A DNA stretch of 64,000 nt from Alphaproteobacteria bacterium (lineage in GTDB: Bacteria > Pseudomonadota > Alphaproteobacteria > SHVV01): assembly GCA_965261735.1 (NCBI GenBank), contig OZ253470.1:2048001-2112000 (forward strand). The letters are read 5' to 3'. Shown here piece by piece: positions 1 to 64,000 of the stretch (position 1 is its first letter; the number at the start of each line of letters is the position of its first letter). The notes beneath the pieces were generated by a model, which had not been told where the DNA came from, did no database searches, and worked only from the letters and a program-made list of their open reading frames with translations. The position numbers and the translations under genes were made by a program.

Positions 1-69
1 TTCCAACTGCAACATTTCTTGCCGTGCGCCCCCCGCTCGGTCGTGCCTGTGCTGGAGGGTGAGTAAGCC

Positions 70-1077
70 GTGGCCCGCGTTCCGCTGACCATCGTCACCG
101 ACAACTACGACCGCATCCAGGCGCTGCGCGACGGCGAGGTGAAGGTCGAGGGGTGCGAGGTCACCTACCTCAACCTGCCGCCCTCGTCGACCTTTCCGCG
201 CCTCATGCGCTACCAGGAGTTCCAGGTCTCGGAGATGTCGCTGTCGACCTACATGCTGGCGCGCTCGCGCCGCGACCTCCCCTACCGGGCCATCCCCGTC
301 GCCGCATCGCGGACCTTCGCCCATGGCTCGATCTGGGTGCGCGAAGGTGGGCCCATCGCAGATCCTGCGGACCTGAAGGGCGCGACCATCGGCATGCCTA
401 ACTACCACTTCACCCGCGGGCTGTCGGTCAAGGGGATGCTGAAGGACGAGTACGGCATCGACTATGAGGGCGTGAAGCTCCGCTTCGGCGGCGTCGATAC
501 CGCGTTCGACCACGCCTACATGGACTTCGACATCGCGCTCGAGATCGAGGCGCGGCCCATCGCCGCCGGCGAGACGCTGAGCCAGCACCTTCTCGACGGC
601 CGGATCGACGCCCTCATCGCGGCGCGCGCACCACAAATCTTTCTCGACGGCGATCCGCGGGTGCGCCGGCTGTTCCCCGACTTCCGCGCCCGTGAGCGGG
701 ACTACTGGACGCGCACACGCGTGTGGCCGGTCATGCACCTCATCGGCATCCGCCTCGACGTGCTCGAGGCCTACCCGTGGCTGCCGCTCAACCTCATGAA
801 CGCGTTCGAGCTCGCCAAGCAAGCGGCGATGACGCGCCTGTTCGAGTTTCACCCGATGAACGCGAGCCTGCCCTGGCTCCAGGCCGAGGCCGAGGAGACG
901 GTCGCGCTCATGGGCGAGGACTTCTGGCCCTACGGCCTCGAACCGCTACGCACGACGCTGGCAGCCCAGACGCGCTGGTCCTTCGAGCAGGGCATCTCGG
1001 CGACCAAGTTCGAGCCCGAGGACCTGTTCATCGAATCCACGCGCGCCTGGCGCCCGGTCGACGCTCTGCGGCGCTAG
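70..1077 (+). CDS. 4,5-dihydroxyphthalate decarboxylase-like / periplasmic-binding-protein-fold protein
   Basis: YDRIQALRDGEVKVEG, SEMSLSTY, WPVMHLIG and GEDFWPYG motifs typical of the OphC/Pht5-like family; GTG start after GGAGGG. Confidence 0.7.
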   Translation: MARVPLTIVTDNYDRIQALRDGEVKVEGCEVTYLNLPPSSTFPRLMRYQEFQVSEMSLSTYMLARSRRDLPYRAIPVAASRTFAHGSIWVREGGPIADPADLKGATIGMPNYHFTRGLSVKGMLKDEYGIDYEGVKLRFGGVDTAFDHAYMDFDIALEIEARPIAAGETLSQHLLDGRIDALIAARAPQIFLDGDPRVRRLFPDFRARERDYWTRTRVWPVMHLIGIRLDVLEAYPWLPLNLMNAFELAKQAAMTRLFEFHPMNASLPWLQAEAEETVALMGEDFWPYGLEPLRTTLAAQTRWSFEQGISATKFEPEDLFIESTRAWRPVDALRR

Positions 1078-1096
1078 CGCGGCCAGCCGGCCCCTT

Positions 1097-2026
1097 TCAC
1101 AATTGCGCGGCGATGCCCGCCAGCAGCTCGAGGTGGCGCTCGTGCTCGCCGGCGAAGCGCAGCACGAAGTGGCTGACGCCGGCGCCCTGATAGGCCGCCA
1201 TGAGGTCCGCGGCGCCGGCGAGCGGGCCAGCGTAGCAGGGCTGGCGCTTGCGCAGCAGGTCGGGGCGCTGGCCGTAGTAGCTCTCGATGAATCCGTCCAT
1301 CCGGCGCCCCGCCCGCACCGCGTCGTCGTCGATCGCGAGGGTGAGGTAGACGGCCCCGGTGAGCTCGCCGGGATCGCGGCCCGCATCACGCGCGCACGCG
1401 ACCATGCGCGCCCATATCTCGGCGTACTCCTGCGGGTTGGGCCCGTTCGGGAACCAGCCGTCGAAATGGCGGCCGACCCGCTCGATCGTCGCCGCCACCG
1501 AGCCGCCGATCCAGATCGGCGGACCGCCGGGCCGGTGCGGTGTCGGGCCCAGGGTGCCGCGGACGCTCCAGCACCCCTCCCAGTCCACCGGCTCGCCGCT
1601 CCATAGCGCGCGGCACAGGCGCAGGCCCTCGAGCATGCGCCCGGCGCGCTTCGCGAAGGGTACGCCCGCGGCCGCGAACTCGGCGCGCACGTTGGCCACG
1701 TCCGAAGCGATGCCGACGCCGAGGATGACGCGGCCCTCGGAGACCTGGTCGAGGGTCGCGATCTGGTGCGCGAGCACGACGGGGTTACGCAACGCCGGGA
1801 GCAGGACCGCGGTGCCGAGCGCGACGCGCCGGGTGCGCGCGGCGACGCCGGCGAGCAGGGTGATCGGCTCGTGGCGCGGCCGCGCGAGCAGCGAATCGCC
1901 GACCCACACCGAATCGTAGCCCAAGGCTTCGGCGCGCTCGGCCAGCGCCAGCAGCGGCGCCGCCCCAGGCCGGCCCTCCATGACGCTCTCGCGCGTCGGC
2001 AGCAGGTATCCTATGCGCGGGCCGAT
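1097..2026 (-). CDS. LLM-class flavin-dependent oxidoreductase (luciferase-like)
   Basis: GYDSVWVGDS, LGTAVLL, ATLDQVSEGRVILGVG; homology extends upstream of ATG 1981 (PRIGYLLPTRE) to an in-frame ATC at 2026 with GGAGGA just upstream. Confidence 0.85.
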   Translation of the reverse strand: MGPRIGYLLPTRESVMEGRPGAAPLLALAERAEALGYDSVWVGDSLLARPRHEPITLLAGVAARTRRVALGTAVLLPALRNPVVLAHQIATLDQVSEGRVILGVGIASDVANVRAEFAAAGVPFAKRAGRMLEGLRLCRALWSGEPVDWEGCWSVRGTLGPTPHRPGGPPIWIGGSVAATIERVGRHFDGWFPNGPNPQEYAEIWARMVACARDAGRDPGELTGAVYLTLAIDDDAVRAGRRMDGFIESYYGQRPDLLRKRQPCYAGPLAGAADLMAAYQGAGVSHFVLRFAGEHERHLELLAGIAAQL

Positions 2027-2046
2027 GGCGTCCTCCCGGTCGTCGA

Positions 2047-2653
2047 TCAGCGTGGCTTGGCCGGGCCGCCGAACTCCGACGAGAAGCCCATCGTCATGAA
2101 TTCGCCAAGGGCGGCGTAGTTGGGCCCGCCGAGGCGCGCCAGCGGGCGCAGCGCCGCCGTCACGATGCGGCCGCCCGCGAGCAGCTCATCGCGCACATGG
2201 AAATGGACGACCTCACCGATCACCAGCCGGTCGCGCTCCTCGCCGAGCTCGATGATCTGGTGCAGGCGGCACTCGAGGTGAATGGGCGAGATCGCGAGGC
2301 GCGGCGGAGCGACTAGCGTGCTCGGCAGCGTCTCGAGGCCGAGCGCCTCGACCTCGCTCACGTCTGGCGGATAGTCGGCCGATGTCTCGTGCATCACCTG
2401 GGCCGCATCGACCGTCACCACGTTGACGACGAAATCGCCGTGGGCCTCGATGTTGGTCGCGGTGTCCTTCAACCTGCCCTCGCGGCGCCCGATATTGCGG
2501 CAGCTTCTTGCAGACGAAGGTGTAGCAGCTGAATGGAGCGGCATTGAGGCGACCCGCCTCGTCGAGCGAGGTCACCCACGCGATCGGCCGCGGCACCACG
2601 ACCCCGACCAGTAACTCCACCGCATCAAGCTCGGCCGCGGCAATCTCCATCAT
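2047..2653 (-). pseudogene. flavin reductase (DIM6/NTAB family), frameshifted
   Basis: N-terminal VVPRPIAWVTS..NAAPFS in the 2213..2713 frame; C-terminal KDTATNI..FVVNVV..PLARLGG in the 2047..2544 frame; frame switch near 2500-2515. Confidence 0.8.
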
Positions 2654-2711
2654 CCACCCTCGATTTCTGTTGGCGTCTCGGCAGAGTTCCCTCGCGGCGT
2701 CCGACCCACTC

Positions 2712-2740
2712 ACACTTCGACAGGCTCAGGGTGGGGTCCA
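2712..2740 (+). repeat. degenerate REP-like element (CTTCGACAGGCTCAGGGTG type)
   Basis: matches the intergenic CTTCGAC(A/G)(A/G)GCTCAGG palindromic-repeat half-site as I recall it; single copy in the window. Confidence 0.35.
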
Positions 2741-2963
2741 TACGAAGGCACCGGAGGGAGGGCCTCGATCGTCCCACACCGCGAGGAATCACACAAATGT
2801 GGTTGCGGCACCGATCTCGACGGAATCGCGCACGGCCGAGCCACGAGGCCACCCCTGCCGTCAACCTTGTCGGGTGTCAGAATGACCGCGCTAGGGCGCG
2901 GAGCGTGCCTGTGCTGGGAAGGCGAGACCTTGCGCGGTCTTCAGCCCATTCCTCGCGCTCGCG

Positions 2964-3881
2964 TTAGGCGAGTTGATGCTCGACCGGACCTGCGACGCCG
3001 GCCCTTCGCCCGATCCTGGCGGGCCGCGCCACCCGCGGTCTCGGAGCCATCGTTCCGACTCCGAGTTGCATGCCCTCGCGGGCCACGAAAGCGCCGGCAA
3101 ACTCGCGCTTCGCGGCGCGCGCGATCTGCTTCATCGTGGCGTCGTCATGATCTGGGTCGTGATGAAATATGGCCAGATTGCTGACGTTCGCCGCCCGCGC
3201 GATCCTCACGCCCTCCTGCCAGGTCGAATGGCCCCAACCGATCTTGGTCTCGAATTCTTTATCGGTGTACGTCGAGTCGTAGATCAGCAGATCGGCGCCC
3301 TCGACCAGCCCGAGCACGTTTTGATCGGGCCTCCCCTTGCGATGTTCCGTGTCGGTGACGTAGCACAGCGAGCGGCCGTCGTGCTCGAAGCGGTACCCGG
3401 TCGCACCGTTCGGGTGGTTGAGGGAGGTCGTGCGCACGCCAATCGTGGCGTTGCGGCCCAACCTGAGGGTGTCTCCGGCCGCAAAGTCCTCGAACGTGAG
3501 GCTCCCCTTCATCGCCTCCAGCGGCACCGGGAAGTAGGGGTTCTTCAGCTGGCCGGCAAAGACGCCGGCGATACCACCGAAGGCGCCGAGGTGGCCGGCC
3601 ATGACGCGAAGCGAGCATTCCTCGTGGAAGGCCGGCGAGAAGAAGGGCAGGCCATGGATGTGATCCCAATGGGTGTGCGACAGCAGGATGGTCGCGCGCC
3701 GGACGTCCTTGCGCAGCAGCCAATGTCCGAGATTGCGAATCCCCGAGCCGCCGTCGAGAATGAATCGTTCGCCGTCGATCGCAATCTCGACGCAGGAGGT
3801 GTTGCCACCGAAGAACGCGTGCTGCGTGCCGGGGCATGGGATCGATCCCCTGACCCCCCAGAATTTCACCTTAAAGCTCAT
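2964..3881 (-). CDS. MBL-fold metallo-hydrolase (RNase Z / cyclic-nucleotide phosphodiesterase-like)
   Basis: FWGVRGSIP, GGNTSC, SHTHWDH (HxHxDH), TDTEH, GWGHS, FHHDP. Confidence 0.9.
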   Translation of the reverse strand: MSFKVKFWGVRGSIPCPGTQHAFFGGNTSCVEIAIDGERFILDGGSGIRNLGHWLLRKDVRRATILLSHTHWDHIHGLPFFSPAFHEECSLRVMAGHLGAFGGIAGVFAGQLKNPYFPVPLEAMKGSLTFEDFAAGDTLRLGRNATIGVRTTSLNHPNGATGYRFEHDGRSLCYVTDTEHRKGRPDQNVLGLVEGADLLIYDSTYTDKEFETKIGWGHSTWQEGVRIARAANVSNLAIFHHDPDHDDATMKQIARAAKREFAGAFVAREGMQLGVGTMAPRPRVARPARIGRRAGVAGPVEHQLA

Positions 3882-3951
3882 CTCCGCCTCGCTGGCACTA
3901 GAGAACAGACAAAAAGTAGGTGCCTGGCACCCCCAATAATGATCCTTTTGG

Positions 3952-3966
3952 TTAAGAAACCTGTAA
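3952..3966. promoter_or_regulatory. CtrA-box-like site TTAA-N7-GTAA
   Basis: ttaa-gaaacct-gtaa, 7/8 match to TTAA-N7-TTAA, in the AT-rich divergent intergenic region. Confidence 0.35.
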
Positions 3967-4063
3967 GCCGATGGACGACGGCGTTGTCGGCATCGCGGAC
4001 CCCTCGGCTCCTCGGTCGGCCGCGGCGCCCGTCGAAGAGCACCGTCCGTCCCGCGCGCGGACC

Positions 4064-5317
4064 ATGACCCAGGGTTCCGCGCGGGCGCGGGGTGCGGCGA
4101 TGGGCGCGGTCGAGCGCCGCCTGCGCGCGGCTTTCCTCGGCTACAAGCTGTTCCGACACGCCCAGTTCAGCGGGCCCGTCATCGTGCCCTTCTATCTGCT
4201 CGTGGGTGTTCCCCTCGAGCGCGTGTTCGTCTTCGTCAGCGTCTATACCTTTGCGTGGGCGATGGCCGAGGTGCCCTCGGGCATCCTCGCCGATCGCCTC
4301 GGGCGCCGGCTCATCCTCGCCGTCGGCCTGGGCTCGCGCGTGGCCGGCTTGCTCGCACTCTTCGGAGCCGCGATCCTTGCCGAGACCCTCGGCTTTCCCG
4401 CCATCACGGTGATCTTCGTCGCCGGCAACATCGCGCTCGGTATCGGCGAGGCGTGCCTGTCGGGGGCCGACGCGGCGCACGTCTACGACACCCTCGAAGC
4501 GCCCGACAAGGACCGCAAGTTCCGCGACATAACGGGCCAGGGCGCGGCCGTGCGGCACGTCTCCTCGGGAACCTCACCCATCGCCGGCGGCTTCATCGCG
4601 TCGTCGCTGGGCTTGCCGCTGACCGTGCTGTTCAGCGCCGCCGCCGACTTTATCGCCGCGCTGTTCGTGGGCTTTTTCCCGCCCGCCCGCCAAGCAGCCG
4701 CCGAGGATGTGCCGCGCGGGCTTACTGGCGCCGTGCGGGAGTTCTGGAACACGCCCTACTTGCGTACAACGGTCATCTTCCTTGCGGCGATCGCCGTCTA
4801 TCTGTTGTTGTCGATGTTCATCATCCAGGCGATCCTCGCCGACTTCGCCGTCGACATCGTCTGGTTCGGCCTCACCTTCGGTGCCATCCATCTGGCCGCA
4901 TCCGTTGCCGCGGCGCGTAACACCTACTTCATGAGGTGGCGGCGGGCCACAATGGCGACGGCCCTCGTGGCCGCGATCTTCGCCTTCCTCGTGCTCGCTG
5001 CGGCCGGCGTGTGGCTCGGCGGCACAGGCGGCCTCGTGCTCGCCGGCGCGGGCTTTCTTCTCTATGGCCTGGTGCGAGGGCTCGCCGCGCCGATCCTACT
5101 CGCCTGGATCAACGCCCATTGCGGCTCGACCAACCGCGCCGGCGTGATCTCGATCGCCTATCTGCTAGGCACGCTGACCGTGGCCTTCGGCTCGCCGCTC
5201 TTCGGCTACGCGGTCGGCTGGATCGGGCTCACCGCGTCGCTCATCGCCGCCGCGCTGCTGTTGATCCCGGCAGGCCTCGTCCTGATCCCGATGGTGCGCG
5301 AGACCGAGCGCGGCTAG
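4064..5317 (+). CDS. MFS transporter
   Basis: EVPSGILADRLGRR (motif A) and many hydrophobic segments; start could also be 3971 or 4100. Confidence 0.85.
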   Translation: MTQGSARARGAAMGAVERRLRAAFLGYKLFRHAQFSGPVIVPFYLLVGVPLERVFVFVSVYTFAWAMAEVPSGILADRLGRRLILAVGLGSRVAGLLALFGAAILAETLGFPAITVIFVAGNIALGIGEACLSGADAAHVYDTLEAPDKDRKFRDITGQGAAVRHVSSGTSPIAGGFIASSLGLPLTVLFSAAADFIAALFVGFFPPARQAAAEDVPRGLTGAVREFWNTPYLRTTVIFLAAIAVYLLLSMFIIQAILADFAVDIVWFGLTFGAIHLAASVAAARNTYFMRWRRATMATALVAAIFAFLVLAAAGVWLGGTGGLVLAGAGFLLYGLVRGLAAPILLAWINAHCGSTNRAGVISIAYLLGTLTVAFGSPLFGYAVGWIGLTASLIAAALLLIPAGLVLIPMVRETERG

Positions 5318-5772
5318 CCGAGCGAGCGCGAGCGCGGCTTTTGCGCGAGCTCGATGGTGATGCCGTCGGGGTCGCGGAAGTAGGCGGTGCGGGCGCCGCG
5401 CTCGGGGCGCTCGACGACGCGGTTGTACATGACCAGGCCGTAGTCCTTGGCGCCGGCAAGCGCGCCTTCGAGGTTGTCGACCTCGAGCGCGAAGTGCCAG
5501 GCGCCGGTATCGCAGATGCGCGCGTTGACGCGTTGACGATCCGCCGGGGCCTGCCACTCGACGAGCTCGATCATGTGTCCATCGGGCGAGCGGATGAAGC
5601 CGAGATTTACGTCGGCGCGCACCCCCGTGAGGGTTTCGACGAGTTCGGGCTCGCCCACGTCCTCGGCCACGAGCTCGAAGCCGAGAAAGTCGCGGAACAG
5701 CCGGATCGTGCGCTGGAGATCGGACACCGCGAACGCCGTATGGACCGTGCCGAGGACCTTGAAATCCGCCAT
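5314..5772 (-). CDS. VOC/glyoxalase family protein
   Basis: HTAFAVSDL, IELVEW, HFALEVD, YFRDPDGITIEL; GGGGGAGG upstream of ATG 5772. Confidence 0.85.
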   Translation of the reverse strand: MADFKVLGTVHTAFAVSDLQRTIRLFRDFLGFELVAEDVGEPELVETLTGVRADVNLGFIRSPDGHMIELVEWQAPADRQRVNARICDTGAWHFALEVDNLEGALAGAKDYGLVMYNRVVERPERGARTAYFRDPDGITIELAQKPRSRSLG

Positions 5773-5919
5773 CGAAAACCTCCCCCTTCGCGTTAGATGC
5801 TTTTGTCGGCGAGCATAACGGCCCGCGCGCGCCTTTGGAAGCAATGGAGGCGCTGCGCCGTTGACCACTGCCCGCGCCAGGGTCCACCATGGGGATACTC
5901 GAACCCGGGAGAGGCTATC

Positions 5920-7065
5920 ATGGCGCAATCAAGCCAGCTCAAGACCAAAAGCGGATTTCACCCCGACCCGGAACTCTCGGCCACGCTGCCCGGCACCTAC
6001 TACTACGATCCCGAGATCTTTGGACGCGAGCGCGAGGAGATCTGGTTCAAGACCTGGCAGCTCGCGGGATATCTCGGCGATCTCAAGGAGCCCGGCAGCT
6101 ACGTCACGTCCGACATCCTCGGCCAAAAAGTGTTCGTCGTGCGCGCCAGGGATGGGCGTTTACGCGCGTTCTACAACGTGTGCATGCACCGCGGCCACAC
6201 TCTGCTCGAGGGCAAGGGCAATACGCGCATGATCATGTGCCCGTTCCACGCCTGGACCTATGATCTCGAGGGCAACCTGAAGGCGGCCGGCAACTCGGAG
6301 AACGTCGCCGGCTTCGACCACGACGACTTCTGCCTGCCCGAGATCCGCGTCGAGGCGTTCCTCAACATGGCGTTCGTCAATCTCGATGCTGACGCACCGC
6401 CGCTGTCCAGCCTCATGGGCGGGCTCGAGGCCGAGGTGCGCGCCGTCATACCGCGCTTCGACGATCTCGCCTTCGGCCGGTCCGACCCGTTCGACGTGCG
6501 CGCCAACTGGAAGTTCGTGTTCGACCAGGTCGAGTGCTACCACTGCCCGCACCTCCACCCCGAGGTCATCAAGGGCAAGAAGTTCGAGTGTCGGACCTCG
6601 GTCGCGCACGAGTACTACTCCTCGCACGTCAACCCCGGCGACCGGGAGATGATCGACGAGGGCAGTTCAGAGCTCCCCTACGCCTTCAGTCCCGACGACG
6701 AGTTGCAGGACGTCCACGTCTGGTGGATGTGGCCCAACATGTACCTGGCGGCGCACCAGGGCCCGGCCAACTTCAAGATCATCCGCGCCGTTCCCGTGAC
6801 CCCGGAGCTCACCTTCGAGACCGTCGACCACTTCTTCCTCAGCGATCCGCCGAGCGCCGGCGAGACCGCGATCATGGACTACTTCCGCGACCTCGTTCAG
6901 CCCCAGGACATCGGCGCCATGCAGGGCCAGCAGCTCGGCATCCACGCGCGCGGCTACAAGCAGGGCCGTCTCATGGTCGATGCCGAACGCTCGTGGCGCA
7001 GCGAACACATCGTCCACCTGTTCGACAATCTCGTCTGGACCTCGCTGAACGGCCCCAACTACTGA
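5920..7065 (+). CDS. Rieske non-heme iron oxygenase alpha subunit, CntA/YeaW (carnitine/choline oxygenase)-like
   Basis: Rieske CMHRGH...CPFHAW; mononuclear-iron ECYHCPHLH; C-terminal ARGYKQGRLMVD..SEH resembles CntA. Confidence 0.85.
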   Translation: MAQSSQLKTKSGFHPDPELSATLPGTYYYDPEIFGREREEIWFKTWQLAGYLGDLKEPGSYVTSDILGQKVFVVRARDGRLRAFYNVCMHRGHTLLEGKGNTRMIMCPFHAWTYDLEGNLKAAGNSENVAGFDHDDFCLPEIRVEAFLNMAFVNLDADAPPLSSLMGGLEAEVRAVIPRFDDLAFGRSDPFDVRANWKFVFDQVECYHCPHLHPEVIKGKKFECRTSVAHEYYSSHVNPGDREMIDEGSSELPYAFSPDDELQDVHVWWMWPNMYLAAHQGPANFKIIRAVPVTPELTFETVDHFFLSDPPSAGETAIMDYFRDLVQPQDIGAMQGQQLGIHARGYKQGRLMVDAERSWRSEHIVHLFDNLVWTSLNGPNY

Positions 7066-7523
7066 TGGCGAGCGTGGAGAAGGTGTTCGTCACCCCGCAG
7101 GGCGGGGCCGCGATGCGGGAGGTCGCCGAGATCGAAGCCATCGAGGGCTGCGGCCTCAAGGGCGACCGCTACTGCGAGCGCACCGGCTTCTACACCGCGA
7201 TCGACGAGTGCGAGGTGACACTGATCGAGGCCGAGGACCTCGACGAGATCCAGTCCACGACCGGAATCAAGGTCGATGCCGGCGAGCACCGGCGCAACCT
7301 CGTGACCCGCGGCATCCGGCTACTCGGCCTCGCCGGCCAGCGCTTCCGCATCGGCGAGGTCGAGTTCGCCTATGACCGGCCGCGCCCACCTTGCGGCTAC
7401 ATCCAGTCGCTCACCGAGCGCGGCATGACCCGGGCCCTGTGGGGCCGCGGCGGCATCTGCGTTCGCGTCGTCAAGTCCGGCATGATCCGAGCCGGCGATC
7501 CCATCACGGTACTCGAGCGCTAA
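7065..7523 (+). CDS. MOSC-domain protein
   Basis: GLKGDRY, RRNLVTRG, RPRPPCGY, GRGG..RVVKSGMIRAGD; TGATG overlap with the oxygenase. Confidence 0.85.
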   Translation: MASVEKVFVTPQGGAAMREVAEIEAIEGCGLKGDRYCERTGFYTAIDECEVTLIEAEDLDEIQSTTGIKVDAGEHRRNLVTRGIRLLGLAGQRFRIGEVEFAYDRPRPPCGYIQSLTERGMTRALWGRGGICVRVVKSGMIRAGDPITVLER

Positions 7524-7676
7524 CACCCGCGCGGGCCGCACGGCGGCGGCGGTGCCGGACTGTAATCTCAAGCAGGTAAACGCGGGATGCGGCACGGCAA
7601 GACGGCCGCGTGGCCCTTGTGGGATACGAACCCGGTTTCCGTACCCCGACCAATCCGAGCCGTGACACAAACCCGG

Positions 7677-8990
7677 ATGGACAGACGATTGCGCGCCCCT
7701 GTCGATCTACTCCCGGCGAGTCTCGAGGAAGCGGAGCGCAACGCGGAACGCATCGCCGCCCTGGCACGGGCAGGTGCCGCCCTGGTGATTGGACTGGCGG
7801 TCGCAGCGGCGATCTTGCTGTTGCCCGACGAAACCCGCGCCTACCTGCTACCGCGCCTTTACACCGGCCTCGTGACAATGGCGGGCTTTCTGGTCGTGGC
7901 CGGCGCTTCGTACTATGCGAGCAAGCGCGAGCCCTTTCGCCTCGGTTATGCGTACCTGTTCGTCGCCATGGACGTCGTCCTGATCGGGGTGGCGCCCTAC
8001 GCCGGCCTGGCTTTGGCAGGGCATCCCGGTCGTTACGTATTCGCCCAGCCGGCGGTGTGGATCATCCCCGTCATTTTGGCGATCCAGGCCATACGGTTCC
8101 GCGACGGACCGTTGATTTTTTCCGCCGCGCTCTATGTCGTGGTACTGGCGGCCCTCTTGTTTGTGGCCACGCCGCGCGCGGTCGATCCGGGTGGAGGGGA
8201 TACGCTGGTCTTGCTGCTCGATACACCGCCCGGTGCGGTGCGCATTTTGATGTTGGCCGTCGCCTCGGCGGTGCTGGTGTTCGCGGTTCGCAACAAGCGC
8301 GACATGCTCGCCCGCGGCATCGGTGCGACGCGACGGGAAGCCGAACTCAACCGGTTCCTGCCGCCGGAGGTTTCCCGCTCGCTCGATCCGCAAACGCCGA
8401 CCGCGGCGGAGCAGCGTGAACTCGCGGTTCTGTTCGTCGACCTGGTGGGCTTTACGCGCGCAGCGGAGCAGACAAACCCGCCCGACATCGCCCGCTGGCT
8501 CGGATCCTATCGCGACCGGGTCCATACGGCGGTCCGGGCCCATGGTGGCTTTATCGACAAATTCATTGGCGATGGCGTGATGGCGATCTTTGGCTACGAA
8601 ACAGACGCCCCGACGACGGCGCGCTCGGTCATGGGAGCCATCCCGGCGCTGGCCGCGGCGATCGGGGACTGGCATGGCTCGGAGCCGCAGGCCCCCAAGT
8701 TCGAGCTGGCCATCGGCGGCGCGCTTGGACCGGTATTCGTTGGGGTGATTGGGGCAGGCGAGCGGCGCGAGTTCACGGTTATCGGCGACGCGGTCAACGT
8801 CGCCGCGCGCCTAGAAGGCATCGCAAAGGAGCGAGGTGCGCTGGCGGCGCTAAGCGGCGACCTCGTCGCGGGCGCGACAAGCGCTGAGATCTTCGAACTC
8901 GGACCGACCGAGCTGCGCGGACGGGCCGGTGCCGTTGAGGTCTGCCTGGTTCCGCGCCCGAAACCCGCGGCTGACGGTAGCGCTACATGA
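7677..8990 (+). CDS. membrane-bound class III adenylate/guanylate cyclase
   Basis: N-terminal TM helices; LFVDLVGFT, DKFIGDGVMAIFG, FTVIGDAVNVAARLE. Confidence 0.9.
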   Translation: MDRRLRAPVDLLPASLEEAERNAERIAALARAGAALVIGLAVAAAILLLPDETRAYLLPRLYTGLVTMAGFLVVAGASYYASKREPFRLGYAYLFVAMDVVLIGVAPYAGLALAGHPGRYVFAQPAVWIIPVILAIQAIRFRDGPLIFSAALYVVVLAALLFVATPRAVDPGGGDTLVLLLDTPPGAVRILMLAVASAVLVFAVRNKRDMLARGIGATRREAELNRFLPPEVSRSLDPQTPTAAEQRELAVLFVDLVGFTRAAEQTNPPDIARWLGSYRDRVHTAVRAHGGFIDKFIGDGVMAIFGYETDAPTTARSVMGAIPALAAAIGDWHGSEPQAPKFELAIGGALGPVFVGVIGAGERREFTVIGDAVNVAARLEGIAKERGALAALSGDLVAGATSAEIFELGPTELRGRAGAVEVCLVPRPKPAADGSAT

Positions 8991-10039
8991 CCGGTGGCAT
9001 TCTGCTCTATGGCGCGACGGGGTACACCGCCAAACTCGTCGCTGCATTAGCGCGCGAGCGCGGTGTCGCACCGGTGCTGGCCGGCCGCAGCGAGGCCGGT
9101 GTCAGGGCGGTCGCCGACGCCCACGGCATGGAGGCCACGGCCTTCGGCCTCGACGACCGCGACGGTATGGACAAGGCGCTCGCCCCCGTGGACGCCGTGC
9201 TCCATTGCGCGGGACCCTTTTCTGCGACGTCCAAGCCGATGGTCGACGCGTGCCTCCGCACCGGCACCCACTATCTCGACATCACCGGTGAGATCGACGT
9301 CTTCGAGGCCTGTGCAGCTCGCGGCGATGAAGCGGCAGAGAAGGGCGTCATGTTGCTACCGGGCGTCGGCTTCGACGTCGTCCCGAGCGACTGCCTGGCG
9401 GCCCACGCGGGTGCGAAGGTCGGCGGCGCCACCCGGCTCACGCTCGCGATCGCGGGGCCAACCACGTTGTCGCGAGGTACTTCGAAAACCGTCGTTGAGG
9501 GCATCGGCCAGGCGATCCAGGTGCGCCGCGCTGGCCGGATCGTGACCCTAACGAAGCCGATCCGGCGCGAGATCGACTTCGGCGATCGAACGGAGTCTTG
9601 CGTGTCGATCAGCTGGGGCGACGTTGCGACCGCACATTATTCGACCGGCGCCCGCGATATCGAAGTCCTTTTCCGTTCGATGCCGGAGGTCGAACGGGCC
9701 GTGAAGCTCGGTCCGTTGATGCGCTTCCTGCTCGCAACGAGGTTCGCGCAAGCCATGCTCAAGCGCCAGATCGACAAGCAACCGGAGGGTCCCGACGCGG
9801 CCGAGCGCGCGCGCGGCTCGAGCACCCTATTCGCCGAGGCGGTAAGCGCCGGCGGCGAGACGGCGCGCGCGATCCTGCGCACGCCGGAGGCCTATTCGCT
9901 GACCGCTGATAGTGCGCTAACGATTGCCTCGCGCGTCGCCGCAGGGGATATCAAGCCCGGTTTTCAAACACCGGCGACCGCGTTCGGGGCTGATTTCGTC
10001 CTCGAGCTGGAGGGCGTGAGCCGCGAGGACGTCCCGTAG
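8987..10039 (+). CDS. saccharopine dehydrogenase-like NAD(P)-binding oxidoreductase
   Basis: YGATGYT, CAGPF, HYLDITGE, GFDVVPSD; ATGA overlap with the cyclase. Confidence 0.85.
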   Translation: MTGGILLYGATGYTAKLVAALARERGVAPVLAGRSEAGVRAVADAHGMEATAFGLDDRDGMDKALAPVDAVLHCAGPFSATSKPMVDACLRTGTHYLDITGEIDVFEACAARGDEAAEKGVMLLPGVGFDVVPSDCLAAHAGAKVGGATRLTLAIAGPTTLSRGTSKTVVEGIGQAIQVRRAGRIVTLTKPIRREIDFGDRTESCVSISWGDVATAHYSTGARDIEVLFRSMPEVERAVKLGPLMRFLLATRFAQAMLKRQIDKQPEGPDAAERARGSSTLFAEAVSAGGETARAILRTPEAYSLTADSALTIASRVAAGDIKPGFQTPATAFGADFVLELEGVSREDVP

Positions 10040-10048
10040 GGCGCCACC

Positions 10049-12133
10049 CTAGCCGACGGGGCGGACGATGAGTCCGTCGACGGCGACGACGCCGCGCTCC
10101 TTGACGATCAGCGGGTTGATCTCGGCCTCGGCGACGAGGCCGGCCGGCAGGTGGGCAAGTTGCGACAGTGCGGCGATCGCGCCGGCGAGCGCCTCGAGGT
10201 CGCCGCGCGTGCGGCCGCGGAAGCCTTTGAGCAGCGCCATGCCGCGCACCTCCTCGATCATCGACCGCGCCTCCGTGTTCGTGACGGGCGCGCAGCGCAC
10301 GGCGAAGTCGCGCCACAGCTCGGCCAGCGCACCGCCCATGCCGACCAGCACCAGCGGTCCGGCCGCGAGATCGACGCGGTAGCCGACGATCACCTCGGCG
10401 AGCCCGGGCTCGAAGCGCTGCACGAAAATGCCCGACGGCTTCACCTCGGGCCGGGCGCGCGCGACCTCCTCGAGGATGAGGCGGTGGGCGCGCGCGAGCG
10501 CGCTCGCATCGGCGATGTCCGTGACGACGCCGCCGACGTCGGCCTTGTGGGCGATGTCGGCCGCCGAGACCTTGGCCACGACCGGGTAGAAGTCGATCGC
10601 CGCCAGGTCCGGCGTCTCGGCGTCGAGCACGATTCCTTGGGCGTGGTCAATGCCGAGGGCCGCGAAAACCTCGAGGGCCGCGCGCTCGTCGAGGCTTCCC
10701 GCCTCGATCCGTCGCGCGACTTCGGTAAGATTGCCGCTCGCGGCCGGCCTCGATGGCCGCGGTGCGGACCAGCGGAACAGCGCCACAAAGGCCTCGGCGC
10801 AGGACTCCGGGGTGCGAAAGGCGGGCACGCCCGCATCCGCCAGCCGCGCCAGCGATTGCGGCGCGTCGGGCGCCAGGAACACGCCGAAGGGTTTCGCCGA
10901 TCGCGCATGCTCGATGAGCGGGGCAACCGTGGTGTCGGCGTGGAACTGGGCCGACGAGCCGACGACGGCGACGACCGCGTCGCAATCGGGCGAGGCGAGT
11001 AGCGCGCCGAGGACGCGGCTCACGAGGTCCGCCCGGGCGCCGGCCATGGTGAGGTCGGTGAGGGGTCCGCGGCCGATGTCGATGCCATCGGCCGCGAGGC
11101 CCTCGACCACCGCATCGGGCGGCGGGGCGATCGTGAGACCGCCGAGCGCCAGCCGGTCGACGACCATCGCCGCGCCGCCACCCGTCGTCGTCATCACCGC
11201 GACGCGGCGCGAAGGCGGCATCGGCGGCTGCCGGCCCATGGCCAGCGGGGCCATTTCGAGGAAGGCCTCGAGCAGGTCGACCCTGAGGATACCGGCATCG
11301 CGGAAGAAGGCGTCGATGGCCTCGTCCGAGCCGGCGAGCGCGCCGGTGTGGCTCGTCGCCAGCGTCCGCCCCGTATCGGAGCGCACCGGCACGAAGGCGA
11401 GGACCGGCTTGCGCGCCTCGGCCGCGCGCCGCGCCATCGCCGCCATCGCCTCGCCGTCGCGGATCGTTTCCAGGAACAACAGGATCGCGCGCGTGGCCGC
11501 ATCATCGACCAGCCAGGAGCCAATGTCGCCGACGCCGAGGTCGGCCTCGTTGCCGATCGAGACCAGCTTGGAGAATCCGAAGCCGCGCGCCTGGCCGCGC
11601 GAGATCAGCGTGCCCAGTAGGCTGCCGCTCTGCGAGATGACGCCGATAGGGCCGGGCTTGAGCGCGGGCGCATCGAGTGCGGCGTTGACGCTGAGCGCGA
11701 CGCGGTCGGTCACGTTGATCACGCCCATGCTGTTGGGGCCGAGCAGGCGCATGCCGTGCTCGCGCGCGACCGCCAGGAGCTCGGCCTGGCGCGCCCGACC
11801 CTCGGCCCCGGCCTCGGCGAAGTTGCCCGCGAGCACGGTGACGAACGGAATACCCGCGGCGCCGCAGGCCTGGACGGCCTCGACCGCACCCTCGGTCGGC
11901 AGCAGCACGTAGGCGTGGTCGATGCCCTCGGGCAGCTCGGCGATCGAGGGCACCGCCGGCACGCCCTGCACCTGCGCGCGGCCCGGGTTGACGGGCCACA
12001 CCTCGCCGCCATAGCCGTGCCGGAGCAGGTAGCGCTGCGGGCGCCCGCTCGTCTTGGCGGGATCGTCCGAGGCGCCGATCAGCGCGATGCGCCGCGGCCG
12101 CCAGAACTGGGCGACCCGGGCGTGCGGGGTCAT
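10049..12133 (-). CDS. acetate--CoA ligase (ADP-forming) family acyl-CoA synthetase
   Basis: IGASDDPAKTSG, LLGPNSMG, SQSG, SHTGALAG phospho-His motif, C-terminal ATP-grasp (EINPL); start at MTPH (12133), not the track's 12505. Confidence 0.85.
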   Translation of the reverse strand: MTPHARVAQFWRPRRIALIGASDDPAKTSGRPQRYLLRHGYGGEVWPVNPGRAQVQGVPAVPSIAELPEGIDHAYVLLPTEGAVEAVQACGAAGIPFVTVLAGNFAEAGAEGRARQAELLAVAREHGMRLLGPNSMGVINVTDRVALSVNAALDAPALKPGPIGVISQSGSLLGTLISRGQARGFGFSKLVSIGNEADLGVGDIGSWLVDDAATRAILLFLETIRDGEAMAAMARRAAEARKPVLAFVPVRSDTGRTLATSHTGALAGSDEAIDAFFRDAGILRVDLLEAFLEMAPLAMGRQPPMPPSRRVAVMTTTGGGAAMVVDRLALGGLTIAPPPDAVVEGLAADGIDIGRGPLTDLTMAGARADLVSRVLGALLASPDCDAVVAVVGSSAQFHADTTVAPLIEHARSAKPFGVFLAPDAPQSLARLADAGVPAFRTPESCAEAFVALFRWSAPRPSRPAASGNLTEVARRIEAGSLDERAALEVFAALGIDHAQGIVLDAETPDLAAIDFYPVVAKVSAADIAHKADVGGVVTDIADASALARAHRLILEEVARARPEVKPSGIFVQRFEPGLAEVIVGYRVDLAAGPLVLVGMGGALAELWRDFAVRCAPVTNTEARSMIEEVRGMALLKGFRGRTRGDLEALAGAIAALSQLAHLPAGLVAEAEINPLIVKERGVVAVDGLIVRPVG

Positions 12134-12144
12134 GTCGGGCGGCC

Positions 12145-13314
12145 TCAGTTCGCGGGGCGCGGCGGGCGCGGTGGGCGCTGCGAGAACCGGCGCTCGAAGA
12201 CGCTTTCGGCGATCCGGTTCTTCATCATCTCGACGGAGCCGCCGGCGATCATCCAGCCGCGCACCTTGCGGAAGCAGTATTCGACCAACGCCTCCTGCGA
12301 GTAGCCGGTGCCGCCCATGATCTGCACCGCCTCGTTGCACACCTCGAAGCCGGCCTCGTTGCAGAAGGCCTTGGCGATCGCCGTCTCCTCGGGCGCCGGC
12401 AGGCCGGCCTGGGCGTTGCAGGCGGCGCGGTAGAGCAGGAGCTGGCCGGCATCGAGCTTGATGCGCATGTCGGCGAACTTCCACTGCAAGCCCTGAAACT
12501 CGCACAGCGGGCGGCCGAACTGGTGGCGCGTCGCCGCGTGCTCGCGGGCGATGTCGAAGGCGCAGCGCGCGACCGCGAGAGCGCGCGCGGTATTGCCCAG
12601 GCGCTCGGCGTTGAAGCCCGCGATCTGCTTACGGAAGCCGCCCGGCCCGAGGAGCACGTCCTCGGCCGACACGTAGACGTCGTCGAAATAGAGCGCGCGC
12701 CAATCCTCGCCGTTCATGTAGCGCGAGGGTTGGCCGAAGCTCAGGCCCTCGGCATCGCGCGCGATCAGAACCGAGCCGATACCGTCGGTCCCGGGGCCGT
12801 AGCGCACGTAGGCGAGGAAGGTGGTGGCATCGCCGCTGTTGCTGGTGAACACCTTGCTGCCGTTGATGCGAAAGCCGGCACCCGTGGGCGTGGCCATGGT
12901 CTTCAGGTCGGTAACGGCGGAGCCCGAATCGGGCTCGGTCATGGCTACCGCGAACAGCGCCTCGCCGGCCAGGAGCTTTGGCAAATAGCGCTCCTTCTGC
13001 TCCGGCGTCGCATACTCGGCAAAGGTGCGGATGGCACCGAAGTTGCCGGCCTGGATCACGTCGGCGCTGCGCGGGCACACCTGTGCCACCTGCTCGATGG
13101 CGATGATGGCGTCCATCAGTGTGCCGCCCTGGCCGCCGTCGGCTTCGGGTACGGTGATGCCGAGCAGCCCCTGCTCCGAGAACAAGCGCGCGATGTGCCA
13201 CGGCCAGCCCGTCTCGTGGGCGCGCTTGAGCGCATCCTCCTTGAGATGGCGCTCTGCGATTCCCCTTACCGAGTTCTGGAAGGCTCGCGTTTCCTCATTG
13301 AGCTCAAAATCCAC
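12145..13314 (-). CDS. acyl-CoA dehydrogenase
   Basis: AMTEPDSGS, INGSKVFTS, RHQFGRPL, QIMGGTGY; GTG start (VDFEL). Confidence 0.9.
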   Translation of the reverse strand: MDFELNEETRAFQNSVRGIAERHLKEDALKRAHETGWPWHIARLFSEQGLLGITVPEADGGQGGTLMDAIIAIEQVAQVCPRSADVIQAGNFGAIRTFAEYATPEQKERYLPKLLAGEALFAVAMTEPDSGSAVTDLKTMATPTGAGFRINGSKVFTSNSGDATTFLAYVRYGPGTDGIGSVLIARDAEGLSFGQPSRYMNGEDWRALYFDDVYVSAEDVLLGPGGFRKQIAGFNAERLGNTARALAVARCAFDIAREHAATRHQFGRPLCEFQGLQWKFADMRIKLDAGQLLLYRAACNAQAGLPAPEETAIAKAFCNEAGFEVCNEAVQIMGGTGYSQEALVEYCFRKVRGWMIAGGSVEMMKNRIAESVFERRFSQRPPRPPRPAN

Positions 13315-13364
13315 GATTTGTCCCGCAGCCTCCCGTACGGCCCCCGGCCCCCGGCCGACGCGCC

Positions 13365-14165
13365 TTAGCGCCGGTAGTCGGCGCCGCTGCGCTCGAGCTT
13401 GCGCAGCAGGGCCTGCCACTCCCGATTCCCTTGCGTGCCCGCCGCGAAGCGCTTGTCCCACAGCGCGAATGTCTTGCGCTGGACCTCGCCCGATATCAGC
13501 ACCGGCTCCTGGCCGCCGGCCATCGCGGTGCACTGAATCTGGCACGCCGTTTCGAGATAATACATGCGCTTGAAGGCGGCAGGAACGGTGGCGCCCAGCG
13601 TGAGCAGGCCGTGGTTGCGCAGGATGACGACGTCGTGGTCGCGGCAGTCGCGACCGACCTGGTCGCGCTCCTCGAGCACGCCGGGTCCGTCGTAGTCGTG
13701 GTAGCCGAGCTGGCCTAGCACCATCAGCGACTGTTGGCTGATCGGCAGCAGGCCGTTCGGTTGCGTGGCGACCGCCGTGCCCGCCCCGGTATGCAGATGA
13801 ATCACGCAGGCGACGTCGGGGCGGGCGCGATAGGCGCCGCTATGGATGGCGAAGCCGGCCCAGTTGACGCCGTCCCGGCCCTCGTCGGCCTCGCTGTTGA
13901 TGTCGAGTTGCAGCAGGCTCGAGGCGGTGATCTCGTCGAACAGGTCGCCGTAGCGGTTGATCAGGAATGTGTCGGGGTCGTCGGGCGAGCGCACCGACAT
14001 GTGGGTGTAGATGAGGTCGGTCATGCGCAGGTGATCGAGAATGCGGTAGAGCGCGGCGAGCGTGCATCGCGCCTCCCACTCGGTGTCGCTGAAGCGCGTT
14101 CTCGGGAAGCGTTCGGTGGCCACCATCGTCCCGTCCGGATGTACTTGGTTGAAGCGGGCGCTCAC
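13365..14165 (-). CDS. class II aldolase/adducin family protein
   Basis: DLIYTH, EITASSL, GFAIHS, CVIHLHT, LRNHGLLT. Confidence 0.9.
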   Translation of the reverse strand: MSARFNQVHPDGTMVATERFPRTRFSDTEWEARCTLAALYRILDHLRMTDLIYTHMSVRSPDDPDTFLINRYGDLFDEITASSLLQLDINSEADEGRDGVNWAGFAIHSGAYRARPDVACVIHLHTGAGTAVATQPNGLLPISQQSLMVLGQLGYHDYDGPGVLEERDQVGRDCRDHDVVILRNHGLLTLGATVPAAFKRMYYLETACQIQCTAMAGGQEPVLISGEVQRKTFALWDKRFAAGTQGNREWQALLRKLERSGADYRR

Positions 14166-14309
14166 CGGCTCGCCGGTTCGCGGGCCCCGAGTTTAGCGGC
14201 CGCTGCGAGCGCGGGAAAGCCGTTCGCGGTCTTGTCTCGCCCCGGCGATTGCGACAAGCTCCAGCCTCATCGGCCGATGATGGCGGCCGATCTCCTGCGG
14301 AGGATCACC

Positions 14310-15074
14310 CTGACCCTGCGACTCTACGCCATGACGTGCGGCTGGCTGACCCTGCCGAGGTGGACCTTTCTCGTTGGGGCCGAGGGTACGCTGCACGTTC
14401 CGGTCCCGTCCTACCTGATCGATCATCCCAAGGGGAAGCTGCTGTTCGACAGCGGCCTCCACCTCGCCACCCAGACCGATTCGGTTGGCTACCTCGGTAC
14501 TACCCGCTCGAAGCGCCTGGCGATCGAGTTCAAGGCCGGCGACGAGCTCGCCGCGCGCCTCGAGACGATGGAGGTCGACGTCCGCGATATCCGTTATCTC
14601 GTCAACTCGCATCTCCACTTCGACCATGTCGGCGGTAACGCCCAGATTCCGAACGCGGCGCTGGTGATCCAACGGCTCGAGTGGCAGGCCGGGCGCGACC
14701 CCGACTTGATTGCCGCCATGGGCTACCAGCCGTCGGACTATGACCTCGGGCACGACGTGATCGAGGTTGTGGGCGAGCACGACGTGTTCGGCGATGGCAC
14801 CGTGGTGTGCCTGCCGACGCCCGGCCATACGCCCGGCCATCAGTCGTTGCGCGTCAGACTTGACGGCGGCGAGGTCGTATTGGCCGGCGATGCCTGCTAC
14901 CTGCGCGAATCACTTCGCGACCTGCATCTGCCGAGCTTTCTACACGACGAGGCGCGGTTGCTCGCCTCGCTGCGGCTCCTGCGCGAGTTCGCGGCGCGGG
15001 GGGCGCGTATCTTCTACGGCCACGATCCGCGGTTTTGGCAGGGTGTGCCGCAGGCGCCGGCGGCGGTCGTCTAG
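14310..15074 (+). CDS. N-acyl homoserine lactonase family (AiiA/AttM-like) MBL hydrolase
   Basis: SHLHFDH, TPGHTPGH, GDACY, YGHD; best RBS (GGAGGA) precedes CTG at 14310, with alternative ATGs at 14277/14280. Confidence 0.8.
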   Translation: MTLRLYAMTCGWLTLPRWTFLVGAEGTLHVPVPSYLIDHPKGKLLFDSGLHLATQTDSVGYLGTTRSKRLAIEFKAGDELAARLETMEVDVRDIRYLVNSHLHFDHVGGNAQIPNAALVIQRLEWQAGRDPDLIAAMGYQPSDYDLGHDVIEVVGEHDVFGDGTVVCLPTPGHTPGHQSLRVRLDGGEVVLAGDACYLRESLRDLHLPSFLHDEARLLASLRLLREFAARGARIFYGHDPRFWQGVPQAPAAVV

Positions 15075-15508
15075 GCTCCGGGCGCGGGCGCGGGAGCTGA
15101 GCGCTTCTTGCGGCCGCGGCCCGTTTCGGTGCCGAGGCCCATCGAGCGCGCCAGTTCCGAGCGGCGTTTCGCGTAGCTCGGGGCGACCATCGGGTAATCG
15201 GACGCCAGCTTCCAGCGTGCGCGGTACTGATCGAGGCTCAGCTGGTGCGCGGCCCACAGGTGGCGCTTCAGCGCCTTGAGGCGTTTGCCGCACTGCAGGC
15301 AAATGACGGCGTGCGGCGTGATCGAGCGCGCGAGCGCGACCGCCGGCCTGCCGTCCACGGCCGCGGTACCGCCAAGATCGAGTGAGGACAGGGTTTGATG
15401 GACTTCGCGCAGCAGGTGCGGCACACGGTCGGCTGCCAGTGTGTTCCGGCCGGCGTAGGAAACGACGATTTCCGCGGTCATATCGAGCAATTGTCGGTCG
15501 ATGCGCAT
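15071..15508 (-). CDS. mucR: MucR/Ros family nucleoid-associated regulator
   Basis: TAEIVVSY N-domain; CLQCGK..LKRHL..H zinc finger; YRARW, DYPMVAPSY..RSELA. Confidence 0.92.
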   Translation of the reverse strand: MRIDRQLLDMTAEIVVSYAGRNTLAADRVPHLLREVHQTLSSLDLGGTAAVDGRPAVALARSITPHAVICLQCGKRLKALKRHLWAAHQLSLDQYRARWKLASDYPMVAPSYAKRRSELARSMGLGTETGRGRKKRSAPAPAPGA

Positions 15509-15630
15509 GACGAAGCCATCGCTGTATCCGCGCGCGGAGTTCGCACGATGCCAGAGTAGGGGTGCAGATCCGGTTAAGCAGTAGCGTCCGTCACAGCCCG
15601 CGTCCGGGCCCTAGCGCGAGCCGCACGGCG

Positions 15631-15906
15631 TCAGCTGACGCGCGAAGCCAACAGGAAGAACAAGCCGACCAGGAACATGCCGCCGCCCAGGAATGTCGCC
15701 AATGCGGCGACATAGAATCCGATGTCGCTGGTCGGCAAGCGCGGCGGAGGTGGGTCTTGCCGGTCCGCGCGCTCGAGCTCGCGCAGCGCCCGATGAACCT
15801 CCTTAAGGAGCTGGGGCAGGCGGTCGGGATCGAACGTGTTGTTGGCCGCGTAGGACATGACGATTTCTGTGGTCCGCTCGAGAAGGCTTCTCTTGTGGTC
15901 GCTCAC
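15631..15906 (-). CDS. MucR N-terminal domain fused to a C-terminal TM helix (no zinc finger)
   Basis: RSLLERTTEIVMSYAANNTFDPDRLPQLLKEVHRALREL aligns 22/39 by hand with the neighbouring MucR, then PPPP and a hydrophobic tail; start GTG 15906 or 15948. Confidence 0.7.
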   Translation of the reverse strand: MSDHKRSLLERTTEIVMSYAANNTFDPDRLPQLLKEVHRALRELERADRQDPPPPRLPTSDIGFYVAALATFLGGGMFLVGLFFLLASRVS

Positions 15907-16068
15907 GACGCGGTCCGGAGGCGAGCGACGAGCCTCATCGGCCGCCACGGCCGCCGGCGAGCTGACTTCCGTACGATAGGAGGGTGGGGCCCGCGCGTTG
16001 GAGGCGCAGTAGCGTCGGTCACAGGTGAGATGACTCGCCGCGCCGACACGGGCGTCACTAGCTGCGGC

Positions 16069-17082
16069 TTAGGGGCAGCCTTGCGGGCTCCCGCCCGGTC
16101 CGGCCGCCGGCGCGATGTTGGAAAGCTCGCCAATGGCGGCCATCAGATGGAACTCCTGCGCCTCGCTGCGGATCGCCGCGATTTCGCTCTCCGAGAGGCT
16201 CCTCGTGAGAATGTCGAGGAAGTGCTCCGCATTCGCCGCGTCCTGTGACTTGGCGATCTCGAACCAGTAGTACGATTTACGGTAGTCGCGGGAGACACCT
16301 TCGCCAAGATGTACATGCGCCCGAGGAAGACCTGAGCCCTCGCGTGACCGTTCTTCGCTGCGATCTCGAAATGGCGCGCCGCCTGGTCGAGGCTCTTGCC
16401 GACGCCGTGTCCACGATAGTAGAGGCGCCCGAGATCGAACTCGGCATCGCTCAGTCCCGCCGCTGCGGCGCTCGCGAACAACTCGGCGGCGCGACCAAAA
16501 TCCTTCGGCACGCCGGCGCCGAAATAAAACAGATAGCCAAGGTCGCGCCTGGCGCGGCTATCTCCTTGGCGCGCCGCCTTGTCGAAGAGCGCCGCCGCTC
16601 GGGTCGGGTCGGCGGCGCTCCCCTTGCCGTCGCGGTACAGGACCGCGAGCTTGCGCTGAGCCTCGGTGTTGCCCCGGTCGGCGGCCTTGAGATACCACAT
16701 GAGTGCGCGCTCGTAGTCCTGCGCGATCCCGTTGCCCTTGGCGTAGTAGTCGCCGGCCCGCAGTTGTGCCGCCGGATGCCCCTGCTGTGCCGCCCGGATG
16801 AACCAGGCGAACGCCTCGGTCGCCGACTCCTGAACGCAATGTCCGCCCTCGTACAGGCGCCCGAGCCAGAATTGGGCGTCGGGCTCACCGGCCTCGGCCG
16901 CCGGTTTGAACTCGAGGTACGCCGCGCGATAGTCCCCCGCCTCGAAGGCAGCTTGGCCGGTCCCGATATCGGACGCGTCAGCCCCGGCTGCACCGAGCCA
17001 AGCGAGCGCAAGCGAGCGCAAGCGCGGAAACCAGCACGGCGGCGGCGTGGCGCAGGCTCCGGGCGCGCGGATTCGCGGACAA
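16069..17082 (-). pseudogene. Sel1-repeat (SLR) exported protein with two frameshifts
   Basis: repeated A..G...AQ..LG..Y..G.G units; a 10-bp tandem duplication at 17001-17020 disconnects the leader (TTG 17082); a 1-bp loss near 16305 disconnects GEGVSRDYRKSYYWF...*. Confidence 0.75.
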
Positions 17083-17371
17083 CCGACCCCCTATCGGCAG
17101 AGCCGATTGCTCGCACCCTGGACGCCGTGTTGACACGTATTCGCCCGCCCTCACCGGGTTGTTGCCTGCCCTACCAAAAGCAATTTCTAGGCAAATATCA
17201 CACCGTTTCCGATTGTTGTATTATTTCATATGGTTAATCGATCTCAGAGAAGGCCGCTATGAAAAAGTGTAAAGTTTGCCGACATTCTGGTTAGAGGCGC
17301 GTGCTGCCGTAAGGGACGGGTGGCCCTACGATTCCCGCGGTATTCTCGCGGCATCGCGGGCACAGGCCGGA

Positions 17372-17398
17372 GTGTAAAGAGCCTTTACACCTTTACAC
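17372..17398. promoter_or_regulatory. palindromic operator-like site GTGTAAAG-N3-CTTTACAC with a duplicated half-site
   Basis: perfect 8-bp inverted repeat plus a tandem CTTTACAC copy; another GTGTAAAG at 17267. Confidence 0.45.
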
Positions 17399-17437
17399 GC
17401 GGGCCCGGCTTACGCGACAACGATCCGGTGAGATTAC

Positions 17438-17675
17438 GTGGCCGCACCCACCTATTCCACCATCGATCGGCGCATCGACGGACGCATCGCGCGGGTCACG
17501 ATCGCCAACCCGGCCGAGCTCAACACCCTGCGACGCCGCTCACCCGCCGCCCTCGATAGGGTCGCGCATGAGTTCGGCGCCGATCCCGAGCTACGCGCCT
17601 AGGTTCTTGCCGGCGCCGCGAGCACGCCTTCATCGGCGGCGCCGACGTGCGCGAGATGGCGAAACTCTCGGCGCG
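17438..17675 (+). pseudogene. enoyl-CoA hydratase/isomerase N-terminal remnant
   Basis: DGRIARVTIANPAELNTL then, after disruptions, AFIGGADVREMA (crotonase oxyanion motif); no continuous ORF. Confidence 0.7.
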
Positions 17676-17848
17676 AACCGGAGTCCTATCGCGGCGACGA
17701 GCCCCATCGGCTGATGACCGCCGTCCCGGCCCGGCGGCGCCGAAAACGCACGCGTAGCGGTTGAATGACCGGTTCCAAACAGAGGCTTTCTTGGCTACAG
17801 TGTCGCGCATGAGCCCGGGCCAGCCGGGGCACGAGGGAGGGGACAATC

Positions 17849-18342
17849 ATGACGCAGGATATCAAGCAGGCGGTAACGTTCGACGCCAAGCCGGTCGTCA
17901 TCTTCGAGACGCTGATGGACACGAAGAAGCACGCCGCCTTCAGTGGCGCGCCGGCCAAGATCGACCGCAAGGTCGGCGGCAGCTTCACCTGCTACGGCGG
18001 CTACGGCGGCTACATCAACGGGGTCAACATCGAGGTCGTCAAGAACAAGTCCATCATACAGGCTTGGCGCGCCAAGAACTGGCCCAAGGGCGCATAGTCC
18101 GTGATCAACTACAAGCTGGCATCGGCCAAGGGTGGCAAGACCAAGCTCAGTTTCTCGCGCATGTCGGCGTACCCGACAAACAAGCGCCTCATATCGCCGA
18201 GGGGTGGAAGAAGTCGTACTGGGATCCGATCAAGGCGATGATCAAGGCGAGTGCGGCCAAGCCCAAGAAGAAGGCGCCCGCAAAGGCGCGCAAGAGCCCG
18301 GCCCGCAAAACCAAGGCAAAGGCGAGAGCCAGGGCCGCTTAG
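17849..18342 (+). pseudogene. SRPBCC/AHSA1-like protein with Lys/Ala-rich tail, disrupted
   Basis: VGGSFT..GYING..IIQAWRAKNWP; TAG at 18095; frame switch near 18155 to HVGVP..GWKKSYWDP; AKPKKKAPAKARK tail. Confidence 0.8.
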
Positions 18343-18463
18343 GTAGTGCGGCCAGCACGCCTCCCTCAGGCCCCCCGGCTCGGTGGGCCGGCGCCGGAAT
18401 AACCTGCTGGCACCGCGCTGGCTCGCGGCCGCCGGCGGCGTTGCCGCATCGGCGAGGCCCGCG

Positions 18464-18492
18464 AAAAAAAAGCCCGGCACTGCCGGGCTTTG
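18464..18492. terminator. intrinsic terminator (U8 on minus strand, probably bidirectional)
   Basis: AAAGCCCGGCA-C-TGCCGGGCTTT hairpin preceded by an A-run on + strand. Confidence 0.8.
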
Positions 18493-18545
18493 AGTTTAGG
18501 AAGGTATACCGAGAGAGGGTATGGAGGTGACCATACGCATGCCGG
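18464..18545 (-). ncRNA. suhB/alpha-r8 (MmgR)-like small RNA with anti-SD loops and intrinsic terminator
   Basis: minus strand reads GUAUGGUCACCUCCAUACCCUCUCUCGGUAUACCUUCCUAAACUCAAAGCCCGGCAGUGCCGGGCUUUUUUUU; 5' end approximate. Confidence 0.6.
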
Positions 18546-18627
18546 CCTCTGTCGGCTGTGACATTAATCACAGCCGATGCCAATTCTCTCCGGCGGTCGC
18601 GGCCGAGCGGTAACGCGCCCGAGAATC

Positions 18628-19680
18628 ATGACACCCGTATTCGAACGGCGGATCGATCACCCCGGTGCGTGGAGGGCGAGCGACTTCGCGAGCAAGGACG
18701 ATCTCGCCATTGACCTCGAGCCGCGCCACCGGCGGGCGCTCGAGGAGGCCCTGCAGCGGACGCTCGAACGCGGGCTCGGCATCGACGAGCTCGACGCGGT
18801 GCGCTTCCCGCTTGCCGACATCGCCGAGGATGTCGCCGCGATCTTGGCCGACGTTCAGCGCGGACGCGGCCTCGCCCTCCTGCGCGGCTTTCCGATCGAG
18901 GGTTATAGCGAGGACGAGATCGGCCTCATGTATTTCGGGCTGGGCTGCCATTTCGGCGCCGCGGTATCGCAGAGCGTGATGGGCGACCGCCTCGGACGCG
19001 TCACCGACATGTCCTGGGACGACCCCAACGAGCGCGCCTACCGCAACCGGATGGCGCTACCGCTGCATACCGATATCAACGAGATCATCGCCATGCTCAG
19101 CCTGCGTACGGCGAAGGTGGGCGGCGCGAGCCAATACGCGAGTGCGCTCGCCGTGCACAACGAGATGCTGGCCCGCCGCCGCGATCTGCTGCCGCATTTG
19201 TACGAGGGCTTTCCCTATCACCGGCGCGGCGAAGAGGGTCCGGGCCAGGCCCCGGTCACACCTTACGATGTGCCGCTGTTCTCGCAGCGCGACGGCTTCG
19301 TGAGCTGTCGCTACATCGACAGCTACATGGAGGCGGCGGCCAAGGAGCTCGGCGTCCCCATGCCGGCACCGCTCCTCGAGGCGGTCGCCTATTTCGCCGA
19401 CACCGCGCAGCGCGATGACTTCAGGCTCGACTTCGTCATCGAGCCAGGCGAACTGGTCATGCAGAACAACTTCGTCGTCCTGCACGGCCGCAGCGCCTTC
19501 GAGGACGACCCCGCGGCGCGCCGCGTCCTGCTGCGCCTGTGGCTCGACGTCACCGATGGCCGCCCGGTCGTACCCGAGGTCGCGATCTATGAGGGCGACT
19601 CGATTGCGCGCCAGGAGGGACGGCGACCGATCTACGCGGGCGACGCCTTCGAAGACACCAACTTCCCGCCGGCCCGCTAG
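18628..19680 (+). CDS. TauD/TfdA family Fe(II)/2-oxoglutarate dioxygenase
   Basis: LPLHTD (HxD), NNFVVLHGRSAF, RVLLRLWL. Confidence 0.85.
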   Translation: MTPVFERRIDHPGAWRASDFASKDDLAIDLEPRHRRALEEALQRTLERGLGIDELDAVRFPLADIAEDVAAILADVQRGRGLALLRGFPIEGYSEDEIGLMYFGLGCHFGAAVSQSVMGDRLGRVTDMSWDDPNERAYRNRMALPLHTDINEIIAMLSLRTAKVGGASQYASALAVHNEMLARRRDLLPHLYEGFPYHRRGEEGPGQAPVTPYDVPLFSQRDGFVSCRYIDSYMEAAAKELGVPMPAPLLEAVAYFADTAQRDDFRLDFVIEPGELVMQNNFVVLHGRSAFEDDPAARRVLLRLWLDVTDGRPVVPEVAIYEGDSIARQEGRRPIYAGDAFEDTNFPPAR

Positions 19681-20650
19681 GGCGCTCGCGCCGGCCGTGG
19701 CAGCAGCCCGTGCTTTCTCAAGGCATGGCGTAACTGACCGTAGCTGAGCCCGAGACGTTCGGCGGCGGCACGCTGGTTGAAACGGTGTGCCTCGAGGGCC
19801 TCGGTCAAAAGCCGCACCTCGAAGCCGGCGACTGCGCCGCGGAAGTCCGCAGGCCCCGGCGCATGGGCGTGCGGTGTCGCGCTTGGCGGCGGGGCGGCCG
19901 CCGGCGGCGCTTGCGATCCGGGCCCGCGGTAGGGTGAGTCGAAGGGGTCGAAAACGACGGCGCCGATGCGCGTGTTCGGCCGCGGGCAGCTGTAGACGGC
20001 ACGCTCAACCACGTTCTTGAGCTCGCGTACGTTGCCCGGCCAATCGTGGCCGGCGAGCGCGTCGTACGCCGCGGCCGTGAATCCGGGAAAGACGCCCCAC
20101 CCGAGCTCGTACGCCATGGCGCGCCCGAAGTGCTCGGCCAACAGCGCCACGTCGCCGGCGCGTGCCCGTAGCGGGGGCAGCGTAATGACGTCGAAGCTCA
20201 GTCGGTCGAGCAGATCGTAGCGGAACCGGCCCTCATCCGCCAGGGCCGGCAGGTCGAAGTGGGTCGCGCCGACGACGCGTACGTCGACGGCCACCGTCGC
20301 GTTGCCGCCGATGCGCTCGAACTCGCCGTACTCGACGGCGCGTAGGATCTTCTCCTGGACCGCGGGGCTCGAGCCGGCGATCTCATCGAGGAACAGGGTC
20401 CCGGAATCGGCGAGCTCGAAGCGGCCGAGGCGCCGCCGGGCCGCGCCGGTGAAGGCACCGGCCTCATGGCCGAACAGTTCGCTCTCGAGCAGGGACTCCG
20501 CCAGGGCCGCGCAGTTGAGCTTGATGAACGGCGTGTCCCACCGCGCCGACAGGTAGTGGAGCCGCGCCGCCACCAGCTCCTTGCCGGTACCGCGCTCCCC
20601 GATCACCAACAGCGGCCGATCGAGCGGGGCGGCGCGGCTGACCTGCTCGG
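19677..20650 (-). pseudogene. pspF: sigma54 activator PspF, 5'-truncated
   Basis: GERGTGKE, ESELFGHEAGAFTGA, WPGNVRELKN and a C-terminal HTH; homology starts abruptly at EQVSRAA (20648) with no RBS/start. Confidence 0.8.
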
Positions 20651-20667
20651 AATGAGGAGAGAACGGG

Positions 20668-20877
20668 ATGACCACGATGAGTATCTCGGTAGAGGTTCCG
20701 GCGCGCGGCCATCGCCCGGCGCGCGTGCTGGCGGCCGTGCGAAGCCGGCTGCGGGCGTGGCGGATTCGTGCTCGCGATGCCCGAGCGCTCGCGCGCTGGC
20801 ACGAGCGCGAGCTGCGCGACATCGGTCTCTCGCGCGTGGACGCGGACGAGGCGGACCGACTCTTCCTCCGCAACTGA
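20668..20877 (+). CDS. DUF1127 (YjiS-like) small protein
   Basis: Arg-rich N-part and ERELRDIGLSR motif; GAGGAG RBS. Confidence 0.8.
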   Translation: MTTMSISVEVPARGHRPARVLAAVRSRLRAWRIRARDARALARWHERELRDIGLSRVDADEADRLFLRN

Positions 20878-20910
20878 ATGAGGTGAGGGACCGAACAGGA
20901 AGGACGCCCG

Positions 20911-21030
20911 ATGATGAAGACTGAAGATTATTCGTTTGACGATACGCGCGGCGCGAGACCCGGCGCTTGGCAGCGCCTCGGCCGGCAGCTCGCCCGCTAC
21001 CTCGGCAGCCGAGGCGCCCTCCTCGGCTGA
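20911..21030 (+). CDS. 39-aa small protein upstream of pspA
   Basis: AGGAAGGA RBS; MMKTEDYSFDDTRGARPGAWQRLGRQLARYLGSRGALLG*; below the ORF-track cutoff. Confidence 0.45.
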   Translation: MMKTEDYSFDDTRGARPGAWQRLGRQLARYLGSRGALLG

Positions 21031-21060
21031 CCGGCTTTTCAGGTATAACGGAGATCACCC

Positions 21061-21744
21061 ATGGGCATCTTTTCGCGACTGACCGACATCATCAACTCCA
21101 ACCTCAACGCGCTGCTCGATCGCGCCGAGGAGCCGGAGAAGTTGATTCGGCTCATCATCCAGGAGATGGAGGACACGCTCGTCGAGGTGCGCAGCACGGC
21201 CGCGCGTACCATCGCCGAGAAGAAGAACGTCAAGCGCGCGCTCGAGCGTATCGATGCGGCACAGGCCGAGTGGCAGCGCAAGGCGGAGCTCGCGATCGCC
21301 AAGAACCGTGAGGATCTGGCGAAGGGCGCGCTCGTCGAGAAGGCCCGGCTCGGCGCATCGGCGAATGCGATGGCCGAGGAGTTCGCCTACCTCGACGAGG
21401 GTCTCGCGCGCAGCGACGAGGACGTCGGCAAGCTCGAGGCCAAGCTCATCGAGGCCAAGGCCAAGCAGAAGACCTTGCGCGCGCGCCATGCCACCATCGG
21501 CGCCCGCCTCAAGGTGCGCCGCCGCCTGCACGATGCCCGCGTCGAGGACGCCTTCACGCGCTTCGAGCAGATCGAGAAGCGCCTCGATACGGCCGAGGGT
21601 GAGGTCGAGGCCTACGACCTCGGCCAACGCAAGACGCTGGCCGACGAGATCGACGACCTCGAATCCGAAAGCGCCATCGAGAAGGAGCTGTCCGATCTCA
21701 AGACGCGGGTCGCCGGCGGCCGCGGCGGCGCCAGCGAGTGCTAG
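21061..21744 (+). CDS. pspA: phage shock protein A
   Basis: MGIFSRLTDIINSNLNALLDRAEEPEKLIRLIIQEMEDTLVEVRS. Confidence 0.96.
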   Translation: MGIFSRLTDIINSNLNALLDRAEEPEKLIRLIIQEMEDTLVEVRSTAARTIAEKKNVKRALERIDAAQAEWQRKAELAIAKNREDLAKGALVEKARLGASANAMAEEFAYLDEGLARSDEDVGKLEAKLIEAKAKQKTLRARHATIGARLKVRRRLHDARVEDAFTRFEQIEKRLDTAEGEVEAYDLGQRKTLADEIDDLESESAIEKELSDLKTRVAGGRGGASEC

Positions 21745-21752
21745 ACTGAGCC

Positions 21753-21983
21753 ATGCTCGACGACAACATCTACGTGCTGCTGATCCTGTTTCTCACGGTC
21801 GTCGCACCGATCTGGATCATCGCCCATTACCTCACCCGCTGGCGCACCGCCAAGACACTCTCGGGCGAGGACGAAAAGATGCTCCAGGAGATGTGGGAGA
21901 GCGCCGCCAAGATCGAGGAGCGGCTCGGTAATCTCGAGCACATCCTCGATGCCGAGGCGCCGGATTGGCGCGACCGGCCATGA
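21753..21983 (+). CDS. pspB: phage shock protein B
   Basis: VVAPIWIIAHY TM segment; ERLGNLEHILDAEAPDWR. Confidence 0.93.
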   Translation: MLDDNIYVLLILFLTVVAPIWIIAHYLTRWRTAKTLSGEDEKMLQEMWESAAKIEERLGNLEHILDAEAPDWRDRP

Positions 21984-22366
21984 CGGCGCGCCCGAGCCCG
22001 AGCCGCCTCTACCGCAACCGGCGCAAAGGCAAGATCATGGGCGTCTGCGCCGGCATCGCGGACTATTTCGGGGTGAGCCCGCTGCCGCTGCGCATCGCCG
22101 CCATTCTAGGGCTCGTCTTCGCCACCTTCCCGACGCTCGTCATCTACTTCGTCGCCGCGTGGGTCCTGAACGATACGCCCGAGGACCTGTTCGCCTCGGA
22201 GGAGGAGGCGCGGTTCTGGAAGTCGGTACGGACCGAGCCGAGCGGCACGGCCCGCGCCTTGCGCCACAAGTTCAGGGGGCTCGAGCAGCGCCTGCGCGCC
22301 GTCGAGGCCCAAGTCACGTCGAGCGAGTTCGCGCTCAACCGAAAATTCCGCGACATCGACCCGTAG
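21980..22366 (+). CDS. pspC: phage shock protein C
   Basis: LYRNRRKGKIMGVCAGIADYFG; VTSSEFAL; ATGA overlap with pspB. Confidence 0.93.
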   Translation: MTARPSPSRLYRNRRKGKIMGVCAGIADYFGVSPLPLRIAAILGLVFATFPTLVIYFVAAWVLNDTPEDLFASEEEARFWKSVRTEPSGTARALRHKFRGLEQRLRAVEAQVTSSEFALNRKFRDIDP

Positions 22367-22438
22367 GCGCGCCGGCGCGTCGCCCGTGCTAGCGTTTCGG
22401 TCGCGACCGCCGCGATCAGCGATTATCCTTGCCCCGTC

Positions 22439-24217
22439 ATGACGCCAGACCAGGCCATCGCCTTCGCCGTCCTCGCCGGGGCCCTCGTTCTCTTTATCTG
22501 GGGCCGCTGGCGCTACGACGTCGTCGCCCTGCTCGCCTTGCTTGCCGTCGTGCTCAGCGACCTCGTTCCAGCGCGCGATGGGTTTCTCGGCTTTGCCCAT
22601 CCAGCCGTCATCACGGTGGCGGCGGTTCTCGTCATTAGCCGCGCCTTGCGCAACGCCGGCATCGTTGACTTCGCCGTCCAACTCCTCACGCCGCTGCGCG
22701 GGCGCGAGGTCACCCAGCTCGTCGCCCAGAACTCGAGCGTCGCCTTGCTGTCGGGATTCATGAACAATGTCGACGCCATGGCATTGATGCTGCCCGTGGC
22801 CCTGCGCAACGCCTATCGCGAGGGCTATGCGCCGGCCAAGGCACTGATGCCGCTGGCCTTCGCATCGCTGCTCGGTGGCCTAGTGACACTGGTCGGTACG
22901 CCGCCCAACATCATCATCGCCGCCTTTCGCGGCGAGCATTCGGGCACGCCCTTCGCGATGTTCGACTTCGCGCCCGTCGGGCTGCCGGTGGCGATCATCG
23001 GGGTCGCGTTCATCAGCATCATCGGCTGGCGCCTCATCCCGCGCGAGCGGCGCGGCCAAAGCGATCCCGAGCAGCTGTTTCAGATCGAGGAATATGTCGC
23101 CGAGGCGCGGATCGACGAGGGCTCGGACTACGCCGGCAAATCGGTTCAGGAGCTCGAGGCCCAGGCCGAGTACGAGGTGACCGTGGCCGGCGTCATCCGC
23201 GGCGAGCGCCGGCTGCTGATTCCCTCGGGCTACGAGCGTCTCGGCATCGGGGACATCCTCATTCTCGAAGGCGACCCGACGGCGCTCAAGGCACTCATCG
23301 ACACCGCCTCCCTGCAGCTCGTGGGCGGCGACAAGCCGGTGGCCCAAGACCTGCGATCCGATGAAGTCGGCGTGGTCGAGGCCGTCGTCAATCCGGGCTC
23401 GCCGCTCATCGGCGGCTCACCGCGCTCGCTGCGGCTCCGCACCATCCACGGCATCAATCTCTTGGCCATCGCACGCTACGGCAAGCCGGTGCGCAGGCGG
23501 CTGCGCGAGGCCCGCTTTCAAACCGGCGACGTGCTCTTGCTTCAGGGCGTAAGCGCGAAAATAGCCGACACCTTGCAGGCGCTCGGTTGCCTGCCGCTCG
23601 CCGAGCGCGGCCTGCAGATCGGTCGGCCACAGCGGCTAACGCTCGCCACTGGCATCTTCGGCCTCGCCATCGCGGCCACCCTAATCGGCCTGGTGCCCGT
23701 TTACATCGCCTTCATGAGTGCGGTCGCGCTGCTGGTGCTGCTCGAGATCGTCTCGCCGGCCGAGGTCTATGACAGTATCGAATGGCCCGTCATTGTGCTG
23801 CTCGGGGCGATGATCCCGGTTGGCGCCGCGCTCGAGGCCACAGGCGGCGCGGCGCTCGTGGCCGATGGCATCGTCACCATAACGGCGGGGCTGGCGCCCG
23901 CCTGGGTCCTGCTGATCCTGTTCGTCGGCACCATGTTCATCTCCGACGTCATCAACAACAACGCCACGGCCGTCCTGATGGCGCCCATCGCCATAGGGGT
24001 CAGCGAGCAGCTCGGCGTCAGCGCCGATCCGTTTCTGATGGGCACCGCGCTCGGCGCGTCGTGCGCCTTCCTGACGCCGATCGGGCATCAATCGAACACC
24101 CTCGTCATGGCCCCGGGCGGCTACCGGTTCGGCGACTACTGGCGCCTCGGGTTGCCCGTCGAAGTCCTGATCACCGCCGTCGGCGTCCCCATGATCCTGC
24201 TCGTGTGGCCGTTTTGA
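22439..24217 (+). CDS. SLC13/DASS permease with TrkA-C domains
   Basis: GFMNN, TLVGTPPN, two RCK-C-like repeats, AFLTPIGHQSN, GGYRFGDYWRLG. Confidence 0.9.
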   Translation: MTPDQAIAFAVLAGALVLFIWGRWRYDVVALLALLAVVLSDLVPARDGFLGFAHPAVITVAAVLVISRALRNAGIVDFAVQLLTPLRGREVTQLVAQNSSVALLSGFMNNVDAMALMLPVALRNAYREGYAPAKALMPLAFASLLGGLVTLVGTPPNIIIAAFRGEHSGTPFAMFDFAPVGLPVAIIGVAFISIIGWRLIPRERRGQSDPEQLFQIEEYVAEARIDEGSDYAGKSVQELEAQAEYEVTVAGVIRGERRLLIPSGYERLGIGDILILEGDPTALKALIDTASLQLVGGDKPVAQDLRSDEVGVVEAVVNPGSPLIGGSPRSLRLRTIHGINLLAIARYGKPVRRRLREARFQTGDVLLLQGVSAKIADTLQALGCLPLAERGLQIGRPQRLTLATGIFGLAIAATLIGLVPVYIAFMSAVALLVLLEIVSPAEVYDSIEWPVIVLLGAMIPVGAALEATGGAALVADGIVTITAGLAPAWVLLILFVGTMFISDVINNNATAVLMAPIAIGVSEQLGVSADPFLMGTALGASCAFLTPIGHQSNTLVMAPGGYRFGDYWRLGLPVEVLITAVGVPMILLVWPF

Positions 24218-24283
24218 GATTCGATGTGCCTACCGCTCACCCACCGCGCGCGCTCTAATGACGCCCAACCGAGGGTCACGCCC

Positions 24284-24797
24284 ATGACCTGGCGCTTGCT
24301 GCGCCCCATCCTGATTTTCCCCGGCACGGTGCTCGTCGTTGTGCCGGGGATCCTCGTTTGGCTCGCGGCCGGGACTACTTTCTCGGCCCAGCCGGCCCGG
24401 CCTGGAGGGCTCGTATTCTGGCTCGCGCTTGCGGCCGGTGCCGTTGGGCTCGTTCTCAAGGTCAGCACGGTGGCGCTGTTCGTCGCTACCGGAAGGGGTA
24501 CACCGGCGCCGTGGGATCCGCCCCTGAACCTTGTCGTGCGCGGCCCCTACCGCTACGTGCGCAACCCTATGATCAGCGGCGGCGTCCTGTTCCTGCTCGC
24601 CGAATCACTTATGCTGCGCTCGTGGCCGGTTGCGGCCTGGATGGGCTTTTTTTCTGGCCGTCAAAGCCATCTACTTCCCGCTCAGCGAGGAGCCCGGACT
24701 CGAGCGCCGGTTCGGCAACCCCTACCGCCGCTACAAGGCCAAAGTGCCGCGCTGGATACCGAGGCTCACGCCCTGGGACGAACCAACCCATGAATAA
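24284..24797 (+). pseudogene. isoprenylcysteine carboxylmethyltransferase/PEMT family membrane protein, +1 frameshift
   Basis: GTPAPWDPP..GPYRYVRNPM; removing one T from the T7 run at 24647-24653 restores EEPGLERRFG..Y..VPRWIPR to TAA 24797. Confidence 0.75.
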
Positions 24798-26007
24798 GTT
24801 ACTTGCCGGACTTCGCGTCATCGAGGGCTCCGCCTTCGTCGCCGCACCGTCGGCGGGCATGACGCTGGCGCAGCTCGGCGCCGACGTCATCCGCTTCGAT
24901 CCCATCGGCGGCGGGGTCGACTATCGGCGCTGGCCGGTGACGGACGCCGGCCACAGCCTTTATTGGGCCGGCCTCAACAAGGGCAAGCGCTCGATCGCCG
25001 TCGACATCAGGCGCCCGCAGGGGCGCGATCTCGTGGCCCGGATGATCGGCGCGCCCGGGGCCGACGCCGGCATCTTCCTCACCAACTTCCCGGCCACCGG
25101 CTGGCTCGCCTACGAGGCGCTGCGGGCGCAACGCGCCGATCTCATCATGCTCGCGATCTCCGGCAACCGCGACGGCTCCTCGGCCGTCGATTACACCGTC
25201 AACTGCGCCACCGGCCTGCCCTACCTCACGGGCCCCAAGGGACACGAGGCGCCCGTCAACAACGTCCTGCCGGCCTGGGATCTGATGTGCGGGCTCGCGG
25301 CCGTGAACGGCCTGCTCGCGGCCGAGCGCCACCGCCGGCTCACCGGCGAGGGCCAGCTCGTGACGCTGGCGCTCTCGGACATCGCCTTCGCGACCATGGG
25401 CAACCTAGGCTACTTCGCCGAGGTCGAGATCAACGGCGCCCGACGCGAACGCTCCGGCAACGAGCTCTACGGCGCCCTGGGTCGCGATTTCGAGACCGCG
25501 GACGGGTGCCGTGTCATGATCGTGGCGATCACCAAGCGCCAGTGGGAGGCGTTGGTCAAGGCGACCGGCTTGGGCGAGGCCTTCGCGCGCGTCGCCGCCT
25601 CACTCGGCCTCGACCTCGCCCGCGAGGGCGACCGCTACCGGGCCACGGCCGAGATCGCGGCCGTGCTCGAGCCCTGGTGCCGCGCGCGCACGCTGGCCGA
25701 GATCACCACCATCTTCGAGGCCGCCGGCGTGCTGTGGGGACCCTACCGGCGCGTCGCCGAGACCCTGGCCGAGGATGCCCGCGTCTCGCCCGACAATCCC
25801 CTGTTCGCACGCGTCGAGCATCCCGGCATCGGCGCCACGCTGACACCGGGCTCGCCCCTCGACTTCGGCGCGGCGCCACGCCACCCGGCGCAACCGGCGC
25901 CGGCGCTCGGCCAGCACACCGACGAGGTTCTGGCCGGCGTGCTCGGCCTCGGCGGGGGCGAGATCGCGGCGCTGCACGACGGCGGCGTCGTCGCCGGATC
26001 GGGCTAG
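24790..26007 (+). CDS. mct: mesaconyl-CoA C1-C4 CoA transferase (2-methylfumaryl-CoA isomerase), class III
   Basis: LRVIEGSAFVAAP..MTLAQLGADVIRFDPIGGG.DY.RWP, VDYTVN, VLPAWD, GN.LYGA.GRDFET closely follow Chloroflexus Mct as recalled. Confidence 0.8.
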   Translation: MNKLLAGLRVIEGSAFVAAPSAGMTLAQLGADVIRFDPIGGGVDYRRWPVTDAGHSLYWAGLNKGKRSIAVDIRRPQGRDLVARMIGAPGADAGIFLTNFPATGWLAYEALRAQRADLIMLAISGNRDGSSAVDYTVNCATGLPYLTGPKGHEAPVNNVLPAWDLMCGLAAVNGLLAAERHRRLTGEGQLVTLALSDIAFATMGNLGYFAEVEINGARRERSGNELYGALGRDFETADGCRVMIVAITKRQWEALVKATGLGEAFARVAASLGLDLAREGDRYRATAEIAAVLEPWCRARTLAEITTIFEAAGVLWGPYRRVAETLAEDARVSPDNPLFARVEHPGIGATLTPGSPLDFGAAPRHPAQPAPALGQHTDEVLAGVLGLGGGEIAALHDGGVVAGSG

Positions 26008-26025
26008 GCGGGGATCGGGGTCGAT

Positions 26026-27630
26026 ATGGCACAGCGGCTCAAATTCTGGGGCTGGGGATACGAAAACGAACGGCTGAGCGCAGCCGAGGAGGGCAGGCTC
26101 GCGGCGTTCTATGGCGAGCGCCTGGGAGCGGGCGACGCCGAGCCCCTGCCGGTGCCCGAGGTCGACGACATCGCGCTCGCGCCGCCGCGGCTTGCGCCGC
26201 CCGCCGCGCTCGCCGCGATGTGCTCGAGCGATCCTTACGAGCGCCTGCTCCACACCTACGGCAAGTCGTTTCCCGACACCGTGCGCATCTTCGACAAGGA
26301 TTTCGCCAACGCGCCCGATGTCGTCGCCTACCCGCGCGACGATGGCGGCGTGGCCGCGATCCTCGACTGGGCCACCTCGGCCAACGCGGCCGTCATCCCC
26401 TTCGGCGGCGGCAGCAGTGTCGTCGGCGGCGTCGAGCCGGCCGTCGGCGACGGCTACGCCGGGACCATCAGCCTCGACGTCAAGCGGCTCGACCGCGTAC
26501 TCGAGATCGACCCCATGAGCCGGGCCGCGCGCATCCAGGCCGGCATCATGGGGCCGGCCCTCGAAGCGGCGCTCCGTCCCCACGATTTGACCCTGCGCCA
26601 CTTCCCACAGAGCTTCCAGTACTCGACGCTGGGCGGCTGGATCGCGACGCGCTTGGGCGGGCATTTCGCGATGCTCTACACGCACATCGATGATTTCGTC
26701 GAGAGCCTGCGCCTGGTGTGTCCGGCCGGCATCCTGGAGAGCCGCCGGCTGCCGGGCTCGGGCGCGGGGCCCAGCCCCGACCGGCTGGCGATAGGCTCGG
26801 AAGGCGCGCTCGGCGTGATCACCGAGGCATGGATGCGGCTACAGGCGCGGCCCACCTTTCGGGCGCGCGCCAGCGTCCGCTTTGCGAGCTTCGGGGCCGG
26901 CGCAGCCGCGGTGCGGGCGCTCAGCCAAAGCGGACTCTATCCGTCGAACCTGAGGCTCCTGGACCCGCTCGAGGCCGAGATCACCGGCGCCGGCGGGGGC
27001 GGGCAGGCGCTGCTGGTGCTGGCCTTCGAATCGGCCGATCATCCAGTCGAGGCGTGGTTGGAGCGGGCGCTCGTCATCGCCGCCGATCACGGCGGCTCTG
27101 CCGATGATGACGGCGCGGCCGACGAGGGCGGACGCGAGAGCGGTGCCGGGGCGTGGCGCGAGGCGTTTCTCCGCATGCCCTACTACCGCGAGTACCTCAC
27201 CGCCATCGCCGCGCTCAACTTCACCTTCGAGACCGCCATCACCTGGCAGCGCTTCGCGCCCTTCCACGAGGCGGTCATGGCGGCGGCGGCGGACGCGATC
27301 GCCGAGGCCACCGGGGCGCCGGGCCTCGTCACCTGCCGCTTCACGCACGTCTACCCCGACGGTCCCGCGCCCTATTTCACCGTTCACGCGCGCGGCCGCC
27401 ACGGCGCATTGCTCGAGCAGTGGCAACACATCAAGGACAGGGTGTCGGACGCCGTCATCGCCGGCGTCGGCACCATCACGCACCATCACGCCGTCGGACG
27501 CGATCACATGAAATGGTATGCGCGGCAGCGCCCACAGTTGTTCGGCACCGCACTCACCGCCGCCAAGGCCGCCCTCGATCCGACCGGCATTCTCAATCCC
27601 GGCGTGCTGGCGGGCGGGCGCGAGGCGTGA
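26026..27630 (+). CDS. FAD-linked oxidase, alkyl-DHAP synthase-like
   Basis: FWGWG, PFGGGSSVVGG, RHFPQSF, GSEGALG, THHHAVG. Confidence 0.85.
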   Translation: MAQRLKFWGWGYENERLSAAEEGRLAAFYGERLGAGDAEPLPVPEVDDIALAPPRLAPPAALAAMCSSDPYERLLHTYGKSFPDTVRIFDKDFANAPDVVAYPRDDGGVAAILDWATSANAAVIPFGGGSSVVGGVEPAVGDGYAGTISLDVKRLDRVLEIDPMSRAARIQAGIMGPALEAALRPHDLTLRHFPQSFQYSTLGGWIATRLGGHFAMLYTHIDDFVESLRLVCPAGILESRRLPGSGAGPSPDRLAIGSEGALGVITEAWMRLQARPTFRARASVRFASFGAGAAAVRALSQSGLYPSNLRLLDPLEAEITGAGGGGQALLVLAFESADHPVEAWLERALVIAADHGGSADDDGAADEGGRESGAGAWREAFLRMPYYREYLTAIAALNFTFETAITWQRFAPFHEAVMAAAADAIAEATGAPGLVTCRFTHVYPDGPAPYFTVHARGRHGALLEQWQHIKDRVSDAVIAGVGTITHHHAVGRDHMKWYARQRPQLFGTALTAAKAALDPTGILNPGVLAGGREA

Positions 27631-27713
27631 GCGCGCGCGGCGGCGAATTCATCATTGGTGTTGCGCCGGTGACGCGCTAGCCTGACCCTAGGGTGCCCGC
27701 GTAGAGGAGTCCC

Positions 27714-28733
27714 ATGACGCGCATAGAACGCGCCAACGGCCGGCGTCCCGGCGGGCTATCGCAGCTCCTGCAGCCGGACCTGAAGTCGGCCCCACGGCCC
27801 AAGCCCGAGGACCTGCGTTTCGATCTCGATGAGCTGCTCGCCGCGGTGGTCGCGCTCACGGCCGAGGTGCCCTCGGACGCCTATACGGCGCCCATGCTCG
27901 GCACCGAGCGCGAGGGCAACGGGGTCGTCATCGACGACAGCGGGCTCGTGCTCACCATCGGCTACCTGATCGTCGAGGCGAGCGAGGTCAATCTCACCGC
28001 CGCGGACGGCCGCTCGGTCCCGGCCGAGGTCATCGCCTACGACTACGATACGGGCTTCGGCCTGCTGCGCGCGCTGTCACCGCTCGACGTGACACCCATG
28101 GCCTTCGGAACCACCTCGGCGGTTGCGCCCGGCGACTCCGTCATCGTCGCGGCCCATGGCGGATCGGGCCAGGCGATCGTCGCCCGCATCGTCGCCAAAC
28201 GGGAGTTCGCCGGGTATTGGGAGTACATGCTCGACGAGGCGGTCTTCACGGCGCCGCCCCACCCGAGCTGGAGCGGCGCCGCGCTGATCGGCGACGACGG
28301 CAGCCTGCTCGGCACGGGATCGCTCTATCTCGAGGAGGCCCGGCCCGGGAGTACGCCGGTTCCGGGCAACATGTTCGTGCCCATCGACCTGCTACCGGCG
28401 ATCCTACCGGACATGTTGGCCACCGGCCGGGTCAGCCGCGACTCACGCCCCTGGCTCGGCGTCTTCGTGACCGAGGCGTATGGCCAGCTCATGGTCAGCG
28501 CGGTCGCCCCCGGGGGGCCGGCCGATCGCACCGGCATGCGCGCCGGCGATTCGATTCTGCGGGTCGCGGGCGCCCACGTTGCCGATCTTGCCGAGATGTA
28601 CCGCAAGATCTGGAGCCGTGGCGGCGCCGGCGTCGATGTCCCGCTTACGGTGCTGCGCGACGGCAACGCCTTCGAGTTGGTGATCCGCTCGACCGACCGC
28701 TACGCGCTCCTCAAGCTACGCCAGCGCCACTAG
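27714..28733 (+). CDS. HtrA/S1C-like trypsin-fold protein with PDZ domain, non-canonical catalytic motifs
   Basis: GNGVVID..LTIGYLI, YDYDTGFGL, PPHPSWSGAAL; RPWLG-type PDZ. Confidence 0.8.
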   Translation: MTRIERANGRRPGGLSQLLQPDLKSAPRPKPEDLRFDLDELLAAVVALTAEVPSDAYTAPMLGTEREGNGVVIDDSGLVLTIGYLIVEASEVNLTAADGRSVPAEVIAYDYDTGFGLLRALSPLDVTPMAFGTTSAVAPGDSVIVAAHGGSGQAIVARIVAKREFAGYWEYMLDEAVFTAPPHPSWSGAALIGDDGSLLGTGSLYLEEARPGSTPVPGNMFVPIDLLPAILPDMLATGRVSRDSRPWLGVFVTEAYGQLMVSAVAPGGPADRTGMRAGDSILRVAGAHVADLAEMYRKIWSRGGAGVDVPLTVLRDGNAFELVIRSTDRYALLKLRQRH

Positions 28734-28744
28734 TCATTGTTCGT

Positions 28745-28836
28745 CCCCTCCCCCCCCCAACCCGGGGAGGGGGGTGTCGCGCGATGTCGAGTTTTTGGCC
28801 CTTCCCCTTGATGGCGGAGGGTTGGGTGGGGGTGAA
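28745..28836. repeat. degenerate alphaproteobacterial palindromic repeat (CCCCTCCCC..GGGGAGGGG type)
   Basis: hairpin at 28745-28774 and a second unit CCCTTCCCCTTGATGGCGGAGGGTTGGGTGGGGGTGA between convergent genes. Confidence 0.55.
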
Positions 28837-28859
28837 ACCGGGATTTACGCTCGCAAGCG

Positions 28860-29888
28860 CTAGGCCTGGGCGGTCCAGGTCGGGCCGCGGCGCAGCAGGG
28901 CGTTGAGGTCGCCGTTCGGCCGCTGCGTCGTGACCTCGGCGATCTGCTGCGCCACCGCGGCTTCGTAGCTCGGCGCCGGATCGCAATACAGGACGCCGAG
29001 CGCAACCGGGAAATCGGGCGGCTCCATCGCGGCCAGGATCGAGGCCAGCGCCCGGTCGGTCTCGTCGTGCTTCATCAGGTCGCTCTCGCTCGCGCCGCCC
29101 GCGCCGAGGTCGACGACCTCGAGCGCCAGCGCTCCGGGCTTGAGCCGCAGCCCGTGCTCGCCCTCGGCACCGAAGACGAGAGGCTGGCCGTGCTCCAGGT
29201 GGATTTGGGCATTGGCGGCGACGTCACGCTGGGTGAAGTCGTCGAACACGCCGTCGTTGTAGACGATGCAGTTCTGGAAAATCTCGACGAAGGAAGCGCC
29301 GCGATGATCGCGGGCCCGCTTGAACAGCTGAGGCAAGCGCTTTTGCAGCGTGTCGACGCCGCGGGCGACGAAGCGGGCGCCGGCGCCAAGCGCGAACTGC
29401 GCCGCCGATACCGGGTTCTCGACCGAGCCGATCGGCGTCGAGGGCGAGCGGGTGCCGGCGCGCGAGGTCGGCGAGTACTGACCCTTGGTCAGGCCGTAGA
29501 CCTCGTTGTTGAACAGCAGGATCTGGAGGTCGACGTTGCGCCGCAACACGTGCAGCAGATGGTTGCCGCCGATGCTGAGCGCATCGCCATCGCCACTCAC
29601 GACCCAGACGTCGAGGTCGGGGTTGGCGAGCTTGACGCCGGTGGCGACCGCGGGCGCGCGGCCGTGGATGGTGTGAAAGCCGTAAGTCGACAGGTAGTAG
29701 GGGAAGCGCGCGGCGCAGCCGATGCCCGATACGAACACCGTGTTTTCGCGCGCCGCCTCGACTTCGGCGAGCGTGTTCAGCATGGCCTTGAGGATCGCGT
29801 AGTCGCCGCACCCGGGGCACCAGCGGACCTCTTGATCGGACGCGTAGTCCTTGGGCGTCAGTTTTTCGAGCGGTGTCACAACGTTCAT
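28860..29888 (-). CDS. korB: 2-oxoacid:ferredoxin oxidoreductase beta subunit
   Basis: WCPGCGD, SGIGC, HTIHGRA, GDGDALSIGGNH TPP motif, YGLTKGQYSPTS. Confidence 0.92.
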   Translation of the reverse strand: MNVVTPLEKLTPKDYASDQEVRWCPGCGDYAILKAMLNTLAEVEAARENTVFVSGIGCAARFPYYLSTYGFHTIHGRAPAVATGVKLANPDLDVWVVSGDGDALSIGGNHLLHVLRRNVDLQILLFNNEVYGLTKGQYSPTSRAGTRSPSTPIGSVENPVSAAQFALGAGARFVARGVDTLQKRLPQLFKRARDHRGASFVEIFQNCIVYNDGVFDDFTQRDVAANAQIHLEHGQPLVFGAEGEHGLRLKPGALALEVVDLGAGGASESDLMKHDETDRALASILAAMEPPDFPVALGVLYCDPAPSYEAAVAQQIAEVTTQRPNGDLNALLRRGPTWTAQA

Positions 29889-29889
29889 G

Positions 29890-31761
29890 TCAACTCTCCG
29901 AGCGGGCGCGGATCGCGGCCTCGATTTCCGAGATCTTGAAGGGCTGCCCCGCAACCTTGTTCAATCCTTCCGCGGCCAGCAGGTACTCCGCTCGCAGCAC
30001 GGTCACGAGCTGGCCCTTGTTCATCTCCGGCACCAGGATCTTGTCGAAGCCGGCCAACAGCTCGCCCAGATTGCGCGGCAGCGGCCACATGTGACGTAGG
30101 TGTATTTGCGAGACCTCGACGCCCGTCGCGCGCGTGTTGCTCACGGCGCGGCTGATCGGGCCGTAGGTCGACCCCCATCCGACGACAACAAGCGGGCCGC
30201 TCGCTTCGCCCTGCTCCACCGCCTGCAGGGGGATATCCTCGGCGATGCCGGCGATCTTGGCGGCGCGCACGTCGGTCATGCGCTGGTGGTTGATGGGGTC
30301 GTACGAGATGTGCCCTGTGTCGAAGTCCTTCTCGATGCCGCCGATGCGATGCTCGAGCCCCGGCGTGCCGGGCACGGCCCACACGCGCGCGAGCGTCTCG
30401 TCATCACGCAGGAAGGGGTGAAAACCCTCGGGTTCGGTGCGGAACGTGACCGGCATCGGCGCGAGCTGGTCGATATCGGGAATGAGCCAGGGCTCGGCCG
30501 CATTGGCGATATAGCCATCGCTCAGCAGGAACACCGGGGTCATGTACTTGGTCGCGAGCCGCACCGCCTCGATGGCGGTGTCGAAGCAGTCGGCCGGCGA
30601 GCGCGCGGCGAGCACGGCGACCTGGATGTCGGCGTTACGGCCGTAGATCGCCTGGTAGAGGTCGGATTGCTCGGTCTTGGTCGGCATCCCGGTGGAGGGG
30701 CCGGCGCGCTGTGAGTTGACGATGACGAGCGGTAGCTCCGCGGTGGCGGCGAGCCCTATGCCTTCGGTCTTGAGCGCGACGCCGGGGCCGGAGCTCGAGG
30801 TCACGCCGAGCGAACCGGCGTAGGAGGCGCCGATCGCCGCGCACACCGCGGCGATCTCGTCTTCGGCCTGAAAGGTGATGACGCCGTAGTTCTTGAGGGT
30901 CGCGAGCGCGTGCAGGATGGTCGAGGCGGGCGTGATCGGGTAGGAGGCGAACACGAGCTGCAGGTCCGCCAGATGCGATGCCGTCACCAGGCCCCAAGCG
31001 AGCGCCTCCGACCCGGTCACCGTACGGTAGAGGCCGGGCGCGATCTCGGCCGGCGGCACCGTGTAGCCGCTGATGTCGCCAAGCTCCGCCGTCTCGCCGA
31101 AGGCATGGCCCGCATTGAGCGCGGCGACGTTGGCCGCCGCCAGCTCGCCCCGCGCGCCGAACTTCTGGTTGAGCCAGTCCACGGTCGACTGCCGATCGCG
31201 GTCGTACATCCAGTACACCAGCCCCAGCGTCCACATGTTCTTGCAGCGCAACGACTCCTTCTGCGACAGGCCGAATTCCTTGACCGCCTCGAGCGTCTGC
31301 TTGGAGACATCGAGCTCGATGGTCTGGTATCGTTTCAGGGTGCCGTCCTCGAGCGGGTTGCCGGTGAACCCCGCCTTCTTGAAGTTCTTGTCGGTGAAGG
31401 TGCCGCTATCGAGGATCACCAGCCCGCCTGCCTTGACGTCGCGCAGGTTGACCTTGAGGGCCGCCGGGTTCATCGCCACGAGCACGTCGGGCGTATCGCC
31501 CGAGGTCATGATGCGGTGGGCACCGAAATTGATCTGGAACGCGGAGACGCCGTAGGTCGTGCCCACGGGCGCCCTGATCTCTGCCGGAAAGTCGGGGAAC
31601 GTGCCGAGATCGTTGCCCGCCAACGCCGTCGCCTGGGTGAACTGGCTGCCGGTGAGCTGCATGCCGTCGCCGGAGTCTCCGGCGAAGCGAATGACGACCG
31701 ATTCGAGACTCTGCCGGAACGCTTCTACCGGCGCGTGCTTGACTGCGGTGGTGGTTGCCAT
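29890..31761 (-). CDS. korA: 2-oxoacid:ferredoxin oxidoreductase alpha(+gamma) subunit
   Basis: GDSGDGMQLTG, YPITPAS, QAEDEIAA, STGMPTKTEQSD. Confidence 0.92.
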   Translation of the reverse strand: MATTTAVKHAPVEAFRQSLESVVIRFAGDSGDGMQLTGSQFTQATALAGNDLGTFPDFPAEIRAPVGTTYGVSAFQINFGAHRIMTSGDTPDVLVAMNPAALKVNLRDVKAGGLVILDSGTFTDKNFKKAGFTGNPLEDGTLKRYQTIELDVSKQTLEAVKEFGLSQKESLRCKNMWTLGLVYWMYDRDRQSTVDWLNQKFGARGELAAANVAALNAGHAFGETAELGDISGYTVPPAEIAPGLYRTVTGSEALAWGLVTASHLADLQLVFASYPITPASTILHALATLKNYGVITFQAEDEIAAVCAAIGASYAGSLGVTSSSGPGVALKTEGIGLAATAELPLVIVNSQRAGPSTGMPTKTEQSDLYQAIYGRNADIQVAVLAARSPADCFDTAIEAVRLATKYMTPVFLLSDGYIANAAEPWLIPDIDQLAPMPVTFRTEPEGFHPFLRDDETLARVWAVPGTPGLEHRIGGIEKDFDTGHISYDPINHQRMTDVRAAKIAGIAEDIPLQAVEQGEASGPLVVVGWGSTYGPISRAVSNTRATGVEVSQIHLRHMWPLPRNLGELLAGFDKILVPEMNKGQLVTVLRAEYLLAAEGLNKVAGQPFKISEIEAAIRARSES

Positions 31762-32142
31762 GGTTGAGAAAAATGGTCCTCCGAGCCTGCTTCGCCGACC
31801 TCCCCAGGCGGCGTGAAACGAGGCAAAACTGTCTTTACTGGCGCCGGGGCGGTCACTCGACCGCGGCCCGATGCCGCGCCGGTGCCCTTAATACAAAACG
31901 TGGGCCCAGGCTGATAGGACGCCCGTCACCACCAACCCAGGAACGCCACGACAACCGGGACTTTGCCCTCGGCGCAGGCCGCTACGGAACCCAAGGCCCC
32001 GCACGATTGTTCAAGCAATTCAACAGACTGCGATGGGGCCGGACCCTAGCCTATCGTCCGGTCCATTCCCAATAAAATTTTCGTGCGTTTCCGCCCGCGC
32101 CGAGGGAACTTTTGTGCCCGCGTTGGCCCGCGGATCGTCGGC

Positions 32143-33471
32143 TCAGGTCGCGCTCCGGCGCTCCTCGGGACGCTCGAGCGCGGCCAGCATCTCGGCCACG
32201 GTGACGAACTTGCAGCGCGGGGACTCTGGCGCCGCCGCCGCGATCTCCATCGCGTCGAGCCGATGCCATTCGTCGTAGGAGAGGGCGCGCGCGCCGCGCT
32301 CGTCGAGGAGCGCCACCAAGGCGCTGCGGCCCGGCTTGGTACCGGCCTTGAAATCGGCGCCGATGTGGGCGGCGACGGTCACGCCGTCGGGCCGGTTGGT
32401 CGAAATGACGCCGGTGGGGCCGCGCTTGACCCAGCCGACCGCATACAGACCGTCGGCGATGCGGCCGTCGGCGTTGCGCGCAATGCCCTCGCGCTCATCG
32501 AACGGCATGCCCTCGAGGGGCTCCGCGCGGTAGCCGATGGCCGGAACGACAAGCCCGCAGGGAATTTCGAAGAACGCGCCGGTGCCGACGGCCCGCCCAC
32601 CTTCGACGCGAGTGCGCTCGAGGCGCAGGCCCTCGACGCGTTCGCCGCCGAGGATCTCGACGGGCGCGGCGTAGAACGCGAAGTGCACCCGCTTGGGTGC
32701 CTCGTCCGCCTTACGCGGCGCGAATTCCTTCAGCGTCGCGAGGTTCTTGTCCTTGAGGCGGCGGTCGCGCTCGGGCATGTCGCCCTCGACGCCGTCGGGA
32801 AGCTGGGCCGGGTCGACCTGGGGTACGCAGTTCTCGAGCCGGCCCATCTCGCGCAGCTCGACGTTGGTGAATTTGGCGTCGTTGGGGCCGCGCCGCCCGA
32901 ACATATAGACGTCGCTCAACGGTGAGTCGAAGATCGTCTTGGCGGCATAGTCCGGCAGGTCCGAGGCGGCCATCTCGGCCGGCGTCTTGACGAGCACGCG
33001 GGCGACGTCGATGGCCACGTTGCCGACCCCGATCACGGCCACCGCCGAGATATTCAGGTCGGGGTCGAGGTCGCGAAAATCGGGGTGGCCGTTGTACCAA
33101 CCGACGAACGCGGCGGCGCCGATGACGCCCTTCTTGTCCTCGCCGGGCAGCCCGGCTGGGCGGTCGAGCGGCGCGCCCACGGCCAGCACCACCGCGTCGT
33201 ACAGCGCGCGCAGCTCTTCGATGCTGACGTCGCGGCCGACCTCGACATTACCGTAGTAGGCGACCGGCTCCTTCAGCGCCGTCTTCTCGAAGGCGCGCCA
33301 CACGCCCTTGGTCGTCTGATGATCGGGCGCCACGCCGCCGCGGATGAGGCCAAAGGGCGTCGGCAGCCGCTCGATGATGTCGATCTCGCAAGCCAATCCG
33401 GACTTGATCAGCGCCTCGGCCGTGTAAAACCCGGCCGGCCCCGATCCGACGACCGCTACACTAACCGGCAT
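32143..33471 (-). CDS. ferredoxin--NADP+ reductase (FprA/adrenodoxin reductase-like)
   Basis: GSGPAG, GVAPDH, GWYNGHP, GVGNVAIDVAR, GWVKRGPTGVI. Confidence 0.9.
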   Translation of the reverse strand: MPVSVAVVGSGPAGFYTAEALIKSGLACEIDIIERLPTPFGLIRGGVAPDHQTTKGVWRAFEKTALKEPVAYYGNVEVGRDVSIEELRALYDAVVLAVGAPLDRPAGLPGEDKKGVIGAAAFVGWYNGHPDFRDLDPDLNISAVAVIGVGNVAIDVARVLVKTPAEMAASDLPDYAAKTIFDSPLSDVYMFGRRGPNDAKFTNVELREMGRLENCVPQVDPAQLPDGVEGDMPERDRRLKDKNLATLKEFAPRKADEAPKRVHFAFYAAPVEILGGERVEGLRLERTRVEGGRAVGTGAFFEIPCGLVVPAIGYRAEPLEGMPFDEREGIARNADGRIADGLYAVGWVKRGPTGVISTNRPDGVTVAAHIGADFKAGTKPGRSALVALLDERGARALSYDEWHRLDAMEIAAAAPESPRCKFVTVAEMLAALERPEERRSAT

Positions 33472-33655
33472 GCGCCTCCCTCTCGTGCTCCGCTGTTTCG
33501 GGCGGGGCGCATCTTTCCATTTGCCGCGGTCAGCGTCCAGAGGCGAGAGACGGCGTGGGCCGTACCGGTGGTTGGGCCGGCAAACCCATGCACGCTAAGA
33601 TGCGAGCCCGGGCGGACGCGGCCCGGCTCGATGCCAATCAACGTCCGAGGGAGCC

Positions 33656-33910
33656 ATGACCTATCCACAAGCCATCGTCGCCGCGGCCGCGCTCTTCGCC
33701 GTCGCCCTCATCGTCACCGATTCGCGACCGACCACCGCGCAGGCGCGGCGCGCCGGGTCGTATCAGATCGCGCCGCAGGCCGTCACCGGTAACGTGTGGA
33801 TCGTCAATACCGCGACCGGCGATCTACGCCTGTGCAAGCCGCCTCCCACCTTCGCCACGGTCGTCGTCGACTGCACGCAGCTACCGCCGCCGGCCAAGAA
33901 GAAGGAATGA
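33656..33910 (+). CDS. small exported hypothetical protein
   Basis: signal-like N-terminus; VWIVNTATGDLRLC; two Cys; GAGGGAG RBS. Confidence 0.6.
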   Translation: MTYPQAIVAAAALFAVALIVTDSRPTTAQARRAGSYQIAPQAVTGNVWIVNTATGDLRLCKPPPTFATVVVDCTQLPPPAKKKE

Positions 33911-34011
33911 TCCGAACGCGGCACCGCGGAAACGGTTGCGGCGCGTCGAGCCAGCCGCTAAGAAGCCGACGCTCCGGCCGACGGCGCGGGGCGTAGCGGA
34001 CAGGGGGACGC

Positions 34012-34437
34012 ATGGCGAAGTTCGAGAACATCGAGGTCTTCACGCCGCCCGGCCTGGGCCCCGTGCAGGGGCTCTATTCGCAGTGCACGCGGGTTAAGGC
34101 CGGGACCGACACCTTTCATATCGCCGGTCAGCTCGCGGTCGGCATGGATGGCAGCATCGTCGGCCGTCACGACTTCGCGGCCCAGTTTCACCAGGTGTTC
34201 GACAACATGGGCGCCGTATTGGCGGCGCTCGGCGAGAGCTTCGACAGCGTCATCGTCTTTCGCACCTACCTCACGCACTCGCAGGACATCGAGCTGTTCA
34301 TGGGGCTCAGGGCCGCGCTGTTTCCCAAGATCTTCTCGACGCCCGACTACCCGCCCAACACGCTCCTTGTCATCGATCGGCTGGTGAAGGAGGATTTTCT
34401 GATCGAGATCGAGGCCGTCGCCGCGGCCAACGGCTGA
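34012..34437 (+). CDS. RidA/YjgF family protein
   Basis: YSQ, IAGQL, YPPNTLL, LIEIEAVA. Confidence 0.85.
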   Translation: MAKFENIEVFTPPGLGPVQGLYSQCTRVKAGTDTFHIAGQLAVGMDGSIVGRHDFAAQFHQVFDNMGAVLAALGESFDSVIVFRTYLTHSQDIELFMGLRAALFPKIFSTPDYPPNTLLVIDRLVKEDFLIEIEAVAAANG

Positions 34438-34475
34438 CGGGCCGTGGCGGCACGCAAGATCGGGAGGGCGGAGCC

Positions 34476-35105
34476 GTGAGCGAGAACCGAGACGTCACCG
34501 CGGGCACCATCGTCGAGGACACGGTGGTGCCCGCGCGCGAGCCGTGGAGCCGGGTGGTGCGCAAGGGGCAGATGATGCGTATCGTCGATCTCGAGGGCAA
34601 GCAGGCGGTCGATTTCCTGTGCTACAACGCCGACGACTCGGATGACCGCTACTGCGCCGCCGACACGATGAAGATCGGCGGCTCGCTGTTCCTGGCCAAG
34701 GGCACGGTGCTCTACACCGACCGCGACCACGCGCTCTTCACCATCACCGAAGATACTTGCGGCTTTCACGACACCATCGGCGGGTGCTGCTCGGACGAGA
34801 TCAACATCACGCGCTACGCGGCGCCGGGCCAGCGCAACTGCCGCGACAACTTCCTCACCGAACTCACCAAGCATGGCCTCGGCAAGAAGGACATTGTCGC
34901 CAACGTTAACTTCTTCATGTACGTGCCCGTGGCCGAGGGGGGCGCGATGGATATCGGGCCGAGCCTGTCGAAACCAGGCGACTACGTCGATCTGCGCGCC
35001 GAGAGGGACGTGCTCGCGGTCATCTCGAACTGCCCGCAGATCAACAATCCGGCCAACGACTACAACCCGACACCGATCCGCGTCATCGTCTGGGAGCCGG
35101 AGTGA
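34476..35105 (+). CDS. urea-carboxylase-associated (DUF1989) protein
   Basis: DLEGKQAVD, HDTIGGCCS, NCRDNF, NFFM, SNCPQINNPAN. Confidence 0.88.
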   Translation: MSENRDVTAGTIVEDTVVPAREPWSRVVRKGQMMRIVDLEGKQAVDFLCYNADDSDDRYCAADTMKIGGSLFLAKGTVLYTDRDHALFTITEDTCGFHDTIGGCCSDEINITRYAAPGQRNCRDNFLTELTKHGLGKKDIVANVNFFMYVPVAEGGAMDIGPSLSKPGDYVDLRAERDVLAVISNCPQINNPANDYNPTPIRVIVWEPE

Positions 35106-35157
35106 CCGGGCGCACCGGGCGCTAAGGGCCCGACCGCCCGCACCCGAAAGGGCCGTG

Positions 35158-36309
35158 ATGGATTCGGACACGGTGAACGAGCTACGCGATACGGTGCGCC
35201 GTTACGTGCGCGAGCGCCTGGTGCCGCTCGAGCGCGAGGTCGAGGAGGCCGACCGTGTGCCCGATGCGGTGCGCCGCGAGATGGCGGCGATGGGGCTCTA
35301 CGGCCTTTCGATCCCGACCGCCCATGGCGGGCTCGGCCTCGACCTCGCCGCCGAGGCCGAGCTCGCGATCGAGCTCGGCTGGACCTCGCCCGCCTTTCGC
35401 TCGGTGATCGGCACCAACGTCGGCATCGGCTCGCAGGGCATCGTCATCGACGGCACCGAGGAGCAGAAGAGCCGCTTCCTGCCGGGGCTCGCCTCGGGTG
35501 AGCTCGTCGGCTCGTTCGCGCTCACCGAGCCCGACTCGGGCTCGGACGCCGCCAGCCTCAAGACGCGCGCGGCGCGCGACGGTGAGCGCTACCTCCTCAA
35601 CGGCACCAAGCGCTACATCACCAACGCGCCGTTCGCCTCACTGTTCACGGTCATGGCCCGTACCGACCCCGAGACGCCGGGCGCGGCCGGCATTTCCGCC
35701 TTCATCGTCGCCGCCGACACGCCGGGCCTCAGCCTCGGTGCGCCCGACCGCAAGATGGGCCAGCGCGGCACGGTGACGTCCGACCTCGTGTTCGAGGATG
35801 CCGCCGTGCCGGCGGCGAACCTCATCGGCGGGATCGAGGGCCGGGGCTTCAAGACCGCGATGAAGGTGCTCGACCGGGGTCGGATTCACCTCGCCGCAGT
35901 GTGCGTCGGCGCGGCCGAGCGCCTGATCCACGAAGCGCTGAGCTACGCCGGCGAGCGTCGGCAATTCGGCAAACCGATCGCCGAGTTTCAGCTCGTTCAG
36001 GCGATGCTCGCCGACAGCCGCGCCGAGTCCTACGCCGCGCGGACCATGTTGAGCGATGCGGCCGCGCGTTACGACCGCGGCGAGAACGTCGCGCTCGAGG
36101 CGGCGTGCTGCAAGTACTTCGCCTCCGAGATGGTCGGCCGGGTCGCCGACCGCGCGGTCCAGATCCACGGCGGCGCCGGCTACATGGCGGAGTACCCGGT
36201 CGAGCGCTTCTACCGCGACGTGCGCCTGTTCCGCATCTACGAGGGCACGAGCCAGATCCAACAGCTCGTCATCGCCCGCGAGATGAAACGCCGCGCCGAG
36301 GGCGGCTGA
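35158..36309 (+). CDS. acyl-CoA dehydrogenase
   Basis: FALTEPDSGSD, GTKRYITN, RQFGKPI, QIHGGAGY, RIYEGTSQIQ. Confidence 0.92.
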   Translation: MDSDTVNELRDTVRRYVRERLVPLEREVEEADRVPDAVRREMAAMGLYGLSIPTAHGGLGLDLAAEAELAIELGWTSPAFRSVIGTNVGIGSQGIVIDGTEEQKSRFLPGLASGELVGSFALTEPDSGSDAASLKTRAARDGERYLLNGTKRYITNAPFASLFTVMARTDPETPGAAGISAFIVAADTPGLSLGAPDRKMGQRGTVTSDLVFEDAAVPAANLIGGIEGRGFKTAMKVLDRGRIHLAAVCVGAAERLIHEALSYAGERRQFGKPIAEFQLVQAMLADSRAESYAARTMLSDAAARYDRGENVALEAACCKYFASEMVGRVADRAVQIHGGAGYMAEYPVERFYRDVRLFRIYEGTSQIQQLVIAREMKRRAEGG

Positions 36310-36391
36310 AACCGGCGGCGATTGCGCGGCTTTCGTGCGGGCGCTACCATCGCGGGGCGCGCAACGGTGCGCGACAGGCGGGGTTAGATAC

Positions 36392-37213
36392 ATGCCCTTG
36401 GTCGAGCTTGAAACGCTGGTCAAGCGTATTCCAGACGGCGCCCTGTTGGCGGTGCCGCCCGATTACAGCGGTGTCGCCATGGCATCGACGCGGGCCTTGA
36501 TCCGGCGCGGGGTGCGCGATCTGCACCTGCTCGCGGTGCCGACGAGCGGCTTGCAGGCCGACCTCCTGATCGGCGCCGGCGCGGTGGCGACGCTCGAGGC
36601 CGCGGCCGTCAGCCTCGGCGAATGGGGTCCGGCACCGCGCTTCGTGGCGGCGGTCAAGGCCGGCGCGCTCGCGATCAAGGACTCGACCTGCCCCGCCATC
36701 CATGCCGGGCTCCAGGCGGCGGAAAAGGGCATCCCGTTCATGCCGCTGCGCGGCCTACTCGGTTCCGATCTCATGCGCCATCGCGACGACTGGCGCGTGA
36801 TCGACAATCCGCTTGCGGCCGGCGGCGAGCCCGACCCCATCGTCGTTCTGCCGGCGATCACCCCCGACGTCGCCCTGTTTCATGCGCCGCTCGGCGACCG
36901 CTCGGGCAACGTCTGGGTCGGCCGCCGGCGCGAGCTCGCGACGCTTGCCCATGCCGCGCGCGAGACGCTGGTCACCGTCGAGGCAGTCTCCGAGGTCGAT
37001 CTGCTGGCCGACGAGCGCCTGGCGGCGGGCGTCGTGCCCGCGCTCTACATCGGCGCCTGCGCCGAGGCGCCGCGCGGGGCCTGGCCGCTCGGGCTCACCG
37101 AGCACTATGGCGTGGATGGGCCGCACCTCGATTCCTACGCCGATCTCGCGGCGAGCGCGGTGGGATTCCGCCGCTATCTCGACGAGCGGGTGTATGCCCG
37201 GCCGGCGGCCTGA
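36392..37213 (+). CDS. class I CoA-transferase alpha subunit (GctA-like)
   Basis: GLQADLLIGAG, GIPFMPLRG, PDVALFHA. Confidence 0.8.
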   Translation: MPLVELETLVKRIPDGALLAVPPDYSGVAMASTRALIRRGVRDLHLLAVPTSGLQADLLIGAGAVATLEAAAVSLGEWGPAPRFVAAVKAGALAIKDSTCPAIHAGLQAAEKGIPFMPLRGLLGSDLMRHRDDWRVIDNPLAAGGEPDPIVVLPAITPDVALFHAPLGDRSGNVWVGRRRELATLAHAARETLVTVEAVSEVDLLADERLAAGVVPALYIGACAEAPRGAWPLGLTEHYGVDGPHLDSYADLAASAVGFRRYLDERVYARPAA

Positions 37214-37216
37214 GAG

Positions 37217-37975
37217 ATGGCTGACCCCTTCACCGCGCGCGAGCTACTGATCGCGACCATCGCGCGGCGCCTACGCGGTGCGCGCCACATCGCCGTCGGC
37301 GCGGCGTCACCCATCCCCGCGGCAGCGGCGCTGCTCGCCCAGGCGCTGTCCGAGGGAGGCACCCGGGTGAGCCTGCTCGGCAGCCGCGAGCACAACTTCT
37401 TCACCGACGGCGGGCGCGAGCTTTTCGACTGCGCGGCCCAGGGGCGCATCGACGCCTTCTTCCTCGGCGGCGGTGAGATCGACGGCGAGGCCAACGTCAA
37501 CCTCGTGGGCGTCGGCGGCTACCCGGCATCAAGGGTGCGCTTCGCCGGCTCCTACGGCTCGGCCTACCTCTACTTTCTGGTGCCCAACGTGATCCTCTTT
37601 CGCGAGGAGCACAGCCCGCGCACGCTGGTCGAGCGCGTCGCCTTCATCAGCGCGCCCGGCACCAGCCCCGAGGGCGTCTACCGTCCGGGCGGCCCACGAG
37701 CGCTGATCACCGGGCGCGCCGCCTTCTCCTTCGACCGCGGCGAGCGCCGCTTCCGGCTCGACAGCGTCCATCCCGGCCACAGCGCGGCGGAGATCGCCGC
37801 ACAAACAGGCTTCGCGTTCGATCGGCCCGAGCGCGTTCCCCAGACGCCCGCGCCGCCGACCTCGTGGCTCGCTCTCATGCGCGGGCACATCAGCGAGCAG
37901 GTCGCCGAGGCCTACCCCCGGTTCGCCGCCGCAGCGCCGGCACAAGGGGCAGGCGCGGTCGAGGCGAGCCTTTGA
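37217..37975 (+). CDS. class I CoA-transferase beta subunit-like
   Basis: FFLGGGEIDGEANVN, GSYGS, SVHPG. Confidence 0.8.
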   Translation: MADPFTARELLIATIARRLRGARHIAVGAASPIPAAAALLAQALSEGGTRVSLLGSREHNFFTDGGRELFDCAAQGRIDAFFLGGGEIDGEANVNLVGVGGYPASRVRFAGSYGSAYLYFLVPNVILFREEHSPRTLVERVAFISAPGTSPEGVYRPGGPRALITGRAAFSFDRGERRFRLDSVHPGHSAAEIAAQTGFAFDRPERVPQTPAPPTSWLALMRGHISEQVAEAYPRFAAAAPAQGAGAVEASL

Positions 37976-39186
37976 ACACGGCGCAGACCGGCACGGGCGC
38001 GCTCGCCGGCTGGCGCGTCGTCGACCTGTCGCGCATCCTCGGTGGGCCGTTGTGCGGGCAGATACTCGGCGATCACGGCGCCGAGGTCATCAAAGTCGAG
38101 CCGCCCCATGGCGACGACACGCGCGGCTGGGGGCCGCCCTTCCAGGATGGCGAGAGTGCCTACTACACCGGCCTCAACCGTAACAAGCGGAGCATCTCGC
38201 TCGATCTGTCGCGGGCCCAGGGCCGCGAGGTCCTGCTGCGCCTGCTCGAGGGCGCCGACGTCCTCCTCGAGAACTTCAAGATCGGCACCATGGAGGGCTG
38301 GGGGCTCGGCTACGAGGAGGTCCTCAAGGAGCGCTTCCCGCGCCTCATCTATTGCCGCATCTCCGGCTTCGGCGCCGACGGGCCCTATGGCGGGCTGCCC
38401 GGATACGACGGCGTGGCGCAGGCGCTGAGTGGGCTGATGAGCGTCAACGGCACGCCACAGTCGGGGCCGACGCGGATCGGCGTCGCGCTCGTCGACCAGG
38501 GCACCGGCATGATGGCGGCGATCGCGGTGCTGGCGGCGGCGCAGGAGCGCACGCGCTCGGGCCTCGGCCAGTTCATCGAGGCGACCCTATTCGACACCGG
38601 GGTGAGCCTGCTCCACCCCTATGCCTATAATTGGTTCATGTCGAACAAGCCGCCCGTGCTCACCGGCAACGAGCACGCCAACGTCGTGCCCTACAACAAA
38701 TTCGAGACGGCCACCGGGCCGATCTTCCTCACCGCCGCCAACGACCGCCAGTTCCGCCGCCTGTGTCATGAGATCGGCGAGCCGGACCTGGCCGAGGACG
38801 CCCGCTTTCTCAGCAACGCCGACCGCGTCGCCAACCGCGCGGCGCTCGCCGAGGCCCTGGCGGGGGCGCTCGAGGACAGGAACGGAGAGGCTGTGTGCAA
38901 GGCCCTCCTGGCGGCCGGGATCGCCGCCGGGCCGGTGCTCGATACACCTGCGGTCCTCAACCATCCGCACACGCGCCACCGCGACATGGTGGTCGAGATC
39001 GACGGCTATCGCGGCACCGGGATCCCCGTGAAGCTGAGCCGCACGCCAGGCTCGGTGCGCCGCGCGCCGCCGCGGTTCGGCGATTCGGGCCGCGCCGTGC
39101 TCGCCGAGGCCGGCTACGGCGCGGCCGAGATCGAGGCGCTGGTCGAGGCCGGCGTGCTGGTCGAAACCCGGCGTACGCTGACGTGA
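37972..39186 (+). CDS. CaiB/BaiF class III CoA-transferase
   Basis: DLSRILGGP, GAEVIKVEPP.GDDTRGWGPP, NRNKRS, PGYD; TTG start overlapping the upstream stop. Confidence 0.9.
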   Translation: MNTAQTGTGALAGWRVVDLSRILGGPLCGQILGDHGAEVIKVEPPHGDDTRGWGPPFQDGESAYYTGLNRNKRSISLDLSRAQGREVLLRLLEGADVLLENFKIGTMEGWGLGYEEVLKERFPRLIYCRISGFGADGPYGGLPGYDGVAQALSGLMSVNGTPQSGPTRIGVALVDQGTGMMAAIAVLAAAQERTRSGLGQFIEATLFDTGVSLLHPYAYNWFMSNKPPVLTGNEHANVVPYNKFETATGPIFLTAANDRQFRRLCHEIGEPDLAEDARFLSNADRVANRAALAEALAGALEDRNGEAVCKALLAAGIAAGPVLDTPAVLNHPHTRHRDMVVEIDGYRGTGIPVKLSRTPGSVRRAPPRFGDSGRAVLAEAGYGAAEIEALVEAGVLVETRRTLT

Positions 39187-39191
39187 CCGCC

Positions 39192-39620
39192 ATGAGGGGG
39201 CTGCTCCGCGCGCTGCCGACAATGCTCTTCCTGGCCACGGCCGTGCTCGGGGGGTCGCTCGAGGTCGATGCGGCCGGCGGCGGCGGTGGTGGCGAGAGCA
39301 GCCAGCCCGAGGGCACCGTGGTCTTCATCAAGCTCGACCCTTTCCAGGTGCCCGTGGTGCAGGACGGCAAGCTCAAGGGGCGTATCGTCGTCGTCCTCAA
39401 CCTCGAGACCAAGGTGGGCCCCGAGCGGAACAGGGCCGAGCACTATCTGCCAAGGATGAGGGCCGAGTTCCTCACCTTCCTGCGGCGCTACGGCAGCCTC
39501 GACCGCGGCGCCCGGATCAACATCAATCTGATCAAGGCGCGCCTGCAGCGAATCGCAGACGACGTCGTCGGCCCCGACACCGTGGTCGTGCTGATCCGCG
39601 AGGCGACGCGCGTCAGGTAG
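39192..39620 (+). CDS. FliL-like protein
   Basis: N-terminal TM/signal, Gly run, FIKLDPFQVP, PRMRAEF, IKARL. Confidence 0.6.
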   Translation: MRGLLRALPTMLFLATAVLGGSLEVDAAGGGGGGESSQPEGTVVFIKLDPFQVPVVQDGKLKGRIVVVLNLETKVGPERNRAEHYLPRMRAEFLTFLRRYGSLDRGARININLIKARLQRIADDVVGPDTVVVLIREATRVR

Positions 39621-39635
39621 CGCCGCCCGCCGCCG

Positions 39636-40325
39636 TCAGTGATCGAGCCAGATCGCGAGGAAGCGGTTGAGCCAGCCGGGAATCGCGCGCTCGTGGCGGC
39701 GGCGGTGGCGGAATTGCTCGTCGCGCGATTGCGCCCCGGGCAGCGTCAGGCGATGCGCGGCCGCCGTGGTCCATCGCTTCATGATCGCCCCCGTTACCTC
39801 GGGGTGAAACTGGATGCCGTAGGCGTTCTTCCAGCGGAAGGCCTGGTTGGTGAAGGTCTCGCCCTCGGCGAGCAGGGTCGCGCCCGGCGGAAGGTCGAAG
39901 CCCTCGCGGTGCCATTGGTAGAAATGGGTCTCCTCATTCAACACATGCCGGCCAGCCGACGTCGGCCGCACGGGGAAGTAGCCGATCTCGCACCTGCCCT
40001 CGGGGTGCTCCTCGACCCGGGCCCCGAGGGCGCGCGCGAGCAGTTGGCCGCCGAGGCAGATGCCGAGAAACGGCTTGCCCGAATCGAGCGCCGTCGGAAT
40101 CCACGCGAGCTCGGTGCGCAGGAAGTCGTGATCGTCGTTGGCGCTCATCGGTCCGCCGAACACGATGGCGGCCGCGTGATCATCGAGCGTTTCGGGGAGC
40201 GCATCGCCGCCACTCGGCCGGCGGACGTCGAGCCGGTAGCCCATGCGTGCGAGCGATCGACCGACCCGCCCCGTGTTGGAGCCCGCGCTATGGACGACGA
40301 GAAGGACCTTGCCCCGCATGGCCAC
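39636..40325 (-). CDS. class I glutamine amidotransferase
   Basis: GGPMSAND, LGICLGGQ nucleophile, QFHPE. Confidence 0.88.
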   Translation of the reverse strand: MAMRGKVLLVVHSAGSNTGRVGRSLARMGYRLDVRRPSGGDALPETLDDHAAAIVFGGPMSANDDHDFLRTELAWIPTALDSGKPFLGICLGGQLLARALGARVEEHPEGRCEIGYFPVRPTSAGRHVLNEETHFYQWHREGFDLPPGATLLAEGETFTNQAFRWKNAYGIQFHPEVTGAIMKRWTTAAAHRLTLPGAQSRDEQFRHRRRHERAIPGWLNRFLAIWLDH

Positions 40326-40423
40326 ACCTAGATAAGGGTTGCGGCGGTGCGGGGCAAGCCGCAGGCGCGGCGCGCCAAGCGCCGTAGAGTATGCGACCTC
40401 AAATATCCCAAGCGGGGAACACG

Positions 40424-41665
40424 ATGAGATACCGTCTTGCCCAACTGCTCGCGGTCATCGTACCGGCCCTCGTCCTTGCACCAGCGGTACAGGCGCAGGG
40501 CGTTAGCGATCAGACCGTCGGCCAGCGTATTCATATCCGCGCCGCCGACCTGCCGGCGCCCTACGCCACGCCGAGCACCGGCAACCCCGCGCGACGCATC
40601 GCCCGCCCCGCGGCGCCGAGGTGGAACCTGCCGCCGGGCTTCCGCGCCAACCTCTTCGCCGACGGCCTCGATCACGCGCGCTGGATGGCGGTGGCGGCGA
40701 ACGGTGATGTCTTCCTCGCCGAGCCCCGGGCCGGGCGCATTACGGTCCTGCGCGACGGCGACGGCGACGGAGCTGCGGAAACGGTGGCGCCGTTCGCGCG
40801 CGGGCTCGGGCGCGTGCATGGCCTCGCCTTCCACGGCGGCTACCTGTATTTCGCGGACACCGGTCAGGTATGGCGCTTCGCCTATCGACCCGGCGACCTG
40901 CGCGCCGCGGCGCCGCCCGAGCCCGTAACCTCGGCGGCCGCGCTCGGGGCGGGCGGGGGCCACTGGACGCGCAACATCGCCTTCGGCCCCGACGGCCGCC
41001 ACTTCTACGTCTCCGTCGGTAGCCGCGGCAATATCGGGATGGAGGCGCCGCCGCGCGCCACCGTGCAGCGCTTCGATACGGACGGCGGTGGCCAGATCAC
41101 GTTCGCGCACGGCCTACGCAATCCCGTCGGCATCGCCATCCATCCCGGCTCCGGCGACCTCTACGTCGTCGTCAACGAGCGCGACGGGCTCGGCGACGGG
41201 CTGGTGCCGGACTACCTCGCCCGCATCGTCGAGGACGCCTTCTACGGTTGGCCCTACGCCTATGTCGGGCCCAACCCCGACCCCACCTTCGGCGCCCGCC
41301 AGCCGGCGCTGGTTGCCAGGACGCGCGTGCCCGAGGTGCTGTTCCGCTCCCATTCGGCGCCGCTCGGCCTCGTCTTCTACGATGCCGGCCAGTTTCCCGG
41401 CGACTACCGCGGCGACGCCTTCGTCGCCCTGCACGGCTCGTGGAACGCCTCGCGCCCGACCGGCTACAGCATCGTCCGCGTGCCCTTCGCCGAGGGCCGG
41501 CCGCAGGGGCATTACGAGATCTTCGCCAGCGGCTTCTGGGCCTCCGGCGAGCGCACCGCTCAGGTCTGGGGCCGCCCCGCCGGCCTCGCCGTGGCCCGCG
41601 ACGGCAGCCTGCTCGTCGCGGACGACGTCGGCCAGGTGGTCTGGCGCCTCAGCTACGGCGAGTGA
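40424..41665 (+). CDS. PQQ-dependent sugar/sorbosone dehydrogenase family beta-propeller
   Basis: signal peptide; GHWTR, GLRNPVG, NERDGLGD, FYGWPY, HSAPLGL, HGSWN. Confidence 0.88.
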   Translation: MRYRLAQLLAVIVPALVLAPAVQAQGVSDQTVGQRIHIRAADLPAPYATPSTGNPARRIARPAAPRWNLPPGFRANLFADGLDHARWMAVAANGDVFLAEPRAGRITVLRDGDGDGAAETVAPFARGLGRVHGLAFHGGYLYFADTGQVWRFAYRPGDLRAAAPPEPVTSAAALGAGGGHWTRNIAFGPDGRHFYVSVGSRGNIGMEAPPRATVQRFDTDGGGQITFAHGLRNPVGIAIHPGSGDLYVVVNERDGLGDGLVPDYLARIVEDAFYGWPYAYVGPNPDPTFGARQPALVARTRVPEVLFRSHSAPLGLVFYDAGQFPGDYRGDAFVALHGSWNASRPTGYSIVRVPFAEGRPQGHYEIFASGFWASGERTAQVWGRPAGLAVARDGSLLVADDVGQVVWRLSYGE

Positions 41666-41844
41666 GGGGGCACTTTGCGCTATCAACTAGGCGCTTTGTC
41701 GCGCTGCCTGTCGGTGGTTTCGTCTTGCACGATCTTGTCTCGCCGAAAGGTGTGAGCTCGATGCTCCGCTGGTCCTCGCGCTGACGGATCGATAGCTGAC
41801 TGGGGGTCAACTATTGATCTACAGCATTGACAGGTTGCGCGCTT

Positions 41845-42208
41845 TGGAGGCGATTGGCTACAAGGCGGAACTACTCCCGCAGGTCTGCGAAGTCTATCTT
41901 GACGCACGCGATGCAGGTGTCCTGCTGCCCTCGCAAGAGCGAACAGGTGCTGTCTGTGAACTACTCATGCGTGGGCTGGCCCACGTAGGGATCATCGCGT
42001 TAGTAGATGAGGCGACCAGCTACCAGGAGATACGCGATAGGAAATCCCTTAATCGGCTTCTCGACAAATACCTCTTGGCGCAACAGGCCAAGTGGTCGAA
42101 GCGTTTCCCGGACGAGTTCTACAAGGAAATTTTCCGCCTGCGTGGATGGGAGTGGCAGGGCATGAGGGTAAACCGACCCCAAGTCGTCGGACACTATACA
42201 AATGACAT
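41845..42208 (+). pseudogene. P63C-domain protein fragment, cut by IS1595
   Basis: LAHVGIIALVDEAT.YQ, W.KRFPDEFY.EIFRLRGW, PQVVGHYTNDI; ends exactly at the IS terminus. Confidence 0.75.
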
Positions 42209-42255
42209 CGCGATTATCAACTTGACACGTCACGGCGGGCGAGTACGCTTCGGGC

Positions 42256-42771
42256 ATGGACCAGAGCAAGATTCTCCTGGGCAAGGCCCTGTACGTGGTG
42301 CGGCTTCTGGGCTGGTTGTTGTTCTTCGGAGGTCTCGTATGGAGCGTCGTCTCATGGATTTGGGGCGGAGGCTTGAAGGAGTTGAGCACACCGGAATATG
42401 CCGCCTTCACTGCCATGTTCAGTGTGGCGTTCATTTATATGAGCTGGCATCTGCACCAGCCTTTCCGCCCATCCAATCGCTTGGGAGGTATGACCGATGA
42501 ATTCACCAGCGTGCGGGTCAGTCTTGAATGGTATGTGAACCCCGGCCGAATTGGGCAGGTAGAAATAGAAGGGCGTAATGAGGAAAACGTTCGCAAACTA
42601 GCGAGAGCTTTAGACGGATTACGTATTCCCCATCCACCTGTGACAGGGAAGGGGATCACTGCGGGCTGGCACAGATTTCTCGTCCGCCTTGGTGCTGAAG
42701 CGAGAGTTCGGAACATACGCGGCGCTCGGCGCCTATGGGGAAAGATGCAATCGGAGGCGGGCGGTGAATAA
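42256..42771 (+). CDS. IS passenger: two-TM hypothetical membrane protein
   Basis: lower-GC ORF with two hydrophobic helices inside the IR pair. Confidence 0.6.
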   Translation: MDQSKILLGKALYVVRLLGWLLFFGGLVWSVVSWIWGGGLKELSTPEYAAFTAMFSVAFIYMSWHLHQPFRPSNRLGGMTDEFTSVRVSLEWYVNPGRIGQVEIEGRNEENVRKLARALDGLRIPHPPVTGKGITAGWHRFLVRLGAEARVRNIRGARRLWGKMQSEAGGE

Positions 42772-42833
42772 AGACAATGCCTATCCGCCCGAGATCGCAT
42801 GGCAACGCTTCGATGCGCTCTTGGACCGGATGC

Positions 42834-43688
42834 TTAGAAGCGGGCCACCAGATCGCCAAACATCGTTCCAGGCCGCTTCCGGCGGTTATAGCGATACTCA
42901 AACTCCTTCACATACTTCTGAAGGTGCTTCCCGGACACATGAACGTGCGTCCCGCGAATCGACAGCTTCAACCGCGCCCAAAAGCCCTCAATCGAGTTCA
43001 CATGGCTAGAGCTGCGCGCGTACTGGCCCGCGCTGTGGTTGACGGTCTGGTGCGTATACCCAATCGTCGCCAATCCGCTGTAAGACTTGAGTTCGTCAGT
43101 ATGAACGGTGCTACCCGGCTCGACGTTCTCGGAGATAAACGCCTGCAAAGTCCGCTTTCGAACGTTCGGGACAACGTTCGCCATCACGTCGCCGTCGCGC
43201 TCCAGCATCCCGAACACCACGGTCTTGTTCAGAGCGCCGCGACCGCGCTTGCCACCGGTCGTACGGCCACCAACATAGGTCTCGTCGGCTTCAATATCGC
43301 CGTCCAGCGGCCACTCTCCGTCAGTATTAGCCATGTGCTTGCGGATCAAATGGCCCATGCGCCAAGCCGTGGGATAGGACACGTCAAGTTGGCGCTCCAG
43401 TTCCTTCGCGGGGACGCCGTGGCGCGATGTGGTGAACAGGACTATGGCGTAGAACCACTTGTGAAGCGGCAGATGCGTGCGGTGCATGAATGTGCCTGCG
43501 CACGGATAAATGTGGTGTTTGCAGTGCTGGCAGAGATACGCGCGATCACGTGCCAGGCGGTAGAACTTCCCATGCGCCCCGCACTTCGGGCAGTCAATCT
43601 CGGTGCCGCCGTAACGCTTCACCATTATGTGGTGAAGGCACGCCTCGTCATCGGGAAACTGCTGCTGAAAATCGTAGAAAGTCGTCAT
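42834..43688 (-). CDS. IS1595-family DDE transposase
   Basis: FPDDEAC, CPKC/CQHC zinc ribbon, EADETY, VHTDE, VNHS, NSIEGFW, EFEYRYNRR; GGAGGA RBS. Confidence 0.92.
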   Translation of the reverse strand: MTTFYDFQQQFPDDEACLHHIMVKRYGGTEIDCPKCGAHGKFYRLARDRAYLCQHCKHHIYPCAGTFMHRTHLPLHKWFYAIVLFTTSRHGVPAKELERQLDVSYPTAWRMGHLIRKHMANTDGEWPLDGDIEADETYVGGRTTGGKRGRGALNKTVVFGMLERDGDVMANVVPNVRKRTLQAFISENVEPGSTVHTDELKSYSGLATIGYTHQTVNHSAGQYARSSSHVNSIEGFWARLKLSIRGTHVHVSGKHLQKYVKEFEYRYNRRKRPGTMFGDLVARF

Positions 43689-43884
43689 TATTTCCTCCTG
43701 TCCCCTGCATATGGGGATTGAGGCGTGACGTGTCAAGTTGATAATCGCGTAAAAATATGGTGCATTGATAGCGGTTATTATTCCGAACCTGGATTTCCCG
43801 ATAGAGTGCACTCTGTTGGCCTTCGACACCGATTCGTATACAGGAATCAATGTTTTGTGGCGATATAGAGGAATCGGTCATGGC

Positions 43885-44012
43885 GTGCCCATTGGATGGT
43901 GAAACTTGGACAGAAGCGACGCATTTCCTTCGGCGGCCGGCCGAGGGGCCGCTTGAGCAGGAGCGTGATGCACTCTTGTAGCGCTTGATCGGCGGGAGGG
44001 CGGATCGCGCCC
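43885..44012 (-). mobile_element. IS1380-family transposase remnant
   Basis: AIRPPADQALQECITLLLKRPLGRPPKEMRRFCPSFT resembles the IS1380 segment AIRLPAN..L..LL.RPVGRPP..VRR.Y.SF. Confidence 0.55.
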
Positions 44013-44197
44013 TTTTGATCAATACGCAATAGTGCTACCGTCTTCGTCGCTTGGGGGAACCAACTGGGAAATCCCGGTCAAGAGCGCTGGCTCGGGACCG
44101 CGCCCATGGCCCGGCCGGGTCGTCGGCGGAATGGGTAGGCGGGTCGGATACCGGCGGGCACGACGCGCGGACTGACGAAGGAAGGAGGCAGCACGGC

Positions 44198-44737
44198 ATG
44201 AGGGATACGAGCGCGGGAGCCGACCAGCCCATCGGCGCGACGCCGCAAGTAGGCGCGCCTGTATGCAGCGATGGGTTACCTGCGGTGAGGGACCACAGTC
44301 GACGACGGGCGCGACGACCGCACCTAGCGCGCGGCGTGGTGCTCGTGTTCGCGGCGGCGCTGAGCCTCGCCCTCGCCGTCGGTCCCGCGGCGGCGGGCGA
44401 CGCCGAGGCGGGCAAGAAAGTCTTCAAGAAGTGCGTGGCCTGCCACACCCTCGCGGAGGGTAAGAACAAGGTGGGACCGAGCTTGTTCGGCATCGTCGGC
44501 CGCCCGGCCGGCGTCGTCGCAAAGTACAAGTACTCCTCATCGATCAAGGCGGCGGCCGAGAAGGGGCTGGTGTGGACGGCCGAAAACATTATCGCCTATG
44601 TCGAGAACCCCAAGGAGTTCCTCAAGGCCTATCTCGGCGAGAAGAGGGTCAAGAACAAGATGGTCTTCAAGCTCAAGAGCCTGCCGCAGCGCGAGAATGT
44701 GGCCGCCTACCTCGAGCAGGTTGCAAAGACGAACTAG
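44198..44737 (+). CDS. class I cytochrome c (c2-like)
   Basis: signal ..AAA/GDAEAGKKVFKKCVACH, KVGPSL, KNKM axial Met; start uncertain (44198 or 44285). Confidence 0.9.
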   Translation: MRDTSAGADQPIGATPQVGAPVCSDGLPAVRDHSRRRARRPHLARGVVLVFAAALSLALAVGPAAAGDAEAGKKVFKKCVACHTLAEGKNKVGPSLFGIVGRPAGVVAKYKYSSSIKAAAEKGLVWTAENIIAYVENPKEFLKAYLGEKRVKNKMVFKLKSLPQRENVAAYLEQVAKTN

Positions 44738-44809
44738 GCCTGCATTGCTATCGAACGGCCGGATTCCGAGTCATGGAGGGCAACAGCGCGGCGTCCTTTC
44801 GATGAGCTT

Positions 44810-44896
44810 TCAGTTGTCGAGCGACCGGACGAGCCGCCATACGGCATACATGATCAGCCCGCCCAAGATCAAACCGACTATCAACCCCGTCCACAT
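44810..44896 (-). CDS. 28-aa single-TM small protein
   Basis: MWTGLIVGLILGGLIMYAVWRLVRSLDN*. Confidence 0.4.
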   Translation of the reverse strand: MWTGLIVGLILGGLIMYAVWRLVRSLDN

Positions 44897-45055
44897 CGAT
44901 ATCCGCCCCAATTAGCCCGCCCCTCTATACCCACACGTCGGGGTGCGGTCACGCATTGACAAATGTGCCGATCGGTATGGCTCGAGGATCCGGCTCTTTC
45001 GTAGCCGACAACTCGGGCAGGTGTTGAGCGTTTCAGCGGGCGGTAAAGACTTTTC

Positions 45056-46098
45056 CTTGCCTATCCGGTTTACACCCACACCCACTAGGGCTAGAATGGG
45101 CGCAAACCGGATATAGGGGAGCGCGCCATGGATGTTCTCGACCGCGCCGATCTCCCATTCCCGCATTCGCTACCCGAGTTCCAGCGACTTTTCCCCGATG
45201 ATGCGGCCTGCGCCGCCTACCTGGAGAAAGCCCGCTGGGGAGACGGCTTTGCGCTGCCGCAAGTGCCGCCAGAACACCGGGCTGACGGTGGGAACAGTGA
45301 TGGAGCGTAGCCACACTCCGCTGAACGTCTGGTTCTGGGCCGCTTATCTGGTCGCCAGTCAGACGCCCGGCATGTCCGCCGTGCAGTTTCAGCGGCAACT
45401 TGGTCTTTCGCGCTACGAGACGGCCTTTCAAATTCTCCACAAGCTCCGCTCGGGCATGGTGCGGCCCAACCAAGACAGGATCGGTGGACAGCCCAAGAAC
45501 CATGTTGAGGTGGACGAAACCTGGGTTGGCGGGCGAACGCGTGGGGAAGGCCGTGGTGTTCACCACAAGGTTCCCGTCTCCTGTGCCATTGAGGTGCGTC
45601 ATCGAAAGCCGGGCACCAAGCTCGACAACCGGAAAGACGGACGCTATGCCGGACGCGTTCGGCTCGCCGTCGTGCTCGACCGTAGCGCCGAGTCGCTCTG
45701 TGGGTTCGTCGAGAGCACCGTCGCGCCGCGATCGCTGATCGTTACTGACGATTGGAGCGGCTATGCTGGCCTCGGTAAGCGCGGCTATGAGCACTTCGCT
45801 GTTGCCGAGTGTGGTGATCCAGAGGTTGCCGAGCAATACCTGCCGATCATCCATCTGATTTTCGCCAACCTGAAGACGTGGCTGATCGGTATCCACCACG
45901 GCGTTAGCCACCAGCACCTACAAGCCTACCTCAACGAGTTCACCTTCCGCTTCAACAGGCGGTTCTACCCGTTCAACGCCTTCCGCTCATTGCTCGGCAT
46001 CGCGGGCGACACCTCTGCTCCAACCTATGCCGAGCTTTACTCGGGAGAGTGGCGGCACCCTACATGTAGCGGTCATGGGTGTTAACCGGATAGGCAAG
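45056..46098 (+). mobile_element. IS1595 (ISSod11-like ends), copy 1; transposase broken by a 62-bp deletion
   Basis: IRs CTTGCCTATCCGGTT../..AACCGGATAGGCAAG; 8-bp TSD GACTTTTC; lacks the segment equal to 52559-52620 of copy 2. Confidence 0.92.
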
Positions 46099-46749
46099 GA
46101 CTTTTCTTTCCGCTCGTTCCTTCGGAACGCTACCCTCTTAGGCTCGGTAACGGTTTATAAGGGCCTCAAGAACCTAGGTTGCCCAAAACTCAGTACCGGG
46201 AATGCTGGTGCTTTGAGCCGGCAGCCCTAAAGATTTACGAGAATACCTACTAATCCCAACGAAAGGACAATAATCGCGATTATTGCGGCGACCGTTCCCA
46301 CATGTCGTAGCTCGAAATGATTAGACGTCATTGTCGGTTGCTCCCGTTGCCTTGTATGGCTTTCATCCACCCCGCTGCCATCGCTTGCGTTCAAGGTGAT
46401 TGTCGGGCCTCGAAATCTCTCGGGCCGAATGCTTCGCTCATCGTCACAGCCACTTCAACCTCGTCATGCCAGTCTCAAATCATAACGCATTCCCCGCGAT
46501 CCGAAAACCATTGGATGCACCCGGCTCCAATCTGTTCGACACTCGCCCTGGATTCTTATTAGCAGACAGACGGCACACCGCGAGCGACGTCGCAACGATT
46601 GTTCAACGCCCCAGCGGACAGCCGCACGTTTTCACGTGCTACCTTGTTTGGCAGTCATATCGATGGGTCAATTTGGCCTCCGGCTCGACCCGAATTGCGG
46701 CGTGGAACGGAGCATCAGCAGGGACGCCCACGAATCACCCGCATGAGCA

Positions 46750-47243
46750 ATGGTCGAATCGACGGCTCAGGCGGTCGCCGAGGCGTTCCGCACCCTGAGG
46801 AAGAGCTCGGCGACGATCAGGTTCGGTACCCACGCGAGCCAGGGCTGAAGTCGTTGATCTTGCGGGTAACCTTGCGAAATATGTTAGGCGCATCGAGCGT
46901 CAGCACCGTGTCGCGCCGTTCCTCGGGCTTGCCTCTGTCGAGGAGCCAGAGTTCGCAGGGCACCGCATCCAGTATTCAAGCACCCTTCGGATGGGACCCG
47001 GCGGTAACATCATGATGGACGTCACCTACGGCGAGAAACCATACCGCGTCGTGATTCTGCGTGAGGTCATCAACGACACGGATGGTTCATCAACCGGTAA
47101 ATCCAGAAGAAGTTGCGCGCGCGGTTAGCGCCCGGCTGCGTGTCTACGTTGCAACCGCCGAGCGAGCGATCAAGGCGGGCCGAATCTCAGACAACGGCTA
47201 CGTGTTCCTATCGCACGAGAAGTTCGAGCCCGGGACGTTCTAG
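46750..47243 (+). pseudogene. decayed hypothetical CDS (several frameshifts)
   Basis: protein-like segments AEVVDLAGNL..NIMMDVTYGEKPYRVVILREVINDT and MVHQPVNPEE..EPGTF* in different frames. Confidence 0.35.
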
Positions 47244-47572
47244 TGAGCCCCGCCGCAGCAACACGCGGGTGCAATGGCTGCACTATGTGCTGCAAGTTGC
47301 TCAGCATCGCCGAGCTTGCGAAGCCGAGACTCAAGTGGTGTCAACACTGCGCACCGGGGGTTGGGTGTCGGATTTACCCGGACCGGCCGCCATCATGTCG
47401 TGCATTTGTCTGCGGCTACTTGGGCGACAACAACTACGGAGAACATTGGCGCCCATCGGTCTGCAAGATGGTGGTGGCATTTGAAGAGCACGCGAACCGT
47501 CCGGACCTACTGATTACGAATCAGCTAAGTCCGCCAGGCCGACACTGTCGAGGTTCGTACGTGCGCCGCTAG
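47243..47572 (+). CDS. Cys-rich CxxCxxCC (YkgJ-like) protein, probably 3'-truncated
   Basis: CNGCTMCC, WCQHC, GCRIY.DRP.SCRAF.C. Confidence 0.6.
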   Translation: MSPAAATRGCNGCTMCCKLLSIAELAKPRLKWCQHCAPGVGCRIYPDRPPSCRAFVCGYLGDNNYGEHWRPSVCKMVVAFEEHANRPDLLITNQLSPPGRHCRGSYVRR

Positions 47573-48654
47573 GGCCATCGTGGAGGTCAGCAGCAAATCA
47601 AGGCAGTTGCGGGCCCCCGTAACCAGCGTTAATTGCGCCCCGGCTTCCTTTGAGCCGGGGCGTTTTTTCGTGCCGAGGCCGAGCATCGCGGCGAGGTTGC
47701 CGATGAGGTAGATGCCGAGTCCGTCGTCGACGGGGACGAGGCGGATCTCGTCGATCAGGCCGCGGAAGATCTCGGCGGATGCGGCTCGAACATCGTCCTG
47801 ATCGAGCGCTTGGCGCAGGTCTTCGACCCTCTGCCGGTATGTTTCCGCGACGTTGGGATGCAGCCTCACCGGGGCCGGTGGCTCGGCGGCGAGCAGCGCC
47901 TGCAGGGTCTGCTTACGCACCTCGAGCGATTCGAGCTCGGCCGCCATCGAAGCGCTTCGAATACCTGCTTTGATGGCGTCGATGATCTCGCGGATTTCGC
48001 GCTCCAGGGCGGCAAGCTCATGGGCGAGCCGCTTGTGCTCGCCGTCGCGCATCGCCGCCAGACGGTTGATCTCGCGGTGGTACTCGGCGACGAACTCCTT
48101 CACCAGCTCAAGGTTCATCAGCTCTTTCTTCAAACCAGACAGAACGCTCTCCTCGATGACATCGCGCCGGATGGTCAGTCGGTTATCACAGATGCCCCGG
48201 TTGCGGGCGTTCGAACAGCCGTAGTGGGTGGTGTTGATCATGGAGAAGCCGCCACCGCAGGATCCGCACTTGATGAGACCGGAGAGCAGGTAGCGCGGCC
48301 GCCGTGCCCGTTCCGATCGGACCCCTTGCCGATCGTTGACGAGGATCGCTCGGGTAGCTTGTTGCCGCTCCTTCACCGCCTGCCACAGCTCGTCACCGAT
48401 GAGGCAGAGGTCGGGGACGGCTTGGATGATCCACTCGCTCTCGGGGTTGGCCTTGGCGATGCGCCGCCCTGTGTCGGGGTCCTTGACGAAGCGCTGGCGA
48501 TTCCAGACCAGGTGGCCGATGTAGAGCTCGTTGTTGAGGATGCCAGTACCGCGGCGCCAGTTGCCATAGATGGTCGACGGGCCCCAAGGGCGACCCCGCG
48601 GGCCCGAAACGCCTTCACGGTTAAGGGTATGGGCGATCGTCTTGGGCGACCGCC

Positions 48655-50088
48655 GATCGTGTCCCGCGGAGTGGTGTAAGAGCGTTGCGCTCTACGCGGC
48701 TCCCGGCGTGTAGGGCCGGGACGTTCAGGCTGCCACGGTGGGCAGCGTGATGGGGACACCATCGCTCAGCGGAGCGATGGATTCCAGCGTCATGTATCTC
48801 CTTGAGACGGCCCACTCGTCGTTCTGCTCGAGAAGGATGGCGCCGACGAGCCGTGTGATGGCGGCTTCGTTGGGAAAGATACCGACGACGTTGGTGCGAC
48901 GCTTGACCTCGGCATGGAGCCGTTCGATCGGGTTTGTGGAGTGCAATTTCTGGCGGTGCTCCCTGGGGAAGCTCATGTAGGCGAGGACGTCGTGCTCGGC
49001 TTCGTCCATGAGAACTGCCAGCTTGGGCACCTTGGGCCTGAGCTGGTCGGCGACCTGGCGCCACTGGACCTTCGCGCTGTCGGCGTCCTCCTGGGCGAAG
49101 GCGGAGACGACGCGCCGGCCCTGGCGGCCGGCATGGGCCAGCAGGTTGCGGGCGAAGTGCACGCGGCAGCGCTGCCATGTGGCGCCGAGGATCCGGGTCG
49201 CGGCGGCCTTCAGGCCCTTGTGGTCGTCGGAGATCACCAGCTTCACGCCGCGCAGCCCGCGCCGGGCCAGCGAGCGCAGGAACTCGGTCCAGAAGGTCTC
49301 GGCCTCCGACGCGCCGATCGCCACGCCCAGGACCTCGCGGCGGCCTTGGTCGTTGACGGCCACAGCCACGGTCACCGCGACCGAGACGATGCGTCCGGTC
49401 TGGCGCACCTTCACGTAGGTGGCGTCGAGCCACAGATAGGGCCAGTCGCCCTCCAGCGGTCGATCGAGGAAGCCGGTGACCTTATCGTCGATCTCGCCGC
49501 ACAGCCTGGAGACCTGGCTCTTGGAGGCGCCCGACATCCCCATCGCCTGAACCAGATCGTCGACCGAGCGGGTCGACACCCCCTGGATGTAGGCCTCCTG
49601 GATCACCGCAGCCAGCGCCTTCTCGGCCATCCGCCGCGGCTCCAGGAAGCCCGGGAAGTAGCTTCCCTTCCTCAGCTTCGGGATCTTCAGCTCGACCGTG
49701 CCGGCCCGCGTCTCCCAGGACCGGTCGCGGTAGCCGTTGCGATGGGTGATACGATCCGCCGAGCGCTCGCCGTGCCCGGCGCCGGTCAGGCCCTCAACCT
49801 CCAGTGCCATCAGCCGCTCGGCCGTGAAGCCGATCATCTCGCAAAGCAGATCGGCATCGGAGCTCTTCTCCAAAAGCGCGCGCAGGGTCATCATGTCCTG
49901 GGTCATCGTGGTTCTCCTTCGGGTCAGGTTGGTTTGCACTAGCCCAACCCTAAACCGGAACCGCGATGGCCTCCGCTGTGGATAGCCGGCTTGCCTACGC
50001 CAGACTCTCGGCGGTCGCTACGGCAAGCCGCCTACCCACAGCTAACAGAGGCTCCAACAACTCCTACACCACGTCCTGGGACACGACC
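48655..50088 (-). mobile_element. IS256-family element
   Basis: imperfect IRs GATCGTGTCCC..GGTGTA / TACACC..GGGACACGACC; 8-bp TSD CGACCGCC on both sides. Confidence 0.92.
48725..49906 (-). CDS. IS256 transposase
   Basis: [36 protein letters not shown]; apparent short in-frame deletion at VSAF/AQED. Confidence 0.9.
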
Positions 50089-50978
50089 CGACCGCCCCGA
50101 CGCAAACTCCTGGAAGATGCGCCCAATGATGCCTGCTTCCGCTTCGACGATCAGGCGGCGACCGCGGATCGGCGAGCCGTCGGCCGCGCGCTCCTGGAGA
50201 ACCTCGTAGCCGTAGCAAACCCCCGCCCGAGCGACCCTGGCGGACCCGTCCCTCGAGGCCGCGGCGGGTTTTTTGCGCAAGGTCTTTCAAGAAAATCGCG
50301 TTCATCGCGCCTTTGAGACCAACATGCATCTCGTTGATTTCGCCCTCGGCGATGGTGACCAATTTGATGCCGAGGAAAGAGAGGTGCTTGTAAAGATTGG
50401 CCACGTCGGCTTGATCGCGGGAGAGGCGATCGAGTGCCTCGGCGACAACGACTTCGAATGCGCCATTTCGGGCGGCCTCAAGCAGCTGCTGATAGCCCGG
50501 CCTCAGTGCCGAAGCGCCACTCAGCGCCTGGTCTTTGTAGATTTCGACGCAGGTCCAGCCCTGGCGAAAGATAAACGCCTTGCAGGCCCGCAATTGATCC
50601 TCTGCCGACGCCGCGTTCTGAAGCTCGCTGCTGTAGCGCGCATAGGCGCTGCATTTCATGTCTTAGCCCTCCGCTTTCCAGGATAGGTTCGTTCGCGCAA
50701 GGCGGCCAGGGCCTCCTGGTGGGCCTTGGCGGCTTACAGGTTGCTTGCGAGGATATAGTTGTTGCGCGTGGTCGAAGGATTGCGGTGTCCGAGCAGGTGC
50801 TGGGCGGCGCCTACCTGGTCAGGCCGATGTATGGCAATGGTCGTGGCCCCGGCGCGGCGGAATTCGTGTGGGCCCACCTGCCGCCCGAAGGCCTCGCGCG
50901 TGCGCTCGTCGGGAAGGTCGTGGTCGGCACGCCGGCCAAAGCCAGTACCTTGTGGTTGTAGGCCTAGTCAGTGAGCTC

Positions 50979-51159
50979 TTAGATAACGAACTCCTGGTCG
51001 CTAGTAAGAATGCCGGTCCCCGACAGAATGCCACTGCCGAACGACTGCTCGGTGACGGTTACCGTGAAGCTCCCCGCCTGGACCGGCGCCGTGAAGCGCG
51101 AATTGAGTACGGCGTCGAAATGCCGCTCGTGGCCGGTGGCGCCGGTGAACGCGATATTG
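50979..51159 (-). pseudogene. C-terminal fragment of a possible secreted protein
   Basis: NIAFTGATGHERHFDAVLNSRFTAPVQAGSFTVTVTEQSFGSGILSGTGILTSDQEFVI*; no start codon. Confidence 0.3.
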
Positions 51160-51166
51160 AGCGTCG

Positions 51167-51343
51167 CGCGGCGCCGATCGCATCTTCGTGCGGCAGGACG
51201 GCCGCATCGTCGAAACCGGCCCGCATGACGCGCTGATCGAGAAGGGAGGCCTCTACGCCACGCTGTGCGCCTACAACTACGCGTCGTTCGACGACGTACT
51301 CGCGGGTCTAGGGGTCGAGAAGACCCACCCGGGGCAGACCTAA
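51167..51343 (+). pseudogene. ABC transporter ATPase C-terminal remnant
   Basis: [29 protein letters not shown]. Confidence 0.7.
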
Positions 51344-51377
51344 TCCTTGCACCCGCTGTTGCGATTTCAACGGGCGT

Positions 51378-52242
51378 TCACTCGCGGGCCTGGTAGCGGA
51401 TTTCGCCCTCGTAATAGTCGGGGAATCCGACCAGCGCCTTGATCTCCTCGAAGGTGAGCTGCGCCGGGGCCTCGGCGTGGCCCTTGCCGATAGCCGCGAG
51501 CGCCTCACGCGCGGCGTACATCGCCGGCGCCAGGACCGCCAAGGGGTAGAGCGCAATCTTGTAGCCCATCTCCTGCAGCCGCAGCGGCGGCAGGACGGGC
51601 GTTTTTGCCGCCGACCACCATGTTGGCCAGCGTCGGCTGTTCGAACGCATCGCAGAAGCGAGCCATCTCCTGCTCGTTGTCGGGTGCTTCGAGGAAGATG
51701 ATGTCGGCGCCCTCCTCGGCAAAGATATGGCAGCGTTCGAGCGCATCCTCAAAGCAATGCACGGCGCGCGCATCGGTGCGCGCCAGGATCAGGATGTCGG
51801 CCGCTTGCCCGGCATCCACCGCGGCGCGAATCTTCATCCGCGCCTCGCCGCGCCCGATCACCTCCTTGCCCTTGGTGTGGCCGCATTTCTTGGGGCTGAC
51901 CTGATCCTCGATCATCACGCAGGCGGCCCCGGCGCGCGCATAGTCGCGCACCGTGCGCTGGACGTTCATCGCGTTGCCATAGCCGGTGTCGCCGTCGCCG
52001 ACGACCGCAAGGCGCGGCACCGCCAGGCAGATGTTCTGCAGCTGGTCGCGCATTTCGGCGAACGAGATGAGGCCGGTATCGGGCATGCCGAGACGTACCG
52101 CCGATACGGCAAAGCCGCTCATGAACGTCGCCCTGTAGCCGGCCTCACCGATCAGCCTGGCCGATAGCGCGTCGTAACACGATGGCATGATGATAATGTC
52201 GGGGCCGTCGAGCAGCCCTTTCAGGTCACCGGCCGAGCTCAT
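51378..52242 (-). pseudogene. isocitrate lyase/PEP mutase family lyase, +1 frameshift
   Basis: YDALSA, DGDTGYG, EDQVSPKKCGH, ARTDA; an extra base in the A5 run near 51605 separates NMVVGGK from TPVLP. Confidence 0.82.
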
Positions 52243-52361
52243 GGCTCTTCTCCTTGTTGATCCCCGTCCGCCGCCGCGCCGGCACGGGTGGCTCACATCA
52301 TGGCGGTGCGCCACGGCGGTCACAAGCCGCCCATCCGGGCTCCAACCGCTAAAGCTTAGAC

Positions 52362-53405
52362 CTTTCCTATCCGGTTTACACCCACACCCACTAGGGCTAG
52401 AATGGGCGCAACCCGGATATAGGGGAGCGCGCCATGGATGTTCTCGACCGCGCCGATCTCCCATTCCCGCATTCGCTACCCGAGTTCCAGCGACTTTTCC
52501 CCGATGATGCGGCCTGCGCCGCCTACCTGGAGAAAGCCCGCTGGGGAGACGGCTTTGCCTGCCCGCACTGCGGCACGGCGGGAGAGCCGTTCCACTTTGA
52601 AAACCGCCCTGGCGTCCTGCGCTGCCGCAAGTGCCGCCAGAACACCGGGCTGACGGTGGGAACAGTGATGGAGCGTAGCCACACTCCGCTGAACGTCTGG
52701 TTCTGGGCCGCTTATCTGGTCGCCAGTCAGACGCCCGGCATGTCCGCCGTGCAGTTTCAGCGGCAACTTGGTCTTTCGCGCTACGAGACGGCCTTTCAAA
52801 TTCTCCACAAGCTCCGCTCGGGCATGGTGCGGCCCAACCAAGACAGGATCGGTGGACAGCCCAAGAACCATGTTGAGGTGGACGAAACCTGGGTTGGCGG
52901 GCGAACGCGTGGGGAAGGCCGTGGTGTTCACCACAAGGTTCCCGTCTCCTGTGCCATCGAGGTGCGTCATCGAAAGCCGGGCACCAAGCTCGACAACCGG
53001 AAAGACGGACGCTATGCCGGACGCGTTCGGCTCGCCGTCGTGCTCGACCGTAGCGCCGAGTCGCTCTGTGGGTTCGTCGAGAGCACCGTCGCGCCGCGAT
53101 CGCTGATCGTTACTGACGATTGGAGCGGCTATGCTGGCCTCGGTAAGCGCGGCTATGAGCACTTCGCTGTTGCCGAGTGTGGTGATCCAGAGGTTGCCGA
53201 GCAATACCTGCCGATCATCCATCTGGTTTTCGCCAACCTGAAGACGTGGCTGATCGGTATCCACCACGGCGTCAGCCACCAGCACCTACAAGCCTACCTC
53301 AACGAGTTCACCTTCCGCTTCAACAGGCGGTTCTACCCGTTCAACGCCTTCCGCTCATTGCTCGGCATCGCGGGCGACACCTCTGCTCCAACCTATGCCG
53401 AGCTT
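52362..53405 (+). mobile_element. IS1595 copy 2; transposase 52434-53414 nearly full length, right end missing
   Basis: near-identical to copies 1 and 3; identity stops at ..GCCGAGCTT (53405), with no right IR. Confidence 0.9.
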
Positions 53406-53657
53406 GGCGTATAGCCCCATCAGCACGCTGAATGGTTGCTTTGGAGATGCCAGTGAACGGCGGGTTTGGAGACAACTGCCGTTGGAACCGGTGATCGCGT
53501 ATGTCCGCTTCTCAGCTATACCCGGAGGTGACGGAAGCTCCGCCCCAAGTCCGCCTTCGGGCACCTAGCGGACAACGGTGCGGCATTCTATCATCTAATC
53601 GCGACGTCATTTTGTGAGTACATAGCGTAGGTCGGGCGCCGGCGCGGTGGAATGCGG

Positions 53658-54818
53658 ATGACAGAGATCAAGGAAATCGATGCGCTCGCACTCGCGCGCG
53701 AACTGGTGCGCTGCGACAGCGTCACGCCGCACGAGGCGGGCGCGCTCGACCTGTTGGAGCGCACCCTGCGCGAGATCGGCTTCACCTGCCATCGCCTAAC
53801 TTTCGACTCGGGCGGCACGGCCGCCGTTGACAACCTCTACGCGCGCTACGGGACGGCGCCGCCCAACTTTTGCTTCGCCGGGCACACCGACGTCGTGCCC
53901 GTGGGCGCGCGCGAGAGCTGGAGCGTCGATCCCTTCGCCGCCGAGATCGTGGATGAGGCGCTTTATGGGCGCGGCGCGGCCGACATGAAGGGGGCGATCG
54001 CGAGCTTTGTCGCCGCCGCGACCCGCCTCCTTCGCGGCCGCAGCGGCACGCTTCCCGGCTCGCTCAGCCTGCTGATCACGGGCGATGAGGAAGGCCCGGC
54101 CGTGAACGGTACGGTCAAGGTGCTCGAGTGGATGCGCGGGCGCGGCGAGGTCATCGATTCCTGCTTGGTCGGCGAGCCGACCAACCCGACGCGGCTCGGC
54201 GAGATGGCCAAGATCGGGCGCCGCGGCAGCCTCAACGCAACACTGACCGTCGCCGGCACGCAGGGCCACGTCGCGTATCCCGACCTTGCCGACAATCCCA
54301 TCCCGCGCCTTTTGGCCATGCTCGGGCGCCTCACCGAGAAGCCGCTCGATGCCGGCAGCGAGCACTTCCAGCCCTCGGGCCTGCAGATCTCCAGCATCGA
54401 TGTCGGCAACGAGGCGAGCAACGTCATTCCGGCTCGTGCGAGCGCGCGCTTCAACATCCGCTTCAACGACCGGCATCGCTCCGAGGACCTCATCGCCTGG
54501 ATGCGCCGCACCTGCGACGAGGTCGGGGGCGCCTACGAGCTCAAGGCCGAGGTCTCCGGCGAGGCGTTCCTGTCGCCGCCCGGCCGGCTCACCGAGATCC
54601 TGGTCGCCGCGGTCAAGCAGACCCTCGGCGTCGAGCCCGAGCTCAGCACCAGCGGCGGCACCTCCGATGCCCGCTTCATCAAGGATGTCTGTCCGGTCGC
54701 CGAGTTCGGCCTTATCAGCCAGACCATGCACAAGGTCGACGAGCATGCGCGGCTCGGCGACATCGCGGCCCTGACCGAGGTCTACGCCGCCGTTCTCGAC
54801 GCCTATTTCGCCGACTGA
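53658..54818 (+). CDS. dapE: succinyl-diaminopimelate desuccinylase
   Basis: [52 protein letters not shown]. Confidence 0.95.
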
Positions 54819-54830
54819 GCCGGGCCCGCG

Positions 54831-55415
54831 ATGCCGGATCGCGACAGTGTCATTCGCTCGATCTATGGCGCCTGGCGGCTGGCCCTACTCGACCCCTCGG
54901 GCCTGAACTGGTTCGACGTTTCGATCGAGGGATTCTGGCGCTCCTTCTTCGCCGCCGCGATCGTCGCACCGTTCTATGCCCTGGCGCTGGTGCTGAACAG
55001 CGAAGCGGCGATCGCGGCCGCCGGCGTGGGCGCCCTCATTCTCGTCAAGGGCGCGGCCTACATCCTTAGCTTCATCGCCTTTCCGGTGGTGATGATCTTT
55101 CTGTGCCGCCTGCTCTCGCTCACCAACTACGTCCCCTACATCGTCGCGGTGAACTGGTCTGCGGTCATCCAGATGGCGGCGTTCCTGCCGTTCGTCCTGC
55201 TCGGCGCCAGCGGCGCCGTTTCAGCCGGCGTGGCCGGCAGCCTGCTGATAGCGGTATCGATGGCCGTCTTGTTCTACGCCTGGTTCATCACCACCGTGGC
55301 GCTGCGCGTCAGCGGCGTGACCGCCGTCGCCCTCGTGCTCGTGGACCTCCTACTCGGCATTGTCATCGACGCCGGCTCCGACCGCCTGCTCTCGGGGACG
55401 ACGGGCCTGGGCTAA
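54831..55415 (+). CDS. hypothetical membrane protein
   Basis: GAWRLA..FD.S.EGFWRSF, YIVAVNW; several TM helices. Confidence 0.7.
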   Translation: MPDRDSVIRSIYGAWRLALLDPSGLNWFDVSIEGFWRSFFAAAIVAPFYALALVLNSEAAIAAAGVGALILVKGAAYILSFIAFPVVMIFLCRLLSLTNYVPYIVAVNWSAVIQMAAFLPFVLLGASGAVSAGVAGSLLIAVSMAVLFYAWFITTVALRVSGVTAVALVLVDLLLGIVIDAGSDRLLSGTTGLG

Positions 55416-55659
55416 CGGGGGGTGCTCGCGGGGACATGCAAGCGAATAACAGTCGGCTCACCGCCTTTTCAGGAGAACCAGGGCCGCAAATGCGCGCTTA
55501 TCTGGGCGAGGCGCTTTCTTGAGTCTGGCAATCGCCTGCTCGGCATTCGAAATCAGAATCAGCGTCTCCGCACGGCTATATCTCGCGCGCGGGTCATAGT
55601 CTGCGCGATGCCGCTCCTCCTGCAGCGACACGAACGAGTCTGCGAAGTTTAGAATATCC

Positions 55660-56761
55660 CTTGCCTATCCGGTTTACACCCACACCCACTAGGGCTAGAA
55701 TGGGCGCAACCCGGATATAGGGGAGCGCGCCATGGATGTTCTCGACCGCGCCGATCTCCCATTCCCGCATTCGCTACCCGAGTTCCAGCGACTTTTCCCC
55801 GATGATGCGGCCTGCGCCGCCTACCTGGAGAAAGCCCGCTGGGGAGACGGCTTTGCCTGCCCGCACTGCGGCACGGCGGGAGAGCCGTTCCACTTTGAAA
55901 ACCGCCCTGGCGTCCTGCGCTGCCGCAAGTGCCGCCAGAACACCGGGCTGACGGTGGGAACAGTGATGGAGCGTAGCCACACTCCGCTGAACGTCTGGTT
56001 CTGGGCCGCTTATCTGGTCGCCAGTCAGACGCCCGGCATGTCCGCCGTGCAGTTTCAGCGGCAACTTGGTCTTTCGCGCTACGAGACGGCCTTTCAAATT
56101 CTCCACAAGCTCCGCTCGGGCATGGTGCGGCCCAACCAAGACAGGATCGGTGGACAGCCCAAGAACCATGTTGAGGTGGACGAAACCTGGGTTGGCGGGC
56201 GAACGCGTGGGGAAGGCCGTGGTGTTCACCACAAGGTTCCCGTCTCCTGTGCCATCGAGGTGCGTCATCGAAAGCCGGGCACCAAGCTCGACAACCGGAA
56301 AGACGGACGCTATGCCGGACGCGTTCGGCTCGCCGTCGTGCTCGACCGTAGCGCCGAGTCGCTCTGTGGGTTCGTCGAGAGCACCGTCGCGCCGCGATCG
56401 CTGATCGTTACTGACGATTGGAGCGGCTATGCTGGCCTCGGTAAGCGCGGCTATGAGCACTTCGCTGTTGCCGAGTGTGGTGATCCAGAGGTTGCCGAGC
56501 AATACCTGCCGATCATCCATCTGGTTTTCGCCAACCTGAAGACGTGGCTGATCGGTATCTCACCACGGCGTTAGCCACCAGCACCTACAAGCCTACCTCA
56601 ACGAGTTCACCTTCCGCTTCAACAGGCGGTTCTACCCGTTCAACGCCTTCCGCTCATTGCTCGGCATCGCGGGCGACACCTCTGCTCCAACCTATGCCGA
56701 GCTTTACTCGGGAGAGTGGTGGCACCCTACATGTAGCGGTCATGGGCGTTAACCGGATAGG
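55660..56761 (+). mobile_element. IS1595 copy 3; transposase frameshifted
   Basis: extra T at about 56560 (GGTATCTCACC vs GGTATCCACC); right IR lacks the terminal CAAG; no TSD. Confidence 0.9.
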
Positions 56762-56943
56762 GCCCAAGCCGCTTCGCTGCGAGCTGCCCCGACTCCGACA
56801 AAGAGGTCCGCGCACTGGCGTGCGAGGGTATGGAACAACGCGAAATAGGCGGTGCTGACGGCCCGCCTCAAATCAGCATGTCTTGGGCGGCGCGGATTTG
56901 CTCGCGCGAGGCGTCGCGCGGTCGTAATCAGGTCGTCGCTCAA
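56762..56943 (-). pseudogene. HEPN-like protein, truncated by IS1595 copy 3
   Basis: DLRRAVSTAYFALFH is the typical HEPN N-terminal helix motif; the ORF runs into the IS end. Confidence 0.65.
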
Positions 56944-57248
56944 GACGAACGGGCTACCTGCTGCTGCTCGTCAAAATGGTGACGTATGTGGGGAAACCTC
57001 GTCTCGCCGGCGGCTTCAAGCGCCTCGCGCAGTGCCCGGAGCAGCCCAAACGTGACTCCCGCATCGATCGGTCTGTCGCTTAGATTGTAGCGAGCTTCGA
57101 TGAAGAGCACGGGATCACCGTCGTGATCCCAACCCGGGTCAACCTTCGCACCTTGAAAGCCGAATGGCCCCATCCGCTCTTTCAGCACGCGTTCGACCGC
57201 CTCGATGGCCTTTCTGGCGACGCAATCCGTTTCCCCGTTCCCGCTCAT
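56940..57248 (-). CDS. small hypothetical protein coupled to HEPN (possible degenerate MNT-like antitoxin)
   Basis: 102 aa with DHDGDPVL..GETRFP motifs; TGA overlaps the HEPN TTG start. Confidence 0.55.
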   Translation of the reverse strand: MSGNGETDCVARKAIEAVERVLKERMGPFGFQGAKVDPGWDHDGDPVLFIEARYNLSDRPIDAGVTFGLLRALREALEAAGETRFPHIRHHFDEQQQVARSS

Positions 57249-57579
57249 TTTCACATCATAGCCCAATGGGCTCACGGCCGCTACGTGCGGGCGGCAACGA
57301 GGCACCCTTCCAACGCCCTGTCCCGTCACCATAACCCGAATTCGCCCCTTGACCTGCGACAGATTAACACCCATTTAGGGCATGCTGGTGGGAGCAAAAG
57401 CTCCGTAAAATAACGCCTTGACGCATCCGCAAGGTTTCAGCGGCCCACGTCGAGGTTTTTCAGCCGACAGGCTTTACTCCGTAGCTTTTTTGAAGCTTGT
57501 TCAGGTGAGCAATCGCCTGCGAATTGCTGTGTGCGGCCTGCGGTTGAAGTTCGGCATAGGCACCCAGCAAAGGAGGAGT

Positions 57580-57753
57580 GTGGTGGCAAGACTTGATTGG
57601 GAAAAAAACAATCGGCAAGTACGACTGCGGAAGAGAGGTCGCGGTCGCGCTGGCGAAGAGGTTATTTCGACTGAAGAAGCGGTTTGGCGGGCCCCAAGAG
57701 TTCCCCGACCCCCCGAAGACCGACGTCGAGGAGCGGAAAAGAAAAGAGCCTGA
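57580..57753 (+). CDS. small basic hypothetical protein
   Basis: AAGGAGGA RBS, then (V)VARLDWEKNNRQVRLRKRG.. Confidence 0.4.
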   Translation: MVARLDWEKNNRQVRLRKRGRGRAGEEVISTEEAVWRAPRVPRPPEDRRRGAEKKRA

Positions 57754-57945
57754 TTCGGTGGCGAGGCTGGGAAGATGTGACCGAGGAACCGTATTGGGCG
57801 GCCGGGGCCCCGTTCCTCGTCCAGCTTAGCAGGCATCCTCGGGCGAGCACGTCTTCCCAGCAATCCCGTAAATTTGTCGCGCGGGTGCCATCACCGCATC
57901 AAGGCGCTGCAGCCTGCTGGGCCGCGCCACATGAGGAATGCCGGG

Positions 57946-58695
57946 CTATTCCGCCTCGCCGTAGGCGACGCACGCAAGGTAGAGGCCGCACGCGGGGGCT
58001 GTGGGGCCGCAGGCGGCGCGCTCGCGGGCGGCGAGTGCGGCGGCGACGTCGGTGGTGCGCCACTTGCCCTCGCCCACCAGCTTGAGCGTGCCGACCATGG
58101 CGCGCACCTGGCGGTGGAGGAAGGATCGCGCCCGCGCCTCGATGCGGACCTCCGAGCCGCGGCGCGTCACGCTCAGCGCATCGAGCGTCTTCACGGGCGA
58201 GCGCGCCTGGCAGTGGACCGAGCGGAAGGTCGTAAAGTCGTGGCGGCCGACGAGGGCCTGCGCGGCACGGCGCATTGCCCGCACGTTGAGCGGCGTCGGT
58301 GTGTGCCATACCCGGCCCACATCCAGCGCCGGGGCCGAGGGCCGGTCGAGGATGCGATAGAGGTAGCGCCGCTCGAGCGCGGAAAAGCGGGCATCGAAGG
58401 CGGCGGATACCTCGCTCGCGCCGATCACCGCAATGCGCGCGGGCCGGAGATGGAAGTTGACCGCCTTGCGCACCGTATCGGGGGCGAAGTGCCGGGCGAG
58501 ATCCACATGCACCGCTTGCGCGAGCGCGTGCACGCCGGCATCGGTGCGCCCGGCCGCACAAGTGGTGACGGCCTCGCCGGTGAAGGCGGCGATCGCCTCC
58601 TCGAGCGCCTGCTGCACCGACGCGCCGTTGGCCTGGCGTTGCCACCCGACGAAGTCGGTGCCGTCATATTCGAGGACCAGCTTGTAGCGCGTCAT
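57946..58695 (-). CDS. truA: tRNA pseudouridine(38-40) synthase
   Basis: [38 protein letters not shown]. Confidence 0.96.
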
Positions 58696-59621
58696 GGCGC
58701 CTCGAGGTGGGCGCCGGGCGCGATCGCGAAGCCGCGCACAAAATCGGCCGCTTCCATCGGCTTGCGGCCCGCGCGCTGGAGCCGCTCGAGGCGGAGCGCG
58801 CCGGCCGCGGTGGCCATGGTGGGCCGCGCATCGAGCACCACACCCGGCGCGCCCGAACCCTCGACGACGCGCGCCGCCAGCACCTTGACGCGCTCGCCGG
58901 CGAAGACGAACCACGCGCCTGGCGCCGGCGCCAACGCCCGCACCTGACGTTCGAGCTCCGCGGCCGGCCGGCGCCAGTCGAGGCGCTCCTCGTCCGGGGT
59001 GAGCTTGGCGGCGTAGCTCACGCCCGTATCCGCCTGCGGTGTCGGGCGCAGCCTTCCCGCGGCGAGCCCATCGAGCGCCTCGACCATGAGTCGGGCGCCC
59101 AGGCGCGCGAGCTCGTCATGCAGCCCGCCGCCCGTCGTCGCCGGCCCGATGGCGACGCTCTCGCGCAACAGCACCGGGCCGGTATCGAGGCCCTCGTCCA
59201 TCTGCATGACGCACACGCCGGTCTCCTCGTCGCCGGCCATGATCGCGCGCTGGATGGGGGCGGCGCCGCGCCAGAGCGGCAGCAGTGAGGCGTGCACGTT
59301 GAGGCAGCCGAACCGTGGCGCCGAGAGGATCGGCGGCGGCAGGATGAGGCCGTAGGCACACACCACGGCGGCGTCCGCGGCCAGCGTCGCGAAGGCCGCG
59401 GCTGCCTCGTCATCGCGCAGACTGGCGGGTGTGTGTACGGTCAGTTCACGTGCCAGCGCGGCCTCGTGCACCGGCGAGCGGCGCAGGGCCCGGCGGCGGC
59501 CGGCGGGGCGCGGGGCGCGCGTGTAAACGGCCGCGATCTCGTGGCCGGCCGCAACCAGCGCATCGAACGTCGGTAGGGCGAATTCAGGCGTCCCCATGAA
59601 CACCAGCCGTAGCCGGGCCAT
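58692..59621 (-). CDS. fmt: methionyl-tRNA formyltransferase
   Basis: [38 protein letters not shown]. Confidence 0.96.
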
Positions 59622-60145
59622 CAGTCGCTCGTCTGGTCCTTCTGGCGCTTCGCCTTGGCCATCTTGCGCATGATGATGCTGCGCTTCACCGCCGAGAGAC
59701 GGTCGACGAACAGCGTCCCGTCGAGGTGATCGATCTCGTGCTGCACGCAGGTCGCGAGCACGCCATCGGCTTCGAGCGTGCGCGGCTCGCCGTCGTAGTC
59801 GGTGTAGCGCACCTCGACCTCGGCCGGGCGGGCGATCTCGGCGAAATGGTCGGGAAACGACAGGCATCCCTCTTCGTAGACGATGAGCTCGTCCGAGACG
59901 CGAACGATCTCCGGGTTGACGAGCCGGGTGAGGCGGGAATCCTCGCCCTCGCGAGTCGGGTCGACGACGACGATGCGCTTGGCGACGCCGAGCTGGACCG
60001 CGGCGAGGCCGATCCCCGGCGCCGCATGCATGGTCTCGACCATGTCGTCGATGAGGACACGGATCGCCTCGTCGACGCGCTCGACCGCGACCGCGGTCTT
60101 CCTGAGGCGCCGGTCGGGCGCGATGATGATGGGCAGGAGGGCCAT
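59621..60145 (-). CDS. def: peptide deformylase
   Basis: GIGLAAVQ, EGCLS, QHEIDHLDG. Confidence 0.97.
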   Translation of the reverse strand: MALLPIIIAPDRRLRKTAVAVERVDEAIRVLIDDMVETMHAAPGIGLAAVQLGVAKRIVVVDPTREGEDSRLTRLVNPEIVRVSDELIVYEEGCLSFPDHFAEIARPAEVEVRYTDYDGEPRTLEADGVLATCVQHEIDHLDGTLFVDRLSAVKRSIIMRKMAKAKRQKDQTSD

Positions 60146-60175
60146 CGACCACTCCGTCTTGTTCGCTACGCAGGC

Positions 60176-60204
60176 TAAGTAGACGCGCCGGCGCACCCGG
60201 TCAA
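60176..60204 (-). promoter_or_regulatory. putative sigma70 promoter of def-fmt-truA
   Basis: minus strand TTGACC-N17-TACTTA. Confidence 0.4.
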
Positions 60205-60241
60205 GCCGCCAACGCCCTGCGCGGCGTGGCCCGCCGTGCTA

Positions 60242-61390
60242 GTGGATTGATCGGAACGAAAGAGTCCGATTTGAGATTCCGTATTGTGCGGTGTCATGCG
60301 AGTCTGTGCTATGCGCACCGGCATCCATTTTACTGTCACGTCTGGCGACCGTCAGCGATTGCAAGCTATCGTCGCGGACCCGAAGAGCTCGCAGAAACAT
60401 GTCTGGCGGGCGCGGATCATCCTGAAGAGCGACGAGGGGCTCGGGAACTCGTCGATCATGGCCGAGACCGGCAAGTCCAAGACCTGTGTCTGGCGCTGGC
60501 AGGAGCGGTTCATGCACGAGGGTGTCAACGGCTTGCTTCGCGACAGGTCCCGTCCGCCTGGCAAAGCGCCGATCCCGCCGGAGCGCGTCGCCGAGATCGT
60601 CCGCCTGACCCAGCAAGCGCCGCCGCACGAGGCGACCCACTGGACGCTGCGCGCGATGGCGAAGGTTGCTGGCGTCGCGGCGTCGACGGTCCAAGCGATC
60701 TGGAAGGCCCATGGCCTCAGCCCGCACCGCTGGCGGCACTTCAAGCTCTCCAATGATCCCGCCTTCGCCGAGAAGCTCACAGATATCGTCGGCTTGTATG
60801 TCGATCCGCCGGCCCATGCCGTGGTGCTGTCGGTTGATGAGAAATCACAGATCCAGGCGCTCGACCGCACCCAACCCGGCTTGCCGATGAAGAAGGGCCG
60901 CGCCGGTACGATGACCTATGATTACAAACGGCATGGCACGACGACGCTGTTCGCCGCGCTCAACGTGCTGGACGGTACGGTCATCGCACAGAACATGCAG
61001 CGCCACCGCCATCAGGAGTTCATCCGCTTCCTCAACCGCATCGAGCGCGAGGTGCCGACGGACAAGGCCGTCCACGTCATCCTCGACAACTACGCCGCGC
61101 ACAAGAAGGACAAGGTCCGCGCCTGGCTCGCCCGCCATCCACGCTGGACCTTCCACTTCACGCCAACCTCGTGCTCGTGGCTCAATGCCGTCGAGGGCTT
61201 CTTCGCCAAACTAACGCGGCGCAGGCTCAAATACGGCGTCTTCCAATCCGTCGTCGACCTTCAGGACGCCATCAACCGATTTGTCCGCGAATACAATGAC
61301 GCAAACCCAAAACCCTTCATCTGGAAAGCCGACCCCGATCATATCATCGCCGCACGAAACAGAGGGTTCCAAACGTTGGAATCAATCCAC
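60242..61390 (+). mobile_element. IS630-family element, apparently intact
   Basis: IRs GTGGATTGAT / ATCAATCCAC flanked by a duplicated TA in a CTAG context. Confidence 0.92.
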
Positions 61391-61393
61391 TAG
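60311..61393 (+). CDS. IS630 transposase
   Basis: VDEKSQIQAL, YKRHGT, ILDNYAAHK, WLNAVEGFF; the stop codon uses the duplicated TA. Confidence 0.93.
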   Translation: MRTGIHFTVTSGDRQRLQAIVADPKSSQKHVWRARIILKSDEGLGNSSIMAETGKSKTCVWRWQERFMHEGVNGLLRDRSRPPGKAPIPPERVAEIVRLTQQAPPHEATHWTLRAMAKVAGVAASTVQAIWKAHGLSPHRWRHFKLSNDPAFAEKLTDIVGLYVDPPAHAVVLSVDEKSQIQALDRTQPGLPMKKGRAGTMTYDYKRHGTTTLFAALNVLDGTVIAQNMQRHRHQEFIRFLNRIEREVPTDKAVHVILDNYAAHKKDKVRAWLARHPRWTFHFTPTSCSWLNAVEGFFAKLTRRRLKYGVFQSVVDLQDAINRFVREYNDANPKPFIWKADPDHIIAARNRGFQTLESIH

Positions 61394-61430
61394 AGTGGGC
61401 CGTCGATCTCGCCGCGGCAACTCTTGGCTG

Positions 61431-62522
61431 ATGGAAACCGGTCTTCTCCTCCTGGCGGGTGCCGTTGTCGGCGCCGTGGTGGTTGTGCTCGCCGCATTGC
61501 GGCTGCTGCGCGGCCGTAGATCGGGCGAGGAGGCGCAGCTCGGGCGCACGGTCCATGAGCTCGCCGGCCGCCTCGATCAGATGGCGAGCGAGGATGCGGC
61601 GCGCTGGGCGAGCTTCGGCAAGACCCTCGAGGACCGCCTCGATGCGGTGTCCAAGCGGCTCGGCGACGGCTTGACCCAGTCGGCGACGACGACGGCGGAA
61701 TCGCTCGGCGACCTCAAGAAGCGCCTCCACGTCATTGACGAGGCCCAGAAGAACATCACCGAGCTCAGCGGCCAGGTGGTCGGGCTTCAAGACATCCTCG
61801 CCAACAAGCAGGCGCGCGGCGCCTTCGGCAACATCCAGCTCGAGAACCTGGTGCGCGCGGCCCTGCCGCCCTCGGCCTACGCCTTCGAGGTGACACTGAG
61901 CAACAAGCGCCGCGCCGACTGCCTGATCAAGCTGCCCAACCCGCCGGGATCGATCGTCGTCGACTCTAAGTTCCCGCTCGAGGGCTACAGCGCGCTGCAC
62001 AACGCGCGAGACGAGCCGGCCCGGATTGCAGCCGGCCGGGCCTTCGGCCAGTCCATCCTCAAGCACGTCCACGACATCGCCGAGCGCTACATCCTGCCCG
62101 GCGAGACCGCCGAATCGGCGCTCATGTTCCTGCCCAGCGAAGCGGTCTACGCCGAGCTCCACGCCAACTTCACCGGCGTGGTCGAGAAGTCCTACCGGGC
62201 GCGCGTGTGGATCGTGTCGCCGACGACGCTGATGGCGACGCTCAATACGGTGCGCGCGGTCCTCAAGGACGCCCACATGCGCGAGCAGGCCGGTTTCATC
62301 CAGACCGAGGTACACACCATGCTGCGCGACGTCGGCCGCCTCGACGAGCGCGTCGCCAAGCTACAGCGCCACTTCGACCTCGCGCGCGAGGACATGCGCG
62401 AGGTCCGCATTTCCGCCGACAAGGTGGGCAAGCGCGGCGAAAAGATCGAAACCATGCAGCTCGGCCCGACCGAAGCGGCCGAGGACCTGGAACAGCCCCG
62501 CCTCCGCATCGAGGCTGAATAG
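61431..62522 (+). CDS. rmuC: DNA recombination protein RmuC
   Basis: N-terminal TM; KQARGAFG, DSKFPLE, MFLPSEAVYAELH, VSPTTL. Confidence 0.92.
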   Translation: METGLLLLAGAVVGAVVVVLAALRLLRGRRSGEEAQLGRTVHELAGRLDQMASEDAARWASFGKTLEDRLDAVSKRLGDGLTQSATTTAESLGDLKKRLHVIDEAQKNITELSGQVVGLQDILANKQARGAFGNIQLENLVRAALPPSAYAFEVTLSNKRRADCLIKLPNPPGSIVVDSKFPLEGYSALHNARDEPARIAAGRAFGQSILKHVHDIAERYILPGETAESALMFLPSEAVYAELHANFTGVVEKSYRARVWIVSPTTLMATLNTVRAVLKDAHMREQAGFIQTEVHTMLRDVGRLDERVAKLQRHFDLAREDMREVRISADKVGKRGEKIETMQLGPTEAAEDLEQPRLRIEAE

Positions 62523-62637
62523 AGCATCCCTCCTCCCCGCCGCCAGCGCGGGCCCACGCCGCAAGAAACGGAATGCCGCCGCCTCTTCGGTCTCGTAGTG
62601 TCGAGACCGATCACCGAACTGGCGGGCGCAGGCGACG

Positions 62638-63573
62638 ATGCAAAACGAGATCACGCGGGCGATGGGTCCCCTCACATGGGCCCTGCTCATCGCGCTGTCG
62701 ATTCTTTGGGGCGGCTCGTTCTTCTTCGTCGGCGTCGCGCTCGATGCGCTGCCGCCGTTCACTATCGTGGCCTTGCGCGTCGGGCTGGCCGCGCTCGCGC
62801 TCAATCTGGTCGTCGTCGCCGTGGGCCTGCGCATGCCGACGGACCTGCGGACTTGGGCCGCGTTCTTCGCCATGGGGCTGGTCAACAACGCGGTTCCCTT
62901 CAGCCTCATCGTCTGGGGGCAGACCCACATCGCGAGCGGCCTCGCCTCGATCCTCAACGCGACGACACCGCTCTTTACGGTCGTGGTCGCGCATGTCCTG
63001 ACTTCCGACGAAAAGATGTCGCGCGGCGGCGTGGCCGGCGTGCTCGTCGGCGTTGCCGGAGTCGTGGTGATGATCGGCCCCGAGATGCTGGGCGGATTGG
63101 GCACCAACGTCGTCGCCCAGATCGCGGTGCTCGGCGCCTCGCTCGCCTACGCCCTCGCCGGCGTGTTCGGCCGCCGTTTCGGGCGCATGGGCGTAGCACC
63201 CCTGCTCACGGCCACGGGTCAGGTCACGGCCTCGACGCTCCTGCTCATACCCGTCGCGCTCGTCGTCGACCGGCCCTGGACGCTGGCCGCGCCCGGCGCC
63301 GAGATCTGGGCCGCCGTGGTGGCGCTGGCGCTGCTCTCGACGGCACTCGCCTATGTCCTCTATTTCCGCATCCTGGCGAGCGCCAGCGCGACGAACCTGC
63401 TTCTCGTGACCTTCCTGATCCCGGTCAGCGCCATCGTCCTCGGCGCGAGCCTCTTGGGCGAGCAGCTTGAGCCCAAGCACTTCGCCGGCATGGCGCTGAT
63501 CGGCCTCGGGCTCGCCGCGATCGACGGGCGGGCGCTCGGCTGGCTCGCGCGCCGCGTCGATAAGCCGCGGTAG
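62638..63573 (+). CDS. DMT/EamA family transporter
   Basis: LWGGSFFF, SGLASILNATTPLF, LVTFLIPVSA. Confidence 0.9.
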   Translation: MQNEITRAMGPLTWALLIALSILWGGSFFFVGVALDALPPFTIVALRVGLAALALNLVVVAVGLRMPTDLRTWAAFFAMGLVNNAVPFSLIVWGQTHIASGLASILNATTPLFTVVVAHVLTSDEKMSRGGVAGVLVGVAGVVVMIGPEMLGGLGTNVVAQIAVLGASLAYALAGVFGRRFGRMGVAPLLTATGQVTASTLLLIPVALVVDRPWTLAAPGAEIWAAVVALALLSTALAYVLYFRILASASATNLLLVTFLIPVSAIVLGASLLGEQLEPKHFAGMALIGLGLAAIDGRALGWLARRVDKPR

Positions 63574-63586
63574 CCGGATCGAGGCG

Positions 63587-64000
63587 CTAAGAGCGCTCGC
63601 CGTAAGGCCGGCGTTCATCGAGGGCGGCCGACAGAGTGCCCTCGTCGAGGAAGTCGAGCTCGCCGCCGAAGGGGACGCCGTGGGCGAGGCGCGAGACGAT
63701 GACGCCGCTCCCGGCCAGCGCGTCGGTGATGTAGTGGGCGGTGGTCTGGCCATCGACGGTGGCGTTGGTGGCGAGGATGACCTCGCGCACGCCCGTCTCG
63801 CGGGCGCGGGCGATCAGCGCCGGGATGCCGAGGTCGTCGGGCCCGACGCCGTCGAGCGGCGACAGCACCCCGCCGAGGACCTGATAGCGGCCGCGGTAGC
63901 TGCCCGAGCGCTCGAGCGCCCACAGGTCGGCGACCTCCTCGACGACACAGATGAGGCCCGCGTCGCGCTCCGCATTCGCGCAGATGGCGCATGGGTCCGT
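63587..64000 (-). CDS. recR: recombination mediator RecR (3' part; start lies outside the window)
   Basis: [55 protein letters not shown]. Confidence 0.95.

Follow-up and report, generated by a model that had tools for sequence, protein, structure and literature searches.

Does the small open reading frame beside mucR in this alphaproteobacterial chromosome, here called ORF A, encode a partner of the silencer MucR with a membrane anchor in place of a DNA-binding domain? An earlier note on the window (the whole stretch of 64,000 nucleotides that was analysed) had described an ORF of about 91 amino acids directly upstream of mucR on the same strand, and we confirmed both its position and its anatomy (Table 1). 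The neighbour that the note had called mucR is a full mucR paralogue, mucR2, but it is not the main mucR of the genome. The canonical gene (MucR1) is distant from the locus, at G000:C1:814634-814999. Of the seven other genomes in the family, six contain a single mucR match, and only G000 contains three.

Table 1. Features of the ORF A locus, in window coordinates.
Feature	Position	Strand	Details
Lactonase-like gene	14277-15074		neighbour of ORF A and mucR2
mucR2, 145 aa, a divergent MucR paralogue of full length that has a Cys2His2-type finger	15071-15508	-	PF05443 along the whole protein, E 2.6e-40
19-nt motif copy before mucR2	15578-15596	-	69 nt ahead of ATG 15508
ORF A	stop at 15631; 91 aa from GTG 15906 (15631-15906); 105 aa from GTG 15948	-	PF05443, E 2.7e-7
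Hydrophobic segment of 26 residues (I62-A87), predicted to form one tail-anchor helix	15646-15723	-
Proline-rich linker, residues 50-61	15724-15759	-	loose alignment to the MucR interdomain linker
MucR oligomerisation domain, residues 3-49	15760-15900	-	PF05443 positions 2-47; AlphaFold2 helices
19-nt motif copy before ORF A	16006-16024	-	99 nt ahead of GTG 15906
Sel1-repeat gene, upstream of ORF A	16069-17021	-	Pfam Sel1, E 3.6e-39

In this assembly the reading frame of the Sel1-repeat gene is broken by a frameshift near 16310; an extra base is present near that position in two other sequencing runs, and in one run 195 nt of the repeats are skipped. The interval 17150-17420 is locally AT-rich (58% at 17201-17300). 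Two sigma-70-like sites in divergent orientation lie there, as does an inverted repeat with arms at 17260-17274 and 17383-17397, and the interval could serve the Sel1-ORF A-mucR2 run as a MucR-bound promoter. Within 17438-18342 on the plus strand, an AHSA1 gene has been shortened to 82 aa, covering profile positions 1-74 of 125, and the interval also holds a short gene remnant that may be the start of an enoyl-CoA hydratase gene. The segment 19677-22366, approximately 4 kb from the locus, resembles what is presumably a pspF-pspA-pspB-pspC envelope-stress cluster. A second copy of the lactonase-like gene, 58% identical to the one in Table 1, is found at G000:C1:922175-922909.

ORF A combines a MucR oligomerisation domain with a predicted tail anchor

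ORF A matches PF05443 with 31.1 bits against a cut-off of 25.4, over profile positions 2-47 only. The earlier description of a zinc finger replaced by a proline linker and a hydrophobic stretch holds, and searches for a zinc-finger or zinc-free DNA-binding domain gave no match past the linker, either in frame or in the other frames. The reported identity to the neighbour, 22 of 39 residues, became 22 of 40 with mucR2 when aligned by BLASTP, and the hydrophobic stretch, put at about 25 residues, is present but measures 26. Its best 19-residue Kyte-Doolittle mean (KD19) is 2.18, while windows across the N-terminal domain are all at or below 0.06. The segment is followed by four residues and then the stop codon. 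By Kyte-Doolittle analysis and AlphaFold2, ORF A has the layout of a tail-anchored protein: its one hydrophobic helix lies at the very C-terminus, and the N-terminus has no hydrophobic segment. AlphaFold2 places helices at residues 3-22, 27-49 and 62-89, with a mean pLDDT of 70 and a pTM of 0.36; the tail helix itself is predicted with low confidence, at a pLDDT of about 60. The tail would insert in the inner membrane and leave the N-terminal domain in the cytoplasm.

Codon usage is coding-like in both parts of the protein, with log-odds per codon of 0.36 in the N-terminal domain and 0.34 in the tail. The tail both reads as coding and has the hydropathy and predicted fold of a transmembrane (TM) helix. 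The 14-codon extension before GTG 15906 has a log-odds of -0.12. The negative value makes the 91-aa form likely and the 105-aa form less likely, judged by codon usage, and the exact 91-aa product is found in a protein collection from NCBI and ENA. Pfam, solved structures and the ESM Atlas revealed no further functional domain within the 91 residues, and searches of solved structures with ORF A, by sequence and by fold, gave no significant match.

Residues for MucR self-association are mostly retained

Self-association of Sinorhizobium fredii MucR1 is reported, from mutagenesis, to need isoleucine, valine or leucine at positions 20, 21, 25, 30, 35, 39, 42 and 46, as well as tyrosine or histidine at position 24 and fixed spacers, and glycine or asparagine at position 25 abolishes it (PMC9410896). 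Position 38 was taken as a further key position from PMC11662661. At S. fredii positions 20, 21, 24, 25, 30, 35, 38, 39, 42 and 46, ORF A has I, V, Y, A, F, L, L, L, V and L. Every spacer is retained, as are Y24 and six of the eight branched-chain residues (I20, V21, L35, L39, V42 and L46); ORF A departs from the family at position 25, with alanine, and at position 30, with phenylalanine. The alanine (V25A) is common to ORF A and mucR2 and is otherwise seen in just 2 of 236 further MucR rows; the phenylalanine (V30F) occurs in none of the 236. Conserved residues do not guarantee oligomers, since MucR2 of S. meliloti is described as a monomer though its residues are mostly conserved (PMC13297338). 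An N-terminal extension blocks oligomerisation of the same protein according to that source, and given this effect the choice of the 91-aa start may bear on whether ORF A oligomerises.

ORF A and mucR2 descend from one local duplication

The 19-nt motif ahead of each gene and the rare V25A, both common to ORF A and mucR2, show that the two genes are products of one local duplication. The motif copies are identical at 18 of 19 positions and are the sole two matches in the 5.03-Mb genome even when three mismatches are allowed. The non-coding regions before the two genes align better than expected, with only 3 of 1000 shuffles aligning as well. In a tree of 55 N-terminal domains ORF A and mucR2 are sisters (support 88/82, from a short alignment), and the ORF A branch is long (1.51 versus 0.53). 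Third codon positions of the pair match at 18 of 40 codons, and identity to canonical MucR1 is 16/40 for ORF A and 13/40 for mucR2. The chance of the motif being conserved to this degree is 3e-4 at a synonymous identity of 0.43, or 0.1 if the background identity is set to 0.6. This conservation points to a working cis element, and the motif is likely a conserved promoter or operator element. It may resemble the boxes of the Crp/Fnr family. It is not enriched in seven family genomes (one match versus two control matches), and no sigma-70-like site was found ahead of ORF A or mucR2.

The earlier note had recognised that the tail could prove to be an out-of-frame MucR remnant or a fragment of an unrelated gene. 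We found no MucR remnant in any frame. The tail was rejected as a relic of the MucR DNA-binding domain, as there is no alignment past the linker and DNA similarity to mucR2 stops in the N-terminal domain; when the tail was compared with MucR, its score was equalled by 7 of 300 shuffled tails, and the margin was due to the linker. Neither this genome nor five family genomes contained a significant match to a donor gene, and an ESM Atlas search with ORF A residues 46-91 returned no match.

The only hint of a donor is the 3' end of the Sel1 gene, where a stretch at about 16025-16135 is weakly colinear, in another frame, with the ORF A tail at about 15597-15705. A 9-mer is common to 15696-15704 and 16127-16135, the colinearity being measured back from the 19-nt motif. 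In a narrow band, 15 5-mers are shared versus a control mean of 3.8 (3 of 600 controls); the banded word tests were equalled by 3, 9 and 3 of 600 controls and the longest-word tests by 16, 11 and 19 of 600, these tests having been chosen after the alignment was seen. Gapped tests were mostly not significant (22-511 of 1000 over 15 settings, 279 of 3000 and 81 of 500). Because of the post-hoc choice and the gapped results we regard the colinearity as a hint only. It is as would be expected from a tandem duplication of a unit comprising the upstream gene's 3' end, the promoter and the mucR N-terminus, and the tail was possibly recruited from another frame of the Sel1 gene and later selected into a TM helix.

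Whatever its source, the tail does not look like chance read-through. When long genes of this genome were sampled, a window with a KD19 of at least 2.0 occurred in 466 of 12,000 samples read in frame, in 70 of 36,000 read in antisense and in 1 of 24,000 read with a frameshift, and it is the rarity among frameshifted read-throughs that argues against such an origin.

The architecture is confined to one species in the searches made

Homologues with the same N-terminal domain and TM architecture, which the earlier note had proposed to look for, were not found beyond this species in any search. A word-based protein search gave one match among 54 candidates, ORF A's own 90% cluster of nine members. 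HMMER against 1.84 billion representatives gave four matches. One is this cluster, two are N-terminal fragments with nothing further, and the fourth, P0134, was set aside as a repeat artefact. A search with the N-terminal profile limited to proteins of 22-109 aa returned 358 matches; among the best 120 of these, none of the 119 outside the cluster reached a KD19 of 1.6 (maximum 1.57). When 401 genomes from the class were searched, matches at E ≤3e-4 turned up in 107, and outside ORF A itself no match extended past residue 62 of 91. The PF05443 scan of the same number of genomes gave 464 matches, of which the best 150 are listed; the total counts in the unpublished genome G045, on which none of our conclusions depends. 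Searches for close relatives of ORF A in metagenome, genome and viral contigs produced two chance matches and nothing further: L018 and L028 match the linker in unrelated frames and were rejected. A plasmid search gave one annotated MucR only. Divergent relatives may have escaped these searches.

Three side observations came from these searches. A weak lead in the ESM Atlas (score 0.75) is a 164-member cluster of proteins of about 60 aa, 71% of them with PF05443, which represents either contig-end fragments or a MucR family consisting of the N-terminal domain only. P0137, a 95-aa JGI protein, shares 77% identity with mucR2 over the C-terminal part of the latter and is the sole close relative outside the species. 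In the mucR match at L005 (G033:C1:904776-907913), the DNA-binding domain is interrupted by an in-frame stop.

The earlier note had named no described example of this architecture, and our literature search, which covered papers other than those under subscription, agrees in that it turned up no description of a MucR derivative carrying a membrane anchor. The word 'transmembrane' is absent from two reviews of the family, one of them PMC7710501.

ORF A bears signs of past selection in an eroding genome

The dN/dS check raised by the earlier note was computed against mucR2, and the value of 0.36 (dN 0.39 and dS 1.09 over 40 codons) indicates purifying selection since the split. ORF A scores 52.1 bits and mucR2 56.3 bits against the N-terminal profile. 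Canonical domains were also left to decay neutrally: at 0.5 changes per site, none of 900 runs still had ORF A's score and no stop codon, against 6 of 900 at 0.3 and 84 of 900 at 0.2. By the dN/dS value and the simulations, ORF A has been under selection for much of its history, and neutral drift during the last 0.2 changes per site would be compatible with the simulations.

The stretch is present in 20 public runs from 10 studies, 19 of them with at least half of its words. Our view of strain polymorphism rests on three other runs that were compared and on the nine-member protein cluster. In all nine cluster members the frame is open to the same stop, and among the differences listed for the three runs there are no indels in ORF A and no difference in the upstream 19-nt motif. 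Both of the listed differences within the 91-aa ORF are non-synonymous. The tail variants F64L, G74V and L85V are hydrophobic in all three cases, and A20E in one strain (P0005) places a charge at core position 25. In run X16 (compare protein P0012), a 22-nt deletion at 15450 puts mucR2 out of frame within its N-terminal domain, and ORF A is open there.

Gene loss is under way in this genome. In a comparison based on 400 kb from relative G002, breaks were found in 23 of 195 orthologue-like genes (0.149 events per kb; 7 of the 23 breaks are at one repeated place). At this rate a 273-nt ORF would be open 96% of the time, and the openness of ORF A therefore carries no weight. This undoes the earlier argument from a clean ORF unlike its broken neighbours; the adjacent lactonase-like gene, an aldolase-like gene and mucR2 likewise have open reading frames. 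In one RNA run (X20) no contig covers ORF A, which, as contigs, cannot prove that a transcript is absent, and one exact 184-nt contig lies at 16106-16289 in the Sel1 gene.

A possible membrane-tethered antagonist of MucR

Rings of 9-14 MucR protomers, most often 10 or 12, assemble through the N-terminal domain (PMC11662661), and the interaction of S. fredii MucR1 with MucR2 is reported to run through the same domain (PMC9410896). In Caulobacter, a C-terminally truncated MucR1 co-purifies with MucR2, is trans-dominant on it and strips it from a promoter (PMC4083442). With these precedents, the reading that we tentatively favour, at close to even chances, is that ORF A is a tail-anchored, H-NST-like antagonist of MucR, a membrane-tethered poison subunit. 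Its N-terminal domain would join oligomers of MucR2, canonical MucR1 or both, and each ORF A subunit would take the place of a subunit that binds DNA. The MucR ring would be drawn toward the membrane, DNA bridging would be reduced, and the silencing of AT-rich genes would be relieved while the shared upstream element is active. The canonical MucR encoded elsewhere in the genome may be a more likely target than the neighbour mucR2 alone. Transfer of the Caulobacter precedent is weakened by the limited predictive value of conserved residues noted above and by the DNA-binding-dead MucR2 of S. fredii, for which no observable function is reported (PMC7710501). Of the membrane-anchored partner that the earlier note proposed, the mostly kept oligomerisation residues and the TM-like tail have stood; homologues elsewhere and evidence of expression have not been forthcoming.

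The best surviving alternative, which we hold to be doubtful, is that ORF A is a decaying relic, a chimeric gene that was once selected and is now dispensable and drifting in an eroding genome. The charge introduced by A20E, the exclusively non-synonymous differences listed, the broken mucR2 of one strain, the frameshifted Sel1 gene, the 23 broken orthologue-like genes, the lack of RNA cover in the contigs of one run and the simulated compatibility with recent neutrality all fit this account. Against it are the frame kept to the same stop in nine of nine cluster members, the hydrophobicity retained by the tail variants and an upstream motif with no listed difference, in numbers too small to decide.

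It is unlikely that mixed rings still hold AT-rich DNA and that ORF A anchors the MucR-bound chromosome at the membrane with silencing kept. In rings of 9-14 protomers a minority subunit need not abolish binding, as may be reasoned from the ring sizes in PMC11662661, and in Mycobacterium the nucleoid protein Rv3852 does carry a TM helix at its C-terminus (PMC8233713). However, the truncated subunit in Caulobacter took its partner off the promoter (PMC4083442), and Rv3852 is itself nucleoid-associated (PMC8233713), whereas ORF A has no DNA-binding domain. The ring structure, the cross-reaction between paralogues and the effect of the Caulobacter truncation lead us to favour the antagonist over a tether.

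Unlikelier still is a reuse of the domain, in which ORF A would oligomerise with itself or pair with MucR2 only, making a small ring in the membrane that has no part in global silencing, or would hand MucR to a membrane protease. V25A and V30F separate the domain from canonical MucR and could shift its choice of partner, and the long branch suggests a changed role, but the 91 residues hold no other functional domain, and adjacency and the shared upstream motif link ORF A to mucR2. Finally, a broken mucR duplicate whose hydrophobic tail came from frameshift read-through or assembly error can hardly be the explanation: truncated or frameshifted MucR fragments are common in databases (the 358 short matches) and the tail is perhaps colinear with the Sel1 3' end in another frame, but the tail codons, the read-through sampling and the decay simulations largely refute it, and the same ORF is present in independent runs, no MucR remnant lies in any frame and none of the 119 other short matches among the best 120 has such a tail.

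Comparison with known systems

The closest functional likeness is to H-NST of the E. coli serU and IE3 islands, which, like ORF A, combines the oligomerisation domain of a xenogeneic silencer with the lack of a DNA-binding domain (PMC7074111). H-NST antagonises H-NS through hetero-oligomers, and its island also encodes a full-length homologue, Hfp/H-NSB (PMC7074111). It belongs to another protein family, is conserved and island-borne, and has no membrane anchor in the description given there (PMC7074111); in contrast, ORF A is chromosomal, is found in a single species and has a predicted TM tail. ORF A shows no H-NS homology, only PF05443 passing in Pfam, and it is not conserved across species as H-NST-type genes are, being limited to its own 90% cluster. 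ORF A could therefore work like H-NST, but it is no member of the H-NS family.

Within the MucR family, the Caulobacter MucR1::Tn5 product is C-terminally truncated, binds its paralogue and is trans-dominant but, unlike ORF A, is a laboratory mutant without a membrane tail (PMC4083442). S. fredii MucR2 is a natural paralogue that has an intact N-terminal domain, does not bind DNA and interacts with MucR1; it differs from ORF A in owing this state to a frameshift at residue 114 and in having no TM tail (PMC9410896, PMC7710501). The N-terminal domain of the Ros/MucR family (PF05443), with two predicted helices, is homologous to that of ORF A, whereas in ORF A a hydrophobic helix after the linker stands in place of the DNA-binding domain, the absence of which means that ORF A is not a full member of the family. 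Rv3852 of M. tuberculosis is nucleoid-related and anchored by a C-terminal TM helix (PMC8233713). Unlike ORF A, it is unrelated in sequence, nucleoid-associated itself, positions Wag31 and is no silencer fragment (PMC8233713).

ORF A is a once-selected chimeric gene, specific to one species in the searches made, and belongs with the truncated silencers in an architecture that we have not found described. It is also quite possible, if with the chances somewhat against it, that ORF A is a natural chromosomal partner that uses the ring-forming domain of MucR itself to attach this silencer to the inner membrane, as an anti-silencer or a nucleoid tether, and that arose as a tandem-duplication chimera. 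The reach of the finding is limited because the gene has been seen in one uncultured-looking species only and signs of decay are present. In a 2020 review, the table entries for truncated MucR derivatives and for partners not related to MucR read 'Unknown' (PMC7710501). If the proposal is true, a natural subunit without a finger and anchored in the membrane would be a new, location-based form of control over a bacterial silencer. ORF A would be a case of a young chimeric gene, and a ready reagent for asking whether mixed MucR rings drop their DNA or carry it to the envelope.
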